From Halarcobacter sp. (lineage in GTDB: Bacteria; Campylobacterota; Campylobacteria; Campylobacterales; Arcobacteraceae): 64,000 nucleotides of DNA. Within the stretch, counting starts at the first letter, position 1; every line of letters begins with the position of its first letter. The notes below the pieces were generated by a model. It was not told the origin of the DNA, searched no databases, and saw only the letters and a list, made by a program, of their open reading frames with translations. The stretch spans positions 1,536,001 through 1,600,000 of the forward strand of contig OY781089.1 in assembly GCA_963676565.1 (NCBI GenBank), read 5' to 3'. Positions 1-64,000 of the stretch are shown here, one piece after another. The translations under genes were made by a program, and so were the position numbers.

Positions 1-265
1 CAACTGCTTTTTGTGATGATAAAACTACAACTTCATATGAGTCTGGAACATTATATTTCTTTTTTAAATATGTTGCCAATTTTTTTAAATAAGGGTGTAA
101 AATAAACCTTGGATAACCACTTTTAATCACTTCTAATATTTCAGGAGTTTGTTCCTCATAATCAATCACATCTTGAATCTTTGGCATAGATACAGATACT
201 GCATGAATATTTTTAGGTGGAATTGTTTCCCCACAAGAGATATGATTAAAGTAATTATCTGACAT
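1..265 (-). CDS. PLP-dependent transferase, cystathionine gamma-synthase-like (5' part only; runs off the window edge)
   Basis: ATG at 265 abuts the upstream TAG. Manual translation MSDNYFNHISCGETIPPKNIHAVSVSMP...DYEE...SGYPRFILHP is open to position 1 and resembles the N-terminus of long Str2-type cystathionine gamma-synthases. Confidence 0.7.
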   Translation of the reverse strand, partial: MSDNYFNHISCGETIPPKNIHAVSVSMPKIQDVIDYEEQTPEILEVIKSGYPRFILHPYLKKLATYLKKKYNVPDSYEVVVLSSQKAV

Positions 266-1426
266 CTATTTTACAGCCTGCTTAATATCTTCAATTAAAT
301 CTTCATAATTTTCTAATCCAATGGAAAATCTAACAGTACCTTCTGCTATTCCAATTGCTTCAAGCTCCTCTTTTGAAAATGATGCATGGGAGATCTTGGC
401 AGGGATTTCAACCCTTGAATCTGGACTTCCAAATGAACATTTTTCACCAAAGATTTTTGTATTTTCTATAAATTTTTCTGCTAATTCCAAACTTTCAAAA
501 TCTGCACAAAAAACACCAGGGATATAATCCATTTGCTCTTTCGCTAAATCATACTGAGGGTGTGATTTTAAAGCAGGGTGTGTAACTTTAGTAATATAAT
601 CTTGATCTTCTAAAAATTGTGCAATTTTAATTGACACCTTTTCATGTTCACTCATTCTAACTTTTAGTGTTGGAATCCCTAAAGAGATTAAATATACATC
701 CATTGGATTTTGACTTCTACCATGGGCATTTGCGTAGTAATGAATCTCATCAGCTAATTCAGCAGTTTTAGCAACTATTGCTCCAGCAACAACAGCTCCA
801 TGTCCCGAGATATATTTAGTTGTTGAAAAAAGACTAAAGTCAGCTCCTAAGTCAAGTGGTCTTTGTGAGATAAAAGTAGCTAAAGAATTATCAACTGCAA
901 ATAGTGCATGGTATTTTTTAGCTAAAAAACTTACTTGTTTTAAATCTATGATTTTAAGACCTGGATTAGTTGGAGACTCACATAAAACTAAATCAATAGG
1001 ATTTTGGCTTAATATTTCTTCTAATTTGTCAAATTCTAAAAAGTCAGCAAAATGCACTGTAATATTGTATTTTTCTTTAAATACTTTTAATAATCTAAAT
1101 GTTCCACCATAACAATCTGCTTCTACTAAAATATGAGAGTTTGCTTTTAAAACTGTTTCAAAAAGTAGAGCAACTGAAGCAATTCCTGTATGTGTACATA
1201 CACATCCTGCTCCACCTTCAACTTGGGTAAATAGATTTTCTAACATCTCTCTTGTTGGATTATCACTTCTTGTGTAGTCATAAATTTTAGAGCCGTCTGA
1301 AGAGTCTTGTTTTTTTAAATCAAAGGTTCCTGTATTGTAAATAGGGAAATGTGATGCCCCAGCTACATCCTCAAAGGGAGCATATTTTGCCAAGTGACTT
1401 AATTTTGTTTCGATTTTTTCTTGCAT
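266..1426 (-). CDS. Cys/Met metabolism PLP enzyme (cystathionine beta-/gamma-lyase or gamma-synthase)
   Basis: YTRSDNPT, YGGT, ESPTNP, VDNS, STTKYISGH (PLP Lys), VRFSIGLE. Confidence 0.92.
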   Translation of the reverse strand: MQEKIETKLSHLAKYAPFEDVAGASHFPIYNTGTFDLKKQDSSDGSKIYDYTRSDNPTREMLENLFTQVEGGAGCVCTHTGIASVALLFETVLKANSHILVEADCYGGTFRLLKVFKEKYNITVHFADFLEFDKLEEILSQNPIDLVLCESPTNPGLKIIDLKQVSFLAKKYHALFAVDNSLATFISQRPLDLGADFSLFSTTKYISGHGAVVAGAIVAKTAELADEIHYYANAHGRSQNPMDVYLISLGIPTLKVRMSEHEKVSIKIAQFLEDQDYITKVTHPALKSHPQYDLAKEQMDYIPGVFCADFESLELAEKFIENTKIFGEKCSFGSPDSRVEIPAKISHASFSKEELEAIGIAEGTVRFSIGLENYEDLIEDIKQAVK

Positions 1427-1613
1427 ATATATCCGATTTTGTCCAATTTTTTGGAATTATAGCTTATTTTATATAAGAATTAAAATTTTCAAAAATGAAT
1501 TATTATTATTTAAGCTTACAAAATATCATTAAATGTGGATATCAAAAGTTATTTTTATGTTTGCAATGCTAAAATAATTGTTTATTGAAAGAAATTAACT
1601 CAAAGAATTTAAT

Positions 1614-3896
1614 ATGCAAAAAGATTTAGCTAACCCAAGCAAGCATTATAATAGAAATTTGTTATTGATATTACTTTCAATTGTTACTCTATTAGTTTTT
1701 TCAATATATATAGATATTAAATATAAAAAAGATGCTATTGAAAAGGAGCTAATCTCTTTAGAAAAAAGCATTATTTCAGAGCATAAAAAAAGACTCAAAG
1801 AATCAGTTTATAATACAGTTAATTATATAGATTCACTTTATAGAGTTTTTTTAAAGCAAGATGGAAAAAATTCAAACCTAGATCAATTAAGTGATGAGAA
1901 ATATAAACAATTTGAAAATGAGGTTAGAACCTATTTATACAATTCTGTATATGATAAGGTCAGATATACTTGGATTAATAAAGTTATAAATTTTGATGGT
2001 GGAAAAGATTATGCTTTAAGATTAATTCATCCGAATTTAAAACATACAGAAGGGGAACTTTTATCAACAAATACTAAAGATATAAAAGGAAATTATCCAT
2101 ATTTAGAAGAGGTAGAAGGGATAAAATCAAATGGGCAAATTTTTTACACATATTATTTTAAAGAATTTGATTCCAATAAAATTACTAGAAAAATATCATT
2201 TGCTCAACTATACAAAAAGCTAGATTGGATTATTGCAACAGGCATACCAACAAATGTTTTAGATGAAAAAATAAATAAAGAAAAAGAGTTTTTAATCAAA
2301 GAATTTAACAAAAATCAAACTATTACTTTATCTATAAAAGGTTTAGTTTTATTTATTTTAGGTTTATCTTTTTATTTATTTAGAAACCAAACAAACAATT
2401 ATATATTTGAAAATTTAAGTAAATCTAATGAGGTTTTAAATAATACAAATGAAAAATTATCTCTTGCTACAAAAACTGCGAATATAGGTATTTGGAAATG
2501 GAATATTGAAGATAACTCTTTTGATTGGGATGAGTTAATGTATAAATTATATGAAATTGACTCTGCTTGCGTAAAAATCACTTATGATTTATGGTTAAAT
2601 ACTTTACATAAAGAAGATAGAGATGTTGTTGAAAATGATTTAAAATTTTCAATAATGAAAAAGAAAAAATTTCTTTCAACTTTTAGAGTTAACACAAATA
2701 CTGGAATTAAGTTTATTCAAGCCTTTGGGGAGACAAAATATAGTTCAACAGGTAAACCTTTATACGTAATTGGAATAAATTTTGATATTACAAAAGAAAA
2801 AAATCAAGAAAAGATGATTTTAAAACAGGCTGAAACATTCAGTTCTTATGTGAATTTTTCAAGAACAGATGAAGATGGAATTATTACTGATGTTAGTGAT
2901 CTTTTTTGTAAAACCTCTGGATATACAAGAGAAGAGATAATTGGACAACCTCACAATATTGTAAGGCATGAGGATACTCCGAAAGAACTTTTCAAGGAAC
3001 TATGGGCTAATTTAAAAGCTGGAAAAAGTTGGACTGGCGAAATAAAAAATAAAAATAAAGATGGTTCATATTATTGGAGTTTATCAACAGTTTCATTGGA
3101 ATATGACAATAATGGAGATTTTATAGGTTATATTTCAATTAGAACGGATATTACATATAAAAAAGATTTAGAACTTAAACAAATTCAGTTAATGGAACAA
3201 TCAAAATTAGCTTCATTAGGTGAGATGATTGGTAATATTGCCCATCAATGGAGACAACCTTTGAGTGTGATTTCTACTGCTGCTACAGGAATAAAATTGC
3301 AACAAGAGTTAGGCACTTTAGATTCAAAACTTTTAGAGGATGAATTGGAGATGATAAATGATAATGCACAACATTTATCTCAAACAATCAATACCTTTAG
3401 GGATTTTATAAAAGAGGATAAAGAATCTACAGAAGTTGTATTACAAGAGAGAATAAAAGATACTTTTAAAATATTAAATGCAAGTTTAAACAATAATCAT
3501 ATTAAAATAATTAATAAAGTGGATGATACAGAACCTATAAAAGTAAAACTAATACTTGGAGAATTAGCACAAGTTATTATGAATATAATAAATAATTCAA
3601 AAGATGCTTTACTTGCAAATAAAATAGAAAATCCAACTATAATAATTGATATAATAAGAAAAAAGAATAAAGTTGTGTTGACAATAGAAGATAATGCAGG
3701 TGGTATAAAAGAAGATATTCTACCCCATGTTTTTGAACCATACTTTACAACCAAGCATAAATCACAAGGCACAGGTTTAGGATTATATATGAGTTTCAAT
3801 ATAGTAAAAGATAGTTTAAAGGGTAATATCTATATTGAAAATACTAAAATTGGTGCAAAAACTTTTATAGAGTTGCCAATAGAAAATAACGATTAA
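1614..3896 (+). CDS. Sensor histidine kinase (Cache, two PAS, HisKA, HATPase)
   Basis: Two TM helices around a Cache-like domain; PAS motifs (GIWKW; HNIVRHED...W.GEIKN); H-box IAHQWRQPL; DNAGG; GTGLGL. Confidence 0.93.
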   Translation: MQKDLANPSKHYNRNLLLILLSIVTLLVFSIYIDIKYKKDAIEKELISLEKSIISEHKKRLKESVYNTVNYIDSLYRVFLKQDGKNSNLDQLSDEKYKQFENEVRTYLYNSVYDKVRYTWINKVINFDGGKDYALRLIHPNLKHTEGELLSTNTKDIKGNYPYLEEVEGIKSNGQIFYTYYFKEFDSNKITRKISFAQLYKKLDWIIATGIPTNVLDEKINKEKEFLIKEFNKNQTITLSIKGLVLFILGLSFYLFRNQTNNYIFENLSKSNEVLNNTNEKLSLATKTANIGIWKWNIEDNSFDWDELMYKLYEIDSACVKITYDLWLNTLHKEDRDVVENDLKFSIMKKKKFLSTFRVNTNTGIKFIQAFGETKYSSTGKPLYVIGINFDITKEKNQEKMILKQAETFSSYVNFSRTDEDGIITDVSDLFCKTSGYTREEIIGQPHNIVRHEDTPKELFKELWANLKAGKSWTGEIKNKNKDGSYYWSLSTVSLEYDNNGDFIGYISIRTDITYKKDLELKQIQLMEQSKLASLGEMIGNIAHQWRQPLSVISTAATGIKLQQELGTLDSKLLEDELEMINDNAQHLSQTINTFRDFIKEDKESTEVVLQERIKDTFKILNASLNNNHIKIINKVDDTEPIKVKLILGELAQVIMNIINNSKDALLANKIENPTIIIDIIRKKNKVVLTIEDNAGGIKEDILPHVFEPYFTTKHKSQGTGLGLYMSFNIVKDSLKGNIYIENTKIGAKTFIELPIENND

Positions 3897-3917
3897 AAAT
3901 AATTTGAAAGAAGGCTG

Positions 3918-6704
3918 TTGAAAGAAATATCAATAAAAACAAAAATTACAACAATCTATTTTTTATTTGGGGTGGCATGGATTTTATTATCTGATGAGAT
4001 TTTATTTTATTTTATAAAAGATGTTGAACAATTAACGAAAATCCAATCTTTTAAAGGTTGGACTTTTATTGTTGTTACTTCTATTTTATTATATTTTCTA
4101 GTTAAAGAATATGAAAATGAAAAAAATGAGAGTGAAAAAAAACTTTCTGAATCTAAAGAATATTATATTTCATTACTTGAACAAGCTCCATATGCAATAG
4201 AAGTATACAATAAAGAGGGTTTTCAAACATATTTTAATAAAGAATATACAAAGTTTTGGGATATAAAAACAACAAATAAAAATAGACTAACTGTAAATAA
4301 CAATAAAATATTTACACAATTAGGTTTATTGGAGTTTATTAACAAATCTTTTAATGGTGAAATAATTGATATCCCCATTTATTCATATAGATTAAGCTCA
4401 AATAGTACTAATTTAAATAGTCAAGAAAAATTAGTAAAAACACAAATATATCCAATTAAAAACTCAATGGGAGATATAGAAGATATAGTAATTTCCTATA
4501 TAGATGTAAGTGCTGAAAAAAATGTCAAAAAATTTGAAAATATTTTGTCATTGGTATTTGAAACATTACCTGATATTTTATTTATAATTAAAAAAGATGG
4601 GACTATTGTAGATTATCGTTCAAAAACTAATGAAGATTTATATTTACAACCTGAATTTTTTATTAACAAAAAAGTACAAGATATACTACCAAAAGATGCT
4701 GCTAAATTATTTGAAGAATATCTACCTAAGACAATTAAAAAAAGAGATATTTTAATTTATGATTATGAGTTAGAAGTAGGAAATGAAAGAAGATATTATG
4801 AGTCAAGAATGTCTCTTCTTGGTGATGATGAACATTTAATGGCACTTGTAAGAGATATAACAGAAGATGTAAAAAGTAAAGAACAATTAGAATTTCAATC
4901 CCTTCTTTTAGAACAATCAATTGCTGCAACTAGTGTATTAGACGATGATGGAAAATTTTGTTATGTAAATGAATCTTACTTAAAATTATGGGGCTATGAA
5001 AATGAAAATGAGATATTAGGAAATTTTCCTTCTAGTCATTATTATGATTCAACAATTCATGAGAAAATTATAAGTGAATTAGAAAAGGATAAAAACAATA
5101 TTTTTACTCTAGTTGCAAAGAAAAAAGATGGAAGTTTATTTAATATATTGATGGGGGCAAAATTAATAAATATCAAAAATAAAAAATTTTATATCTCATC
5201 ATCAATAGATATTAGTAAAAGAGTTGAAATATCAAAACAGTACGAAACAATTTTTAACAATGTTAGAGAAGGTGTGTTTATCACTGAAATTGATGGGACA
5301 ATAATTAATGCAAATCCATATATTGAAAGATTATTTGATAAAACAAAATCGGAGTTGGTAAATTCAAATATAAAAACTTTTTTAAAAACAAAAGATTTAA
5401 AAAAACTAAAAAGAATTTTTCATACATTAATCTCTAAAAAAGAAGCGCAGTTTGAAATAGATCTTATAAGTAATGAAGGTAATATTTTTACTGTATCAAT
5501 TAATTCACAAATTATAAATTTTGAAAATAAACAAATAATATATGGAACATTAAAAGATTTATCCCAAGAAAATGAGAATATGCTTTTATTAGAGCGTTCA
5601 AAAAGAATTTTTGAAAATCTTAAAGAGGGTGTTATTATTACAGATGCTAATGGATATATAACAGAGACTAATAAAGCATTTAGTGATATTACTGGTTATT
5701 CTTATCATGATGTTTTAGCAAAAAAGATTTCGATAATCAAGTCTGATAAGTATGATGAAGATTTTTACAATAAACTTTTTTTAGATTTAAAACAAACAGG
5801 TAAATGGTCTGGAAAGATTATTAACAAAAGAAAAAATGAAGAAGAGTTTAGCTCTTTTTTAACACTAAGTGCAATTAAAGACAATAAAGGAGAACTTCAA
5901 AATTATATTGGAATATTTGCAGATATTTCAGATATTTTAAATTATGAAAAAGAGTTGCGAAAAAAAGACTTAATGCTTTCTCAACAATCAAAAATGGCAA
6001 TGATGGGTGAGATGATTGGAAATATTGCCCATCAATGGAAGCAACCACTAAGTGCGATATCAATGTCAAATGGAATGTTTATGTTAAATCAAGAAGTAGA
6101 AGGTATGGTGACCAAAGATGAATTGGATAAGTCAATAAAGAATATTTCAAATTCAGTTGAATATATGTCACATACGATAGATGATTTTAAGAACTTTTTT
6201 AAACCAGAAAAAAATAAAAAATATTTTAAAACAAAAAAAATATTTGAAAAAACATACACTTTAATGGAAGCACAATTAAAAAATAACTCAATAGAAATAA
6301 TAAAAAACATAGAAGATATAGAGTTAAATACCTTTGAAAATGAGCTTCTTCAAGTATTGGTAAATATATTGAAAAATGCAAGGGATGCATTAGTATCACA
6401 AGATACAAAAAATAAGAAATTAATATTTGTGGATATTTACAAAAAAGATAAAAAAGTATATATACAAATAAAAGATAGTTCAGGGGGAATAGCACAAGAT
6501 ATAAAAGATAAAATATTTGATGCATATTTTACAACAAAAGATGAGAGTGATGGTACAGGAATAGGATTGTACATGACAAAACAGATAATAGAAGGTATGA
6601 ATGGAGAGATAAGTGTATCAAATGAAGAATTCACTTATGAGAATATAGACTATAAAGGTGCACTTTTTACTGTAAAATTAGCAAATGTACTTAATGATAA
6701 ATAA
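3918..6704 (+). CDS. Multi-PAS sensor histidine kinase
   Basis: Two N-terminal TMs, several PAS repeats, IAHQWKQPL, DSSGG, GTGIGL; TTG start after AAGG. Confidence 0.92.
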   Translation: MKEISIKTKITTIYFLFGVAWILLSDEILFYFIKDVEQLTKIQSFKGWTFIVVTSILLYFLVKEYENEKNESEKKLSESKEYYISLLEQAPYAIEVYNKEGFQTYFNKEYTKFWDIKTTNKNRLTVNNNKIFTQLGLLEFINKSFNGEIIDIPIYSYRLSSNSTNLNSQEKLVKTQIYPIKNSMGDIEDIVISYIDVSAEKNVKKFENILSLVFETLPDILFIIKKDGTIVDYRSKTNEDLYLQPEFFINKKVQDILPKDAAKLFEEYLPKTIKKRDILIYDYELEVGNERRYYESRMSLLGDDEHLMALVRDITEDVKSKEQLEFQSLLLEQSIAATSVLDDDGKFCYVNESYLKLWGYENENEILGNFPSSHYYDSTIHEKIISELEKDKNNIFTLVAKKKDGSLFNILMGAKLINIKNKKFYISSSIDISKRVEISKQYETIFNNVREGVFITEIDGTIINANPYIERLFDKTKSELVNSNIKTFLKTKDLKKLKRIFHTLISKKEAQFEIDLISNEGNIFTVSINSQIINFENKQIIYGTLKDLSQENENMLLLERSKRIFENLKEGVIITDANGYITETNKAFSDITGYSYHDVLAKKISIIKSDKYDEDFYNKLFLDLKQTGKWSGKIINKRKNEEEFSSFLTLSAIKDNKGELQNYIGIFADISDILNYEKELRKKDLMLSQQSKMAMMGEMIGNIAHQWKQPLSAISMSNGMFMLNQEVEGMVTKDELDKSIKNISNSVEYMSHTIDDFKNFFKPEKNKKYFKTKKIFEKTYTLMEAQLKNNSIEIIKNIEDIELNTFENELLQVLVNILKNARDALVSQDTKNKKLIFVDIYKKDKKVYIQIKDSSGGIAQDIKDKIFDAYFTTKDESDGTGIGLYMTKQIIEGMNGEISVSNEEFTYENIDYKGALFTVKLANVLNDK

Positions 6705-6723
6705 AAGTATAGATATTTATTTA

Positions 6724-8379
6724 CTACTTTTTTTGTTCAAAGTTCGTGATAATTTGTTTTTCTCTGTAAATTAAATAAGGGTCTTGGTAATAACTTTCTT
6801 TAAAAAAACTTTTCCCTATAGTTAGGATTAATCCTTTTATATCAGTTTTCTCTAACTCAAACTCTTTATAAGTAAAACCTACTTTAGCAAAAGCATTTCT
6901 TATGAGTTCATTATTTTGAGAGCAGATTAAAATACCATTTTTTTTGAGAACTTTTTTTATCAATTTTATAAAATCAAAAGAGAGTAAAGAAGGATTTAAA
7001 TTAGGTAAAAATGGATCTAAAAAAATAATATCAAATTTTTTGTCCAATTTTGTGATTGTAAATCTTGCATCACCAAGTAAAAGTTTTATATGATTGGTAT
7101 TATTTTTATATTCATAGTTTTCATATAGAGTATTTAAAATCTCTTTTTCTTCTTTGTTTTTATTTAAGATTTGTGCATCTTTTATAATCACTCTATTTTT
7201 ATCTAAGGCAGTGATATTAAGTTTGAATTTTTTTTCAAGTTTTATTGCCATAAGGGAGTTTATTCCCATTCCAAAACCAATATCTAATAAAGATATATCT
7301 TTTTCTTGAAGTTTCTCTTTTAAATTTGATTGCTCTAAAAAAAGTTTTTTTGCTTGTAGATATGCTCCATTTTTTGGATGATAATAATCTTTATATGTTT
7401 TATCCCAAATGGTAATACTTCCATCTTCAAGTTCAAAACTGTTTTGTTTTGTTAAATTTAGCTCTTTTTTTTCTATTAAGTCACCTTGTTTAAAACCTCT
7501 ATAACTCATTGATTCATTTATAAACTCTACAAACTGTCCCTTTTGCATATTCCATTTGGGAGCTATTAAATCACAAGTAGGAGTATCTGTTGAGGTTCTT
7601 ACGATTGGAATATTAGAAGGGATATTTCTAATTAAAAAGATAAGTTCTTCAGCATATTCATATTCATTAAAAGTTTTGAAAACCTCTTTTTCATACTCTT
7701 TTTCTAAAGCAGTATTTTTTATAATATGTAGATTGTGTATTTTTATTCCATCAACCTTCTCTTTACAAACTATTTTAACAGTATTTAGCCAATCTTTTCT
7801 ACTCTCATTTTTAAATCCAACTATAATATGAGCAAAGATTTTAATACCATATCTCTTTAAATCTCTTATAGCTTTTATTGTTTGTTTTGAATCATGACCT
7901 CTATTAATATCTTTCAAGGTCTTGTCATTTAATGTCTGAACTCCCAAATCCACATAAACATCAATTTGCTTATTTAGTTCTTGAAGATATTCTAATGTTG
8001 ATTTATTTAAGCAATCAGGTCTAGTTCCTATACTAATTGCTTTAAAATTATAAAGTTTTAGAAGTTTTGAATAGCTTTCTTTTTGTTTTATAACAGAGGT
8101 AAATGTTCCTGTATATGCTTGAATATAAAGCATAAACTCCTTTGCCTTATATCTTTTTTTTGAAAATTCTATGGCATTTTTTATTTGAGTTTCTACATCT
8201 TTTGCATCTAAAATCTGAGCAGCCCTAGCTCCATCTTGGGGACAAAATGAACAACCTCCATTATTGTTTTCATCTCTATTTGGACACCCTAAATCTAAAT
8301 CTACAGGAATAGTATGAAGTGTAGTATTATAGTTTTTTTTCATATAGCTTTTAAATGTGAAGTAGGGTTGGTCTATCAT
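6724..8379 (-). CDS. TIGR01212/YhcC-family radical SAM protein fused to an MnmC-type SAM methyltransferase domain
   Basis: CPNRD...GGCSFC, IGTRPDC, GVQT...INRGH, GIKIHNLH; C-terminal DGSIT..YH..GA, LDIGFGMG, FLDPF.P..NP. Confidence 0.85.
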   Translation of the reverse strand: MIDQPYFTFKSYMKKNYNTTLHTIPVDLDLGCPNRDENNNGGCSFCPQDGARAAQILDAKDVETQIKNAIEFSKKRYKAKEFMLYIQAYTGTFTSVIKQKESYSKLLKLYNFKAISIGTRPDCLNKSTLEYLQELNKQIDVYVDLGVQTLNDKTLKDINRGHDSKQTIKAIRDLKRYGIKIFAHIIVGFKNESRKDWLNTVKIVCKEKVDGIKIHNLHIIKNTALEKEYEKEVFKTFNEYEYAEELIFLIRNIPSNIPIVRTSTDTPTCDLIAPKWNMQKGQFVEFINESMSYRGFKQGDLIEKKELNLTKQNSFELEDGSITIWDKTYKDYYHPKNGAYLQAKKLFLEQSNLKEKLQEKDISLLDIGFGMGINSLMAIKLEKKFKLNITALDKNRVIIKDAQILNKNKEEKEILNTLYENYEYKNNTNHIKLLLGDARFTITKLDKKFDIIFLDPFLPNLNPSLLSFDFIKLIKKVLKKNGILICSQNNELIRNAFAKVGFTYKEFELEKTDIKGLILTIGKSFFKESYYQDPYLIYREKQIITNFEQKK

Positions 8380-8492
8380 TTATTTCCTTTGGAGGAATTA
8401 TATTTGCATTTAGATTAAAAAAGTAAAGTAATCAAAGTTAAATAAGGTTTATTTAACTTAATTTGATAAATTCAAAAGAAAAAAGTATAAGT

Positions 8493-9950
8493 ATGAAATT
8501 AGATGAATTAAAACTTGAAGTAGACTATTTTCAATTTGATAAAAAGTTTTATGAAAAAGTTAATGCAACACCTTTAAATAATCCTTTCTTAATAAGTTAC
8601 AGTAAAAACGCATGTGATTTAATCAATTTAGATTACGAAGAATGTGAAACCAAAGATTTTGTAAAATTTATTAATGGTCAAAAAGTTTTAGAAGGTAGTA
8701 TCCCTTTTGCAATGGCATATGCAGGTCATCAGTTTGGATATTTTGTTCCACAGCTTGGTGATGGAAGAGCTATAAATCTTGGACATATAAATAATTGGCA
8801 TCTTCAAACAAAAGGCTCAGGGCTTACAAAGTATTCAAGACAAGGAGATGGAAGAGCAGTTTTAAGGTCATCCATTAGAGAATATATTATAAGTGAAGCA
8901 ATGAACGCTCTAGAAATCCCTACGACAAGAGCCTTAGCCTTAATTGGTTCAACTCATTTTGTTTATAGAAATTATATGGAAAAAGAAACAGGTGCAATTG
9001 TTTTAAGATTATCTCCTTCTTGGGTTAGAATAGGAACCTTTGAGTTTTTCTCAAGGGGACGTGAACCTGAAAACAATCTAAGACAATTAGCTAATTATGT
9101 TATAAATCAATCATATCCACACCTAAAAAATGATGAGAATAAATACGAGAAGATGTATTTTGAATTAGTTGATGAAAGTGCAAAACTATTGGCTCAATGG
9201 ATGGCTTATGGTTTCCAACATGGGGTTATAAACACTGATAATTTTTCAATGGCAGGACTTACTATTGATTATGGACCTTTTGCTTTTATGGATCAGTTCT
9301 CAAAACATTCTATTTGTAATCATACAGATATGGAAGGAAGATATTCATATAACAATCAGCCTGAGATTGCTAGATGGAATTTAGAAGTTTTAGCATATAA
9401 CCTTGGTAAGATTTGCAGTTTTCAAAAACTAATGTCATATTTAAAAACATTTATGTCTAAACAACAAGAAGAGTACTTAAAAATTATGAATGAAAGATTG
9501 GGTTTAGATATAAATTTAAGTGATGATGAAAACTTAGATTTAATGATTGCTTTACTTGAGGCTTTAGAAGAAGCAAAGATAGACTATAATTGTTTTTTTT
9601 ATGAGCTTACAAAACTAGAAAGTTTTGATAATATCTCATCAATTTTAGATATAGCTGTATTTAGGGCTCCTTTAGAAAGTTGGTTTGAGAAATATAAAGA
9701 AGCAATAAAAATACAAAAGCAAGATTTTTCAAAAATGAAAGAACTTATGAAAAAAACTAATCCCAAGTTTATAATTAAAAACTACATGCTCCAAGAAGCT
9801 ATAGAAAAAGCTCAAGAGGGTGATTTCTCTTTAGTAAATGATTTATTAAAAATTGCCCAAAACCCTTTTGATGAATATAAAGAGTTTGAAAGATATGCGA
9901 AACCAACACCCCTTGAATACTCAAATATAAAACTTAGTTGTTCCTCTTAA
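8493..9950 (+). CDS. selO: Protein adenylyltransferase SelO/YdiU
   Basis: YAGHQFG, LGDGRA, KGSG.T.YSR.GDGRAVLRSSIRE, HGVINTDN, IDYGPF, C-terminal CSS. ATG 8493 preferred over TTG 8463. Confidence 0.95.
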   Translation: MKLDELKLEVDYFQFDKKFYEKVNATPLNNPFLISYSKNACDLINLDYEECETKDFVKFINGQKVLEGSIPFAMAYAGHQFGYFVPQLGDGRAINLGHINNWHLQTKGSGLTKYSRQGDGRAVLRSSIREYIISEAMNALEIPTTRALALIGSTHFVYRNYMEKETGAIVLRLSPSWVRIGTFEFFSRGREPENNLRQLANYVINQSYPHLKNDENKYEKMYFELVDESAKLLAQWMAYGFQHGVINTDNFSMAGLTIDYGPFAFMDQFSKHSICNHTDMEGRYSYNNQPEIARWNLEVLAYNLGKICSFQKLMSYLKTFMSKQQEEYLKIMNERLGLDINLSDDENLDLMIALLEALEEAKIDYNCFFYELTKLESFDNISSILDIAVFRAPLESWFEKYKEAIKIQKQDFSKMKELMKKTNPKFIIKNYMLQEAIEKAQEGDFSLVNDLLKIAQNPFDEYKEFERYAKPTPLEYSNIKLSCSS

Positions 9951-9977
9951 AACAGAAAATAACTTTTTATTTTTTCA

Positions 9978-9994
9978 ACTGACTAGTGGTCAGT
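9978..9994. promoter_or_regulatory. Palindromic operator 1 (probable TetR site)
   Basis: ACTGAC-TAGTG-GTCAGT inverted repeat upstream of the tetR-efflux operon. Confidence 0.7.
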
Positions 9995-10018
9995 ATTAAT
10001 ATATCGTTAAGTTTTGAT

Positions 10019-10027
10019 TGATATAAT
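10019..10027 (+). promoter_or_regulatory. Extended -10 promoter element
   Basis: TGATATAAT between the two operators. Confidence 0.7.
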
Positions 10028-10038
10028 GCAAATATTAA

Positions 10039-10057
10039 TTGACCGACGGTCAGTCAA
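10039..10057. promoter_or_regulatory. Palindromic operator 2 (probable TetR site)
   Basis: TGACCG-A-CGGTCA (10040-10052) within TTGAC-N9-GTCAA; its TGAC core lies 60 bp after that of operator 1. Confidence 0.75.
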
Positions 10058-10101
10058 AAAGTTACAACGTTCATTATTTGTAACTAAAAGGAGGTAATAT
10101 A

Positions 10102-10704
10102 TTGAGTCCTAGAAAAATTAATAAAGAAGAAAAAAGAAGAGAAGTAGCTCTATCATGCCGTGAACTTATATATGAAGTTGGGATGAAAAATCTTACAGTT
10201 GCACAGGTGGCAAAAGCTGCTGGAATTGGAAAAGGAACAATATACGAATATTTTGAAAATAAAGATGACATTATTTTTGAAATTATAAATATTCATATTG
10301 AAGAACATCATAAAAAGTTCTTAAAAGAGGTAGAAAAGCTTAAAACAATAAGGGAAAAAATTGAATTGTTTTTTGAATTTGTTTTAAGTGAAGAGCCTGA
10401 TTTAGTAAGAAGATTTAATGGCTATAAAGAGTTTCTCTCTATAGTATTATCAGATGATAATACTTCAATGAAAGAGTTTAATTGTAATAAAAATGAATTT
10501 TTTAGAGGTGAACTTGTTAAAATTTTTGCTCAAGGAATAGCAAGTGGTGAATTAAGAGAAGAATCACTTGAATTAGCTGATGGGATTTTAACTTATCAAA
10601 AGGGTTTAACTATTAGAAAAATGAGTCAAGCCAATTTTGATGCAAGGGAAGATTTTGAAAAGTTTATCAATACAATTTTTAAATTGTTAGAGGTGAAGAA
10701 GTAA
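10102..10704 (+). CDS. TetR/AcrR family regulator
   Basis: HTH TVAQVAKAAGIGKGTIYEYFENKDD; AGGAGG SD before TTG. Confidence 0.95.
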   Translation: MSPRKINKEEKRREVALSCRELIYEVGMKNLTVAQVAKAAGIGKGTIYEYFENKDDIIFEIINIHIEEHHKKFLKEVEKLKTIREKIELFFEFVLSEEPDLVRRFNGYKEFLSIVLSDDNTSMKEFNCNKNEFFRGELVKIFAQGIASGELREESLELADGILTYQKGLTIRKMSQANFDAREDFEKFINTIFKLLEVKK

Positions 10705-10931
10705 TGATTCCTGCAAAATATCAAAGATTAGTATTCGCTTTTTTAATGTCTTTACTTATGAGCTTTTTGATGAGTGGAGTTATTACTTTCATAAATTTAG
10801 GAATTGTAGATAATTTTATCTCTTTATGGTTTGGTGCATATTGGAGAGCTTTTGTTGTAGCTTTTCCAATTATCTTTGTTGTCGCGCCATTTGTTCAAAA
10901 ACTTACAGCAAAACTAATAAAACAGAATTAA
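10704..10931 (+). CDS. Small two-TM membrane protein, DUF2798-like
   Basis: FAFLMSLLMSFLMSG.IT..N.G...W...AF.VAFP pattern; TAATG coupling to tetR. Confidence 0.8.
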   Translation: MIPAKYQRLVFAFLMSLLMSFLMSGVITFINLGIVDNFISLWFGAYWRAFVVAFPIIFVVAPFVQKLTAKLIKQN

Positions 10932-10945
10932 CACAAGGAAAGAAA

Positions 10946-12172
10946 ATGATGAAACTAAGTTTAGCTTTTTTATTAATTATTCCATTTTCACTTTTTGGTG
11001 AAAATCTTCAACAATTAATCGAATTGTCAAAAAACAATAAAATGTTAGAGTCTTCTAAAATTAGTTTAGAGAGTATAAAAGACTCTTATAAAAGTGTAAA
11101 AAGTAATTATATGCCACAGTTTAATGTGGGCGCAAGTTACAGTAATAATAGTAATGAAACAATCACTATGCCACAAAATAACACAACTGTTAAAGGAAGT
11201 GTTGATTATGTGATTTATGATGGTGGTAAAAAACAAAATACTTATAAGTATTATGATTCAACTATAAAAAGTAGTGAGAATAGTTTGGAAAATCAAAAAA
11301 ATGAAATTGCTTTAGAGGTTATTACGTATTACTATGATTATCTTTCTTATTTAGCTCAAAAAGAAGTAAAACTTCAAGAGATTGAACAGCTTCAAGCACA
11401 ATATAAAAGATTAAAAAAATTTTTAGATGTGGGAACTACAACTGAAGATGAAGTACAAAAAATTATATCAAATATAGAAATTGCAAATGTTGCTTTACAT
11501 GAAATTGAGTTAAATATTCAAACAATTAATCATAACTTAGAATATATTGTTGGAAAGTCAGTTTCAATTGAACCTGGTTCAAAAGTTTCAAAGTTTGATA
11601 AAGAGGTAAAATTAAGAGCAGATTTAAAAGCATTAGAAGATCAACTTGAAGCTTTAAAATCAAATGCAAAAGCTGAAAAAAGTGGAAAACTTCCAGTAGT
11701 TTCTTTTAATGATACATATTCATATAATAATTTAAACTATGACTCTGCTGCAAGTGATGATGATGTAGATAGAAATGTTGCTACATTAAACTTATCATGG
11801 AATATTTTTGATTTTGGCGCAACAAATAACTCATATGAGGCAGCATACAAACAATATTTAGCATTAAAATCACAGTATGAGTATGAAAAAAATAAGGCAA
11901 ATGTTGATTTAAAACTTGCAAAAAAAGCTTATGATATAGCAAAGTTAAAAATTGAATCTTCAAAAGCTGGATTAAAAGCTGCAAATAGTGCATATGAAAC
12001 TATTAAAGCAAAATATCAAAATGGTTTAGTTGATAATGTTGCATATTTACAAAGTTTAACAGAAAAATATAGTGCTCAAAGCTCATTAAAAGTTGCACTT
12101 TATGAGTTAGAGATGAGAAAAGCAAATATAATTTATTTTAGTGGTGAAAGATTAGAGGAGTATATAAAATGA
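10946..12172 (+). CDS. TolC-family outer membrane efflux protein
   Basis: Signal peptide, YMPQF, IYDGG, WNIFDFG; AAGGA SD before ATG 10946. Confidence 0.9.
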   Translation: MMKLSLAFLLIIPFSLFGENLQQLIELSKNNKMLESSKISLESIKDSYKSVKSNYMPQFNVGASYSNNSNETITMPQNNTTVKGSVDYVIYDGGKKQNTYKYYDSTIKSSENSLENQKNEIALEVITYYYDYLSYLAQKEVKLQEIEQLQAQYKRLKKFLDVGTTTEDEVQKIISNIEIANVALHEIELNIQTINHNLEYIVGKSVSIEPGSKVSKFDKEVKLRADLKALEDQLEALKSNAKAEKSGKLPVVSFNDTYSYNNLNYDSAASDDDVDRNVATLNLSWNIFDFGATNNSYEAAYKQYLALKSQYEYEKNKANVDLKLAKKAYDIAKLKIESSKAGLKAANSAYETIKAKYQNGLVDNVAYLQSLTEKYSAQSSLKVALYELEMRKANIIYFSGERLEEYIK

Positions 12173-13305
12173 AAATTGTAAAAAGACTATTAGTAAGTTC
12201 AGTAATAACTTTTGTTGCACTTTCAACAAATTTAAGTGCTGCAGGAGCACCAGTAGGAAAACAAATGCCAGCTCCAAAAGCTGATGTTTATGTTGTTCCC
12301 CAAGCAAGCGATTTTGCTATTACTTTAAAATATCCAGCATCTATTGAGCCATTTAGCCAAGCTGTTGTTTATTCTAGAGTTTTAGGTGTTTTAGAAGAAA
12401 TGCACTTTAATGAAGGTGATAAAGTAAAAAAAGGTCAAGAGTTATTTACAATTGAAGATGATATTTATCAAGCTCAAGTTGATGCTGCTCAAGCTTCTCT
12501 TAATATGGCTGAAGCAACTTTACAAAATGCAACTAGAAGTTGGGAAAGAATTAAAAAACTTTATAAAAGTAAAGCTGTTACAACAGAACAAAGAGATACA
12601 ACATTATCAACATATCAAAATGCTTTAGCATCTGTTTCAGCAGCAAAAGCTCAATTAAAACAAGCAAAAATCAATTTAAATTATACAAAAGTAAAAGCTC
12701 CAATTTCAGGAGTTACAAGTTTAAAAGCTGTTGATTTAGGGAATTTAGTTACATCAAATCCTCCAATGGCACTTGTTACTATTACTCAAAATGATAAAGT
12801 TTATTTAGATTTTTCAATGCCAATGAGTGATTATATTAATATTAAAAATGGTTTATGGTCAATGCCTGAAAATGGGAAAATTGAAATTGATGTTATCATA
12901 AATGGTAAGCCATCAGGAGTTAAAGGTTATGTTGATTTTATAGATGTAAATACTAATGAAAATACTTCAACAGTTAAAATGAGAGCTGTTGTTGATAATA
13001 GTCAACAAAAATTGATGGCTGGAAGCTTTGCAAGAGTTGCCTTAAGTGGTATTGTTCAAAAAAATGTAATAACAGTTCCTCAAAAAGCAGTTTTACAAAA
13101 TCCTATGGGAACAATTGTAATGGTTGATGAAGGTGGTAAAGTTGGAGTTAGACCAATAGTACCAGGAAAAGAAAGTGGCGATAAATATATTGTTGCTGGT
13201 GGTATGGTAAAAAGTGGAGATAGAGTCTTCGTAAATAATTTCTTTAGAATTAAGCCAGGAAATCCAGTAACTGTTGATAAAGTAATAAACGAACAAGGTA
13301 AATAA
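12169..13305 (+). CDS. RND efflux periplasmic adaptor (MFP)
   Basis: FNEGDKVKKGQELF, YTKVKAPISG, VPQKAV. Confidence 0.95.
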   Translation: MKIVKRLLVSSVITFVALSTNLSAAGAPVGKQMPAPKADVYVVPQASDFAITLKYPASIEPFSQAVVYSRVLGVLEEMHFNEGDKVKKGQELFTIEDDIYQAQVDAAQASLNMAEATLQNATRSWERIKKLYKSKAVTTEQRDTTLSTYQNALASVSAAKAQLKQAKINLNYTKVKAPISGVTSLKAVDLGNLVTSNPPMALVTITQNDKVYLDFSMPMSDYINIKNGLWSMPENGKIEIDVIINGKPSGVKGYVDFIDVNTNENTSTVKMRAVVDNSQQKLMAGSFARVALSGIVQKNVITVPQKAVLQNPMGTIVMVDEGGKVGVRPIVPGKESGDKYIVAGGMVKSGDRVFVNNFFRIKPGNPVTVDKVINEQGK

Positions 13306-13307
13306 AA

Positions 13308-16300
13308 ATGTTTTCAAAGTTTTTTATTAATAGACCAATTTTCGCAACAGTTGTGTCTATTATAATTATTCTTGCAGGTTTAATATCTATTAATATTTTA
13401 CCTGTAAAAGAGTATCCAGCTGTAACTCCACCACAGATTAATGTGAGTGCAACTTACCCAGGAGCTGATGCAAGTACACTTTCAAGTACTGTTGCTCCAG
13501 TATTGGAAAATGCAATTAATGGTGTAGACAATATGACTTATATGTCTACAACTGCATCTCCAAGTGGTGTTTTAAGTATGAGTATTATATTTGCAGTTGG
13601 AACTGATGTTGACCAAGCTAAAGTTGATGTAAACAATAGAGTTCAATTAGCACTTTCTTCACTTCCAAGTGAAGTTCAAAGACAGGGTATCTCTGTTGCT
13701 GAAAGATCTCCAGATATGTTAAAAGTATTAGCATTTACATCTAAAGATAATGTTCACAATACAACATGGATTTCAAACTACTTAACTGTAAATGTACTAG
13801 ATGATATTAAAAGAATTAAAGGTATTGGTGAAGCTAGAGTATTTGGTGCAAAAGATTACGCTATTAGAGTATTAATTGACCCTGAGAAATTAAAGTTTTA
13901 TGATATCTCTCCTGTTCAAGTTAGATCAATAATTTCAGAGCAAAATAATCAATACTCAACAGGTAGTGTTGGTGCAGAACCAATTAAAAATGTTACACCA
14001 TTTACTTATTCTATCTCTACAGAGGGTAGACTTAAAAATGTTGCAGAGTTTAATAATATAATTATAAGATCAAATCCTGATGGTTCAACTTTAAGACTAA
14101 AAGATATTGCAAAAGTAGAACTAGGTTCAGATTCAACATACACAAATGCTAAATATTCTGGTGAGCCTATGATTCCAGTTGGTATTTTCTTGGCACCTGG
14201 AGCAAATGCACTTGAAGTATCTGCTGCTTTAACTGAAACTTTAGAAGAAATATCAAAAAATTTCCCAGAAGATTTAGAGTATCAAGTACCATATGATGCA
14301 ACACTTTTTGTTGATCAATCAATTAAAGAGGTTGTTAAAACATTACTTGAAGCTATTTTCTTTGTAATTATTTTAATTTATTTATTTTTAGGTAATTTTA
14401 GAGCAACTATTATTCCAGTTCTTGCTATTCCAGTTTCTGTTATTGGTACTTTTGCAGGTCTTTACGCAGCAGGTTTTTCTATCAATTTACTTACATTATT
14501 TGGTATGATTCTGGCCATTGGATTGGTTGTTGATGATGCCATTATTGTAATTGAAAATGTTGAAAGAAATTTACGTACCAAAAAAGATATATCAGTAAAA
14601 GATGCAACTATTGATGCAATGAAAGAGTTAACTACTCCACTTATTGCAATTATTCTTGTTCTTTCAGCTGTATTTATCCCAGCAGCACTTACTGGTGGTT
14701 TTAGTGGGGTTATGTATAAACAATTTGCCATAACTATTGTAATGGCAGTTGTAATTTCAGGACTTGTTGCTTTAACATTAACTCCAGCTCTTTGTGCAAT
14801 TTTCCTTAAAAAAGACGAAGGTGAACCAATTTGGCCTATTAAAAAATTTAATGAATTTTTTGATTGGTCTACAAAAATATTTATTGGGATTACAAAGCAA
14901 ACAATTAGATTATGGTTCTTTTCTCTTGCTTTATTTGGTATATTAATATACGCAACTTTTAGTATTATTCAAAAGACACCAAATGGACTTGTTCCAACTG
15001 AAGATAAAGGTGTTTTACTAGTATTTGCTTATGCTATGCCTTCAACTTCTTTAGGTGAAACTGCAAAAATTACAAGTGAAATTGAACAACAATTATTAGC
15101 TGATGATGAAATTGTTTCAACAGGTAATATTACTGGACTTGATATTGCAACTTTTGCATATAAAACAGATTCAGCTTTAATGTTTGCTATGTTAAAACCT
15201 TGGGATGAAAGACCACTTCCAAATCAAAACTCGCAAGCAATTGCAGGAAGATTGATGGGGCAATTTATGGGTACAAGTAAAGAAGCGTTTGTTTTACCAG
15301 TAAATCCACCTCCAATTATGGGTATGAGTACAACTGGTGGTTTTGAAATGTGGATTCAAGATAGAACTGGTGGTGATTTAGCAACATTAAATAAATATAC
15401 ACAAGATATTATTGCAAAAGCAAGTGCTGATCCTAGATTAACTGGTATGAGAACAACATTAAATACAAATGTTCCAAAATATATGTTAAAGGTTAATAAG
15501 GATAAAGCAAAAGCAATGAATGTTTCTTTAGATTCTATTTTTAGTGTTATTCAAAATACTTATGGACAAGGTTATATCAATGACTTTAATCTGTATGGTA
15601 GAACATTTCATGTAAATATTCAGTCTGAGTCACAATACAGAGCAACAAAAGAGCAATTTAAAAATACATTTGTTAAGTCTTCAACAAATAACTATGTTCC
15701 ATTAAGTGAATTAATTACCCTTGATAGAACAGTAAATGCAAGTGTTATTCAAAGATTTAATATGTTTAATGCTGCAAAAGTAACAGGTGCTCCTGCATTT
15801 GGATTTGCTTCAAGTGATGCAACAGCTGCTATTGAAGAGATTGCAAATGAGATTTTACCTGAAGGATATACAATTGCTTGGTCTGGTACAACATATCAAG
15901 AGAAAAAATTAGAAACTGAAGGTGATTTAACTGCAGTTTACGCAGCGGTATTTGTGTTCTTAATTCTTGCAGCTTTATATGAAAGTTGGAGTATTCCATT
16001 AGCAGTAATTATTTCTATTCCATTTGCTATTTTTGGTGCAGCACTAGCTGTATTTTTAAGAGGATTAGAAGCAGATATTTATTTCCAAGTTGGGCTTATT
16101 ACTCTGGTTGGTTTAAGTGCCAAAAATGCAATTTTAATTGTAGAGTTTGCAATGGATAAATTAAAAGGTGGAATGAACCTTTTTGATGCAACAATTGAAG
16201 CATCAAGATTAAGATTTAGACCTATTGTTATGACATCATTAGCATTTATAGTTGGTACCTTACCTTTAGCACTAAGTAGTGGGGCTGGTAGTGCAAGTAG

Positions 16301-16430
16301 ACATATCATTGGTACAACTGTTGTTGGCGGTATGGTCGCTGCAGTTGCACTTGGAGTTTTATTTATTCCATTATTCTTCTATGGAGTACTTAAAATAAAA
16401 GAGAAACTTAGTTTCAAAAAAGATAAATAG
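13308..16430 (+). CDS. RND efflux permease (AcrB/CmeB type)
   Basis: FFINRPIFA, YPGA, GLVVDDAIIVIEN, KNAILIVEF, RFRPIVMTS. Confidence 0.97.
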   Translation: MFSKFFINRPIFATVVSIIIILAGLISINILPVKEYPAVTPPQINVSATYPGADASTLSSTVAPVLENAINGVDNMTYMSTTASPSGVLSMSIIFAVGTDVDQAKVDVNNRVQLALSSLPSEVQRQGISVAERSPDMLKVLAFTSKDNVHNTTWISNYLTVNVLDDIKRIKGIGEARVFGAKDYAIRVLIDPEKLKFYDISPVQVRSIISEQNNQYSTGSVGAEPIKNVTPFTYSISTEGRLKNVAEFNNIIIRSNPDGSTLRLKDIAKVELGSDSTYTNAKYSGEPMIPVGIFLAPGANALEVSAALTETLEEISKNFPEDLEYQVPYDATLFVDQSIKEVVKTLLEAIFFVIILIYLFLGNFRATIIPVLAIPVSVIGTFAGLYAAGFSINLLTLFGMILAIGLVVDDAIIVIENVERNLRTKKDISVKDATIDAMKELTTPLIAIILVLSAVFIPAALTGGFSGVMYKQFAITIVMAVVISGLVALTLTPALCAIFLKKDEGEPIWPIKKFNEFFDWSTKIFIGITKQTIRLWFFSLALFGILIYATFSIIQKTPNGLVPTEDKGVLLVFAYAMPSTSLGETAKITSEIEQQLLADDEIVSTGNITGLDIATFAYKTDSALMFAMLKPWDERPLPNQNSQAIAGRLMGQFMGTSKEAFVLPVNPPPIMGMSTTGGFEMWIQDRTGGDLATLNKYTQDIIAKASADPRLTGMRTTLNTNVPKYMLKVNKDKAKAMNVSLDSIFSVIQNTYGQGYINDFNLYGRTFHVNIQSESQYRATKEQFKNTFVKSSTNNYVPLSELITLDRTVNASVIQRFNMFNAAKVTGAPAFGFASSDATAAIEEIANEILPEGYTIAWSGTTYQEKKLETEGDLTAVYAAVFVFLILAALYESWSIPLAVIISIPFAIFGAALAVFLRGLEADIYFQVGLITLVGLSAKNAILIVEFAMDKLKGGMNLFDATIEASRLRFRPIVMTSLAFIVGTLPLALSSGAGSASRHIIGTTVVGGMVAAVALGVLFIPLFFYGVLKIKEKLSFKKDK

Positions 16431-16438
16431 GGTTTTCC

Positions 16439-16753
16439 CTATTTATTTTGAAAACCTTGATATTTAAATCCTGTACTTCCACCACTTTCTTTCTTATTTT
16501 GTTCTTGTTTCTTTGATGGAACATTTTCTATCCCTTTAAAGGTGTCAAACCATTTTAACTCTTCTGGGGCATCAGCTTCAAATTTTGTTTTTTTAGGTGA
16601 GTTAAAATCCATTTTTCCAGATGAAAAATCAACTTTTGTAAAACCTATGTATATAAAGATAATAATTGCAACACCTACTAATAGTTTAAACAACATATCT
16701 AAAAATAGTCTTGTTTGAGTTTTTTTCTTTTGTATTTTTTCATTTTTTGCCAT
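16439..16753 (-). CDS. Hypothetical single-TM protein
   Basis: 104-aa ORF with one hydrophobic helix; TATAAT 6 nt upstream of ATG. Confidence 0.7.
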   Translation of the reverse strand: MAKNEKIQKKKTQTRLFLDMLFKLLVGVAIIIFIYIGFTKVDFSSGKMDFNSPKKTKFEADAPEELKWFDTFKGIENVPSKKQEQNKKESGGSTGFKYQGFQNK

Positions 16754-16797
16754 AAAATAATTATACTTAAAAAAATTAACTTTAGGTATAATAAGGA

Positions 16798-17217
16798 ATG
16801 AAGAGTTTACAAAAAGAGTTTAATTTAAGAAAAAAGAATAGAGGGTTTCATCTAATTACAGATGAAATAATTTCAAATATTCCAGAGATAAAAGATTTTG
16901 AAATAGGAACTTTAAATCTATTTATAAAACATACAAGTGCAAGTTTGACTATAAATGAAAATTGTGACCCAACAGTTAGAACTGATATGGAAAACTTTGT
17001 TAATGATGTAGTATCAAATAAGTCATATTTTAAACATACATATGAGGGTGATGATGATATGCCTGCACATTTAAAGTCTTCACTATTTGGTGTGAGTCTT
17101 ACAATTCCTATTACAAATGGACAACTAAATCTTGGAACTTGGCAAGGTATTTATTTAGGAGAGCATAGAGATTATGGTGGTAGTAGAAAAATAGTTGCTA
17201 CAATTATGGGAAATTAA
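16798..17217 (+). CDS. yjbQ: YjbQ/UPF0047 family protein
   Basis: HTSASLTINEN.DP.VR.D, H..EG.DDMPAH.KS, LGTWQGIYLGEHR. Confidence 0.93.
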   Translation: MKSLQKEFNLRKKNRGFHLITDEIISNIPEIKDFEIGTLNLFIKHTSASLTINENCDPTVRTDMENFVNDVVSNKSYFKHTYEGDDDMPAHLKSSLFGVSLTIPITNGQLNLGTWQGIYLGEHRDYGGSRKIVATIMGN

Positions 17218-17383
17218 AAGGTTTAATATTTTTTCTCAATATTTATTCTAGCCATTTCTCAAGATATTCAAGTGGTTTAAGAACTAGAACAGATAGTATT
17301 GAATTATAACTAAATACATACTTTAAAAGTATATACTTAGTTTAAGTGTGGTCTTTTTAAGGTCAAGATAAGACTATAAATAA

Positions 17384-17689
17384 CTATTTTAAAAAGTTCG
17401 CATTATCAATTTGTGATAAAGGAATATTAACATCAAAAATTTTTGCAGTAATATTTTCAATTCCAAATGAATTTAATCTTTGGGTATGTTTAGTTAAATA
17501 TCTATTTGCATTTTCGATATCTTCAAATAAGTAGATTCCACCAGCTTGTTTTGTATCAGCATTTTCTGTCCAGATTTTCCAAATTAACCCTTGCTCAGTT
17601 GCAATATCTTTTGCCAAATCAGAAAAAGCCTCAGTCATATTATCTCCAAATGGTCCTTCCATTGGAAAATCAATTTGTAATAATTTCAT
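17384..17689 (-). CDS. ydhR: YdhR-family putative monooxygenase
   Basis: LLQIDFP..GPFG, GLIWKIWTEN, AGGIYLF, H..RL..FG. Confidence 0.88.
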   Translation of the reverse strand: MKLLQIDFPMEGPFGDNMTEAFSDLAKDIATEQGLIWKIWTENADTKQAGGIYLFEDIENANRYLTKHTQRLNSFGIENITAKIFDVNIPLSQIDNANFLK

Positions 17690-17690
17690 A

Positions 17691-18125
17691 TTAATCCTTT
17701 TTATTTAAGTTCTTATATACTTTATTTAATAAGTTAAATAGTTGCTCTTTTTCATTAGTTGAAAAAGTATCTAACATATTATTATTGTGTTGAGTTGAAT
17801 GTTCAATAATAGGTTTTGATAAATCTATTGCTTTTTTTGTTGGGAATAATTGAATTTCTCTTCTATTTTCACTATTTTGCTTTTTTATTAGAAAATCACT
17901 TTTTTCTAACTTATCAATCATTCTTGTTAAGTTACCTTGATTCTTATATGTGGAATCAGATACTGACTTTTGTGAAATACCTGGCTCTTCAATAACTTTA
18001 TAAACTACTGACCATTGTTCAGGAGATATTCCATAATCTTTAATTTCTTGATTAAAAGCATTTTTAGATGCTAAGGCAGTTCTATTTAAAATAAAACCTA
18101 ATGATTTATTCATATCAAAATTCAT
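17691..18125 (-). CDS. MarR family regulator
   Basis: ISPEQWSV, GISQK, LTRMIDKLEK, NRRE winged-helix pattern. Confidence 0.92.
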   Translation of the reverse strand: MNFDMNKSLGFILNRTALASKNAFNQEIKDYGISPEQWSVVYKVIEEPGISQKSVSDSTYKNQGNLTRMIDKLEKSDFLIKKQNSENRREIQLFPTKKAIDLSKPIIEHSTQHNNNMLDTFSTNEKEQLFNLLNKVYKNLNKKD

Positions 18126-18145
18126 ATTAACCCTTTCAAGTTGGA

Positions 18146-18174
18146 ATTATACTTGTTTTAACAATTGTTGTCAA
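18146..18174 (-). promoter_or_regulatory. Consensus sigma70 promoter of marR-ydhR with overlapping palindromes
   Basis: Minus strand TTGACA (18174-18169), 17 bp, TATAAT (18151-18146); palindromes TTGTT-TT-AACAA and TGTC-AA-GACA overlap it. Confidence 0.8.
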
Positions 18175-18249
18175 GACATATATTTTAGATTATTGTATTA
18201 AAAAGTTTAAAGATTATAATGATATATCTATAGCCTTTGAAAAAAGCTC

Positions 18250-18278
18250 TTGACTTTTGTACTACATTGTGCCATAAT
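18250..18278 (+). promoter_or_regulatory. sigma70 promoter of tetR with an operator in the spacer
   Basis: TTGACT, 17 bp, CATAAT; the region contains TTTTGTACT-ACAT-TGTGCCA. Confidence 0.7.
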
Positions 18279-18284
18279 TCAATT

Positions 18285-18890
18285 ATGATAAAAAAATCAA
18301 TGAAAAACAGTATCGGTAGACCAAAAACTTTTGAAAAAGAAGATGTAATTAAACTAGCTATGAATCACTTTTGGGAACATGGTTACGAAGGAACAAATCT
18401 AGATGATTTATTAGTTGCAATGGGTATTAAAAAAAGTAGCTTTTACAGAACTTTTAAATCTAAAGAAGAGGTATTTTTCCTTTCTCTTGAACTTTATAAA
18501 AAAGAAACTTTTTTACTTTTAGAGCAGTTAAAATCTGAAATAGGGGTAAAGAAAACTTTAGTATATATTATAAAGTATGATGTTGAAGAAGCAAAGAAAT
18601 TAGGCAGATTAAAAGGTTGTTTAATTATTGATTGTGGAAAAGAATCTTATAAAAAATTTGGAATTATAAGTGATTATATAAAAAAAGAGATGAATAGTTT
18701 TGTAGAGTTTTTTACAGAGTTTGTAAAAGAAGGTCAAAAAAATGGTGATATTGGAAAGAAACTTGATTCAAAATTATTAGCTGTAAGGTATCTAACTTTA
18801 TATACAGGTATTATTTCTTCATTACAAGCTGGAATAGAGTTTAATGTAGTGGATGATTTATTACTTTTTGTGGAAGAATTAATGAATTGA
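18285..18890 (+). CDS. TetR family regulator (NemR/ComR-like)
   Basis: GRPKTF, FWEHGYEGT.LDDL...MGI.KSSFY..F.SKE, GCL. Start is 18285 or 18300; TTG 18237 lies upstream of the promoter. Confidence 0.92.
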   Translation: MIKKSMKNSIGRPKTFEKEDVIKLAMNHFWEHGYEGTNLDDLLVAMGIKKSSFYRTFKSKEEVFFLSLELYKKETFLLLEQLKSEIGVKKTLVYIIKYDVEEAKKLGRLKGCLIIDCGKESYKKFGIISDYIKKEMNSFVEFFTEFVKEGQKNGDIGKKLDSKLLAVRYLTLYTGIISSLQAGIEFNVVDDLLLFVEELMN

Positions 18891-18897
18891 TTTTTTT

Positions 18898-18931
18898 GTT
18901 TAGTTTTGTACTGAAAAGTACAAAACTAAAC
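18898..18931. promoter_or_regulatory. Perfect 15-bp inverted repeat (operator and/or RNA hairpin)
   Basis: GTTTAGTTTTGTACT-GAAA-AGTACAAAACTAAAC. Confidence 0.75.
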
Positions 18932-18981
18932 TATGTTTTTAAATGATTTGGTGAAAACTTATTAAATAGTTTTTTGACTAA

Positions 18982-19001
18982 TTTTGTACTAAATAGTACC
19001 A
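18982..19001. promoter_or_regulatory. Third copy of the GTACT-N4-AGTAC operator
   Basis: TTTTGTACT-AAAT-AGTACCA just before the AAGGA SD. Confidence 0.7.
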
Positions 19002-19014
19002 TAAAGGAAAAGTT

Positions 19015-19575
19015 ATGAAAAATATTCTAGTTATTGTTGCAAATCCAAAGAAAAATAGTTTATCATTTGCCATTGCAAATAGAGTAAAGAAAGTAAATGA
19101 AGATGTTAAAAATAATGTTGAGATTTTAGATTTATATAAAGATGAAAAAAGACAAGACTTTTTTACATATGAGAAAGATGGATTTCACTTTGAACCAACG
19201 AAAGAGATGCTTTATTATCAAGAAAAGATAAAAAATGCTGATGAGATAGCAATTGTTTTTCCCTATTGGTGGGGAAGTATGCCTGCAATATTAAAAAACT
19301 TTTTTGATTGGAATCTTTCTGCTGGCTTTGCATATACATATGAAAATGGAATGCCAAAAGGGCTTTTAAAAGGTAAAGATGTAAAAATATATACTACAAC
19401 AGGAGCTCCTAAATTTCTTTATTTTTTTAATGGAGCAAATAGAAGACTTAAAAAAATGTTCAAAAACCAAATTATAGAGTTTTGTGCTATGAATTTAAAA
19501 GAATTTAATATTTTTGGTGGAATTGATAGTGGTTTTAAAGGTGCAGAAAAAATTCTTGATAGTATAAAGGCTTAG
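19015..19575 (+). CDS. Flavodoxin-fold NAD(P)H:quinone oxidoreductase (KefF/MdaB-like)
   Basis: ILVIVANP...S, FPYWWGSMPAILKNFFD, GLLKGK, TTTGAP. Confidence 0.92.
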   Translation: MKNILVIVANPKKNSLSFAIANRVKKVNEDVKNNVEILDLYKDEKRQDFFTYEKDGFHFEPTKEMLYYQEKIKNADEIAIVFPYWWGSMPAILKNFFDWNLSAGFAYTYENGMPKGLLKGKDVKIYTTTGAPKFLYFFNGANRRLKKMFKNQIIEFCAMNLKEFNIFGGIDSGFKGAEKILDSIKA

Positions 19576-19583
19576 AAATTTAA

Positions 19584-21572
19584 TTAATCTAGATAATCAA
19601 ATAGATTAGAAGGAGCCTTTTCTTTGAAAGGAGAAATTAACTTATAGGCTTCTTTTATATACCAATCATAGTTTAGATTTTTAAAATCAAAATCTTTACT
19701 ATCGTTGCAAATACTAACTAGAAAACCTACATTTATACCTATGATTCTTTCTTCAGTATCATTTTTTAAAGGAGGTAAGGTTTTCTTTAATGCTTTACCA
19801 TTTGTTGAAATATAGTATCTTATTGTATTTTGTAAACTTATGTACTCTTTTTTTGTTTTGCTATTTTCTTCTAAAACAAGTTTTATACCTCTTGTAGCTT
19901 TATAATTTAACATAAAATCAAATGGGTCTTTATGATTTAAAATAGTTTCTTCAATAGGAATATTTTTTATCAAAAATGCTTCAACTGCTTTTTGAACCAC
20001 CAAACTTGAATGGTTTTGATGCCATTCAAGGCTATCTTTATAAGCCCCAATTTTTTTAACACCACCATCTTTTTTTAGGGCAATATAATTGTTTACATCT
20101 CTAATCCAAATTTTCTCATAAAAACTTTCTTCTAAAACCATACCTGTAATATCTTCCCACTCTTTTAAGATACTAAAGAAAAGTTCTTTTTCTTTTCTAG
20201 GTACTTTTAAAGTTAGACCATCTGTATTTGCTTGGATTAGAAGAATTGAATCAATCTTAAGTTTTAGCATTTCAGATAGTAAACAAAGCATCAATTGACC
20301 ATTTAAAGTAATAGTTATAGTCATTTTATAATCATAAAATGGGCTAAACTTGTTATTTGTATCTCCATAACCTGCAGAGTTTAATGCAAGTTTTAACATC
20401 TTGTTTTGTGGCATGCTTTTATCATATGAAAATCTTAGTTTTCTAATCTCATCATAAATATCTGCAAACTCCTCTCCTAAGTGTTCTGGATAAAGTCTAT
20501 TTTTTACAACAATACTTGGATAATAACTTGCAACATCAACATCAATGATTTCAAACTCTTCATCACTTTGTAAAAAGCAACTTTCCAAGCTTCCATGTAA
20601 ACCACCCGTTCCAATATCAACTCTAAAATTATCAAAAAATACATGTAAACTTGAGGCTTTGCCATTTTTATTTATGTGAATATAGTCTGCTAATTCTCCT
20701 AAGTTCTCTTTTGGAATATTTGAAAAAACCATTGACATATCATTTGTATATTGCTTTTTTAAATATTCAAGTAAAGCTTGTAATTGAGGTGTTTGAAATT
20801 TTATATAAGAAAATATGATTTGTGAAAAATCAAGATAGTTTCTAATTGTTTGTCTAGGTTTTCCGTCTTTGTAGCAAATATCCTTTCCAAGTTTATCTTC
20901 AAGGTTTCTAATAAAGTATCTTTTACCTATTTTTGTATCACTATAGTTCATCATATTTTCATTAAATTCTAAACTTAGCTTTTCTCTAAAACCTATGGCA
21001 TCCTTTGAATGATTAAAAAATTTAGTAGTTGCTTTTACATCGTGGATATTGTAAGCTATAAGAGTATCAAAATCTTTGCTTTGAAGTTTAGTTCCAGGTG
21101 GAAAGGGCAAGTCTTCAATATTTTCCATTCGCATGTTTATCTCTAACATTTTTAAACTAACCATAGTAGCTCTATAATCAAAATTATGAACTTTCATTAG
21201 ATCTACTTGATTTAGGATTATACTTTTTTTATCTTCTATGTAGTTTTTATTTTCTTTGATTAATTTGTTCGCATAATTATAAATCTCATAAGTGATTTTT
21301 TCTTCAGCATTTTTTTCTTTCTCTAGATTTTGAAAATTTGAGCTATAAATAAATTGTAAAATAGGGTAGTCAAAATTTAAATTGTTATAACCAACTAAGG
21401 CTTTATCATTTTTATTTAGCCAAAGAAGAGTTTGCAATAGTTTATTTAAATCATTTTTCCTTGAACTTATTTCAAATACTCTTGTTTCACCACTTTGAAT
21501 ATTTTGAATAACACAGGTGAAAATATTTGGATAAGTTTCTAAATCATATGAATAATATCTATTTTCAATCAA
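19584..21572 (-). CDS. Family B DNA polymerase with 3'-5' exonuclease, phage-like
   Basis: ExoI YDLETYPN, ExoII GYNNLNFDY, ExoIII YNIHDV; GTGGLHG; motif A DVDVASYYPS, motif B KLALNSAGYG, motif C QANTDG, RDVNNY; TTG start with AAGGA SD. Confidence 0.9.
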   Translation of the reverse strand: MIENRYYSYDLETYPNIFTCVIQNIQSGETRVFEISSRKNDLNKLLQTLLWLNKNDKALVGYNNLNFDYPILQFIYSSNFQNLEKEKNAEEKITYEIYNYANKLIKENKNYIEDKKSIILNQVDLMKVHNFDYRATMVSLKMLEINMRMENIEDLPFPPGTKLQSKDFDTLIAYNIHDVKATTKFFNHSKDAIGFREKLSLEFNENMMNYSDTKIGKRYFIRNLEDKLGKDICYKDGKPRQTIRNYLDFSQIIFSYIKFQTPQLQALLEYLKKQYTNDMSMVFSNIPKENLGELADYIHINKNGKASSLHVFFDNFRVDIGTGGLHGSLESCFLQSDEEFEIIDVDVASYYPSIVVKNRLYPEHLGEEFADIYDEIRKLRFSYDKSMPQNKMLKLALNSAGYGDTNNKFSPFYDYKMTITITLNGQLMLCLLSEMLKLKIDSILLIQANTDGLTLKVPRKEKELFFSILKEWEDITGMVLEESFYEKIWIRDVNNYIALKKDGGVKKIGAYKDSLEWHQNHSSLVVQKAVEAFLIKNIPIEETILNHKDPFDFMLNYKATRGIKLVLEENSKTKKEYISLQNTIRYYISTNGKALKKTLPPLKNDTEERIIGINVGFLVSICNDSKDFDFKNLNYDWYIKEAYKLISPFKEKAPSNLFDYLD

Positions 21573-22467
21573 TCTTTGATTTTCCTTTTTTTCTTTTTAT
21601 ACTACTTATTAACCCTGAAATTATAACAAGAAATAAACCTACAAAATATATTGTTAAAATTGGTTCATCAAAGAATATTATCAGAAAAAATGCTGATAAA
21701 ATAGGTGTTATAAATATAAAAGGTGCTACCTTTGAAGCATCAAAGGTTTTTAAAGCTTTTACCCAAAATAAATATGAAACACCATTTAAAAATGCACCAT
21801 TGATTAAAATACTTATCCAATCTTTAGCAGAAGGTAAAGTAAATTCTGAGAAAGATTGAACACTAATTATTGAGTAGATTATGGCAGAGAAAAAGTAAAT
21901 CATAACTGCATTAGTAGCATTAACTTTTACAATTTTACTTAATACAGAAAATAGTGCAAAAGAAATTGCCCCAAGCATCACGATTAGTAAAACATCAATT
22001 TGCCCAAAGTCTAAACTTGTAAAGTCACCTTTTGTAATTACTAAGCTAACTCCTAAAAAACCTAATACTACTGAGAGTATTTTTTTCTTTGTGAACTCTT
22101 CTTTTAATATAATTAAAGATAAAAAAACAATAAATATAGGCCACATATATTGTATAACCAAAACCTCTAAACCATTTGCATGTTTATATCCAAAGTATAA
22201 AAGTAAGTAGTAAAAGAAATCTAAGAACCCTAAAGCAAATAAAACTAAAACAATTTTTTTTGAGTAATAATATATCTCTTTTAAATTTTTTTCAAACAAA
22301 GATACTATAAGAATTGAAAGAAAAGAGATAATAGATGAATAAAAAAGGTATTGGTGATGATCTAAACCAGTTTGTGCGAATTTTGCAACAGTTGGAATTA
22401 GTGACCAAAGAAGAATACATAAAGCAATATAAATTATACCAATAGTTGATTCACTAAGATTTTTCAT
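21565..22467 (-). CDS. EamA/DMT family transporter
   Basis: About 10 TM helices in two repeats; LLWS, QYMWP, ALFSVL, SYLFW..AL, FITP. Confidence 0.92.
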   Translation of the reverse strand: MKNLSESTIGIIYIALCILLWSLIPTVAKFAQTGLDHHQYLFYSSIISFLSILIVSLFEKNLKEIYYYSKKIVLVLFALGFLDFFYYLLLYFGYKHANGLEVLVIQYMWPIFIVFLSLIILKEEFTKKKILSVVLGFLGVSLVITKGDFTSLDFGQIDVLLIVMLGAISFALFSVLSKIVKVNATNAVMIYFFSAIIYSIISVQSFSEFTLPSAKDWISILINGAFLNGVSYLFWVKALKTFDASKVAPFIFITPILSAFFLIIFFDEPILTIYFVGLFLVIISGLISSIKRKKGKSKID

Positions 22468-22635
22468 TAACGTCCCCTAAAATAAACCGTAAGTGTATCT
22501 ATTCTTTGTTTATGTTTTAAAAATTAATATATAAGTTAAATGAAAAACTATCTAATAATTTTTATTTCTAATTAAAATAAACTTGGATAAATTAAAATTG
22601 AAGGACTAATTTGCTCATTTAAAGGGGAGATAATT

Positions 22636-23124
22636 ATGCTTTCTTTATTATATTTACATCTTATCGCTTCTTTAATAATTTTTTTAAATCTATTAATTTT
22701 TAGTAGAAATGAATCAAATGATTTAGGTACCAAATATTTTTTAATCAATTACATCTATCACAAACATAAAAATCTAAGTTGTTTTATAATCTCTTTTCCC
22801 TTTTTAATTATCTTAATTTATTTTCTTTTAGAAGATGTGATTTTAATTGGAACTTTTTTCATATCAGTTTTATATACATATTTTTTATATGAAATTATTT
22901 CTAAAAAAAATATAGATAAAAGGGAAGCATATATTGCATGGTATAAACAAAATGTACAACATAGTCTTTCTATGCATGCTTATGATGTATTGAAAAAAGA
23001 TTATACATTTTTAAATGAAAGGATAAGTAGAATATTTTTATTTAAATTTGAAATTATCTTTTTTGTTTGTTTAGTGATTGAAAGTGAAGTTGTTTATGAA
23101 GTCTTAACTTTATTTACAAAATAA
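22636..23124 (+). CDS. Hypothetical membrane protein
   Basis: 162 aa with several hydrophobic segments; GGGGAG SD. Confidence 0.65.
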   Translation: MLSLLYLHLIASLIIFLNLLIFSRNESNDLGTKYFLINYIYHKHKNLSCFIISFPFLIILIYFLLEDVILIGTFFISVLYTYFLYEIISKKNIDKREAYIAWYKQNVQHSLSMHAYDVLKKDYTFLNERISRIFLFKFEIIFFVCLVIESEVVYEVLTLFTK

Positions 23125-23196
23125 AATTAGTGAATACTTAATTGTGAAATTTTAAAACTAATTAGTATAATACTTTTTAAATATTAAGGAGTATTA

Positions 23197-23799
23197 ATGG
23201 ATTATGAAAAATATGCAGAGTTTTCACCATGTGATTATGCTGGACCTTTGAAAAGAGAAAGTTTTATGGACGCAGGAATTAAAGAATTATGGCCTAGAAT
23301 TCCAAGAATTAGTGGACCAGCTTTTACTGTAGAAATGGTTGGTGGTGAAAATTTAAGTTTACATAGAGCAATTTATGAAGCTCCTGAGGGTTCAATTATT
23401 GTTGCACAATCAAATACAATGGATTACGCAGTCATAGGTGGAAATGTAGCTTTAATTGCCAAAAAAAGAGGAATTAAAGGTTTTGTTATAGATGGTTTAG
23501 TTCGAGATATTGGTGAGATAAGAGAAAATAAAGTGTCAATATTTGGAAGAGGTGTAATACCAATGCCTGGAGGCAAAAAAAATGCTGTACCAGTAAATAT
23601 CCCTATTATTGCTGGAGGAATTTCTGTAAACCCTGGGGATATTATTGTTGCTGATGAAGAAGGAGTTGCTGTTATTCCAAAAGATAATGCTGAAGAGATT
23701 TATTATCAGACCAAAACAAATGTTGAAAAAGAAAAAGAGCTGAGTTTTGAACAATGGGCAGATAATCATAAAGAAAAAATCGATTCTTTTTATAGTTAA
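23197..23799 (+). CDS. RraA/HMG aldolase family protein
   Basis: GPAFTV, AVIGG, G.VIDG.VRD, V.PGDIIVADEEGV. Confidence 0.9.
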   Translation: MDYEKYAEFSPCDYAGPLKRESFMDAGIKELWPRIPRISGPAFTVEMVGGENLSLHRAIYEAPEGSIIVAQSNTMDYAVIGGNVALIAKKRGIKGFVIDGLVRDIGEIRENKVSIFGRGVIPMPGGKKNAVPVNIPIIAGGISVNPGDIIVADEEGVAVIPKDNAEEIYYQTKTNVEKEKELSFEQWADNHKEKIDSFYS

Positions 23800-23800
23800 C

Positions 23801-23821
23801 TGTCAAGAAAGTGTCAATAAA
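23801..23821 (+). promoter_or_regulatory. 11-bp-period direct repeat (OmpR-type box) upstream of nhaA
   Basis: TGTCAAGAAAG-TGTCAATAAA; TATAAT at 23852-23857. Confidence 0.55.
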
Positions 23822-23902
23822 TAATGTATGATAGTATTTACAAATATAATGTATAATTTGACATTTTAAAATAAAATTTACAATTTTTCTGGGAGATAAA
23901 AA

Positions 23903-25249
23903 ATGAAACTTTATGCACCTTGGGAAAAAGCCTTTAAAAAAGTATCTACACCTTTTGAAGAGTTTTTACATGCCCAAACAACAACAGGACTAATTTTAAT
24001 ATTAATGACCGTTGTAGCTTTAATTTTAGCTAATTCACCTTTATATGAAACATACTCGCATTTTTTTCATATGTATATTGACTTAAATGTTGGTTCGTGG
24101 AAACTATCTCATAGTTTACATCACTGGATAAATGATGGACTTATGGCGATATTCTTCTTTTTAATTGGATTAGAGATAAAAAGAGAGATAACAGCTGGTG
24201 AGTTATCAAATATAAAAGTTGCAATGCTTCCAATTTTAGCTGCAATTGGAGGAATGGTTTTCCCTGCTCTTATTTATACAAGTTTAAATTATGGAACAGC
24301 AGGTGCAGGTGGTTGGGGTATCCCAATGGCTACAGATATTGCCTTTGCAATTAGTGCTTTAGTATTACTTGGTAAAAGAGTTCCAACAGCACTTGTAACT
24401 TTTTTAGTAGCTTTAGCTATCGTAGATGATTTAGGAGCAGTTATTGTTATTGCTTTATTTTATACGGAAACGATTAATTTAATGCCACTTGGATTAGCAG
24501 GTTTAATGTTTTTAGTTATGATTACATTTAATAGATTTGGTATTCACATGATTTTACCATATTTTATTGTTGGATTATTTATGTGGTTCTTTATGCTTGA
24601 ATCAGGAGTTCATGCAACTATTGCCGGAGTTTTAGCCGCATTAGCAATTCCATCAACTCCAAAAAGAGTTCCAGCAACTCTTGCTAAAGATACAAGAAAA
24701 CTTTTAGATGAATATGAAAATTATCCAGTAAAAGATACTCTTGAATTACATGAAAAACAAAAAAAGATTTTAACAAATATTCAAGATAAAATTGATGAGG
24801 TAGGAACACCAGCATCAAGATTAGAACATGGACTTCATTTACCAGTTGCTTTATTAGTTATACCTATTTTTGCCCTTGCAAATGCTGGAATTAAAATCGA
24901 CTTCTCATCAATTGGTGAAACAATTTTAGAGCCTGTTTCATTAGGAATAATTGGTGGTCTTATACTTGGAAAAGTTATAGGGATTTTTGGAGTTTCATGG
25001 CTTGCTGTTAAAATGAAAATTGCACAGCTTCCAAAAGGAAGTAGTTTTAGTCAAGTATTTGGAGTAGCCTTTTTAGGTGGTATTGGATTTACAATGTCGA
25101 TATTTGTTGCTGATTTAGCATTTGTTGGAAATGAAGATTTTATTTTCCAAGCTAAGATTGGAATTTTAAGTGCTTCATTATTTTCAGGGCTATTTGGATA
25201 TTTTTGGTTAAAATCAGTTTCTAAAATTAAGGAAACTAGTGAAAAATAA
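23903..25249 (+). CDS. nhaA: Na+/H+ antiporter NhaA
   Basis: HWINDGLMAIFF..GLEIKRE, GW.IPMATDIAFA, LAIVDD, GIGFTMS. Confidence 0.97.
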   Translation: MKLYAPWEKAFKKVSTPFEEFLHAQTTTGLILILMTVVALILANSPLYETYSHFFHMYIDLNVGSWKLSHSLHHWINDGLMAIFFFLIGLEIKREITAGELSNIKVAMLPILAAIGGMVFPALIYTSLNYGTAGAGGWGIPMATDIAFAISALVLLGKRVPTALVTFLVALAIVDDLGAVIVIALFYTETINLMPLGLAGLMFLVMITFNRFGIHMILPYFIVGLFMWFFMLESGVHATIAGVLAALAIPSTPKRVPATLAKDTRKLLDEYENYPVKDTLELHEKQKKILTNIQDKIDEVGTPASRLEHGLHLPVALLVIPIFALANAGIKIDFSSIGETILEPVSLGIIGGLILGKVIGIFGVSWLAVKMKIAQLPKGSSFSQVFGVAFLGGIGFTMSIFVADLAFVGNEDFIFQAKIGILSASLFSGLFGYFWLKSVSKIKETSEK

Positions 25250-25919
25250 AAATGTCTTACTAATCGAAGATAATATTGAGTTACAAAATCTTATAAGTAC
25301 TTTTTTAAAGTCTTATAATTACGATTGTTTTGTATATTCACAACCTTTGGAAGCATTAGAAGAGTTTAGAAATGAAAGTTCAAAATATGCTATTGTTATT
25401 TTAGATTTAGGTCTTCCTGGAATGGATGGCTTTGATCTATTTAAAAAATTAAAAGAGATAAAAAATATACCAATTATCATCTCAACAGCTAGGGATGATA
25501 TTGGTAATAAAATTCATGGTTTTGAACTTGGAGCTGATGACTATTTATCTAAACCTTACGAACCTAGAGAATTAGTTCTTAGAATTGATGCAACTTTAAA
25601 AAGATATACAGATGATGATAAAATAAAAATCAATGAGTTATTTATTGATTTAGATAAAAAAACAGTTTTTTTAGATGAACATCAAATTGAGTTTACAAAA
25701 ATAGAATCTGAAATATTTTTTATGTTTTTAAATAATATCAATAAAGTTGTATCAAGGGAAGATATTTTAAATCAAACCAGTCTAAAAAAAGATACAAAAA
25801 ATAGAACAATAGATATGCATGTGAGTAATATTAGATTTAAAATAAATGATGACTCAAAGGATGCAAAATATATAAAATCAGTTTGGGGAATTGGGTATAA
25901 ATTTATAAATGACAATTAG
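25239..25919 (+). CDS. OmpR-family response regulator
   Basis: LIEDN, LDLGLPGMDG, GADDYLSKP, RTIDMH.SNIR, VWGIGY. Confidence 0.95.
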   Translation: MKNKNVLLIEDNIELQNLISTFLKSYNYDCFVYSQPLEALEEFRNESSKYAIVILDLGLPGMDGFDLFKKLKEIKNIPIIISTARDDIGNKIHGFELGADDYLSKPYEPRELVLRIDATLKRYTDDDKIKINELFIDLDKKTVFLDEHQIEFTKIESEIFFMFLNNINKVVSREDILNQTSLKKDTKNRTIDMHVSNIRFKINDDSKDAKYIKSVWGIGYKFINDN

Positions 25920-27291
25920 ACAAAAACTTATTATCTCTTTTTCTTTAATCTTACTTATTACAATATTTATTATTGGCGTATTTTTTTATTCAATTTACAA
26001 TTTAAACGAAGTTCATATGGCTCAAAAACATAGATACGATCAAATTAGACGGGTAGAGCGTTTGAAAGAGTATAATCACTCTTTTTCATGGATTGTTCTT
26101 GATATTGTTACAGATTATGAAAAAATAAATATTGTAAAAAAAAGACTTAATAAGGCAAATGAACTTTTTGAAAGTTTGTTGTTGAAAAAAGAGATAACAA
26201 TTGAGAATTCAGAGTCTATATCGGAAAAAGAAAATTTAAAGTTATTGTTTTTACATTTTGAAAATTTATATAAATCAATAAGAGACGAACTTCATGCAAT
26301 TGTTTTAACCACAAAAGATAAAGAGGATTTAAAAAACTTTAGTGATAAGTTTGATGTTTTAAGTACCAAAGCAGAAAAACTTTTAATTGATGAAATTAGT
26401 TATTTACAAAATGAATTAGATAAAACAGAAATACAAAGAAATGAATTTATAAATACAATTAAAATAGAAGTTGTAGCTTTATTATGTATAGCTTTTTTAT
26501 TCTCTTTTCTAATCTCAACAAAAATTATGAATGAGATTAAAGTGATGCTTAATAAATTGAATAATGGGGTTCTTCAGCTTTTTAGGGATGATGAAAACTC
26601 TATTAAAATTGATATTGGGAAAAATAATGAACTAAGTGAAATTACAGATAACCTAAATTCGTACCTTGAAAAACAAGATGATATTATTCACTCTAGAGAA
26701 GAGCTTTTAAGAAATATTAGTCATGAATTAAAAACTCCAATAACAAAGGGTAAATTTTTATTAGAAAATTTTAAAAATAAACTTGATAAAGATGAATTAA
26801 CTGATGTAAATAGTGTCTTTGTTGATATTGAGGAGCTTACAAGTAAACTTCTTCAAAGGGAAAAACTCAACTTTGTTACATTAAATCTTGAAGAGTTTAA
26901 AGTAACAAGTTTAATTCTAGAATCTTTATCAAAACTCTCAATTGATGATGAATCTAAAATCTTTTTGGATGTGGAAAATGATTTTAAAATAAAAGGTGAT
27001 AAATACTACTTAACAATAGTTTTAAAGAATTTAATTGATAATGCAATGAAATATGCAACTAGTTATCCTATTAAAATTGAAACTTCAAGTAATAAAATTG
27101 TTGTGGAAAATATTGGTAAAAAGTTAGCTAATGACTTGATTTATTATACTAAACCTTTTACAAGAGACCCAAATCAACAAATTGGTCATGGACTTGGTTT
27201 AAATATTGTAAATAAAATTATAAAAATGCATGATTTTAAATTAGAATATACACATAAAAACTTTTCAAATATTTTTTCAATTCACTTTTAA
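25909..27291 (+). CDS. Sensor histidine kinase (ArsS/RacS-like)
   Basis: Two TMs around a helical periplasmic domain; ISHELKTPIT, NLIDNAMKY, GHGLGL. Confidence 0.92.
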   Translation: MTIRQKLIISFSLILLITIFIIGVFFYSIYNLNEVHMAQKHRYDQIRRVERLKEYNHSFSWIVLDIVTDYEKINIVKKRLNKANELFESLLLKKEITIENSESISEKENLKLLFLHFENLYKSIRDELHAIVLTTKDKEDLKNFSDKFDVLSTKAEKLLIDEISYLQNELDKTEIQRNEFINTIKIEVVALLCIAFLFSFLISTKIMNEIKVMLNKLNNGVLQLFRDDENSIKIDIGKNNELSEITDNLNSYLEKQDDIIHSREELLRNISHELKTPITKGKFLLENFKNKLDKDELTDVNSVFVDIEELTSKLLQREKLNFVTLNLEEFKVTSLILESLSKLSIDDESKIFLDVENDFKIKGDKYYLTIVLKNLIDNAMKYATSYPIKIETSSNKIVVENIGKKLANDLIYYTKPFTRDPNQQIGHGLGLNIVNKIIKMHDFKLEYTHKNFSNIFSIHF

Positions 27292-27295
27292 ATTT

Positions 27296-27314
27296 TGTCA
27301 ATAAAATGTAAAGA
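27296..27314 (+). promoter_or_regulatory. Second copy of the OmpR-type direct repeat
   Basis: TGTCAATAAAA-TGTAAAGA; TATAAT at 27347-27352. Confidence 0.5.
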
Positions 27315-27380
27315 GTTATTACATTTTGAAATTGACATAAAACTTATATAATTATTTAAACAATTATAAAAGGATAAATT

Positions 27381-27458
27381 ATGGAAATGGTAAGAAATTT
27401 AATTTTATTTGTTGTAATCTCTTTTGCAGCAATCGGATTTATTAGTACAAGTTTTTAG
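27381..27458 (+). CDS. 25-aa single-TM small protein (absent from the ORF track)
   Basis: AAGGA SD 6 nt before ATG; MEMVRNLILFVVISFAAIGFISTSF*; has its own -10. Confidence 0.7.
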   Translation: MEMVRNLILFVVISFAAIGFISTSF

Positions 27459-27480
27459 ACTCTTTTATAGAGGAAAAAGT

Positions 27481-28950
27481 TTATATCTTTTTCCCTCTTA
27501 AATTTATCATATTCTCATTTAGTTCATTAGTTTTCATTCTGTAAGTCCAGTTCCCTTTTGCAACACCTGGTATATTCATTCTATAATTTTCATCAAGTAA
27601 CAAAATATCTTGAATTGATATAACAGAAATTTTTGATTTTGTTTCTATTAAAGTTTCAATTAGGGCATTTTCAAACTCATCCATAGAGTTTATATTTAAA
27701 GCTGATAATATTCTATTTATTTCCTCTTTATCATCTCTATGTAAAAGCTCATTTTTCCAACCAATCAAAGTATTATTATCATGGGTTCCAATATATGAAA
27801 TAGAGTTTTCTTCACAGTTTTCAGGTAAATAAGGATTGTCTTCATTTCCATCATAGGCAAAGGCTAAGATTTTCATTCCAGGTAGTTTATACTTTTCTCT
27901 TAAGGCATTTACTTCTGGCGTTATTTCCCCTAAGTCTTCCGCTATAATTGGCAGGTTTTCTCCTAATTCCTCTTTTAGTCTTTGAAATAGTTCATCCCCA
28001 TAACATTTTTCCCACCAGCCATTTATTGCTGTTTCATCTTCTCTAGGAATTACCCAAAAACTTTCAAGTCCTCTAAAGTGGTCAATTCTAACTAAGTCAA
28101 AAAGTTCTAAACTATATTTTACCCTTTGTGTCCACCAAGAGAGAACATTTTCTTTGTTGTTCTCCCAATCATAAACAGGATTACCCCATGATTGTCCATC
28201 TTCACTAAAATAATCAGGTGGAACACCAGCTTTTAGTTTTGGCTGCATATCTGTATCTAATAGAAAAATCTCTTGGTCTCCCCAAACATCAGAACTATTT
28301 TTTGATACATAAATAGGAAGATCACCAAATATTTTTACACCTTTGCTATTTGCGTAGTTTTTTAGTTTCATATATTGTTTGAAAAATACATATTGGGTAA
28401 ACTTATGATAGTTTAATTCATTTTTTTCTTCTATGATATCTTGTATTATAGGATTAGTAAGCTCTTTTTTTGCAATATCTATTGGCCAGTTGTAAAAAAG
28501 TTTTTCATCAAGTTTTTCTTGTAGTGTTAAAAATAAAGCATAGTCATCTAGCCAAAATCTATTTTGTTCTGTAAAGTTTTGAAAATCTTCATCTAAATTT
28601 GTTTTTGAAAATATTTTTCTTAAAAGTGTTTTTTTATACCCTAAGGTCTCTTCGCTTTCAAAACTATCATCTTCTTTTCTTTTTAGATTATCTAGTTCCT
28701 CTTTTGAAATAAATTTATTTTCAAGGAACTCTTCAAAATCGATAAATGATAAGTTTCCTGCAAAGGAGCAAACTGATGAGTAGGGTGAATGATCATTTTC
28801 AGTTGGATTAATTGGCAAAATTTGCCATATAGTAATATCGTTTTTTGAAAGAATATCAATAAATTGATAACTTTCACGTCCTAATGTTCCGATAACATAA
28901 TCATTTGGTAATGATGAGATGTGTGCTAAAATTCCAATTTCTTTTTTCAT
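27481..28950 (-). CDS. malQ: 4-alpha-glucanotransferase (amylomaltase, GH77)
   Basis: H.SSLP, WQILP, SPYS, GDLPIYV, AGVPPDYFS.DGQ.WGNP, RIDHFRG, IAEDLG, GTHDN. Confidence 0.96.
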   Translation of the reverse strand: MKKEIGILAHISSLPNDYVIGTLGRESYQFIDILSKNDITIWQILPINPTENDHSPYSSVCSFAGNLSFIDFEEFLENKFISKEELDNLKRKEDDSFESEETLGYKKTLLRKIFSKTNLDEDFQNFTEQNRFWLDDYALFLTLQEKLDEKLFYNWPIDIAKKELTNPIIQDIIEEKNELNYHKFTQYVFFKQYMKLKNYANSKGVKIFGDLPIYVSKNSSDVWGDQEIFLLDTDMQPKLKAGVPPDYFSEDGQSWGNPVYDWENNKENVLSWWTQRVKYSLELFDLVRIDHFRGLESFWVIPREDETAINGWWEKCYGDELFQRLKEELGENLPIIAEDLGEITPEVNALREKYKLPGMKILAFAYDGNEDNPYLPENCEENSISYIGTHDNNTLIGWKNELLHRDDKEEINRILSALNINSMDEFENALIETLIETKSKISVISIQDILLLDENYRMNIPGVAKGNWTYRMKTNELNENMINLRGKKI

Positions 28951-28986
28951 ATAATACCTTTGATGGTATTATATGATTTTTTTGTT

Positions 28987-29628
28987 TTATAATTCTGATT
29001 CAATTAGTTTTTTTAGAGGTTCAAAGCCAAATTTTTGTAAAGGTTTACCATTTACTATATAGCCAGGTGTCTTTGTAACCCCCAATTTTTCAGCATCTGC
29101 TAGATCTTGTTTTACTATTTCATCACCTTTTGAACTATTCATAAATTCTCCAAGTTTTTCCATATCTAAACCTTTAACATTTGGAAGTAAATTCCAAAGC
29201 ATATTAGCTTGAACTTCATGATGTTTAATCCATTGTCTTTGCGTTGCAAACATAAATTCTAATGTTTCTATAAATTTACCTTGCTCTCTTGCTCCTTCAA
29301 GCATTTTTACTGCGTAATGAGAATTTTTGTGAAAAGGTGCATATCTAAGTACTATTTTAACATCACCATTATATTTTGTTAACAAAGTTTTTGTTAGATG
29401 ATGAAATTGGGCACAAGTTCCACAAGCTGGGTCAAAGAATTCAACTAATTGAACCTTTGCATCTTTATTACCAATTACATATGAGTAAGGCCTTTGAAAC
29501 AATAAAGCTTGCTCTTTTGCTAAAGCAACACTTTGTTCTGACTGGGCATTTTTATAAAAGTATGCTCCTCCAAAAAAAGCAATTATTAAAACTGCTATTG
29601 AAATAAAAACTAAATTCTTATTTTGCAT
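28987..29628 (-). CDS. DsbA/BdbD-like thioredoxin-fold oxidoreductase
   Basis: N-terminal anchor, EFFDPACGTC, GVTKTP. Confidence 0.9.
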   Translation of the reverse strand: MQNKNLVFISIAVLIIAFFGGAYFYKNAQSEQSVALAKEQALLFQRPYSYVIGNKDAKVQLVEFFDPACGTCAQFHHLTKTLLTKYNGDVKIVLRYAPFHKNSHYAVKMLEGAREQGKFIETLEFMFATQRQWIKHHEVQANMLWNLLPNVKGLDMEKLGEFMNSSKGDEIVKQDLADAEKLGVTKTPGYIVNGKPLQKFGFEPLKKLIESEL

Positions 29629-29652
29629 ATATTCTCCAAGTTTTTTTTATTT

Positions 29653-30069
29653 TTATTTTTTCATTGATATTAATAATATAAAAATTGCTAAGTATGATAC
29701 CATAGATAAAAGTGGAATTGTAACAAATCCAAACCAGTTTATATATTCAGTTGAACAAGGTACTCCGCTAGCACAAGGAACAGCTGATTCTGGAATGATA
29801 CCAAACATCAAAAGGTTATGATAAATTGATATAAGTAAGCCTATAAAAACTAAAGTAAAAGCATATTTAAATACTTTGTCATCAGGGTATAATAGATTAA
29901 CTAAAAATATAAAAACAAGTGGGTACATAAAAATTCTTTGATACCAACACATATTGCATGGAATAAATTGCATTATCTCACTAAAAAATAAACTTCCTAA
30001 TGTAGCAGTTGTTGCAATCAAAAAACATAAAAAAATGATTTTTGAATTTACCTTTGTATTAACGTCCAT
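29653..30069 (-). CDS. dsbB: Disulfide bond formation protein DsbB/BdbC
   Basis: GSLFFSE, PCNMCWYQRIFMYP, second Cys pair, TIP.LS. Confidence 0.92.
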   Translation of the reverse strand: MDVNTKVNSKIIFLCFLIATTATLGSLFFSEIMQFIPCNMCWYQRIFMYPLVFIFLVNLLYPDDKVFKYAFTLVFIGLLISIYHNLLMFGIIPESAVPCASGVPCSTEYINWFGFVTIPLLSMVSYLAIFILLISMKK

Positions 30070-30400
30070 ATCTAACCTCTTTAAAATAAATGAATGCTCA
30101 TAATACTGAAAAAATCTAAATAAAAAGTTAATGTAAAATTAAAAAAATATGTTAAAATATTATATATAATCTAGTTGTCAAACTAACAATTAACGAAGAA
30201 TATAATTTGTTCTTATAATTTTAAAATCATATTTATTTTAAAAGATAAAAAGAAAAACAGATTTTAAACTCTTTGAAATATAGTTTTAGAAGTTAAAGTT
30301 ATATTAAATCTTTTTACATAGCTAAAATCAAATATAAAATATATATTATTTAAAAGCTATTTTTTTAATAAAAATAATTTTCTATTTATTTAGATATTTT

Positions 30401-31546
30401 TTAGTTAAATGCTTTAAATCTATTTCTATTAAAGAAGACAAATAAAAATGCAAAAACTAATAATCCTAAAAACATATAAATTGTAAAATCCCATCCTAGT
30501 TTTGCATAAACAATTGAAGGTATGATAGAACCAACTGCCCCACCTAAATAGTAAAAGCTTAGATACATTCCTGATGTTAAAGCTTTTTGTGAAGCTTTTA
30601 AGGAGTTTGCAATTCTAGTTGAGAGAGTATGAATAGTGAACATCCCAATACAAAATAAGAAAACTAGTGAAAATAAAAATAAAGGTTTAGTTGAAAGAAA
30701 CATACTTGTTGAGATTATAAATAAAAGTATACCAGCCATAATTGCTCTCAACTCTTTTTTAAAAAAGTTTACAATTTTATGTATAAATAAAGATATTAAT
30801 ATACCCATTCCATACCCTAAATATAAAAGCCCAACTTGTGTTTCACTAACATTTGGATCAAGTTCTTTTACCCTAAAAGGAAGGATGTTTAAAAGCCCTG
30901 CAAAAACAAAAAAGATAATAAACATTTGTAAATAGATTATTACAAATCTTTTGTCTTTTAAGATATTTACAATATCTTGAAGTTTTGGTTTAACTAAATT
31001 TGCATCATCTTCAAAATTTAGTGATTTTATAAAATAAAGACTAAATAATAAAGCCAATGATAATGAAAAGAAAACTATTCTCCAACCAAACTCTTCTGCA
31101 ATAAATCCTGAAAAGACTCTTCCAACTAAGCCACCAAAAACAGTTGCAGCAACATAAATTGACATGTTTAATTTTGTATTTTCTTTATCTTTTGCAAGTA
31201 TTGCCATACATCCAGTTAAAATTGCTGGAATTACAATGGCTTCAATGGTTCTTATAGTTAAAAAAAGTTCATAGTTATTTACAAAACCTAAAATTAAATT
31301 TGTAATTAGTAGTATTGAAGAGGCAATTAGAAGTACAGTTTTTATTTTGACTGACTCAAGAATATATCCATAAAAAATTGGTGAAATTGCTAAAAAAAGC
31401 ATTATTACAGCAGTAAAAGATGACGCTTTTACAATAGATACATCAAACTCATTTGATAAAAGTGGTTGTAAAGGTTGTGTTGCATACATAACTGATAGGA
31501 GGATTGTTATAGTATATATAATTATAAAAAGTTCTTTTTTCTTCAT
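30401..31546 (-). CDS. MFS transporter (YnfM-like)
   Basis: MYATQPLQP, GGLVGR..SG, GWR, YLSFYYLGG; about 12 TMs. Confidence 0.9.
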   Translation of the reverse strand: MKKKELFIIIYTITILLSVMYATQPLQPLLSNEFDVSIVKASSFTAVIMLFLAISPIFYGYILESVKIKTVLLIASSILLITNLILGFVNNYELFLTIRTIEAIVIPAILTGCMAILAKDKENTKLNMSIYVAATVFGGLVGRVFSGFIAEEFGWRIVFFSLSLALLFSLYFIKSLNFEDDANLVKPKLQDIVNILKDKRFVIIYLQMFIIFFVFAGLLNILPFRVKELDPNVSETQVGLLYLGYGMGILISLFIHKIVNFFKKELRAIMAGILLFIISTSMFLSTKPLFLFSLVFLFCIGMFTIHTLSTRIANSLKASQKALTSGMYLSFYYLGGAVGSIIPSIVYAKLGWDFTIYMFLGLLVFAFLFVFFNRNRFKAFN

Positions 31547-31603
31547 TATGGAACTATAACAATATTTTCCTAAAAGTGTATATTAAGTTTTTAACTAGTT
31601 ATT

Positions 31604-31951
31604 TTAAAAAACTGCTGCTCCACTTGCCCCCATAACTTCTTTTGCATCATCACTCATCATACTAGGATCCCAAGGTGGATCAAAAGTAAGTTTTACATAG
31701 GCTTCATCAATTTCAGGAACTCCAGAAGTAGCATATTGTACTTGTTCAACAAGTGATTCTGCAACTGGACATGCAGGTGAAGTTAATGTCATCTCTACAT
31801 TTGCATATAGATAGTTTCCATTTTCTTCAAATGTAACACTATATATCAATCCCAAATCATAAATATTTGCAGGAATCTCTGGGTCATAAATATTTCTATA
31901 TCTTTTTTCTAATTCTTCTTTTAATTTTTTTTCTAATTCTTCATTTAACAT
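31604..31951 (-). CDS. sufT: SufT/DUF59 Fe-S maturation protein
   Basis: DPEIP.NIYDLGLIY, MTLTSPACP, FDPPW. Confidence 0.88.
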   Translation of the reverse strand: MLNEELEKKLKEELEKRYRNIYDPEIPANIYDLGLIYSVTFEENGNYLYANVEMTLTSPACPVAESLVEQVQYATSGVPEIDEAYVKLTFDPPWDPSMMSDDAKEVMGASGAAVF

Positions 31952-31968
31952 CTTAAGTCCTCTTATAT

Positions 31969-32373
31969 TTAAGAGTTTGCATACTCTTTTATCTTTTTTA
32001 TCATACCAATTACACCACTTTGTCTATTTGGTGTAATAACTTCACTAAGACCTAATTCATAAACTATATCCATATCTACATCTCTTAAAGTTTGTTTTTC
32101 AAGTCCTGAAAAGACATCTAAAATAATGTAAATTAGGCCCTTTACAATAATTGCATCGGAAGTACCTTTAAAATAAAGTTTTCCATCTCTTTCTTCACAT
32201 ACTAGCCATACTTGAGAGGTACATCCATGAACTATATTATCAGGGGTTTTATACTCATCTTCAAGGGGGTCTAGTTTTTTCCCTAGGTCTATAATATATT
32301 CATATTTTTGTAATTCATCTTCAAAAAAATCTAAATCTTCTTTTATACTTTCAACTTTTTTTTCAATACTCAT
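31969..32373 (-). CDS. sufE: Sulfur acceptor SufE
   Basis: YIIDLGKKL, GCTSQVW, SDAIIVKGL, TPNR..G. Confidence 0.93.
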   Translation of the reverse strand: MSIEKKVESIKEDLDFFEDELQKYEYIIDLGKKLDPLEDEYKTPDNIVHGCTSQVWLVCEERDGKLYFKGTSDAIIVKGLIYIILDVFSGLEKQTLRDVDMDIVYELGLSEVITPNRQSGVIGMIKKIKEYANS

Positions 32374-32385
32374 AGATATTATCCT

Positions 32386-33567
32386 TTACTCTAACATAGT
32401 CAAAGCTCTTTTCAAGCTTTCTATTAATTTGTCCACATCTTTATAATCATTATAAAATGCAAGGGAAACTCTAATTGTCCCTTTTATTCCAAGTTTATTC
32501 ATAATAGGTTGTGCACAATGGTGTCCAACTCTTACTGCAATATCCATTTTATCAAGTAATATTCCTATATCATCATGGGAAATATTCTTAAAATTAAAAC
32601 TTCTACTTGCAATTGAGTTTTCAATGCCATTATAAAAAATTATGTTAGGAAGTTCTCTTAATTTTAAATCTAAATATTGATATACATCTTTTTCTATAGT
32701 TTTTATATTTACATATCCCACTTGACTGATAAATTTCAATGCCTCACCAAAACCAATAACTCCAGCTATATTTTGAGTTCCAGCTTCAAATTTATATGGA
32801 CTTGGTAAAAGTGTAGAACTTTCGTAATCAACTTTATCAATTGTGGCTCCACCTGTTTGATATGGATCAAACTCTTCTAGAAACTTTTCTTTTATATATA
32901 AAGCACCAACTCCAGTTGGCCCAAAGGATTTATGTCCAGAGATTGCAAAAAAATCTACATCTAAAACTTGAACATCTATATTTGTATGGGTTAAACTTTG
33001 TGCTCCATCTATTAAAACAACACCATCATATTTATGTGCTAAGTCAATGATTTTTCTAATATCATGAATTACTCCAAAGGCATTTGAGATATGAGTAATC
33101 GATACAAATGATTTGGGGTTGTTTTCTAAAAGCTTTTCAAAATGAACAAAATCAAAGTTTAAATTATCATCACAATTTACAACTTCTAAACCATTACCTA
33201 GAGTTCTTCCTTGCATATGCCATGGAACAATATTTGAGTGATGTTCTAAGCTAGAGATAATAACTGTTTTAAATTTTTTTGCATATGAAGAAGCAATAAA
33301 ATTTATAGATTCAGTTACACCTTTGGTAAATATAATCTCCTCTTTTGATGATGCATTTATAAACTCTTTTAAAATTTTTCTACTCTCTTCATATTTAGTA
33401 GTAGCTTTATTTGCATCACCAAAAGAACTTCTATGAGTATTAGCACAATACTTTTCATAATATTCAACTTGAGAGTCAATTACACATTTTGGTTTTTGTG
33501 TTGTAGCTCCATTGTCTAAATAAACTGTTTGAGAGTTAGTAAAAAATGGAAAATCTTTTTTAAACAT
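32386..33567 (-). CDS. sufS: Cysteine desulfurase SufS
   Basis: YLDNGATTQKP, EHHSNIVPW, SGHK, RVGHHCAQP. Confidence 0.95.
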   Translation of the reverse strand: MFKKDFPFFTNSQTVYLDNGATTQKPKCVIDSQVEYYEKYCANTHRSSFGDANKATTKYEESRKILKEFINASSKEEIIFTKGVTESINFIASSYAKKFKTVIISSLEHHSNIVPWHMQGRTLGNGLEVVNCDDNLNFDFVHFEKLLENNPKSFVSITHISNAFGVIHDIRKIIDLAHKYDGVVLIDGAQSLTHTNIDVQVLDVDFFAISGHKSFGPTGVGALYIKEKFLEEFDPYQTGGATIDKVDYESSTLLPSPYKFEAGTQNIAGVIGFGEALKFISQVGYVNIKTIEKDVYQYLDLKLRELPNIIFYNGIENSIASRSFNFKNISHDDIGILLDKMDIAVRVGHHCAQPIMNKLGIKGTIRVSLAFYNDYKDVDKLIESLKRALTMLE

Positions 33568-33569
33568 AA

Positions 33570-34397
33570 CTAACCCCTTTTTTGATTTTTAATAAACTCT
33601 TTTATTTTTATATCTTCAATTTTATCGTAAATTTTATTCTCTACAGCTTTTAATAACATATCCCTCGCATTTTCTTTTGAGATACCTCTAGCTTGTAGAT
33701 AAAACATTTGCTCTTCATCTAAACTACCCGTTGTTGCACCATGTGCAGCTTCTAGTTCATCAATATTAATCTCTAAATGTGGCTGTGCAAAAATCACAGC
33801 ATCTTCACTTAAAAGTAAAGTTTCAGAGTTTTGAAATACTTTAGAATTTAAAGCCTTTTCATTTACAATTGATTTTGCATCAAATGTTGCTTTAACCTTA
33901 TCATTTAATAGGTGTTTATAAGCAATATCACTTAATGCATTTGGTGCATTATGTATTGTTCTAAAAATAGATTTAGAATCACTATCATTGTAAATCTTAA
34001 CTAAACCATTTACATTGAAAATTGCATTTTCATTATCTAGTGGTGTTTCATATGTACTTTTTGTAGAACCTTCACCAAACTCTAGGTTTATCATATTTAT
34101 TTTACTTCCCTCACCTAAATTGATTTTGTAGTTAAAGTCAACTACACTTTTTTTATCTAAGGTTTGGTATTTCAAATATTCTAAACTTGCACCATCTTCA
34201 ATAATCAATTCTCTTTCATATTCACCAATTGAATTTCCCCCAGAGAATGTTTCAATTATTGATGCTTTTATTCCCTTTTTTAGTTTTATTCTAATTTTAT
34301 TATGACCCTCTTTTTTCAAATCATATGTGATGACAAGTGGTTCTATTGTATTTTTATCAATTAAAAGTTCTTCGTTTTTCAAATTAATTAGCTTCAT
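33570..34397 (-). CDS. sufD: SufD (short form)
   Basis: PHLEI..DEL.AAHGAT, FYLQARGI; operon position. Confidence 0.88.
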   Translation of the reverse strand: MKLINLKNEELLIDKNTIEPLVITYDLKKEGHNKIRIKLKKGIKASIIETFSGGNSIGEYERELIIEDGASLEYLKYQTLDKKSVVDFNYKINLGEGSKINMINLEFGEGSTKSTYETPLDNENAIFNVNGLVKIYNDSDSKSIFRTIHNAPNALSDIAYKHLLNDKVKATFDAKSIVNEKALNSKVFQNSETLLLSEDAVIFAQPHLEINIDELEAAHGATTGSLDEEQMFYLQARGISKENARDMLLKAVENKIYDKIEDIKIKEFIKNQKRG

Positions 34398-35142
34398 CTT
34401 TAATTCCTATTGCTTCATAACCTTTTGCATCTAATTCAAGTGCAAGGCTATAATCACCAGTTTTTACTATTTTCCCATTATGCATAATATGTACAAAATC
34501 AGGCTTTACAGCAGATAATAGTTTGTCATAGTGTGTAATCATTAAAAGTGATTTTGATTTATCTTTTAATAAATCGTTTACAACATTTGCAACAGTTTTA
34601 ACTGCATCTACATCAAGTCCTGAGTCAATCTCATCAAGCATAATTAAATCAGGTTTTAAAAGTAATAACTGAATTAGTTCATTTCTTTTTTTCTCACCAC
34701 CTGAAAAACCATCATTTAAATCCCTTTGTAAAAGTTTTTTATCGATGTCAAATTTTCCAAGTTCCTCTTTAGTAAGTTTTAGAAAATCCATAGCATCTAA
34801 TTCATCAAGGTTTTCATGTTTTCTTTTTTCATTTATTGCTGTTTTTAAAAAATAGCTATTATTTACACCTGGAACTTCTACTGGGTTTTGAAAACTTAAG
34901 AAAATCCCTTCTTTAGCTCTTTGCGATACATCTAAATCCATTAGATCTTTATCTTTATAAACCATTTTCCCATCAACAACTTCACAATCATAATGATCAC
35001 TTAGTGTTTTTACAAGTGTAGATTTACCTGCACCATTTTGTCCCATAAGAACATGAATCTCACCTGGATTTATCTCTAAATCCAAACCTTTTAAAATCTC
35101 TTTATTATCAATATTTACTTTTAAATCTTTAATACTTAACAT
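34384..35142 (-). CDS. sufC: Fe-S assembly ATPase SufC
   Basis: GQNGAGKST, FQNPVEVPGV, GFSGGEKKRNE, LDEIDSGLD, ITHY. Confidence 0.97.
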   Translation of the reverse strand: MLSIKDLKVNIDNKEILKGLDLEINPGEIHVLMGQNGAGKSTLVKTLSDHYDCEVVDGKMVYKDKDLMDLDVSQRAKEGIFLSFQNPVEVPGVNNSYFLKTAINEKRKHENLDELDAMDFLKLTKEELGKFDIDKKLLQRDLNDGFSGGEKKRNELIQLLLLKPDLIMLDEIDSGLDVDAVKTVANVVNDLLKDKSKSLLMITHYDKLLSAVKPDFVHIMHNGKIVKTGDYSLALELDAKGYEAIGIKDEAN

Positions 35143-36578
35143 TATCCTACACTCCCTTCAAGTGATATACTTAATAACTCTTTAGCTTCTGCTGCAAACT
35201 CCATTGGAAGCTCTTTTAATACTTCTTTACAAAATCCATTTACAATCATTGCAATTGCATCCTCTTCATCTATTCCTCTTTGTTGTAAATAAAACAATTG
35301 CTCATCAGAAATTTTTGATGTAGTTGCTTCATGTTCTATTTTTGCACTAGGGTTTTTTATCTCATGGTATGGGTAAGTATGTGCTTTACAAGTATTACCA
35401 ATTAGAAGTGAATCACACTCAGAAATATTTCTTGCATTTTTTGCTTTTTTCCCAACTCTTACTAATCCTCTATAGGCATTTACACCTTTCATTGCTGAAA
35501 TACCCTTTGAGATAATTGTTGATTTTGTATTTTCACCTAAGTGAATCATTTTAGTTCCAGTATCTGCTTGTTGAGCATGACTTGAAATTGCAACTGAATA
35601 AAATTCACCAACAGAATTTTTACCCTTTAAAACACAAGATGGATATTTCCAAGTTACAAGTGAACCTGTTTCCACTTGAGTCCATGAGATTTTTGAATTC
35701 TCACCTTGACATAAACCCCTTTTTGTAACAAAGTTTAGAATACCACCTTTACCATCATCATCACCTGGATACCAGTTTTGAATAGTTGAATATTTAATTT
35801 GAGCATTATCAAGTGCCACAAGTTCAACAACGGCTGCATGAAGTTGTCTTTCATCCCTTTGTGGAGCTGAACAACCTTCATTATATGATACATATGAGCC
35901 CTCATCACAAATAATAAGTGTTCTTTCAAACTGTCCAGTGTTTAGTGCATTTATTCTAAAATATGTTGATAGTTCCATTGGACATCTAGTATTTGGTGGA
36001 ATATATACAAAACTTCCATCTGTAAAAACTGCACTATTTAAAGCAGCAAAATAATTATCACCTGTACTTACAACTGAAGCTAAATATTTTTTTAATAATT
36101 CTGGGTGATTTTGTGCTGCTTCACTAATAGAACAAAATATAATTCCAAGTTTTTCTAACTCTTCTTGAAAAGTTGTTTTAACTGAAACAGAGTCAAATAC
36201 TGCATCAACTGCAACACCTGCAAGCATTTTTTGCTCTTCAAGTGGAATGCCAAGTTTTTCATATGTTTTTAAAATCTCAGGGTCAACTTCATCTAAACTA
36301 TCAAGTGCTTTTTTTGGCGCAGAATAGTATGAAATATCATTATAATCAATTTGAGGATATCTCAAATTTGCCCAACTAGGCTCTTCCATTTTTTGCCATC
36401 TTTTATATGCTTTTAATCTAAATTCTAATAACCACTCAGGTTCATTTTTCTTTTTTGATATTGCTTTTATTACATCTTCATTTAATCCAACTGGAAAAGT
36501 ATCACTTTCAATTAGTGTTTCAAATCCAAGTTTATATTCTTTTTTTAATATATCTTTTATTTGACTATTGTCGCTCAT
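35142..36578 (-). CDS. sufB: Fe-S scaffold SufB
   Basis: [46 protein letters not shown]. Confidence 0.97.
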
Positions 36579-36593
36579 ATCGACTCCTTTTTA

Positions 36594-36618
36594 AAATAGG
36601 ACAAAATTTGTCTTATTT
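36594..36618. promoter_or_regulatory. Palindromic operator upstream of sufB (IscR/Rrf2-like)
   Basis: AAATAGGACAAAATTTGTCTTATTT near-perfect palindrome; 22/25 identical to the nifS site. Confidence 0.75.
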
Positions 36619-36744
36619 GTATAATGTAAATTTAACATATGTTCATTAAAAGAAAATTAAGAGATTTAACTAAGTTTAAAAGATTAAGATTTTGTTTGGA
36701 AATAGGGAGATAAATATTTTTATATAATTTAAATAGTTATTGTT

Positions 36745-36773
36745 TCTTTCAAGGGATAAATACCCTTGAAAGA
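36745..36773 (-). terminator. Hairpin terminator after tsdA
   Basis: TCTTTCAAGGG-ATAAATA-CCCTTGAAAGA, 11-bp stem. Confidence 0.7.
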
Positions 36774-36778
36774 TTTTA

Positions 36779-37705
36779 TTATTTACCAGTTTTGATTTTT
36801 TGTAAATCAAGTCCTAAAGCTTTAAAGTTGCTTTCTACTGTATGTTTTTCTTCTAATACTGCTGAGTTATAGTATCCCATCTCTTCTTTTGGTAATAACA
36901 TTTTTTGAAGGTTAAATGGTGCTCTTTCTTGTGCATCTATAAATAGAACTACATCTGCAACCTCTTGGTCTGTTAAACTTCCACCTTGTCCTAATGGCAT
37001 ATTTGATCTAACCCATGAAGCAGCTTTATCAAGTTTACTCATACCAGCCCCTGTATTGTAGCTTAACCATTTTCCATTTGCATCTTTTCCCCATAATGGA
37101 GGAAATACTGCTACTCCTTCTCCATTTTGTCCATGACATGAAGCACATTTTTTTGCATACACATCTTTACCAGCCAAATAGTTTTCATGTGTTGCTTTTT
37201 TCTGAATTGCTTTAAAGTGTTTTACACCTTTTGGGTATAGTTTTGTATTATGAGTACTCCATGGACCTTTTTCATTCATTTTAAGAGGAGTTCCTTCTGA
37301 TAACCAAGTAATATAAGCTGCGATAGCCATACTAGCTTTAGAATCTACAATAAGTCTTTTACCATTCATACTTCTCATAAAACAGTTATTTGATCTATCT
37401 TGTAAAGATTGAACTGTTTTTTCTCTTTTTGACCAAGCAGGAAATGCTGCAGCTGTACCAACCCAACTAGAAATCCCTTTTCCTGTTCCAACTTTTCCAT
37501 CAGGACCTTTTAAGTGACAACTTTTACATTGTAGTTTATTTCCTACAAAATCTTTTGTTAGAGGATGTGTATCTGTATTATTTACAATGTCCTCACCTAG
37601 TTTTACAAGTTTTCCAACTTCTCCTGCTGGATAATTTTTTGGTGCTAACATTTCATTTGCAAACGAAATTGTTGCCAAAAGTAGTATAGAAATTAAAAAT
37701 TTCAT
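36779..37705 (-). CDS. tsdA: Diheme thiosulfate dehydrogenase / tetrathionate reductase TsdA
   Basis: Signal peptide, CKSCH and CASCH, NNCFMRSMNG (active Cys), PPLWG...YN.GAGM, NMP. Confidence 0.9.
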   Translation of the reverse strand: MKFLISILLLATISFANEMLAPKNYPAGEVGKLVKLGEDIVNNTDTHPLTKDFVGNKLQCKSCHLKGPDGKVGTGKGISSWVGTAAAFPAWSKREKTVQSLQDRSNNCFMRSMNGKRLIVDSKASMAIAAYITWLSEGTPLKMNEKGPWSTHNTKLYPKGVKHFKAIQKKATHENYLAGKDVYAKKCASCHGQNGEGVAVFPPLWGKDANGKWLSYNTGAGMSKLDKAASWVRSNMPLGQGGSLTDQEVADVVLFIDAQERAPFNLQKMLLPKEEMGYYNSAVLEEKHTVESNFKALGLDLQKIKTGK

Positions 37706-37789
37706 TTTTCTTCTCCTTTTAATTTTTAAAATATTAACAATTGAATATAAATTAAAAGTTGGTTTTTAGAAAGTTATTTTAAGAAATTA

Positions 37790-38923
37790 TTAAGAAAATA
37801 TGTATGTGAAGTTTGTCCCTGAGTTTAGTTTTGTCTTTATATCTATTTGTATGTGATTTTTGTCGCAAATATTTTTAACGATATTAAGTCCAATACCAAA
37901 ACCACCTTGAATAGTCTCTTCTCTATGGTATCTATGGAATATTTTTGATGTATCTTTTATCCCTTTTCCAAAATCTTCTACGCTAAAAAGTGTTTGGTTT
38001 TTTGTGTTTTTTCTTAATGATATATTTATTTGTGATGATTCATTGGAATATTTTATAGCATTAGAAATTGTATTATCAATTACTCTTTGAAGTTCGATTC
38101 TATTTATATTAACATTTATATTATCATCAATATTCTCATTTATTGAAATCTTTTTTGAGTAGGCAAGACCTTTAAATATGTCAATTCGTTGTTTTAAAAA
38201 TATAGAAAAATCAAAGTTTTCTTTTGTGTATGAAACTATATCTTGCTTCATAAGATATTCTATATCTTCATAGGTTAGCTGTAGGTTTTTAACTGCATTT
38301 AGTGACCTTTTTACTTCTTTTGATTCTTCATATTTTTCTTCAAGTAATTCTAAATTTAATTGTAATATTCCTAATGGAGTTTTAAGTTCATGCATAGCAT
38401 CATTGAAAAATCTATCTAAGTATTTATTGGCTTTTTTGTATGGTGTAACAGTTTGTTTTAGTATTAAGTAAGCACTTATAAATGTAAATAATCCAACACT
38501 TAAAACTAAGATTGATATTTTTAGATATATTTCATTTAGATTTAGTTTTTTACTTATTACTAGTGTTTTTGCTTTTAATCTATTTTCATTTAGTGTAAAC
38601 TTTTTTGTAATATAGTTTTTATTATCTGAAATTTCTTTATTTGAAGATGCATATATAAGTTTGTTATCATTGTTATAGATATATGCATTTATATTAAAAG
38701 ATTTTGGAAAATAAAAAATATCATTTTTAGAGTTTGTAAAATCATATATAGCTCTTTGTATATTTAAACCATACTGTTTTACAAGATTTTCTTGATTGAG
38801 TTCATAGTTTTTTATTTCACTTTTCGTATAAAAATATGTGGGAATAAAAATTAGTATGATGATAACTAAAGCATAGGCAATAGATAGTTTTATTAGATGG
38901 TTTTTATTTACAAGTTCTTTCAA
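37790..38923 (-). CDS. Sensor histidine kinase
   Basis: Two TMs, DAMHELKTPL, SNAIKYS, DFGKGI, GFGIGL. Confidence 0.93.
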   Translation of the reverse strand: MKELVNKNHLIKLSIAYALVIIILIFIPTYFYTKSEIKNYELNQENLVKQYGLNIQRAIYDFTNSKNDIFYFPKSFNINAYIYNNDNKLIYASSNKEISDNKNYITKKFTLNENRLKAKTLVISKKLNLNEIYLKISILVLSVGLFTFISAYLILKQTVTPYKKANKYLDRFFNDAMHELKTPLGILQLNLELLEEKYEESKEVKRSLNAVKNLQLTYEDIEYLMKQDIVSYTKENFDFSIFLKQRIDIFKGLAYSKKISINENIDDNINVNINRIELQRVIDNTISNAIKYSNESSQINISLRKNTKNQTLFSVEDFGKGIKDTSKIFHRYHREETIQGGFGIGLNIVKNICDKNHIQIDIKTKLNSGTNFTYIFS

Positions 38924-39572
38924 TTTTATAACCTATACCCCTTTTTGTTTCGATAAAATCTTTTGAGGTTTTATCTCTGATGTTTTTTATAAATACTCTA
39001 ATATCAGCCTCATTCATATATTTCCCGTCCCATATCTCTTCTCTTAATTGATTTATACTTACAAAAGAGTTTTTACAACTTATTAGCAAAAAAACTATAT
39101 CTTCCTCTTTTTTTGTAAAATTGATTTTTTCTTCATCTTTAAAAAGTTGTTTTTTTAAAATATCATAAAAGAAGTGATCTTTTATCTTTATTTTTTTATG
39201 GTTAGTATTAAAATAAAATGTTTTTATTAGTTGTTCTATACGATACTTTAACTCTTTTGGCGAAAAAGGTTTTTTTATATAATCATTACAACCTAACTCA
39301 TACCCCATACTAAGATTGTTTATATCAGTTAGTGAAGTTATAAATATAACTGGAATATCATTATTATCTTTTCTTAAAGCTTTTACTATCTCATAGCCAT
39401 TTATTCCAGGAACTCTAATATCTAAAATTAGTAGTTGATAGCTTTTTTCAAAAATTGCATCATAAGCTTCATCCCCATTGTCAAAATCATCAACTTCATA
39501 ATTTAGTGTTTCAAGATACTCTTTAATACTATTTTTATAGTCATAATCATCTTCTAGTAAAAGTATTTTCAT
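38904..39572 (-). CDS. OmpR-family response regulator
   Basis: LLEDD, LDIRVP, GCNDYIKKPF, RGIGY. Confidence 0.95.
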   Translation of the reverse strand: MKILLLEDDYDYKNSIKEYLETLNYEVDDFDNGDEAYDAIFEKSYQLLILDIRVPGINGYEIVKALRKDNNDIPVIFITSLTDINNLSMGYELGCNDYIKKPFSPKELKYRIEQLIKTFYFNTNHKKIKIKDHFFYDILKKQLFKDEEKINFTKKEEDIVFLLISCKNSFVSINQLREEIWDGKYMNEADIRVFIKNIRDKTSKDFIETKRGIGYKIERTCK

Positions 39573-40453
39573 TCTATTAATACTCCTTCACTTTTGATTA
39601 ATTTGTTTTTTTCATAGGATTTATTAATCTTTATAGCGTCATTATTTGCTAAAGAGATTATAATATATCCTAGTTTTTCCCTTTTAAATGAATATATAGA
39701 AAAATATGAAAATGCCTTGTTTTCATTTGTAAAATATCCATAATCATTTAGTTGATTTAAAACTTCACCTTCTAAAGGTTCTATCTCTTTATTTTTATCA
39801 TTTACTAAAGTATATTGACCTATTTTTGTATTTCTTTTTAGAGTATCTGCTATATTTAGAAACTTATTATTTAAAAGAATATATGTATCTAATCCCTCTT
39901 TTTTTAATTCTTGTTCTAAATACTCAAATCCAATAATAACCTCAATTGAGCCAATTATCTCATTGTTTTCAAGTAAAGGGGAGATAGCTTTTATATTTAA
40001 TCTTTTCCCTAATTCTATTGAAACAATAGGTTTTTTATCTTTGTGTGCTTTTACAATACCATGTCGAAAACTTTGAAGGGGAACATCTTTTATGGATAGA
40101 TTCCAACTTCGTAAATAAGTGCTTAAATCTTTGTTATGAATTTGTACGTCAATTTGGCTATTTTGTAGTTTTTTAAGAAGTTTGATTTTTCTATTAACAA
40201 CTTCAAAACTTTTCTCTCTATTTTTTTGTTTAAAACTATCTATTAACTCTTTATCTTGAGCCAAAATAATCGAAAGGGATAAAGCATATCTTTTTTGTTC
40301 TTCAAAGAGATATCTTGTGGTTGTCATAGCATTTTCTAAATTGTTTATAAGATTGTTGCTTTTATTTATCAAAGTTAATTTATAAAATAAAATTGATAAG
40401 ACTAGAGCAGTTATCACAAGTAAAATAAATACTGTTTTATTTAGTGTCTTCAA
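39569..40453 (-). CDS. Stand-alone membrane-anchored Cache-domain protein
   Basis: One N-terminal TM then H...YLRSW...FR......SIELG...IKAISP...IGSIEV; no cytoplasmic output domain. Confidence 0.75.
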   Translation of the reverse strand: MKTLNKTVFILLVITALVLSILFYKLTLINKSNNLINNLENAMTTTRYLFEEQKRYALSLSIILAQDKELIDSFKQKNREKSFEVVNRKIKLLKKLQNSQIDVQIHNKDLSTYLRSWNLSIKDVPLQSFRHGIVKAHKDKKPIVSIELGKRLNIKAISPLLENNEIIGSIEVIIGFEYLEQELKKEGLDTYILLNNKFLNIADTLKRNTKIGQYTLVNDKNKEIEPLEGEVLNQLNDYGYFTNENKAFSYFSIYSFKREKLGYIIISLANNDAIKINKSYEKNKLIKSEGVLIE

Positions 40454-40516
40454 GTATATATTCTCATTTTAATAGTTTGTGTGTTGAACTCTTATTGTAT
40501 CTTTTAAATACTTACT

Positions 40517-41218
40517 TTAGGATATTAAATATTTTTTATAAACAGCAAAGTAGTGAGGAACACTTGGAGTTTGCTTATCATCATAGGCTAAAAAACTTTG
40601 TTCTTCTAGTTTATCAATTGTTATAAATTCATTAAGTTCAGATTTTGCAAGTGGTTTTGGGATTTCATCTTCTTTTTCCCCTTCCTCTCTACTTCTACAA
40701 GAAACTAGAATATATCCATTTTTTGAAAGTAACGAACTCATTGAAGCCCTTGCCTTTTTTCTATATTCATTTGGTAAAACTTGAATTGTATTACATTCAT
40801 ATACTACATCAAAAGATTCAAACCACTCTTTTGGATAATTAAATAAATCAGCAACTACATAATTAACATTTGAGTTTGGATATCTATTTTTACATAGTTT
40901 AATGGCTGTTTGTGAGATATCAAAGGCTGTAACTTCAAAAGCAAAACTACTTAAAGCTTCAGCATCATCTCCCACGCCACAACCAATAACACAAGCTTTT
41001 TTATTTGGTTTTTTAACTATTTCTTTTTTTAACCACTCAATCAAAAAAGGGCTTGGTTCTAAATCAGCCCAAAATACTTTAGAAAAATCACCATTGGCAC
41101 TTTGATAAATATAATCAAACCAATCTAAAACTTTGTCTTGTTCGTGATATTCTTTTACCATTTGTTTATATTTTTCAAAATTAAATTGGTCTTTGTGTAA
41201 AAATTCTAAGTCTTTCAT
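40517..41218 (-). CDS. Class I SAM methyltransferase (TPMT/thiol methyltransferase-like)
   Basis: WADLEP.P.L..W, VIGCGVGDDA, AFDIS.TAI, ADLF, FDVVYE..TIQ.LP. Confidence 0.85.
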   Translation of the reverse strand: MKDLEFLHKDQFNFEKYKQMVKEYHEQDKVLDWFDYIYQSANGDFSKVFWADLEPSPFLIEWLKKEIVKKPNKKACVIGCGVGDDAEALSSFAFEVTAFDISQTAIKLCKNRYPNSNVNYVVADLFNYPKEWFESFDVVYECNTIQVLPNEYRKKARASMSSLLSKNGYILVSCRSREEGEKEDEIPKPLAKSELNEFITIDKLEEQSFLAYDDKQTPSVPHYFAVYKKYLIS

Positions 41219-42006
41219 TTTTTTATATTTGCCTCTAATCTGTTTGTATAGTATGAAATAGGGTAGGTTAAAAGTAAATATCCAATTGCTAGGGGGATAT
41301 AACTTTCTAAGGTTGAATAAGTATATGCATTTACCTCTTGAGCATTCATTGTAAATTCACTAATTGAAATTATTGATAAAAGAGATGAATCTTTTATGAT
41401 ACTTGCAAATTGTCCTGTTAAGGCTGGTAACATTCTTCTAAATGCTTGAGGGAAAATTATATATCTATACATTTGATAATTTGTCATTCCAAGACTCAAA
41501 GCCGTTTCATATTGTTCAAAATCTACTGATTCTATTGCGCCTCTTATAATCTCACTTACATATGCTCCTGCAAAAAGCGCTAAAATAACAGTTCCTACAA
41601 TATATCTATTATCAAAACCTAGATTATTTGCAAACACATAAAAGAATATTAAGATTTGAACTAAAAGTGGAGTTCCTCGAATCAATTCAATATAAAATCT
41701 TGAAAAAAATCTAAGAATTATAAGTTTTGAGTTTTGTGCATAGGCAAAAAATAAACCAATTATAAAACTTAGAATTAAAGCAAAAAACGAGATGACAATG
41801 GTCATTAAAAAACCATCAATAAATTTTTGTCTATATTCGTATACACTATCCCAGTTAAAATTGTACGAAACATTTTTAAACATAAAATAAAATGTAATAA
41901 TTATTAAAGCGACAAGAAAAATAAAATTGAAAAAATAGACAAATTTTGAAGTTTGTCTATTTTTTTTTAATCCTAATTCATGGATAAATAAATCTTTTAA
42001 TTTAAT
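41215..42006 (-). CDS. Polar amino acid ABC permease (probable ATT start at 42006; first ATG at 41883)
   Basis: ELIRGTPLLVQ, AY.SEIIRG, IIFPQA, IKDSSL; 41 open codons with a TM helix lie upstream of the ATG. Confidence 0.9.
   Translation of the reverse strand: MKLKDLFIHELGLKKNRQTSKFVYFFNFIFLVALIIITFYFMFKNVSYNFNWDSVYEYRQKFIDGFLMTIVISFFALILSFIIGLFFAYAQNSKLIILRFFSRFYIELIRGTPLLVQILIFFYVFANNLGFDNRYIVGTVILALFAGAYVSEIIRGAIESVDFEQYETALSLGMTNYQMYRYIIFPQAFRRMLPALTGQFASIIKDSSLLSIISISEFTMNAQEVNAYTYSTLESYIPLAIGYLLLTYPISYYTNRLEANIKK
41930..41965 (-). terminator. Stem-loop followed by a U-tract downstream of the substrate-binding protein gene
   Basis: AAAAAATAGACAAA-N8-TTTGTCTATTTTTT. Confidence 0.6.
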
Positions 42007-42015
42007 AGTTTTTTC

Positions 42016-42837
42016 CTAGAAGAAAAATGGGATACCAAGTTCATCAAATGTTTTCTTAGCATCAGTTAAATATTTATTTGCAAATGTATCAAATGTTCCA
42101 TCCTCTTTTGCCTTTTTGATAAAGGCATTTACCTCTTCTTTTAGTGGATCATTTTGTTTTAAAGCAACTCCCCAGTACTCAAAATCTTTTTGGAAAGATT
42201 GTAATAACGGAACTGTTGTATCCATGTTTTTTGCATAGTTTTTATAAATTGTTAATTGGTCATAAATAAATCCATCAGCTTTACCTTGAACAACTTCAAG
42301 AACACAAGCTGCTTCTTTATCAAAAACTAAAATTTCAGCATTTGGTAAATTGTCTTTTGCATAGATGTGTCCAGTTGAACCTTTTTTTACTGCAACTTTT
42401 TTACCTTCAACATTTAAATCATTTATTGAATTTATACCAGAGTTTTTATTTGCTAAAATTGCTAATGAAGATTGTGCATAAGGAATAGAAAAATCAATTG
42501 ATTTTTTTCTTTCTTCTGTAATTGTCATAGAAGAGATTATTAAATCAACTTTTCCAGTTTTTAGTGATGGAATAAGTCCATCCCAAGCAATATTTTCTAT
42601 TACAACTTCTCTACCTAGATATTTACCTAAAGCTTTAGCAAAGTCAACTGAAACTCCAGAAGGGTTTCCATCTTTATCACTCATCTCAAAAGGTGGATAA
42701 GCTAATTCCATACCAACTTTTAAAACCTTTTTTTGAGGTTCCGCTTGTGTTTTTACGTCCTCTTTCTTTTTTTCACCACATCCCACTAAAAAAAGTGCTA
42801 AAATAGATGATAATACTACTAATAATAACTTCTTCAT
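42016..42837 (-). CDS. Polar amino acid ABC substrate-binding lipoprotein
   Basis: Lipobox LVGC; YPPFE, WDGLIPSL.TGKVD.IISSMTITEER, KGSTG. Confidence 0.94.
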   Translation of the reverse strand: MKKLLLVVLSSILALFLVGCGEKKKEDVKTQAEPQKKVLKVGMELAYPPFEMSDKDGNPSGVSVDFAKALGKYLGREVVIENIAWDGLIPSLKTGKVDLIISSMTITEERKKSIDFSIPYAQSSLAILANKNSGINSINDLNVEGKKVAVKKGSTGHIYAKDNLPNAEILVFDKEAACVLEVVQGKADGFIYDQLTIYKNYAKNMDTTVPLLQSFQKDFEYWGVALKQNDPLKEEVNAFIKKAKEDGTFDTFANKYLTDAKKTFDELGIPFFF

Positions 42838-42994
42838 AGATTTCCTTTATAAAAAATATAACATTATTATTCCATAATAAACTTACTGTAAAATTAGATA
42901 TAATTTTCATAAGTATAAAATTTATGTTATTTTTTGAATCTAGATTTAGTTAGAATTTGTAATAATTTTAAAATCCATAAGTAAAGAGTATATA

Positions 42995-43756
42995 TTGTTT
43001 CTAAAACTTTTAGAAAATACTGGAGATAAAACAATCCTATCTTTTAAAGAGGGTTTTAGTTTTATTTTCTTCATATTTGAGTCTATTTTAAATATTTTAA
43101 ACCCTTTTAGTTACAATAAAACTATGTTTAAAAATCTTATTTTGGAGATTTATGAAAGCAGTATAAGAAGATTTCTTTCTTTTCTTTTTTTAGCTGTAGT
43201 ATTAGGCTCTATTTTGATTTTGATTGCAATTATATTTGCAATGAAATTTAATTTGGTTGAACAAATTGGAGTTATACTAATCTCTTTTATAGTGAATGAA
43301 TTCTCCCCAATATTTACAACTTTATTTTTTATTATTGTTTATGGATTAAGTATACAAGAGAAAATAAAATTTGAGAATTTAGAAGATAAGAAAGATATTG
43401 CTAACTTGTATAATGCAAAACTTATAAATTGTATTTTTTTAGTACCCTTAATGTCCTTTTTATTTGCAACTTTGATGATTTTAAGTGCTTGTGTTGTTTC
43501 AATATTTTTTTTAGATTTAAATCTAGAAACATATAAAAATATGATTATAAACTCAATTACTTTAGAAAACATATTTATATTACTTATCAAATCTTCAATA
43601 TCAAGTTTTTTAACAATGCTAGTACCTATTTTTTATGCAAATAAATTAAGACAATACAACAAAAATATAAATGTTGCTTCTAGTTTAAAAATTTTTATTA
43701 TAATGTTAATAATACTTTTAAGTATTGAATTAGCATCAATTTTGATTGTCTATTAA
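42995..43756 (+). CDS. MlaE-like ABC permease (divergent)
   Basis: Multi-TM protein; IVNEFSP resembles the MlaE RELGP motif; next to an MCE gene. Confidence 0.7.
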   Translation: MFLKLLENTGDKTILSFKEGFSFIFFIFESILNILNPFSYNKTMFKNLILEIYESSIRRFLSFLFLAVVLGSILILIAIIFAMKFNLVEQIGVILISFIVNEFSPIFTTLFFIIVYGLSIQEKIKFENLEDKKDIANLYNAKLINCIFLVPLMSFLFATLMILSACVVSIFFLDLNLETYKNMIINSITLENIFILLIKSSISSFLTMLVPIFYANKLRQYNKNINVASSLKIFIIMLIILLSIELASILIVY

Positions 43757-43767
43757 GGTTAAAATCT

Positions 43768-44682
43768 ATGGAACACAATAAAACTAAAGTTAGAGTTGGA
43801 ATATTTGTATTTGTTTTATTTTTAAATTTTATTGCTGCAATTGTTTATATTGTTTTAGAAAAAGGTCTTTTAGAAAAAAAATATTCTTATACTTTCAATA
43901 CATATAGTGCAGAGTCTTTTTTCGTTGGGATGCCTATAAAAGTTTCTGGATTTACAATAGGAAAACTAGATTCAATTGAATTATTAGATAATGGAACTGT
44001 AGATTTTGTTTTTAGTGTTAATGAAAAAAATCAAAAATGGATTAGCCAAGGAAGTTTATTGATGCTAAAAAAACCACTATTAGGTTCTTCTCATATTATT
44101 CTTTATTCAGCTATTGGAAATTCAATTTTACAAGATGGTTCAAAACTTGAAGTTATTATAAGCAATGATATTGACGATTTAGTTTTAAAGTTAAATCCTG
44201 TTGTTACCAAATTAGAAAATATAGTAAATTCAGTTGACAAAATAACAACTTACTTAGCAAAAGATGATTCAGAGTTGATGAAGATTGTTAAAAATATAGA
44301 ACAATTTACTTCGCTTTTAATTGAAAATAAATCTTTACTAACAACAATAACAGGGAATGAAAAAGCAACAAATTCTTTAATAAATAGTATGGAAAAGTTA
44401 CCAAATTTAATGAATAATATCAATAAAATAAGTTCTAATGTTGATAATCAAATTCTTCCTGAAGTTACAAAATTTATAAAAGAATTGAGTGAAATTGCAA
44501 GGGATATTGAAAATAAATTAAAAAAACTTGATGGTGTTGTTAACTCTGTTGGTTCATATGATAAAGATTTATTACAAATAAAAGATGGAATTAAAACAGG
44601 GATATTAAAATCAAATGAGATTATTGAAAAAGTTGATAATCTTTTTCAAAGCAAAACAGATGAAAAGGTTATTTTACCATGA
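43768..44682 (+). CDS. MlaD/MCE family protein
   Basis: KVRVGIFV anchor, G.PIK.SGF.IG.L, long helical C-terminus. Confidence 0.88.
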   Translation: MEHNKTKVRVGIFVFVLFLNFIAAIVYIVLEKGLLEKKYSYTFNTYSAESFFVGMPIKVSGFTIGKLDSIELLDNGTVDFVFSVNEKNQKWISQGSLLMLKKPLLGSSHIILYSAIGNSILQDGSKLEVIISNDIDDLVLKLNPVVTKLENIVNSVDKITTYLAKDDSELMKIVKNIEQFTSLLIENKSLLTTITGNEKATNSLINSMEKLPNLMNNINKISSNVDNQILPEVTKFIKELSEIARDIENKLKKLDGVVNSVGSYDKDLLQIKDGIKTGILKSNEIIEKVDNLFQSKTDEKVILP

Positions 44683-45332
44683 TGTTTAAAACTATTATTT
44701 TTTCTAGTATATTAATTGTCTTTGCTGGATGTTCTTTTAAAACTACACCAAACCAATGGGAATATGATAGTGCAAAGGCTTATAAATCTTATACAAAAAA
44801 CTTTTTGACAAATAAACAAACTCTTGCAAAAAGTGATTTAGAAAAAGCAATCAATTATGCAAAACAAAGTGCAGATCTAAATCAACTTGCAAAAATATAT
44901 TTAGGTAAGTGTGCATTAGATATTAGTGTTGGAGTAAATTCAACTTGTGAAGACTATCAAGATATTAGAAAATTAGTAGACAATAAAAAATTAGATATAT
45001 ATTTTTCATTGCTTCAAAAAAAACTTAAAAAAGAAGATTTAAATTTTTTACCAAAACAGTATGAAAAATTTTATCAATACTACTTAGATGAAAAGATTGT
45101 TAAATCATTTGATTATATGTTTAATGTTGAAAATATCACTTCTTTATTTATAGTTTCTAGTTTACATAAAGATAAATTATCTAAAATACAAATTAACAAA
45201 CTTATCGATAAAGCCTCATTTTATGGTTACAAAAGAGTTGTTCTTTATTGGCTAAATAATTTATATGAAAAAGAAGAAAATAAAATAAAAAAAGATTTGA
45301 TTTTAGAAAAAATAAATATCTTAAAATCTTAA
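44679..45332 (+). CDS. Hypothetical lipoprotein
   Basis: Lipobox FAGC; 4-bp overlap with the MCE gene. Confidence 0.75.
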   Translation: MMFKTIIFSSILIVFAGCSFKTTPNQWEYDSAKAYKSYTKNFLTNKQTLAKSDLEKAINYAKQSADLNQLAKIYLGKCALDISVGVNSTCEDYQDIRKLVDNKKLDIYFSLLQKKLKKEDLNFLPKQYEKFYQYYLDEKIVKSFDYMFNVENITSLFIVSSLHKDKLSKIQINKLIDKASFYGYKRVVLYWLNNLYEKEENKIKKDLILEKINILKS

Positions 45333-45349
45333 AAAAAGCTAATTTATTT

Positions 45350-46662
<1,313 letters not shown>

Positions 46663-46686
46663 GAAAAAAAGATAAGGAAATAAAAA

Positions 46687-47667
46687 ATGGCTAAAAATGA
46701 TTTAATTACCGGTTCAATTTGGGATGAATACTCAAATCAAGTTATTAGAAGAATGGATGACCCAACTCATCAAGGTGAAATTACTGAAGAGCAAGCAAAA
46801 GAGATGGGTGGAAAACTAATTGTTGCTGATTTTGGTGCAGAATCATGTGGAGATGCAGTAAGACTTTACTGGTGTGTAAACCCAGAAACTGATGTGATTT
46901 TAGATTCAAAATTTAAATCTTTTGGTTGTGGTACAGCTATTGCTTCATCTGATGCTATGGCAGAACTTTGTGTTGGAAAAAAAGTTCAAGATGCAGTAAA
47001 GATTACAAATATTGATGTTGAAAAAGCGCTTAGAGATCATCCAGATGTTCCTGCAGTTCCACCACAAAAAATGCACTGCTCAGTTATGGCATATGATGTA
47101 ATTAAAAAAGCAGCTGGAACTTATCTTAATGTTGATATGGAATCTTTCGAAGAAGAGCAAATCATCTGTGAATGTGCAAGGGTAACATTAGGTACTTTAC
47201 AAGAAGTTATTAGAATCAATGACCTTAAAACAGTTGAACAAATTACAGATTTTACAAAAGCTGGAGCATTTTGTAAATCATGTATTAAACCAGGTGGACA
47301 CGAAGAAAAAGATATCTATTTAGTTGATATTTTATCTGATGTTAGGGCACAAATGGAACAAGAAAAATTAAAAGCAGCTGCTGATACAACTGAATCAGGT
47401 GAAAACTCATTTGATAAAATGACTATTGTTCAAAGAATTAAAGTTATTGATACGGTTTTAGATACTGATATTAGACCAATGCTTATGATGGATGGTGGTA
47501 ATATGGAGATTATTGATATTAAAGATAATATGCCTCACTACGATTTATATATTAGATATTTAGGTGCATGTAATGGTTGTGCATCAGGAGATACTGGAAC
47601 ATTATACGCTATTGAATCAGTACTTAAACAAAAAGTTGATGAGAATATTAGAGTATTACCAATTTAA
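46687..47667 (+). CDS. nifU: Fe-S scaffold NifU
   Basis: CGD/FGCG/KMHCS (IscU domain), CEC...CKSC, DGG...GACNGC (Nfu domain). Confidence 0.96.
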   Translation: MAKNDLITGSIWDEYSNQVIRRMDDPTHQGEITEEQAKEMGGKLIVADFGAESCGDAVRLYWCVNPETDVILDSKFKSFGCGTAIASSDAMAELCVGKKVQDAVKITNIDVEKALRDHPDVPAVPPQKMHCSVMAYDVIKKAAGTYLNVDMESFEEEQIICECARVTLGTLQEVIRINDLKTVEQITDFTKAGAFCKSCIKPGGHEEKDIYLVDILSDVRAQMEQEKLKAAADTTESGENSFDKMTIVQRIKVIDTVLDTDIRPMLMMDGGNMEIIDIKDNMPHYDLYIRYLGACNGCASGDTGTLYAIESVLKQKVDENIRVLPI

Positions 47668-47704
47668 TAATTTTTTCCTTAAAATTATAATCTAAATAAC
47701 TTTT

Positions 47705-47732
47705 AGCCCAAGCCCTAAAACTTGGGCTTTTT
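47705..47732 (+). terminator. Intrinsic terminator after nifU
   Basis: AGCCCAAG-N8-CTTGGGCT-TTTT. Confidence 0.85.
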
Positions 47733-47852
47733 AGATTTTAAACTTAATTATTTTTAAGAATTGTCTCTCAAGTAACTCATTAACAAAAAAACAAAATATT
47801 TCCTAAAGCTTTAAAAGTGTACTATTTAAAAATAATTTTTTAGGAGAAAAGT

Positions 47853-49430
47853 ATGTTTGGTTTTGGCAAAAACGAAGAAGAGGCAGCACGATTAAGTGCA
47901 ATGGAAGAAAATTATGCAATTATTTCTTTTAAACCTGATGGAACAATTATCCACGCAAATAATAACTTTCTAAATGCTTTAGGTTACAGCTTATCAGAGG
48001 TAGTTGGAAAAAAACATAGAATATTTTGTGAGAGTAGTTATGTAAATTCAGCAGAATATGAAAAGTTTTGGAAAGATTTAAATAGTGGAAAATCAAATAT
48101 TGATGAATTTGAAAGAATTAGAAAAGATGGAACTTCTGTTTGGATTCAAGCTTCATATACTCCTGTTAAAGATAAAAGTGGAAAAGTTACAAGGGTTGTT
48201 AAATTTGCTCAAGATATAACTTCTTCTAAAATGGTAATTGATGCTGTTAATAAAGCAATTGATTTGGCAAAAACAGGAATTTTTAAACAACAAATAAAAG
48301 AAACAACAGATAATGAAGGTGTAGAAGAACTTAAAAATGGCGTTAATGATTTATTTGAAATTGTATCATCAAAAGTTGATGGTGATTTAAATAAAGTAAC
48401 TTTTGCATTATCACGTTATCAAAGCTTAGATTTTACCCATAAAATCCCTGGAAATGATATTGGTGAGACAGCAAAAGGTTTAAATTCTTTAGCTGAAGTT
48501 ATTACGAAAATGCTTCTTGAAAATAAAATAAATGGTTTAACCTTAGATGAAAGTTCAAATATTTTACTTAAAAATGTAGATTCATTAAATATTAATTCAA
48601 ATGAAGCAGCAGCCTCTTTAGAAGAAACCGCAGCAGCTTTAGAAGAAATCACTAGTAATATCTCATCAAATACAAATAATATTGTACATATGGCAGGATT
48701 TGCTAATCAAGTTACTGCCTCAGCTACTGAAGGTAAAAATTTAGCACAACAAACAACTACTGCCATGACAGAAATTGATGATGAGGTTAATGCAATTAAC
48801 GAAGCAATTACAGTAATTGACCAAATTGCTTTCCAAACAAATATTCTTTCACTAAATGCAGCAGTTGAAGCAGCAACAGCAGGAGAAGCTGGAAAAGGAT
48901 TTGCGGTTGTAGCACAAGAAGTAAGAAACCTTGCAAGTAGAAGTGCAGAAGCAGCAAAAGAGATTAAAAACTTAGTTGAAAATGCAACAAATAAAGCTAA
49001 TAATGGTAAATTAATTTCAGATAAAATGATTCAAGGTTACAATGAATTAAGTGACAATATTGCAAAAACAATTGAATTGATTTCTGATATTGAAGGTGCT
49101 TCAAAAGAGCAGTTATCTGGAATTGAACAAATAAATGATGCAATTAATAGTCTTGATCAACAAACTCAATTAAATGCATCGATTGCAAATGAAGCCCACG
49201 ATGTAGCAGTTCAAACTGATGAGATTGCTAAATTAATTGTAAGAAATGCAGATGAAAAACAATTTGATGGTAAAGAGAGTGCAAAAGCAAAAACAATAAA
49301 TAGAAAATCTTCTGCAGCAGTTCAAAGCTCTAAACAAGTTAATCAATCAAAACCCCTTAATCAAACTCAATCTAAACCTAATAAAATAGTGAGTAATCAA
49401 CCAGATACAGATGAATGGGAAAGCTTTTAA
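47853..49430 (+). CDS. Soluble PAS-domain methyl-accepting chemotaxis protein
   Basis: PAS (ANNNFL..LGY...[11 protein letters not shown]...WIQASY.PV), [17 protein letters not shown], no TM, C-terminal EWESF. Confidence 0.95.
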
Positions 49431-49453
49431 AACAAAATATAATCTACTAAAAC

Positions 49454-49487
49454 TTGCGTATTATATAGCTTCTGATATAATACGCAA
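49454..49487. promoter_or_regulatory. 13-bp inverted repeat forming the argH promoter
   Basis: TTGCGTATTATAT-N8-ATATAATACGCAA; contains TTGCGT-16-TATAAT on both strands. Confidence 0.65.
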
Positions 49488-49531
49488 AATCTATTTTTAT
49501 AATACTACATTTACAAATTTAAGGACAATAT

Positions 49532-50914
49532 ATGTCAAATGACCAAATATTAAAAAATACAAATGCACAAATATTAGATGAGTTTAATGCTTCAATTATG
49601 TTTGATAAAGAGTTATATGCTCAAGATATTAAAGGTTCAATTGCGCACTCACAAATGTTATGTGAACAAGGGGTTCTTTCAAAGGATGAACAAGAAGCTA
49701 TTGAAACAGGACTTTTACAAGTAAAAGAAGAGATTGAATCGGGTAAATTTGAATTTACTCTTGAAACTGAAGATATCCATATGGCAGTTGAAAGTAGACT
49801 TACTGAAATAATTGGAGAACCAGGAAAAAAGCTTCATACAGCAAGAAGTAGAAATGATCAAGTTGCAACTGATTTTAGATTATATGTTCAAGAGAAAAGT
49901 TTGAGTATTAAATCACAACTAAAAGAGTTAATAAAAGTATTTGTCGAAGTTGCTAATAAACATACTACAACATTGATTCCAGGTATGACACATTTACAAC
50001 ATGCACAACCTTTAAATTTTGGATATCATCTATTAGCTTATGCAAATATGTTTAAGAGAGATTATGAAAGATTTGAAAGTTCATATGAAAGAAATAATTA
50101 TTCACCTTTAGGAAGTGCAGCATTAGCTGGAACTCCACATAATATAAATAGAGAATCAACATCACAAAAATTAGGTTTTAACTCTCCTACAACACATGCT
50201 ATGGATACAGTTTCAGATAGAGACTTCGCCTTAGAAATTTTATTTAATATAAGTACTTCTATGATGCATATAAGTAGAATTTCTGAAGAGTTAGTAACAT
50301 GGTCATCATATGAGTTCCAATTTGTAAGAATGAGTGATGAGTATGCTACAACAAGCTCAATAATGCCACAAAAGAAAAACCCTGATGTACCAGAATTACT
50401 TAGGGGAAAAACAGGAAGAGTCTATGGAAATTTAATTTCACTTCTTACTGTAATGAAAGGTTTACCATTAGCTTATAACAAAGATACTCAAGAAGATAAA
50501 GAGGGTGTTTTTGATTCAGTTAAAACAATTGAAATCTCACTTTCAATTTTAACAGAAGTTATTAGAACTATGATTGTAAATGTAGATAAAATGGAAAATG
50601 CTTGTAAAATAGGGCATTTAACAGCAACAGATTTAGCAGACTTTTTAGTGCAAAAACAAAATATGCCATTTAGAACAGCTTATTATATTACAAAAGATGT
50701 AGTTACAAAAGCAAACTCTTTAAATAAAGATATAAGTGAGCTTACAATAGATGAGATTAGAAGTGCAAATGAAGAATTAAAAGATGTAAGCGATGAACTT
50801 GTAATGTATCTAGATTTAAGAAACTCAATGAATGCAAGAAACTCTTTTGGAGGGACATCAACACTTCAAACTGTTGAGCAAATTAAAGTTTTTGAAGAAT
50901 GGTTAAATAACTAA
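49532..50914 (+). CDS. argH: Argininosuccinate lyase
   Basis: [46 protein letters not shown]. Confidence 0.98.
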
Positions 50915-50933
50915 GAAATTTTAAAAAAAGAGG

Positions 50934-50970
50934 ATAAAAATAGATGAAATCTCATCTATTTTTATTTTTT
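50934..50970. terminator. Bidirectional terminator between argH and cheV
   Basis: ATAAAAATAGATGA-AATC-TCATCTATTTTTAT, 14-bp stem. Confidence 0.8.
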
Positions 50971-50971
50971 A

Positions 50972-51871
50972 TTATAAGAATTGCTTTGCAGCTGCATAAA
51001 GTGCTTGGATATCAGTCTTTCCAATAAATCCATCAACACCAATTTGATTCATCTTATTTCTTACCGCATCAGTTGTCATAGATGAATTAACTACAACAGG
51101 AATATGTGCATATTTATTACTTGATTTAATAAATGATGCAACTTGGAAACCATCAGTTTCTGGCATCTCTATATCTGTAATAACTAAGGCAATATTATCA
51201 CCTCCAACCTCTTCAACTCTTTGAATTAATTGGGCTCCATTTACATACATTTCGAAATTTATATTTGCTTTTTTGAAAAATTTAGTTAATACTTCTCTAG
51301 CAACACCTGAATCTTCTGCTGCTAAAACTAGTTTATCTGTTTTAAAAGGAGTATCAACATATTTATTTAATGTATCTTCTCCATCATCTACCCAACCTAA
51401 GTCTTTAAGTAGTTGTTCTGCATTGAATACTGTACATAGTTCATCTTTATCATGAACTTTTACATAAGTTGTATATGTTATCTTTGCATTTGTTTCTTCT
51501 GAATGTCTTAATTCGTCTGTTGTTTTTTCAACGATATCTAACATGTCTTTGATTAAAAAACCTACTTTTTTATGGTTGAATTCGCAATAAATAATTAGTT
51601 TATACTCTTTTGTATCTAAATGTGGTAATCCAAGCCATGCATCTAAATTAATAAGTGTTACAGGTTCTCCTCTAATAGTTGCAATTCCTGCGATTACAGC
51701 TGTATCCTTTGGAGTATCGTTAATAGTACACTCTTCTGTGATAATAAAAGCTTTTACTTTTGCAATGTTAATTGCATAAATATTGTTGTGTCCAGTGTAA
51801 AAAACAGCTAATTGCTGTACATTTCTCAAGTGACCTTGAGTCATTTGCTCAACACTATTAATACCGTTCAT
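50972..51871 (-). CDS. cheV: Chemotaxis protein CheV
   Basis: CheW domain (YAINIAKV, IRGEP) plus receiver (AEDS, TDIEMP.TDG, NSS). Confidence 0.92.
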   Translation of the reverse strand: MNGINSVEQMTQGHLRNVQQLAVFYTGHNNIYAINIAKVKAFIITEECTINDTPKDTAVIAGIATIRGEPVTLINLDAWLGLPHLDTKEYKLIIYCEFNHKKVGFLIKDMLDIVEKTTDELRHSEETNAKITYTTYVKVHDKDELCTVFNAEQLLKDLGWVDDGEDTLNKYVDTPFKTDKLVLAAEDSGVAREVLTKFFKKANINFEMYVNGAQLIQRVEEVGGDNIALVITDIEMPETDGFQVASFIKSSNKYAHIPVVVNSSMTTDAVRNKMNQIGVDGFIGKTDIQALYAAAKQFL

Positions 51872-51941
51872 GAAGACCCTTTTTTTGGTTTTGTATAAAT
51901 TATAATGCTTTTTTTCTTATACTTAACTTTAAAAAATTATT

Positions 51942-52592
51942 TTATTTGTTTTTGTTAATAATCTTTCTTATTGTAACAGATGCCATCATAAAACCAAAAG
52001 AACCAGTTACTGCTTCAAAACTTCCTTTTTCTAGGCAGTTAGGGTCTTCACTTGAAAAGACAACCTTGAACTTTCTTTTAAAACCTTGTTTTTTTAATTC
52101 ATATCTTATTTTTTTAATAAAAGGATCATTGTATGTATCCCAAATAGATTTATATTCAATTTTACTTGGATCTATTCTTTTTGCACTACCACTTGTACTA
52201 ATAACTTTTGTGTAAAACTTCTTAATTAAATGTACCTTTGGTTTTACATCATCAATGGCATCTAAGATATAATCATATTGTGAAAAATCAAAATCATCAA
52301 TCCATTCTGGAGTGATTTTTGCATGTATTGCTGTAATTTTTGGGTATTTTTCTTTTAGTGATTCAACTTTAATTCTTCCAATATTTCCATGACTTCCAAG
52401 TTGTCTATTCATATTTGATTCTTCATATGTGTCAAAATCAACAATTGTAATATCAGTAACTCCTGTATTGTATAGTGAATCTAAAGCAAAGCTTCCAACT
52501 CCACCTACACCTAATAAAATCAATTTTGTATTTTGAAATTTTTTGAAATTTTCTTCCCCAAATAGTTTGAGGGTTCTATCATATTGCTGCAT
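51942..52592 (-). CDS. tcdA: tRNA threonylcarbamoyladenosine dehydratase (ThiF family)
   Basis: GVGGVGS, DFD...SNMNRQ, DAID, DP.K, VFSSE. Confidence 0.85.
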   Translation of the reverse strand: MQQYDRTLKLFGEENFKKFQNTKLILLGVGGVGSFALDSLYNTGVTDITIVDFDTYEESNMNRQLGSHGNIGRIKVESLKEKYPKITAIHAKITPEWIDDFDFSQYDYILDAIDDVKPKVHLIKKFYTKVISTSGSAKRIDPSKIEYKSIWDTYNDPFIKKIRYELKKQGFKRKFKVVFSSEDPNCLEKGSFEAVTGSFGFMMASVTIRKIINKNK

Positions 52593-52684
52593 ATCTACTC
52601 TTTTATAATTTTTATTATGTTATTTATTAAAATTTCGGTATTATACCCAATTAATCGAAATAAATTATTATATAGGAGGCGTTC

Positions 52685-53170
52685 ATGGATAAAGAACCAA
52701 TGACGCGAGTTGGATATGAAAAAATTACTTCAGAATTAGAGTTTTTAAAAAATACTGAAAGACCTGAAACTGTAATTGCTTTAGATGAAGCAAGACAATT
52801 GGGAGATTTAAAAGAGAACGCTGAATACCATGCCGCAAAAGATAAACTTGCATTAATTGATGCACAAATTGCAGAACTTGGAGCAATTATAAGTAAAGCT
52901 GTAATTATTGACCCAGAAAGTTTACCCCATGATAGAGTAAGTTTTGGTTCAACGGTTGAGCTTGTAGATGTTGATACAGATGAAGAGTTTAAATATGCAA
53001 TTGTTGGAGGCGTTGAATCAAATGCTGATAATGGTTTAATCTCATTTAATTCGCCACTAGCAAAACAACTTTTAGGAAAACAAGAAGGTGATGAAGTTGA
53101 GGCAACTTTACCTGGAGGTAAAAAAACTTATGAAATCTTAAATGTATGTTATAAGGAGCTTAATTTATAA
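52685..53170 (+). CDS. greA: Transcription elongation factor GreA
   Basis: EAR.LGDLKENAEYHAAK, IS.NSPLA. Confidence 0.97.
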   Translation: MDKEPMTRVGYEKITSELEFLKNTERPETVIALDEARQLGDLKENAEYHAAKDKLALIDAQIAELGAIISKAVIIDPESLPHDRVSFGSTVELVDVDTDEEFKYAIVGGVESNADNGLISFNSPLAKQLLGKQEGDEVEATLPGGKKTYEILNVCYKELNL

Positions 53171-54174
53171 TGAATGTAGCTATTATTGGAGCTAGTGGAT
53201 ATACTGGTTTAGAATTAATAAAAATTTTAATAAATCACCCAAAGTTTAATATTACATATATTGCAAATTCAACGGGTGAAGAAAATGTTCAAGATTTACA
53301 CCCTTGTTTAAAAGATGTTATAGATGTTGAAGTTCAAAAAGCAGATGCTAAAGAGGTTGCTAAAGTAGCTGATTTAGCTTTTTTAGCACTTCCTCATAAA
53401 ACTGCAATGTTTTTTGCAAAAGAGTTATTAGATTTAGGTGTAAAAGTTGTAGATTTAAGTGCTGATTATAGACTTGAATTAGAAACATATGAAAAATACT
53501 ATTGTCCCCATGAAGATAAAGAGCATATAAAAGATTCAGTTTATGGATTACCTGAATATTATAGTGAAGATTTAAAAAATGCAAAACTTGTTGCAAATCC
53601 TGGATGTTTTCCAACAGCAGCACTTTTAGCGCTTTTACCTTTTATAGATTATATAGAAGAGGGATCTCAAATATTCATTGATGCAAAAACTGGTATGAGT
53701 GGAGCTGGAAAAGGTTTAAAAGAGGTTACTCATTTTGGACATTTAAATGAAAATTGTCATGCTTATAATCCTTTTAAACATAGACATATGCCAGAGATTG
53801 AAGAGAAAATTCAAAAATTAGCTAATAAAGAGTTTCAAATAAATTTTGTACCCCATTTATTACCAATTACAAGGGGTATGTTGGTATCTGTTTTTGCAAC
53901 ACTTAAAGAAGAAATTGATGTTGAAAAAATCTTAGAAGATAGATATACAGATAGTGAGTTTATTAGACTTAGAAACACACCTGTTGATTTAAAATCAACT
54001 GCAGGGACAAATTTTTGTGATTTATATGTAGCAAGAAATGGTAAAGCTTTATTTGTAAATTCTTCAATTGATAATCTTTTAAGAGGTGCATCTTCTCAAG
54101 CAGTTGTTAATGCAAACTTAATTTGTGGTTTTGAAGAGTACGAGGGAATACCAAAAATAGCATATGTGCCTTAG
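53170..54174 (+). CDS. argC: N-acetyl-gamma-glutamyl-phosphate reductase
   Basis: GASGYTG, DLSADYRL, ANPGCFPT, HRHMPE, IDNLLRGA. Confidence 0.97.
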   Translation: MNVAIIGASGYTGLELIKILINHPKFNITYIANSTGEENVQDLHPCLKDVIDVEVQKADAKEVAKVADLAFLALPHKTAMFFAKELLDLGVKVVDLSADYRLELETYEKYYCPHEDKEHIKDSVYGLPEYYSEDLKNAKLVANPGCFPTAALLALLPFIDYIEEGSQIFIDAKTGMSGAGKGLKEVTHFGHLNENCHAYNPFKHRHMPEIEEKIQKLANKEFQINFVPHLLPITRGMLVSVFATLKEEIDVEKILEDRYTDSEFIRLRNTPVDLKSTAGTNFCDLYVARNGKALFVNSSIDNLLRGASSQAVVNANLICGFEEYEGIPKIAYVP

Positions 54175-54859
54175 TTTAAAAAAAGGGGCTGTATTTGTAG
54201 CCGATGCCCATTTTAGTGAAGTGAATGTGGAGTTTTTATCTTTTTTAGAAAAATTGAAAGAAAAAAAGATAGAGACTTCTCAACTTTTTTTAATGGGTGA
54301 TATGTTTGATTTCATCTCTGGTGAGAGTAGATATTTTGTTAAGATAAATCAAAAGCTTATTGATATTATTAATGAATTGTCACAAGATATTGAGATTATT
54401 TATTTAGAGGGAAACCATGATTATAATCTTCAAAAACTTTTCCCAAATCTAAAGGTTTATAAAAGGGAAGCTCAATCAATATTTGCAAAATATGAACAAA
54501 AAACTATTGCTTTAGCCCATGGGGATATTTATACTCCAAAAGCCTATGACATTTATTGTAAAATAATAAGAAACCATGCTCTTTTAGTCTTTCTAAATCT
54601 TATAGATATAAATTATTGGTTATCAAAAAAGATTTATAATAAACTTACTAAAAAAAGCATTTGTTCAAAGATGAAAGATTTTGATTCTTTTGCTAAAAAA
54701 AGATTGGCAAATTATAGTAGTGATATTGTAATAGAAGGACATTTCCACCAAGGAAAATCCTATGAAGAAAAAAACAAATTTTATATAAATATTCCATCTT
54801 TATGTTGTGACAAGAAATACATAATATTTGATGAAAAATTTATTACAACTCAATTGTAA
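54164..54859 (+). CDS. lpxH: UDP-2,3-diacylglucosamine diphosphatase
   Basis: DAH, GDMFD, EGNHD, HGD, GHFH. Confidence 0.85.
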   Translation: MCLSLKKGAVFVADAHFSEVNVEFLSFLEKLKEKKIETSQLFLMGDMFDFISGESRYFVKINQKLIDIINELSQDIEIIYLEGNHDYNLQKLFPNLKVYKREAQSIFAKYEQKTIALAHGDIYTPKAYDIYCKIIRNHALLVFLNLIDINYWLSKKIYNKLTKKSICSKMKDFDSFAKKRLANYSSDIVIEGHFHQGKSYEEKNKFYINIPSLCCDKKYIIFDEKFITTQL

Positions 54860-54907
54860 CTTTGTTATTATAAAATCCACAAATTTTAAAGAATATTGGA
54901 GATAGAT

Positions 54908-55804
54908 ATGAAAATTGATAAATTATATGAACGAGAAATCGAAGATATTTTGAGTTATGAAGATTTTATTGAAAAAATTGGTTCAAAGGCTGACGAAGTT
55001 TTTTTAAAAGAACTTCATAAAAAATATGAATACAGATCTCAAGAGGAAGCTTTAAGAACTTTACAGATAGAACTTATAAAACTACAAGAGCACCTTGAAA
55101 AGAAAAATGAAAAAATGATTATATTAGTTGAAGGTAGAGATGCTTCAGGAAAAGGTGGTGCTATTAGAAGAATCACTAGATATATGAATGAAAAACATTA
55201 TAGGGTAGTTGCTTTAGGTAAACCATCAAGTACACAAATGACACAATGGTATTTTCAAAGATATGTTGAACAATTTCCTAAAGCAGGGGAGATAGTTATC
55301 TTTGATAGGTCTTGGTACAATAGAGCTATGGTTGAACCAGTTTTTGGGTTTTGTACAGAAAATGAATATGAAACTTTTATGAAAACTGTTACAAGATTTG
55401 AAGATGATTTAAGTGAACATGGAATTCACTTTTTAAAAATCTATTTTTCTGTAACAAAAGATGAGCAAGCAAGAAGATTTGAAGAGAGGGAAGAAAACCC
55501 TTTAAAACAGTGGAAACTTAGTGAAATTGACCTTCAAATGCAAGAAAGATGGCTTGAGTTTACAGAAAAAAAATATAGAATGTTAAAAGAAACAAATACT
55601 GAAAAATCTCCTTGGATAATTATTAGAAGTGATGACAAGTTTATCGCTAGATACAATGCTATAAAAACAATTTTAAATAGCGTTGATTATGAAGGAAGAG
55701 ATGAAAGAATAAACTTTCAAGTAGATCCTGAGATTGTTATTAGTGCAGAAAAAGAACTTGAAATAATGGATGAAAACGCAAAAAAACTAAATATAAAATT
55801 GTAG
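54908..55804 (+). CDS. ppk2: Polyphosphate kinase 2
   Basis: EGRDASGKGG, WYFQRY, FDRSWYNRA, WKLS; GGAG SD before ATG 54908. Confidence 0.96.
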   Translation: MKIDKLYEREIEDILSYEDFIEKIGSKADEVFLKELHKKYEYRSQEEALRTLQIELIKLQEHLEKKNEKMIILVEGRDASGKGGAIRRITRYMNEKHYRVVALGKPSSTQMTQWYFQRYVEQFPKAGEIVIFDRSWYNRAMVEPVFGFCTENEYETFMKTVTRFEDDLSEHGIHFLKIYFSVTKDEQARRFEEREENPLKQWKLSEIDLQMQERWLEFTEKKYRMLKETNTEKSPWIIIRSDDKFIARYNAIKTILNSVDYEGRDERINFQVDPEIVISAEKELEIMDENAKKLNIKL

Positions 55805-55824
55805 AAGAACCTCTACAATTTTAT
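55793..55824 (+). terminator. Hairpin overlapping the ppk2 stop
   Basis: ATAAAATTGTAGA-N6-TCTACAATTTTAT. Confidence 0.7.
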
Positions 55825-55911
55825 TAACTTTCACAAGATTATAATTTTTTTATTTCTTAGTAAACTTATATAATATATAATACCAAACTATTGAATTTAA
55901 GGTTGTCTTAT

Positions 55912-58900
55912 ATGTTAAGAATGTTACTAATATTCTTCCTTTTCGCTATTTCATCATTCTCAAATGAATTATTCACAAAAGAAGAAAAAAGTTGGATTAA
56001 AAATAACCCAAATATTAAAATTGCAATGATAAATAATTTTCAACCCTTTAGCTATGTTGAAAATGGTAATCATAAAGGTTTTAGTGTTGAGTTATTAAAT
56101 AAAATTTCAGAAATAAGTGGTTTGACTTTTGAAGTTAAAAATGCAAGGTGGTCTAAAACACTTGACTCTTTTAAAAAGCAAGAAGTTGATATGATATCAG
56201 ATATCTCTTTTACTAAAAATAGAGAGAGCTTTTCCCTTTTTACCAATCCTTATTACAAAATCCCAACTTATATTTTTGGTCTTAAAAATGATAAAAATTA
56301 TACAGATAATTCAAGTTTAAAGGGCAAAAAAGTTGGTGTTACAAAAAATATATTCTATAAAGATGAATTGACAAAACTTGGAATCAACATTGTAGAATTT
56401 CCTACTAGTGAAGATAAGGCAAAGGCTTTGGTAACAGGTCAAATAGATTATTTTTTATCTTCATATTCAACAGGAACGAAAGCAATAAAATCACAATCTT
56501 TAGTTGATGTTAACGCAATCGATGAGTATATAGATATTAAAAAAGAGGATTTAAGATTTGCAGTAAATAAAAATAAACCTCTATTAAGATCAATTTTAAA
56601 TAAGTCATTAAAACAAGTAGAAAATAAATACTTCTCTCATTTGGCAAATAAATGGATTCTTGGAAATGAAAATATTGATAATATTGTTAAGCTTTTTTCA
56701 ATGGAGGAGCGAAATTTTATTAATAATACAAAAAATAAGCCTATTAAAATAGGTTCTATTGATACTTATATTCCTTTTAGTTTCACTTATAATGGTGAAA
56801 AAATAGGCTTCACCCAAGAGTTAATAGAACTAATTGCCAAAAAAAGTGGTTTAAATTTTGAAAAAGTAGGTGGAACTTGGCCACAAGTTTATGGAAAATT
56901 TGAAAAAAAAGAGATTGATATAATTTCAGAATTATCATATAGAGAAGAGAGATTACCTTTTACTCTTTATACCAAACCTTATTATGAAATTCCAATTGGT
57001 GTATTTGCAAAAGAAGATTTTGGTACTTATAGTGGATTAAAATCTTTAAAGGGTAAAAAAGTAGGAATAGTTAAAGGCTCATATTTAATTGGTGCTTTAA
57101 AAGACGAAAAAGATTTTGAAATAGTTCAATTTGATACAAACAATGATAAGTTTTATGGTTTAAGGGATGGTGTTGTTGATGTTGTTTTAAGTAGAACAAT
57201 GAGTATTTACAGACTTGAAGAACTTATGATAAAAGGGATTAAAACTGTAGGAATATTTTCAAATGATAAGATTAAAAATGAAGATTTAAGATTTGGTATT
57301 AGAGTTGAACAAAAAATCTTAGCTTCTATTATGAAAAAGACTTTAAACTCTATCCCTTTTTCAAAGATTAGCCAATTAAAACAAAAATGGATTTTAGAAA
57401 ACTATGGAAAAAAACAAGAAATAGATTCACAAAATACTTTAGTTTTTACAAAAGATGAAAAAGAGTTCATAAAAAAACATCCTGAAATAACTTATAGTGA
57501 AGTAAACTGGAAACCTTTATCAATAATTGAAAACAATAATATGAATGGAATTATGGGAGATTATCTTGAATTGGTTTCAAAAAAAACAGGAATAAAATTT
57601 AAATATATTCAAGCTTCTTCATGGCCAGAAGTATTAAATATGTTTAAAAATAAAAAAATAGATTTAGTCCCTGGAATAGGAACCAGTCCCCAAGAGATAA
57701 AATTAGGTTTAGTTAGTAATACTTATAGTAAATATCCTATGGCAATTGTTACAGGGGATAATATTAAATATATTCAGAATTTAAATGAGTTAGATTCAAA
57801 AACAATTGCAGTTCCAAAATACTATACAAGTTATAACTATTTAGTAAAAAAACATCCAAATATAAAAATCCTTGAAACTTTAAATATTCCAGAAGCTTTA
57901 TTAAAAGTTGAGGCAAAGGAAGCGGATGCTTTTATAGGTCATATTGCAACTTCTTTGTATTATCTTAGTGAGCTTCATTTAAAAAACTTAAAAATAAGTG
58001 GAGTTGCTGATTTTAACTTTGAGCATAAATATCTTATTCAAAATGAGTATCCTTTATTATTATCAATAATTAATAAAACTTTTGATGCTATAACTCAAGA
58101 GGAGAAGAAAACAATTCATTCAAAATGGATTCAACCTCAAATTATAAAAGAGAATACAAATTATGAGCTTATTTATAGGATCATAGGTATATTTACCCTA
58201 ATTTTGATTGTTGTTTTATATTTTTTAAGTATTTTGAAAAAACAAAAAAAAGAGTTTGAAACTATATTTGAAACTTCAAAAGATGGTATAGCAATAATAG
58301 ATTTAAAAACAAACTTCTTGAAATATAATGATGCTTATTTAAAAATGTTAAATTATTCTTATGATGAACTAAAAACTAAATCACTAGATAAACTAATTAT
58401 TATAGAGCAAAAAGAGTTATTGAAAAATATGTTAAAAAATGTATTAAAAGATGGATATGTTAAAAACCTTGAAACAGTGTGTATTGATAAAGATGAAAAT
58501 AGGGTTAATGTTAATATTACTGCTTCTTTACTTCCAGATAAAAGAAGGGTTCTTATTGTTACAAAAGACGTAACATCATTAAAACTACTTGAAAATCATA
58601 TGAAATTAGCTTCAATGGGTGAGATGATAGGAAATATTGCCCACCAGTGGAGACAACCTTTAAGTGTAATTACAAGTAGTGCTTCAGGCCTTAGAATAAA
58701 ATCTGAGTATGATGAGAAAATATCTTTAGATGATGTAAAAAGTTTTTCAGACACAATTTTAAATCAAGCTAATTATTTATCTGAAACTATAGATGACTTT
58801 AAAAACTTTATTAAAGGTACAAATGAGTTTAGGCAGATAGATATTTTAAGTGTTGTTAAAAAATCACTAAGTTTAACCAAACCTTCTATCTCAGATAACT

Positions 58901-59313
58901 TTATTAAAATAGTTACAAATATAGATGATAATTTGAGTATAAATGGTAACAAGAGTGAATTAGAACAAGTATTAATTAATATTATGAATAATGCAAAAGA
59001 TGCTTTAATTCAAAATATCGATGAGGGTAATAGATTAATTTATATATCCACAAAAAAGATAAATGAAAACTCTTTGGAATTAAAAATTTGTGATAATGGT
59101 GGAGGAATATCTAAAGATATCATTCAAAGGATTTTTGAGCCATATTTTACTACAAAACATAAATCAATTGGTACGGGTCTTGGTTTATCAATTGTTGATA
59201 AGATTATTAGAGAAAGACATGAGCAGACAATAAAAGTTCATAATGAAAGTTTTAAACATGAAGGTAAAGATTATATGGGTGCTTGTTTTTCTATAATTTT
59301 TACAAACAAATAA
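55912..59313 (+). CDS. Histidine kinase with three periplasmic SBP-family-3 domains and PAS
   Basis: Three (F/L)T.EE..(W/F)I...P(F/L)S repeats, TM, PAS, IAHQWRQPL, DNGGG, GTGLGL; start approximate. Confidence 0.92.
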   Translation: MLRMLLIFFLFAISSFSNELFTKEEKSWIKNNPNIKIAMINNFQPFSYVENGNHKGFSVELLNKISEISGLTFEVKNARWSKTLDSFKKQEVDMISDISFTKNRESFSLFTNPYYKIPTYIFGLKNDKNYTDNSSLKGKKVGVTKNIFYKDELTKLGINIVEFPTSEDKAKALVTGQIDYFLSSYSTGTKAIKSQSLVDVNAIDEYIDIKKEDLRFAVNKNKPLLRSILNKSLKQVENKYFSHLANKWILGNENIDNIVKLFSMEERNFINNTKNKPIKIGSIDTYIPFSFTYNGEKIGFTQELIELIAKKSGLNFEKVGGTWPQVYGKFEKKEIDIISELSYREERLPFTLYTKPYYEIPIGVFAKEDFGTYSGLKSLKGKKVGIVKGSYLIGALKDEKDFEIVQFDTNNDKFYGLRDGVVDVVLSRTMSIYRLEELMIKGIKTVGIFSNDKIKNEDLRFGIRVEQKILASIMKKTLNSIPFSKISQLKQKWILENYGKKQEIDSQNTLVFTKDEKEFIKKHPEITYSEVNWKPLSIIENNNMNGIMGDYLELVSKKTGIKFKYIQASSWPEVLNMFKNKKIDLVPGIGTSPQEIKLGLVSNTYSKYPMAIVTGDNIKYIQNLNELDSKTIAVPKYYTSYNYLVKKHPNIKILETLNIPEALLKVEAKEADAFIGHIATSLYYLSELHLKNLKISGVADFNFEHKYLIQNEYPLLLSIINKTFDAITQEEKKTIHSKWIQPQIIKENTNYELIYRIIGIFTLILIVVLYFLSILKKQKKEFETIFETSKDGIAIIDLKTNFLKYNDAYLKMLNYSYDELKTKSLDKLIIIEQKELLKNMLKNVLKDGYVKNLETVCIDKDENRVNVNITASLLPDKRRVLIVTKDVTSLKLLENHMKLASMGEMIGNIAHQWRQPLSVITSSASGLRIKSEYDEKISLDDVKSFSDTILNQANYLSETIDDFKNFIKGTNEFRQIDILSVVKKSLSLTKPSISDNFIKIVTNIDDNLSINGNKSELEQVLINIMNNAKDALIQNIDEGNRLIYISTKKINENSLELKICDNGGGISKDIIQRIFEPYFTTKHKSIGTGLGLSIVDKIIRERHEQTIKVHNESFKHEGKDYMGACFSIIFTNK

Positions 59314-59370
59314 ATACTTATGGCAAAGAATTATAAGAAAAGTTTGAACAACTCATAATTCAATCTTGGA

Positions 59371-59376
59371 TATAAT
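59371..59376 (+). promoter_or_regulatory. -10 box of a probably leaderless uvrB transcript
   Basis: TATAAT 6 nt before ATG; no SD. Confidence 0.75.
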
Positions 59377-59382
59377 CCTGCC

Positions 59383-61356
59383 ATGAGTAAATTTAAAGTA
59401 AAAACCCAATATGAACCAGCTGGTGATCAACCTAATGCAATAAAGCAAATAAGTGATTCAATCTTAAGTGGAAACAAATATACAACCCTTGAAGGTGTAA
59501 CAGGCTCTGGTAAAACATATACCATGGCAAAGGTTATTGAAAAAACCCAAATGCCAACACTTATCATGACACACAATAAAACCTTAGCTGCACAGTTATA
59601 TAGTGAATTTAAATCATTTTTCCCAAATAATCATGTTGAATATTTTATCTCTTATTATGATTATTATCAGCCTGAAGCATATATTCCAAGAACTGATTTA
59701 TTTATTGAAAAAGATTCATCTATAAATGCCGAACTTGAAAGACTAAGACTTAGTGCAACGGCTTCACTGCTTAGTTTTGATGATGTAATAGTAATTGCTT
59801 CAGTATCTGCAAATTATGGTTTAGGTAATCCTGAAGAGTATAAAGCTATGGTTCAAAGAATAGAAGTAGGCTTTGAATATTCTCAAAGAGAGTTTTTACT
59901 AAAACTAGTTGAAATGGGTTATAAAAGAAATGATTCTTTTTTTGATAGAGCAGATTTTAGGGTAAACGGCGATGTTATTGATATCTTCCCTGCTTATTAT
60001 GAAGATGAATATATAAGAGTTGAGTTTTTTGGTGATGAGGTTGAGTCTATTACCAAACACGAGTATTTAACAAATGAAAAAACAAAAGAGCTAGAAGAGG
60101 TAATTATCTATTCAGTAAACCCTTTTGTTGTTTCAAATGATAGATTGGCAATTGCAGTTAAAAATATTGAAGAGGAACTTGATGAAAGACTTCAATTTTT
60201 TGAAAAAGAGGATAAAAGAGTAGAGTATCAAAGATTAAAACAAAGGGTTGAATTTGACCTTGAGATGATTGAAGGTACTGGAATGTGTAAAGGTATTGAA
60301 AATTATGCAAGACATTTAACTGGTCAAAAGCCAGGTGAAACTCCATACTCTCTTATGAATTATTTTGAACAAATGGGGAAAGATTTTTTACTTATTGTTG
60401 ATGAATCTCACGTTTCTTTACCTCAATTTAGAGGGATGCATGCAGCAGATAGAAGTAGAAAAGAGGTTTTAGTTGAATATGGATTTAGACTTCCAAGTGC
60501 TTTAGATAACAGACCATTGAAATTTGATGAATTTATAAATAAGGCTCCAAACTTTTTATTTGTTAGTGCGACCCCTGCAGATTTAGAATTAGAAAAAAGT
60601 GAGGTTGTGGCTCGTCAGATTATTAGACCAACTGGACTTTTAGATCCAGTTATTGAGATAATGGATTCTGAATATCAAGTAGAAAAACTACATGATGAAA
60701 TAAAAAAAGTAATTGAAAAAAATGAGAGAGTATTAGTAACTGTTCTAACAAAAAAAATGGCAGAGGAGTTAAGTTCTTATTATTCAGATTTAGGAATAAA
60801 AGTTAAATATATGCATTCTGATATTGATGCAATTGAAAGAAATCAAATTATTAGGGAATTAAGACAAGGTGAGTTCGATGTTTTAGTTGGGATTAACCTT
60901 TTAAGGGAAGGTCTTGATATTCCTGAAACTTCACTTGTAGCTATTTTAGATGCAGATAAAGAAGGTTTCTTAAGATCTAGAACATCTTTAGTTCAAACTA
61001 TGGGTAGAGCAGCAAGAAATCAAAATGGTAGGGTTATTTTATTTGCAAAAAAAATAACAGATTCTATGCAATATGCGATTGATTTAACAAATGAAAGAAG
61101 AGAGATTCAAGAGGCATATAATAAAGAACATGGGATAACACCAACAACAACAACTAGAGCATTAGATGAAAATCTAAAAATGGAAGAGTATGATGATGTT
61201 GCATGGAAAAGGGAAAAAATGAATAAAATTCCAGCAGCAGAAAGAAAGAAAATATTAATCGAATTAAATAAAGCTATGTCAAAGGCTGCTAAAGACTTGA
61301 ATTTTGAAGAAGCTATTAGATTACGAGACCAGATAGAAAAAATAAAAAAAGCGTAA
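59383..61356 (+). CDS. uvrB: Excinuclease ABC subunit B
   Basis: [44 protein letters not shown]. Confidence 0.99.
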
Positions 61357-61365
61357 AGGATTAAT

Positions 61366-62019
61366 TTGCCAAGATTAAAAAAAGCTACAAAAGAAGAGAT
61401 TCAAATTATAAAAGAAGCTTTTCAAGAAAACTTTTCAGATGCAGTTACAGAATTAAATTATAGAAATGATTATGAGTTATTAATAGCAATTATACTTTCG
61501 GCTCAATGTACAGATAAAAGGGTAAATATTATTACACCTGCACTTTTTGAGAAATATCCTTCTGTTTTTGAGCTTGCTGATGCCAATCTTGAAGATGTAA
61601 AAGATTTACTTAAATCTTGTTCTTTTTTCAATAACAAATCAAAAAATATAATTAAAATGGCTCAAAGTGTAATAGCTGATTTTGATGGAGAAATACCCCA
61701 TGATCAAAAAAAACTTATAAAACTTGCAGGGGTAGGGAATAAAACTGCAAATGTATTTATGATTGAATTTGAGGGTGCAAACTTGATGGCTGTTGATACT
61801 CATGTATTTAGAGTTTCTCATAGATTAGGACTTTCATATGAAAAAACAGTTGAAAAAACAGAAGCTGAATTGGTGAAAAAATTGAAAGATGATTTACATA
61901 TATTCCACCAAGCTATGGTATTGTTTGGAAGATATACTTGTAAAGCCTTAAGTCCAGAATGTGATAAATGTTTATTCCCACATGTTTGCAAAACTAAAAA
62001 ATCTTTTAAACCTCAATAA
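61366..62019 (+). CDS. nth: Endonuclease III
   Basis: LSAQCTD, L.GVG.KTANV, VDTHV.R, CX6CX2CX5C. Confidence 0.97.
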   Translation: MPRLKKATKEEIQIIKEAFQENFSDAVTELNYRNDYELLIAIILSAQCTDKRVNIITPALFEKYPSVFELADANLEDVKDLLKSCSFFNNKSKNIIKMAQSVIADFDGEIPHDQKKLIKLAGVGNKTANVFMIEFEGANLMAVDTHVFRVSHRLGLSYEKTVEKTEAELVKKLKDDLHIFHQAMVLFGRYTCKALSPECDKCLFPHVCKTKKSFKPQ

Positions 62020-62091
62020 TATTTAAAATATAAGCAACTTTTATGAGTTCATAAATTATGATATAATGAAGAATTGATTGAAGGAGTTGTT

Positions 62092-62376
62092 ATGGGTAAA
62101 GAAGTTATAAAAGTCAAGACCGTAACCTTGGCACAACACTTTAGAGAGGATAAAGTCAATATATCACATATTGAGAAACCTTATGGTGACCACAGTAGTC
62201 CTGTAGTTAGAATAGACAGAGTTGAGAGTGGAAAAACTACTGGGTTAATTGAAATTCCATACAAAAATATAGAAGAGGTAATTGAAGCATTACACAAAGC
62301 TGAAGAACTTTGTGATTCAATTCCCCATGATGAACCACATGGTGAAATCAATGCAGACATTGGTGGTGGAGCATAA
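62092..62376 (+). CDS. Hypothetical protein
   Basis: AAGGAG SD before ATG 62092; TGATATAAT upstream. Confidence 0.75.
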   Translation: MGKEVIKVKTVTLAQHFREDKVNISHIEKPYGDHSSPVVRIDRVESGKTTGLIEIPYKNIEEVIEALHKAEELCDSIPHDEPHGEINADIGGGA

Positions 62377-62383
62377 AGCTTTT

Positions 62384-62414
62384 GCGAATAGACCTTTTTT
62401 AAGGTTCTATTTGC
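62384..62414. terminator. Hairpin between convergent genes
   Basis: GCGAATAGACCTT-TTTT-AAGGTTCTATTTGC. Confidence 0.7.
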
Positions 62415-62420
62415 TTTGAC

Positions 62421-62831
62421 TTATTTTTTATCACACTTTTCATTTAATGTATCAAAGTTTTCAAATACATATTCATCTTGAATTTTCTTTATTTTTACAC
62501 CTTTAGCACTACATACAAACTCTTTTCCATCCTTTTTTACAATGTAATCAAAGTTATAAATAAACTCAGTATTTGAAGAAACTGTTTTATTGTTTAATCT
62601 TTCAAAGGTGAATTTTTCTATTTGGCTATTTTTTTCAGATTCGTATTTTGTTACAAAAAGATTAGGAACTTTTTCTTCTTGATTTTTAATTGTAAAGTTA
62701 GCTACAGCTATAGTTACTATAATGACTAAAACTAAAATAGCTATCTCTTTTGTTTCAAATTTATTGTTCATTTTATAAATTAAAAAAGCTACTAATACTA
62801 TAGCTATTAGGATTACTAAAACAAATTGCAT
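62421..62831 (-). CDS. Hypothetical two-TM protein
   Basis: Two N-terminal TMs and a soluble domain with two Cys. Confidence 0.75.
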   Translation of the reverse strand: MQFVLVILIAIVLVAFLIYKMNNKFETKEIAILVLVIIVTIAVANFTIKNQEEKVPNLFVTKYESEKNSQIEKFTFERLNNKTVSSNTEFIYNFDYIVKKDGKEFVCSAKGVKIKKIQDEYVFENFDTLNEKCDKK

Positions 62832-62832
62832 A

Positions 62833-63126
62833 TTATTTTCCTTTTAATCTTTGTTTGAATTCTTCTTTTGATAAATATTTATTACTCGAAGTAGGTCTTG
62901 CTAAAAATTCATCTTCTAAGACTCTTTTTTGTTGAAGTTTTTGTTTATAAGTCTCTCTTGACATATATCTTTTATTTTCATTGTTATTTATAGATGATGA
63001 AACAGGTTTAATATTTGTATTTTTATTTAAGTCAATATTTTTAATAAGACCAGTTTTTAAATTTTCTAAAATATTTAAAACAGTTGATAAATTTTTATCA
63101 TCAATATCAAGGGTGATTTTAGCCAT
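62833..63126 (-). CDS. Hypothetical protein with an internal repeat
   Basis: AAGGAG SD before ATG 63126. Confidence 0.75.
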   Translation of the reverse strand: MAKITLDIDDKNLSTVLNILENLKTGLIKNIDLNKNTNIKPVSSSINNNENKRYMSRETYKQKLQQKRVLEDEFLARPTSSNKYLSKEEFKQRLKGK

Positions 63127-63351
63127 GAAACTCCTTTTCGTGAAGTATATCATAAAAAGAAAAAAACTTTTTTTAGAAGTGAAAAAGAAAAAAAACTTTA
63201 ATGAAAAGCTAATATTTTAAATGCTTAAAGAAGCTTAGCTTTTCATGTAAAATATCTATTCAAAAGTAATGAAATTGAAAGTTAACAGTAAATTAACTAA
63301 GTGAAAATATAATGCAAAATTACATTATAAAATATTTTAATAAGGAAACAA

Positions 63352-64000
63352 ATGAAAAAAAGTATTATACTTTCTCTTACAACTATAAGCATACTTTTTG
63401 CAGAAAATGTTGTGAATATTGACGAGATTCAAGTTAAAGAGGAGAAAATCAATACAACAATTGTAAAGGATGTAAGTAAAGAAGAGATTAAATCTGCTGA
63501 TTTAGCTGAATCGTTAGTTAAAAATATCCCATCTGTATCCCTTGTAAGAAGAAGTGGTATTGCAAATGATATTATATTAAGAGGTTCAAAAAAAGATAAT
63601 ATTAACATATTAGTTGATGATTCAAAAATCTATGGAGCATGTCCAAATAGGATGGATCCTGCTACTTCTCATGTTTTAACAAATAATATTGAAAAAGTTA
63701 CAGTGATTGAAGGGCCATATGATGTTGAAAATTTTGGAACATTAAGTGGTTTGGTAAAAGTTGAAACAAAAAATCCAACAAAAGAATTTTCTGGAGATAT
63801 AAATTTAAATATGGGAAGTTTTGGATATAAAAAAGGTTCTTTTACTGTAAGTGGAGGAAATGATTATATTAAGTTACTATTATCAGCTTCAATGGAAAAA
63901 TCTAATCAATATGAAGATGGAAATGGAAATGATTTTTATGAGCAACAAGTTGCAAATGGTATAGCAGCTAGTTTAAATCCTATGGTAAGTAGTAAATTAT
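63352..64000 (+). CDS. TonB-dependent receptor, OprC-like (5' part only; runs off the window edge)
   Basis: AAGGA SD; manual translation MKKSIILSL... gives a signal peptide and plug (RRSGIANDIILRG, GACPNRMDP, IEKVTVIEGPY); open to the edge. Confidence 0.88.
   Translation, partial: MKKSIILSLTTISILFAENVVNIDEIQVKEEKINTTIVKDVSKEEIKSADLAESLVKNIPSVSLVRRSGIANDIILRGSKKDNINILVDDSKIYGACPNRMDPATSHVLTNNIEKVTVIEGPYDVENFGTLSGLVKVETKNPTKEFSGDINLNMGSFGYKKGSFTVSGGNDYIKLLLSASMEKSNQYEDGNGNDFYEQQVANGIAASLNPMVSSKL

Follow-up and report, generated by a model that had tools for sequence, protein, structure and literature searches.

The window analyzed here, a 64-kb stretch of a Halarcobacter chromosome, carries a gene whose product is, judged by its motifs and modelled structure, a proofreading family B DNA polymerase, and the phage ancestry of this polymerase is certain. 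The gene nevertheless behaves as a host gene, being under purifying selection and having host-like codon usage, and the proteins of its clade share a specific C-terminal tail, which is the new observation of this follow-up. We lean, if only slightly, towards explaining these features by a domesticated phage replicase that may work tethered to the clamp, as an accessory enzyme comparable to Pol II.

Motifs and Fold of the Window Polymerase

The reading frame is intact, starts with TTG and encodes 662 residues. The exonuclease and polymerase motifs that a first-pass annotation had listed for it are all present in the translation (table 1), together with GGLHG (residues 323-327) and DVNNY (residues 492-496), and judged by these motifs both the Exo and the Pol active sites appear to be intact. 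Motif A is paired with the DxxSLYPS of archaeal PolB when the family profile is aligned with PDB sequences. In motif C, Asn replaces the first Asp of the canonical DTD and one Asp remains, a variation that extends across the whole phage family of the protein. The piPolB enzymes are likewise without the first Asp of motif C and still active, according to the section on these proteins in PMC7544198.

Table 1. Features of the polymerase gene and its upstream neighbor in the window (columns: feature, positions in the window, strand, basis)
Family B DNA polymerase gene of phage origin	19584..21572	-	Open reading frame, phrog_1252 match and structure model
Exo I, DLET, residues 10-13	21534..21545	-	D10 at least 90% conserved, E12 invariant (60-sequence alignment)
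Exo II, YNNLNFD, residues 62-68	21369..21389	-	D68 invariant (60-sequence alignment)
Exo III, YNIHD, residues 174-178	21039..21053	-	Y174 and D178 invariant (60-sequence alignment)
Motif A, DVASYYPS, residues 346-353	20514..20537	-	D346, Y351 and P352 invariant (60-sequence alignment)
Motif B, KLALNSAGYG, residues 394-403	20364..20393	-	K394, N398 and G403 invariant (60-sequence alignment)
Motif C, ANTDG, residues 448-452	20217..20231	-	N449, T450, D451 and G452 invariant in the clade and in phage homologues
C-terminal tail predicted to be disordered, ...KAPSNLFDYLD, residues 652-662	19587..19619	-	pLDDT below 50; clade-specific L-F-D-[FY]
Putative Shine-Dalgarno AGGA, 10 nt before the TTG start	21583..21586	-	Sequence reading
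EamA-family transporter gene, upstream of the polymerase	21565..22467	-	TGA stop overlapping the polymerase start (TTGATTGA)

The AlphaFold model of the protein (pLDDT 91.7) combines a 3'-5' exonuclease domain with palm, fingers and thumb, and only family B polymerases rank among its top fold matches. Foldseek gives E values of about 1e-14 against the 9°N, KOD and Tgo polymerases, and the VIA-align Z scores are 13.8 for HSV-1 polymerase, 13.5 for Pol alpha, 13.1 for RB69, 11.2 for phi29 and 10.8 for E. coli Pol II. Exo I lies already at residue 10, and residue 1 of the model aligns with approximately residues 104-160 of RB69, Pol II and archaeal enzymes; among the hallmarks of family B, the canonical N-terminal domain is therefore absent, whereas Exo I-III, Pol A and B with a variant C and the overall fold are present. 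Neither Pfam nor NCBIfam recognizes the window polymerase, and its relatives are mostly annotated at source as 'hypothetical protein'.

Small size and lack of the N-terminal domain are features that the protein shares with the piPolB of pipolins and with protein-primed, phi29-like PolB. However, the fold match to phi29 scores below those to RNA/DNA-primed enzymes and is shorter, covering 360 residues, the sequence profile retrieves archaeal, RB69 and Pol alpha-type enzymes but gives no phi29 match, and the integrase and repeats of a pipolin-type context are not seen around the window gene.

Phage Ancestry and Single Origin

Residues 4-652 of the polymerase match positions 52-654 of the 663 in the PHROG profile phrog_1252 ('DNA polymerase') with an E value of 3.7e-170, a similarity well above anything chance would produce. 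The protein is matched by 932 phage records, the best showing 42% identity over 97% of its length, and its nearest clusters in the ESM Atlas are 83-100% viral. All six outgroup loci sampled are phage replication modules, with exonuclease, SSB, primase, helicase, lysis, tail or integrase genes. The Arcobacteraceae polymerases have a single origin, as shown by a phylogenetic tree in which a branch with UFBoot/SH-aLRT support of 100/100 and a stem of 0.53 separates their 35 rows from the rest; this clade nests among phage polymerases and has much shorter branches than they do. Capture of the polymerase from phage is well supported.

Sequence similarity is distributed discontinuously. Relatives with at least 59% identity form 48 clusters, which all merge into one 50% cluster, and the next relatives drop to 46% identity or less. 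Among 79 loci in species genomes, 22 have at least 60% identity, 21 of them with titles of Arcobacteraceae or Campylobacterota type, and the other 57 have at most 42%. No match above 39% identity was found in IMG/VR viral contigs (14 loci), in a search with exact peptide patterns that is best suited to near relatives.

The siphophage polymerases of the Sashavirus/Nonanavirus type (e.g. gp62 of Salmonella phage vB_SenS_Sasha) are about 42% identical to the window protein over the full length, belong to the same length class and have in common with it Exo I-III, the Pol A, B and C motifs including NTDG and the architecture of Exo plus Pol. They differ in lying on longer branches, in being without the LFD[FY] tail of the bacterial clade and in their setting, since their gene is part of a replication module (exonuclease, Gp2.5-like SSB, primase and helicase) whereas the window gene is solitary and chromosomal. 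Phage homologues share 99 columns with a conservation of at least 90%, and 91 of these are retained in the bacterial clade. Changes fixed in this clade at phage-conserved columns amount to five and are mostly conservative (F62Y, T138V, N211S, S405T and K508I), on account of which neofunctionalization via clade-specific loss of conserved residues was rejected.

The protein lies outside the ordinary Pol II clade: PF00136 is silent on both the protein and the genome, the family profile reaches an E value of only 0.013 with E. coli Pol II, and the nearest relatives are phage polymerases. The well-studied Campylobacterota are not known to have a Pol II, as the first-pass annotation had noted, and in agreement with this PF00136 gave only three weak and partial matches in 201 genomes of the class.

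Selection, Inheritance and Distribution

Relatives with at least 59% identity occur in 24 of 184 Arcobacteraceae genomes and in none of 24 other families of the order. The gene is near-universal in two genera (five of six and eight of 11 genomes) and present in a single copy in the window's genome. All 22 full-length genomic copies have an open reading frame. The dN/dS ratio is 0.073 and 0.079 in the window's lineage and 0.03-0.09 among all close pairs, with dS up to about 1; it is thus not near 1, the value that would have spoken against retention by the host. The proposal that a captured phage replicase has been kept by the host is supported by this ratio, by the location of the gene outside prophages (see below) and by its separation from the Pol II clade.

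In three syntenic genomes the polymerase has a dS of 0.43-0.59 versus 0.27-0.8 for the flanking genes, and its omega is at the low end of theirs; it is a typical gene of the window in GC, GC3 and codon usage, with rank 10 among 58. Within this three-species group the polymerase is inherited with its flanks, with occasional transfer between genera of the family: the copies in G004 and G021, two genomes of the window's genus, nest inside another genus at 90-95% identity. Such nesting, combined with the patchy distribution, is more typical of accessory genes.

It is highly improbable that the gene is a decaying remnant of an old prophage without host function. The certain phage ancestry, and an expression that is not firmly established, would be in keeping with this, but the reading is contradicted by the selection data and is further at odds with the open frames, the host-like codon usage, the retention of conserved columns, the conserved tail gained clade-wide and the absence of other phage genes from the 64 kb. 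Transcription of the polymerase is weakly indicated by metatranscriptome assembly X1, in which two contigs from a related strain fall within the gene, one of 680 nt with 34 differences and one of 151 nt, DNA carry-over being possible. Three raw RNA runs (X19, X22 and X7) had 0 reads on the stretch, which carries no weight for or against expression, as the organism may be absent from these runs.

Genomic Context and Neighboring Genes

The first reading of the window as having no phage context holds. A Pfam search showed the 57 other open reading frames to be ordinary genes of a chromosome, none of them belonging to an integrase, primase, replicative helicase, terminase or structural family, and the window contains no tRNA. 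The polymerase start overlaps the stop of the EamA gene by 8 nt and the polymerase stop lies 8 nt from that of a convergent, flavodoxin-like gene, and because of these 8-nt junctions on either side there is no room for att sites. The orthologues also lie outside prophages, given that no phage structural, terminase, lysis or integrase family was found among the annotated neighbors at 19 loci.

Since the TGA stop of EamA overlaps the polymerase start, the two genes probably form one operon and would be co-transcribed in the window. The same order, with a 3-nt gap, is found in G014 and G010, and altogether the polymerase occurs in three different genomic contexts. The EamA orthologues of two other genomes of the same genus sit in unrelated contexts, so that no insertion boundary can be defined for an empty site. 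A scan for promoters and terminators was uninformative, with 25 promoter-like sites versus 30.8 expected.

Outside the window's group, a gene for an SF2 helicase, whose best match in PADLOC is PbeA (E 2.4e-21), adjoins the polymerase in five of 16 loci, and in a sixth it lies behind an inserted trio of GDSL-lipase, ABC and FtsX genes. The two genes co-occur in 11 genomes, while the polymerase is found without the helicase in 13 and the helicase without the polymerase in 15; no orthologue of the helicase is present in the window's genome, its closest match there having 30% identity. Co-capture of the helicase with the polymerase was rejected on the basis of its 22-28% identity to phage helicases, including that of Sasha, and of this partial co-occurrence.

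Recurrent adjacency to the helicase would be expected if the polymerase were the replicase of an unrecognized small mobile element or satellite, sometimes associated with the SF2 helicase and moving among Arcobacteraceae chromosomes. The three differing contexts, the G004 and G021 copies inside another genus and a transposase about 3.3 kb from the G004 copy would fit such an element too. We consider it improbable, however, for the window polymerase is solitary and its tight junctions leave no space for ends, while an integrase, a terminal protein and a repeat-bounded unit are all unseen in the annotated flanks. The single copy in the window's genome, a dS equal to that of the flanks in the syntenic genomes, and a helicase that is both distant from phage helicases and missing from the window's genome also argue against it.

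Other neighbors would suit a function in anti-phage defense, which might consist of competition for phage replication partners, abortive or aberrant synthesis, or exonuclease attack on phage replication intermediates. Hachiman HamA/HamB lie about 6 kb from the polymerase in G026; SoFic is directly upstream on the same strand in G162, with the same neighbor family in G159 and G161; the G162 locus also contains a DpdF/GajB-like helicase of 1620 residues, and that of G021 contains PDC-S05 and HipA. The PADLOC hit of the adjacent SF2 helicase, as well as patchy distribution with transfer within the family, would be compatible with the same function, which we nonetheless regard as unlikely, if deserving of attention. 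The polymerase matches none of the families in PADLOC-DB 2.0, none of its eight window neighbors matches PADLOC, and clear named systems are present in only three of the eight loci scanned, a frequency that is not clearly above chance for +/-10 kb. Neighbors vary by lineage, with no conserved partner, even the SF2 helicase being limited to 11 of the 24 genomes with the polymerase and occurring alone in 15. Moreover, slow evolution, as seen in the low omega values and short branches, and near-fixation in two genera are unlike the behavior of typical defense genes, and defense would leave the clamp-like tail unexplained.

A C-Terminal Tail Specific to the Bacterial Clade

Proteins of the bacterial clade end in a tail with the consensus K-Q-x-[SND]-L-F-D-[FY]. 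The motif LFD[FYL] is found in 46 of 48 clade proteins versus none of 215 outgroup proteins, and QxxLF in 33 of 48 versus three of 215. Over 49 sequences the L and F of the tail are invariant, Q is present in 33, position -1 is S, N or D in 44 and two to four residues follow LF in 46; L657, F658 and D659 are invariant in 25 clade sequences. The tail motif was found in none of 267 other open reading frames of the Arcobacteraceae loci. The bacterial clade gained this tail on its stem branch.

In the structure model the tail is disordered, and its predicted flexibility and C-terminal position are as for β-clamp-binding motifs. PMC9690074 gives QL(S/D)LF as the consensus that β-clamp binders carry at their C-terminal end, and by resemblance to this the LFD[FY] tail is a candidate β-clamp-binding motif. 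The window tail, APSNLFDYLD, is without Q (P-S-N-L-F), and in the Q-[EK]-[SND]-L-F of the clade the canonical L at the second position is replaced by E or K. The polymerase family also includes four distant phage proteins with the canonical ends QLKLF, QLELF, QLSMF or QLSLFE, so that C-terminal clamp motifs have evolved within it on other occasions.

A Possible Accessory Polymerase Comparable to Pol II

According to the explanation that we favor, that of a domesticated and clamp-tethered phage replicase, an ancestor inside the Arcobacteraceae acquired the gene once, the donor being a tailed phage whose polymerase was of the Sashavirus/Nonanavirus-like lineage (phrog_1252). The capture removed the phage partners of the enzyme, namely exonuclease, Gp2.5-like SSB, primase and helicase, and the polymerase has since been kept as a host gene under strong purifying selection, with the disordered LFD[FY] tail gained on the stem of the clade. 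This tail may dock the polymerase on the host sliding clamp DnaN, and the enzyme would then serve as an accurate accessory polymerase on primer ends that the replisome or repair has left behind, for instance in gap filling, restart and repair synthesis, a role functionally analogous to that of E. coli Pol II. Of the host roles that the first-pass annotation had offered, namely repair, alternative replication and anti-phage DNA synthesis, the present data would favor those of a clamp-tethered host polymerase.

The window's genome also has PolA, a Y-family polymerase and LexA/UmuD-like peptidases. As PolA and a Y-family polymerase are already there, the genome has no evident gap to fill, which counts against the favored explanation. 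Substitution for a missing translesion polymerase was rejected, because Y-family polymerases are present in 158 of the 184 family genomes, and 23 of the 24 genomes with the window-type polymerase are among these. Patchy distribution, defense-gene neighbors in other lineages and weak expression evidence likewise weigh against an accessory polymerase of this kind.

E. coli Pol II (PolB), which ends in a C-terminal clamp-binding motif, is likewise a proofreading family B polymerase encoded by a single chromosomal accessory gene, and by analogy its working mode would be the same as that proposed for the window polymerase. Differences lie in the N-terminal domain and DTDS motif C of Pol II, as opposed to the lack of this domain and the NTDG of the window protein, and in the fold score of Pol II, which is below those of the herpesvirus, Pol alpha and RB69 enzymes. 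The donor phage lineage of the window-type gene also differs from that of Pol II, and this gene is confined to one bacterial family. In its treatment of bacterial group G1, to which E. coli Pol II belongs, the study of Kazlauskas et al. (2020; PMC7544198) proposes an introduction from viruses. The window polymerase may represent a recent and traceable replay of such a Pol II-like acquisition, in which capture of a single gene and a C-terminal clamp handle would have led to the present clamp-tethered proofreading accessory polymerase; this we put forward tentatively, judging it somewhat likelier to fail than to hold.

Implications for Polymerase Domestication

Family B polymerases of bacteria are described, in the passages of PMC7544198 and PMC11348598 that concern them, as rare and thought to be virus-derived. 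A search of openly readable article texts found no publication on a family B or PolB polymerase of Arcobacter or on its domestication. Whereas bacterial PolB captures elsewhere are old and their donors unclear, the donor lineage can be identified here as Sashavirus/Nonanavirus-like. With an identifiable donor, a capture limited to one family and one derived tail, the conversion of a viral replicase into a host enzyme can be tested directly with a small number of proteins and peptides. Because the phage relatives are still extant, the stepwise conversion, from loss of partners to gain of the tail and slower evolution, may be reconstructed. For Arcobacteraceae themselves, the finding would add an unannotated polymerase to their DNA-maintenance repertoire.

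Gene Structure and Identity of the Polymerase

The polymerase gene has a ribosome-binding site, AGGA, 10 nt 5' of its start codon, which overlaps the TGA stop of the EamA transporter gene directly upstream (junction sequence TTGATTGA); a convergent flavodoxin-like gene lies at a stop-to-stop distance of 8 nt. The open reading frame and full motif list proposed in the first-pass annotation are borne out in translation, the strand being its sole omission.

Coordinates of the polymerase, its motifs and other features considered in the text
Feature	Location	Strand	Description
Family B DNA polymerase	window 19584-21572	minus	662 codons, TTG start
Exo I	polymerase residues 10-13		DLET
Exo II	polymerase residues 62-68		YNNLNFD
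Exo III	polymerase residues 174-178		YNIHD
GGLHG	polymerase residues 323-327
Motif A	polymerase residues 346-353		DVASYYPS
Motif B	polymerase residues 394-403		KLALNSAGYG
Motif C	polymerase residues 448-452		ANTDG
DVNNY	polymerase residues 492-496
SelO protein adenylyltransferase	window 8463-9950		~10 kb from the polymerase
UvrB and HhH-GPD base-excision glycosylase	window 59383-62019		adjacent; at ~38 kb distance, with no link to the polymerase observed
Y-family polymerase, window genome	L155:1489-2778		429 aa
SF2 helicase and orthologues	L011:7574-8917		447 aa
SelO-like gene and orthologues	L043:7209-8927		572 aa; longer, distinct
Hachiman, genome G026	L013:5-3266		complete; ~6 kb from a polymerase copy
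SoFic, genome G162	L040:7808-8878	same as polymerase	directly 5' of the polymerase
Large helicase, genome G162	L040:2874-7736		1620 aa; 5' of SoFic
Distant phage-type family member	L149:9971-11938		canonical clamp-binding-like pentapeptide at its end

Among Pfam profiles only PF10108 matched the polymerase, below threshold (E 0.0036), and searches of NCBIfam and, with phmmer, of PDB sequences returned zero matches; the PHROGs profile phrog_1252, 'DNA polymerase', spans the protein end to end (E 3.7e-170). A tblastn search found 932 phage records, 674 of them with at least 80% query coverage; identity stays under 60% throughout and is highest (41-42%) in Sashavirus and related siphophages of Escherichia, Salmonella, Klebsiella and Proteus. 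In the structure database, a profile built from 60 family members reached solved archaeal family B polymerases (PolBs) across palm, fingers and thumb (E 2.5e-8), the RB69 exonuclease domain (E 5e-4) and Escherichia coli Pol II (E 0.013); phi29 was not reached in this search of solved structures.

The fold is intact: the AlphaFold model is of high confidence (pLDDT 91.7, pTM 0.86) and has family B polymerases exclusively as its top matches, with Foldseek E values of about 1e-14 to 9°N, KOD and Tgo and VIA-align Z scores of 13.8 (HSV-1 polymerase), 13.5 (Pol alpha), 13.2 (Pyrobaculum PolB), 13.1 (RB69), 11.2 (phi29) and 10.8 (Pol II). Residue 1 of the model aligns to approximately residue 104-160 of RB69, Pol II and the archaeal enzymes, so the canonical N-terminal domain is absent and the protein consists of Exo and Pol only. 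The active sites are also intact, their catalytic residues being invariant or conserved to at least 90% in the Arcobacteraceae polymerases at least 59% identical to the window's (hereafter the clade) and in their phage homologues. The single-Asp form of motif C (NTDG) characterizes the entire phage family and is no defect of the window copy; the piPolBs, as described in PMC7544198, likewise miss the first Asp of motif C, yet are active.

Distribution

The clade-type polymerase occurs in 7 of 61 genomes drawn from relatives, the window's own counted, and in none of the 24 genomes standing for 24 other families of the order. A family-wide scan yielded matches in 25 of 184 genomes, leaving 24 of clade type after setting aside G170, whose match is only 33-34% identical and represents a different, phage-type copy. 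With the window genome excluded, the frequencies per genus are 4/24 (g1), 5/6 (g3), 8/11 (g7), 5/28 (g12) and 1/2 (g13), and the frame is open in 22/22 full-length genomic copies. G170 itself (86% complete, 7% contamination) carries two phage-type copies outside the bacterial clade (L035, L039), which may be prophage or phage contigs.

In a collection of 5.8 billion proteins, 48 clusters are at least 59% identical to the polymerase, the next identity being at most 46%, and where named they belong to Arcobacter, Poseidonibacter or Campylobacterota; with 50% clustering the entire clade forms one cluster among 4813 related clusters. Among 79 loci found in species genomes, identity is 60% or higher for 22, of which 21 have Arcobacteraceae or Campylobacterota-type titles and one is a contig titled Draconibacterium MAG; the other 57, chiefly on 30-45 kb MAG contigs, are 30-42% identical. 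A scan of IMG/VR gave nothing above 39% identity, and in the ESM Atlas the closest clusters consist of viral sequences to 83-100%. Two clade-type fragments, 63-65% identical, carry the titles of a Draconibacterium MAG (L094, a 2.4-kb contig) and an Erysipelotrichia MAG (P0050); each lies on a very short contig that was assigned to an unrelated phylum, and both are most likely mis-binned Arcobacteraceae DNA, not transfer.

Phylogeny and Selection

The polymerase has phage ancestry and a single origin: the 35 Arcobacteraceae rows of an 84-row tree lie on one side of a branch with SH-aLRT of 100 in the quick tree and UFBoot/SH-aLRT of 100/100 in the careful tree, and the clade, on a stem of 0.53 substitutions per site, is nested among phage-type sequences. 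End branches measure 0.00-0.19 in the clade versus 0.06-1.2 in the phage-type outgroup. Of 99 columns whose conservation in phage homologues is 90% or higher, the clade retains 91; it shows five fixed, mostly conservative differences and no large indel. Copies from two genomes of the window's genus, G004 and G021, are nested inside genus g7, and some transfer within the family has therefore taken place.

Purifying selection is strong, with dN/dS values (Nei-Gojobori) of 0.03-0.09 for the 45 closest pairs, including 0.073 and 0.079 between the window and its syntenic relatives G014 and G010, respectively. Across these three genomes, polymerase dS (0.43-0.59) is similar to that of 14 flanking gene families (0.27-0.92), and its omega falls near the bottom of their range (0.03-0.26). 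The selection data exclude a dead remnant.

Loss of the Phage Module and Genomic Context

In all six outgroup loci sampled, the polymerase is surrounded by a phage module comprising phrog_69 exonuclease, Gp2.5-like SSB, primase and phrog_16/62 helicase, together with endolysin, tail fibre or integrase genes; phage Sasha has the same arrangement. This module has been lost in Arcobacteraceae, whose 19 polymerase loci present three contexts, all non-phage. The three-species group of the window has EamA>pol, and g12 has SoFic>pol>Hsp20; in g3, g7 and two genomes of g1, pol is followed either by GDSL-lipase/ABC/FtsX or by an SF2 helicase. When the neighbours in these loci were searched with Pfam, PADLOC and PHROG, zero structural, terminase, lysis or integrase families were retrieved; one transposase lies 3.3 kb from the G004 copy.

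Besides the polymerase, the window contains 57 ORFs, all of them ordinary chromosomal genes, among them genes for an RND efflux pump, MarR and TetR regulators, a flavodoxin-like reductase, EamA, RraA, NhaA, two-component systems, MalQ, DsbA/DsbB, the Suf and NifS/NifU iron-sulfur systems, UvrB and an HhH-GPD glycosylase; no tRNA was found in the window. The polymerase, single copy in a genome of 3.34 Mb on one contig, has a host-like composition, its GC (0.266), GC3 (0.172) and codon usage (rank 10 of 58 ORFs) being typical for the window. The first-pass proposal of a captured phage replicase retained by the host is supported.

A mobile-element replicase might be suggested by the SF2 helicase sometimes adjacent to the polymerase (immediately 3' in five loci, and separated by an inserted GDSL/ABC/FtsX trio in a sixth), but the window gene is solitary and tightly packed, and co-occurrence is partial, for the helicase is present in 26 of 184 family genomes, 15 of which lack the polymerase. 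This helicase (ResIII/DEAD/Helicase_C; phrog_16) is at least 90% identical across genera and has PbeA as its best PADLOC match.

A defence role might be suggested too, by the patchy distribution of the polymerase and the Hachiman, SoFic and PDC-S05 genes near it in other lineages; against this, the polymerase matches no PADLOC model, has zero defence neighbours in the window (0/8 with PADLOC) and no conserved partner gene, and evolves slowly. The Hachiman of G026 matches HamA (E 8.9e-86) and HamB (E 1.8e-290). The SoFic of G162 (E 8.5e-116) belongs to a neighbour family shared with G159 and G161, and the helicase preceding it is variable, having DpdF- and GajB-like parts in G162, whereas its counterparts in G159 and G161 are 538 and 785 aa long, in one order or the other.

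The SelO-like gene adjoins the polymerase in three g7 loci and lies a few genes away in a fourth, and genes for MsrA, Hsp20, DsbA-like and AlkB-like 2OG oxygenase proteins recur near polymerase copies of other lineages, giving, loosely, a stress-gene flavour to these surroundings.

A Conserved C-Terminal Tail

Phage homologues stop just past a conserved 'EAxKLxxP' helix. All clade members extend beyond it, having gained a conserved, flexible tail, ...K-Q-x-[S/N/D]-L-F-D-[F/Y], mostly followed by 0-2 residues. LFD[FYL] is found within the last 25 residues in 46 of 48 clade clusters (LFNF and LFD are the endings of the remaining pair) versus none of 215 full-length outgroup proteins, and QxxLF in 33/48 versus 3/215. 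Among 49 LF-anchored tails, L and F are present in all, position -1 is S (26), N (13) or D (5), position -3 is Q in 33, and the two residues after LF are DF (38) or DY (8); L657, F658 and D659 show no variation among 25 clade members that were aligned. Residues 652-662 are disordered in the AlphaFold model (pLDDT below 50). The same loci contain 267 other ORFs with a length of 150 aa or more, and neither pattern stands at the C-terminus of any.

In sequence, the tail resembles the bacterial clamp-binding pentapeptide QL(S/D)LF, which according to PMC9690074 is located at the C-terminus of clamp partners. The second consensus position, L, is E or K in the clade, and the window's tail, ...KAPSNLFDYLD, is without the Q of the consensus. 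Four distant phage-type members (P0197, P0241, P0250 and the L149 protein) end in canonical QLKLF, QLELF, QLSMF or QLSLFE, suggesting that some phages of the group may recruit the host sliding clamp directly. The host DnaN gene was identified adjoining dnaA. The Y-family polymerase of the window genome has near its C-terminus a QLNLTV stretch, a plausible clamp-binding hexapeptide.

Possible Role and Place among Bacterial PolBs

We infer that the tail would tether the polymerase to the beta-clamp, and that the enzyme would therefore serve as an accessory proofreading polymerase in gap filling, restart or repair synthesis, a role that would liken it to E. coli Pol II. No canonical Pol II (PF00136) turned up in the window genome, and 201 class genomes gave only three weak partial matches to this profile. 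The clade-type polymerase is an addition to the host repertoire, not a replacement. The window genome also has PolA, the Y-family polymerase and two S24 peptidases, and Y-family polymerases occur in 158/184 family genomes, 23 of the 24 carriers of the clade-type polymerase among them.

The enzyme is best filed as a virus-derived bacterial PolB. PMC7544198 considers bacterial PolBs of groups G1-G3 to be of viral origin; judged from the published descriptions, the present case is the same kind of event, yet probably independent, with a donor lineage that is different and identifiable, limitation to one family and visible adaptation after capture. The clamp-motif-like tail offers a specific lead open to testing.
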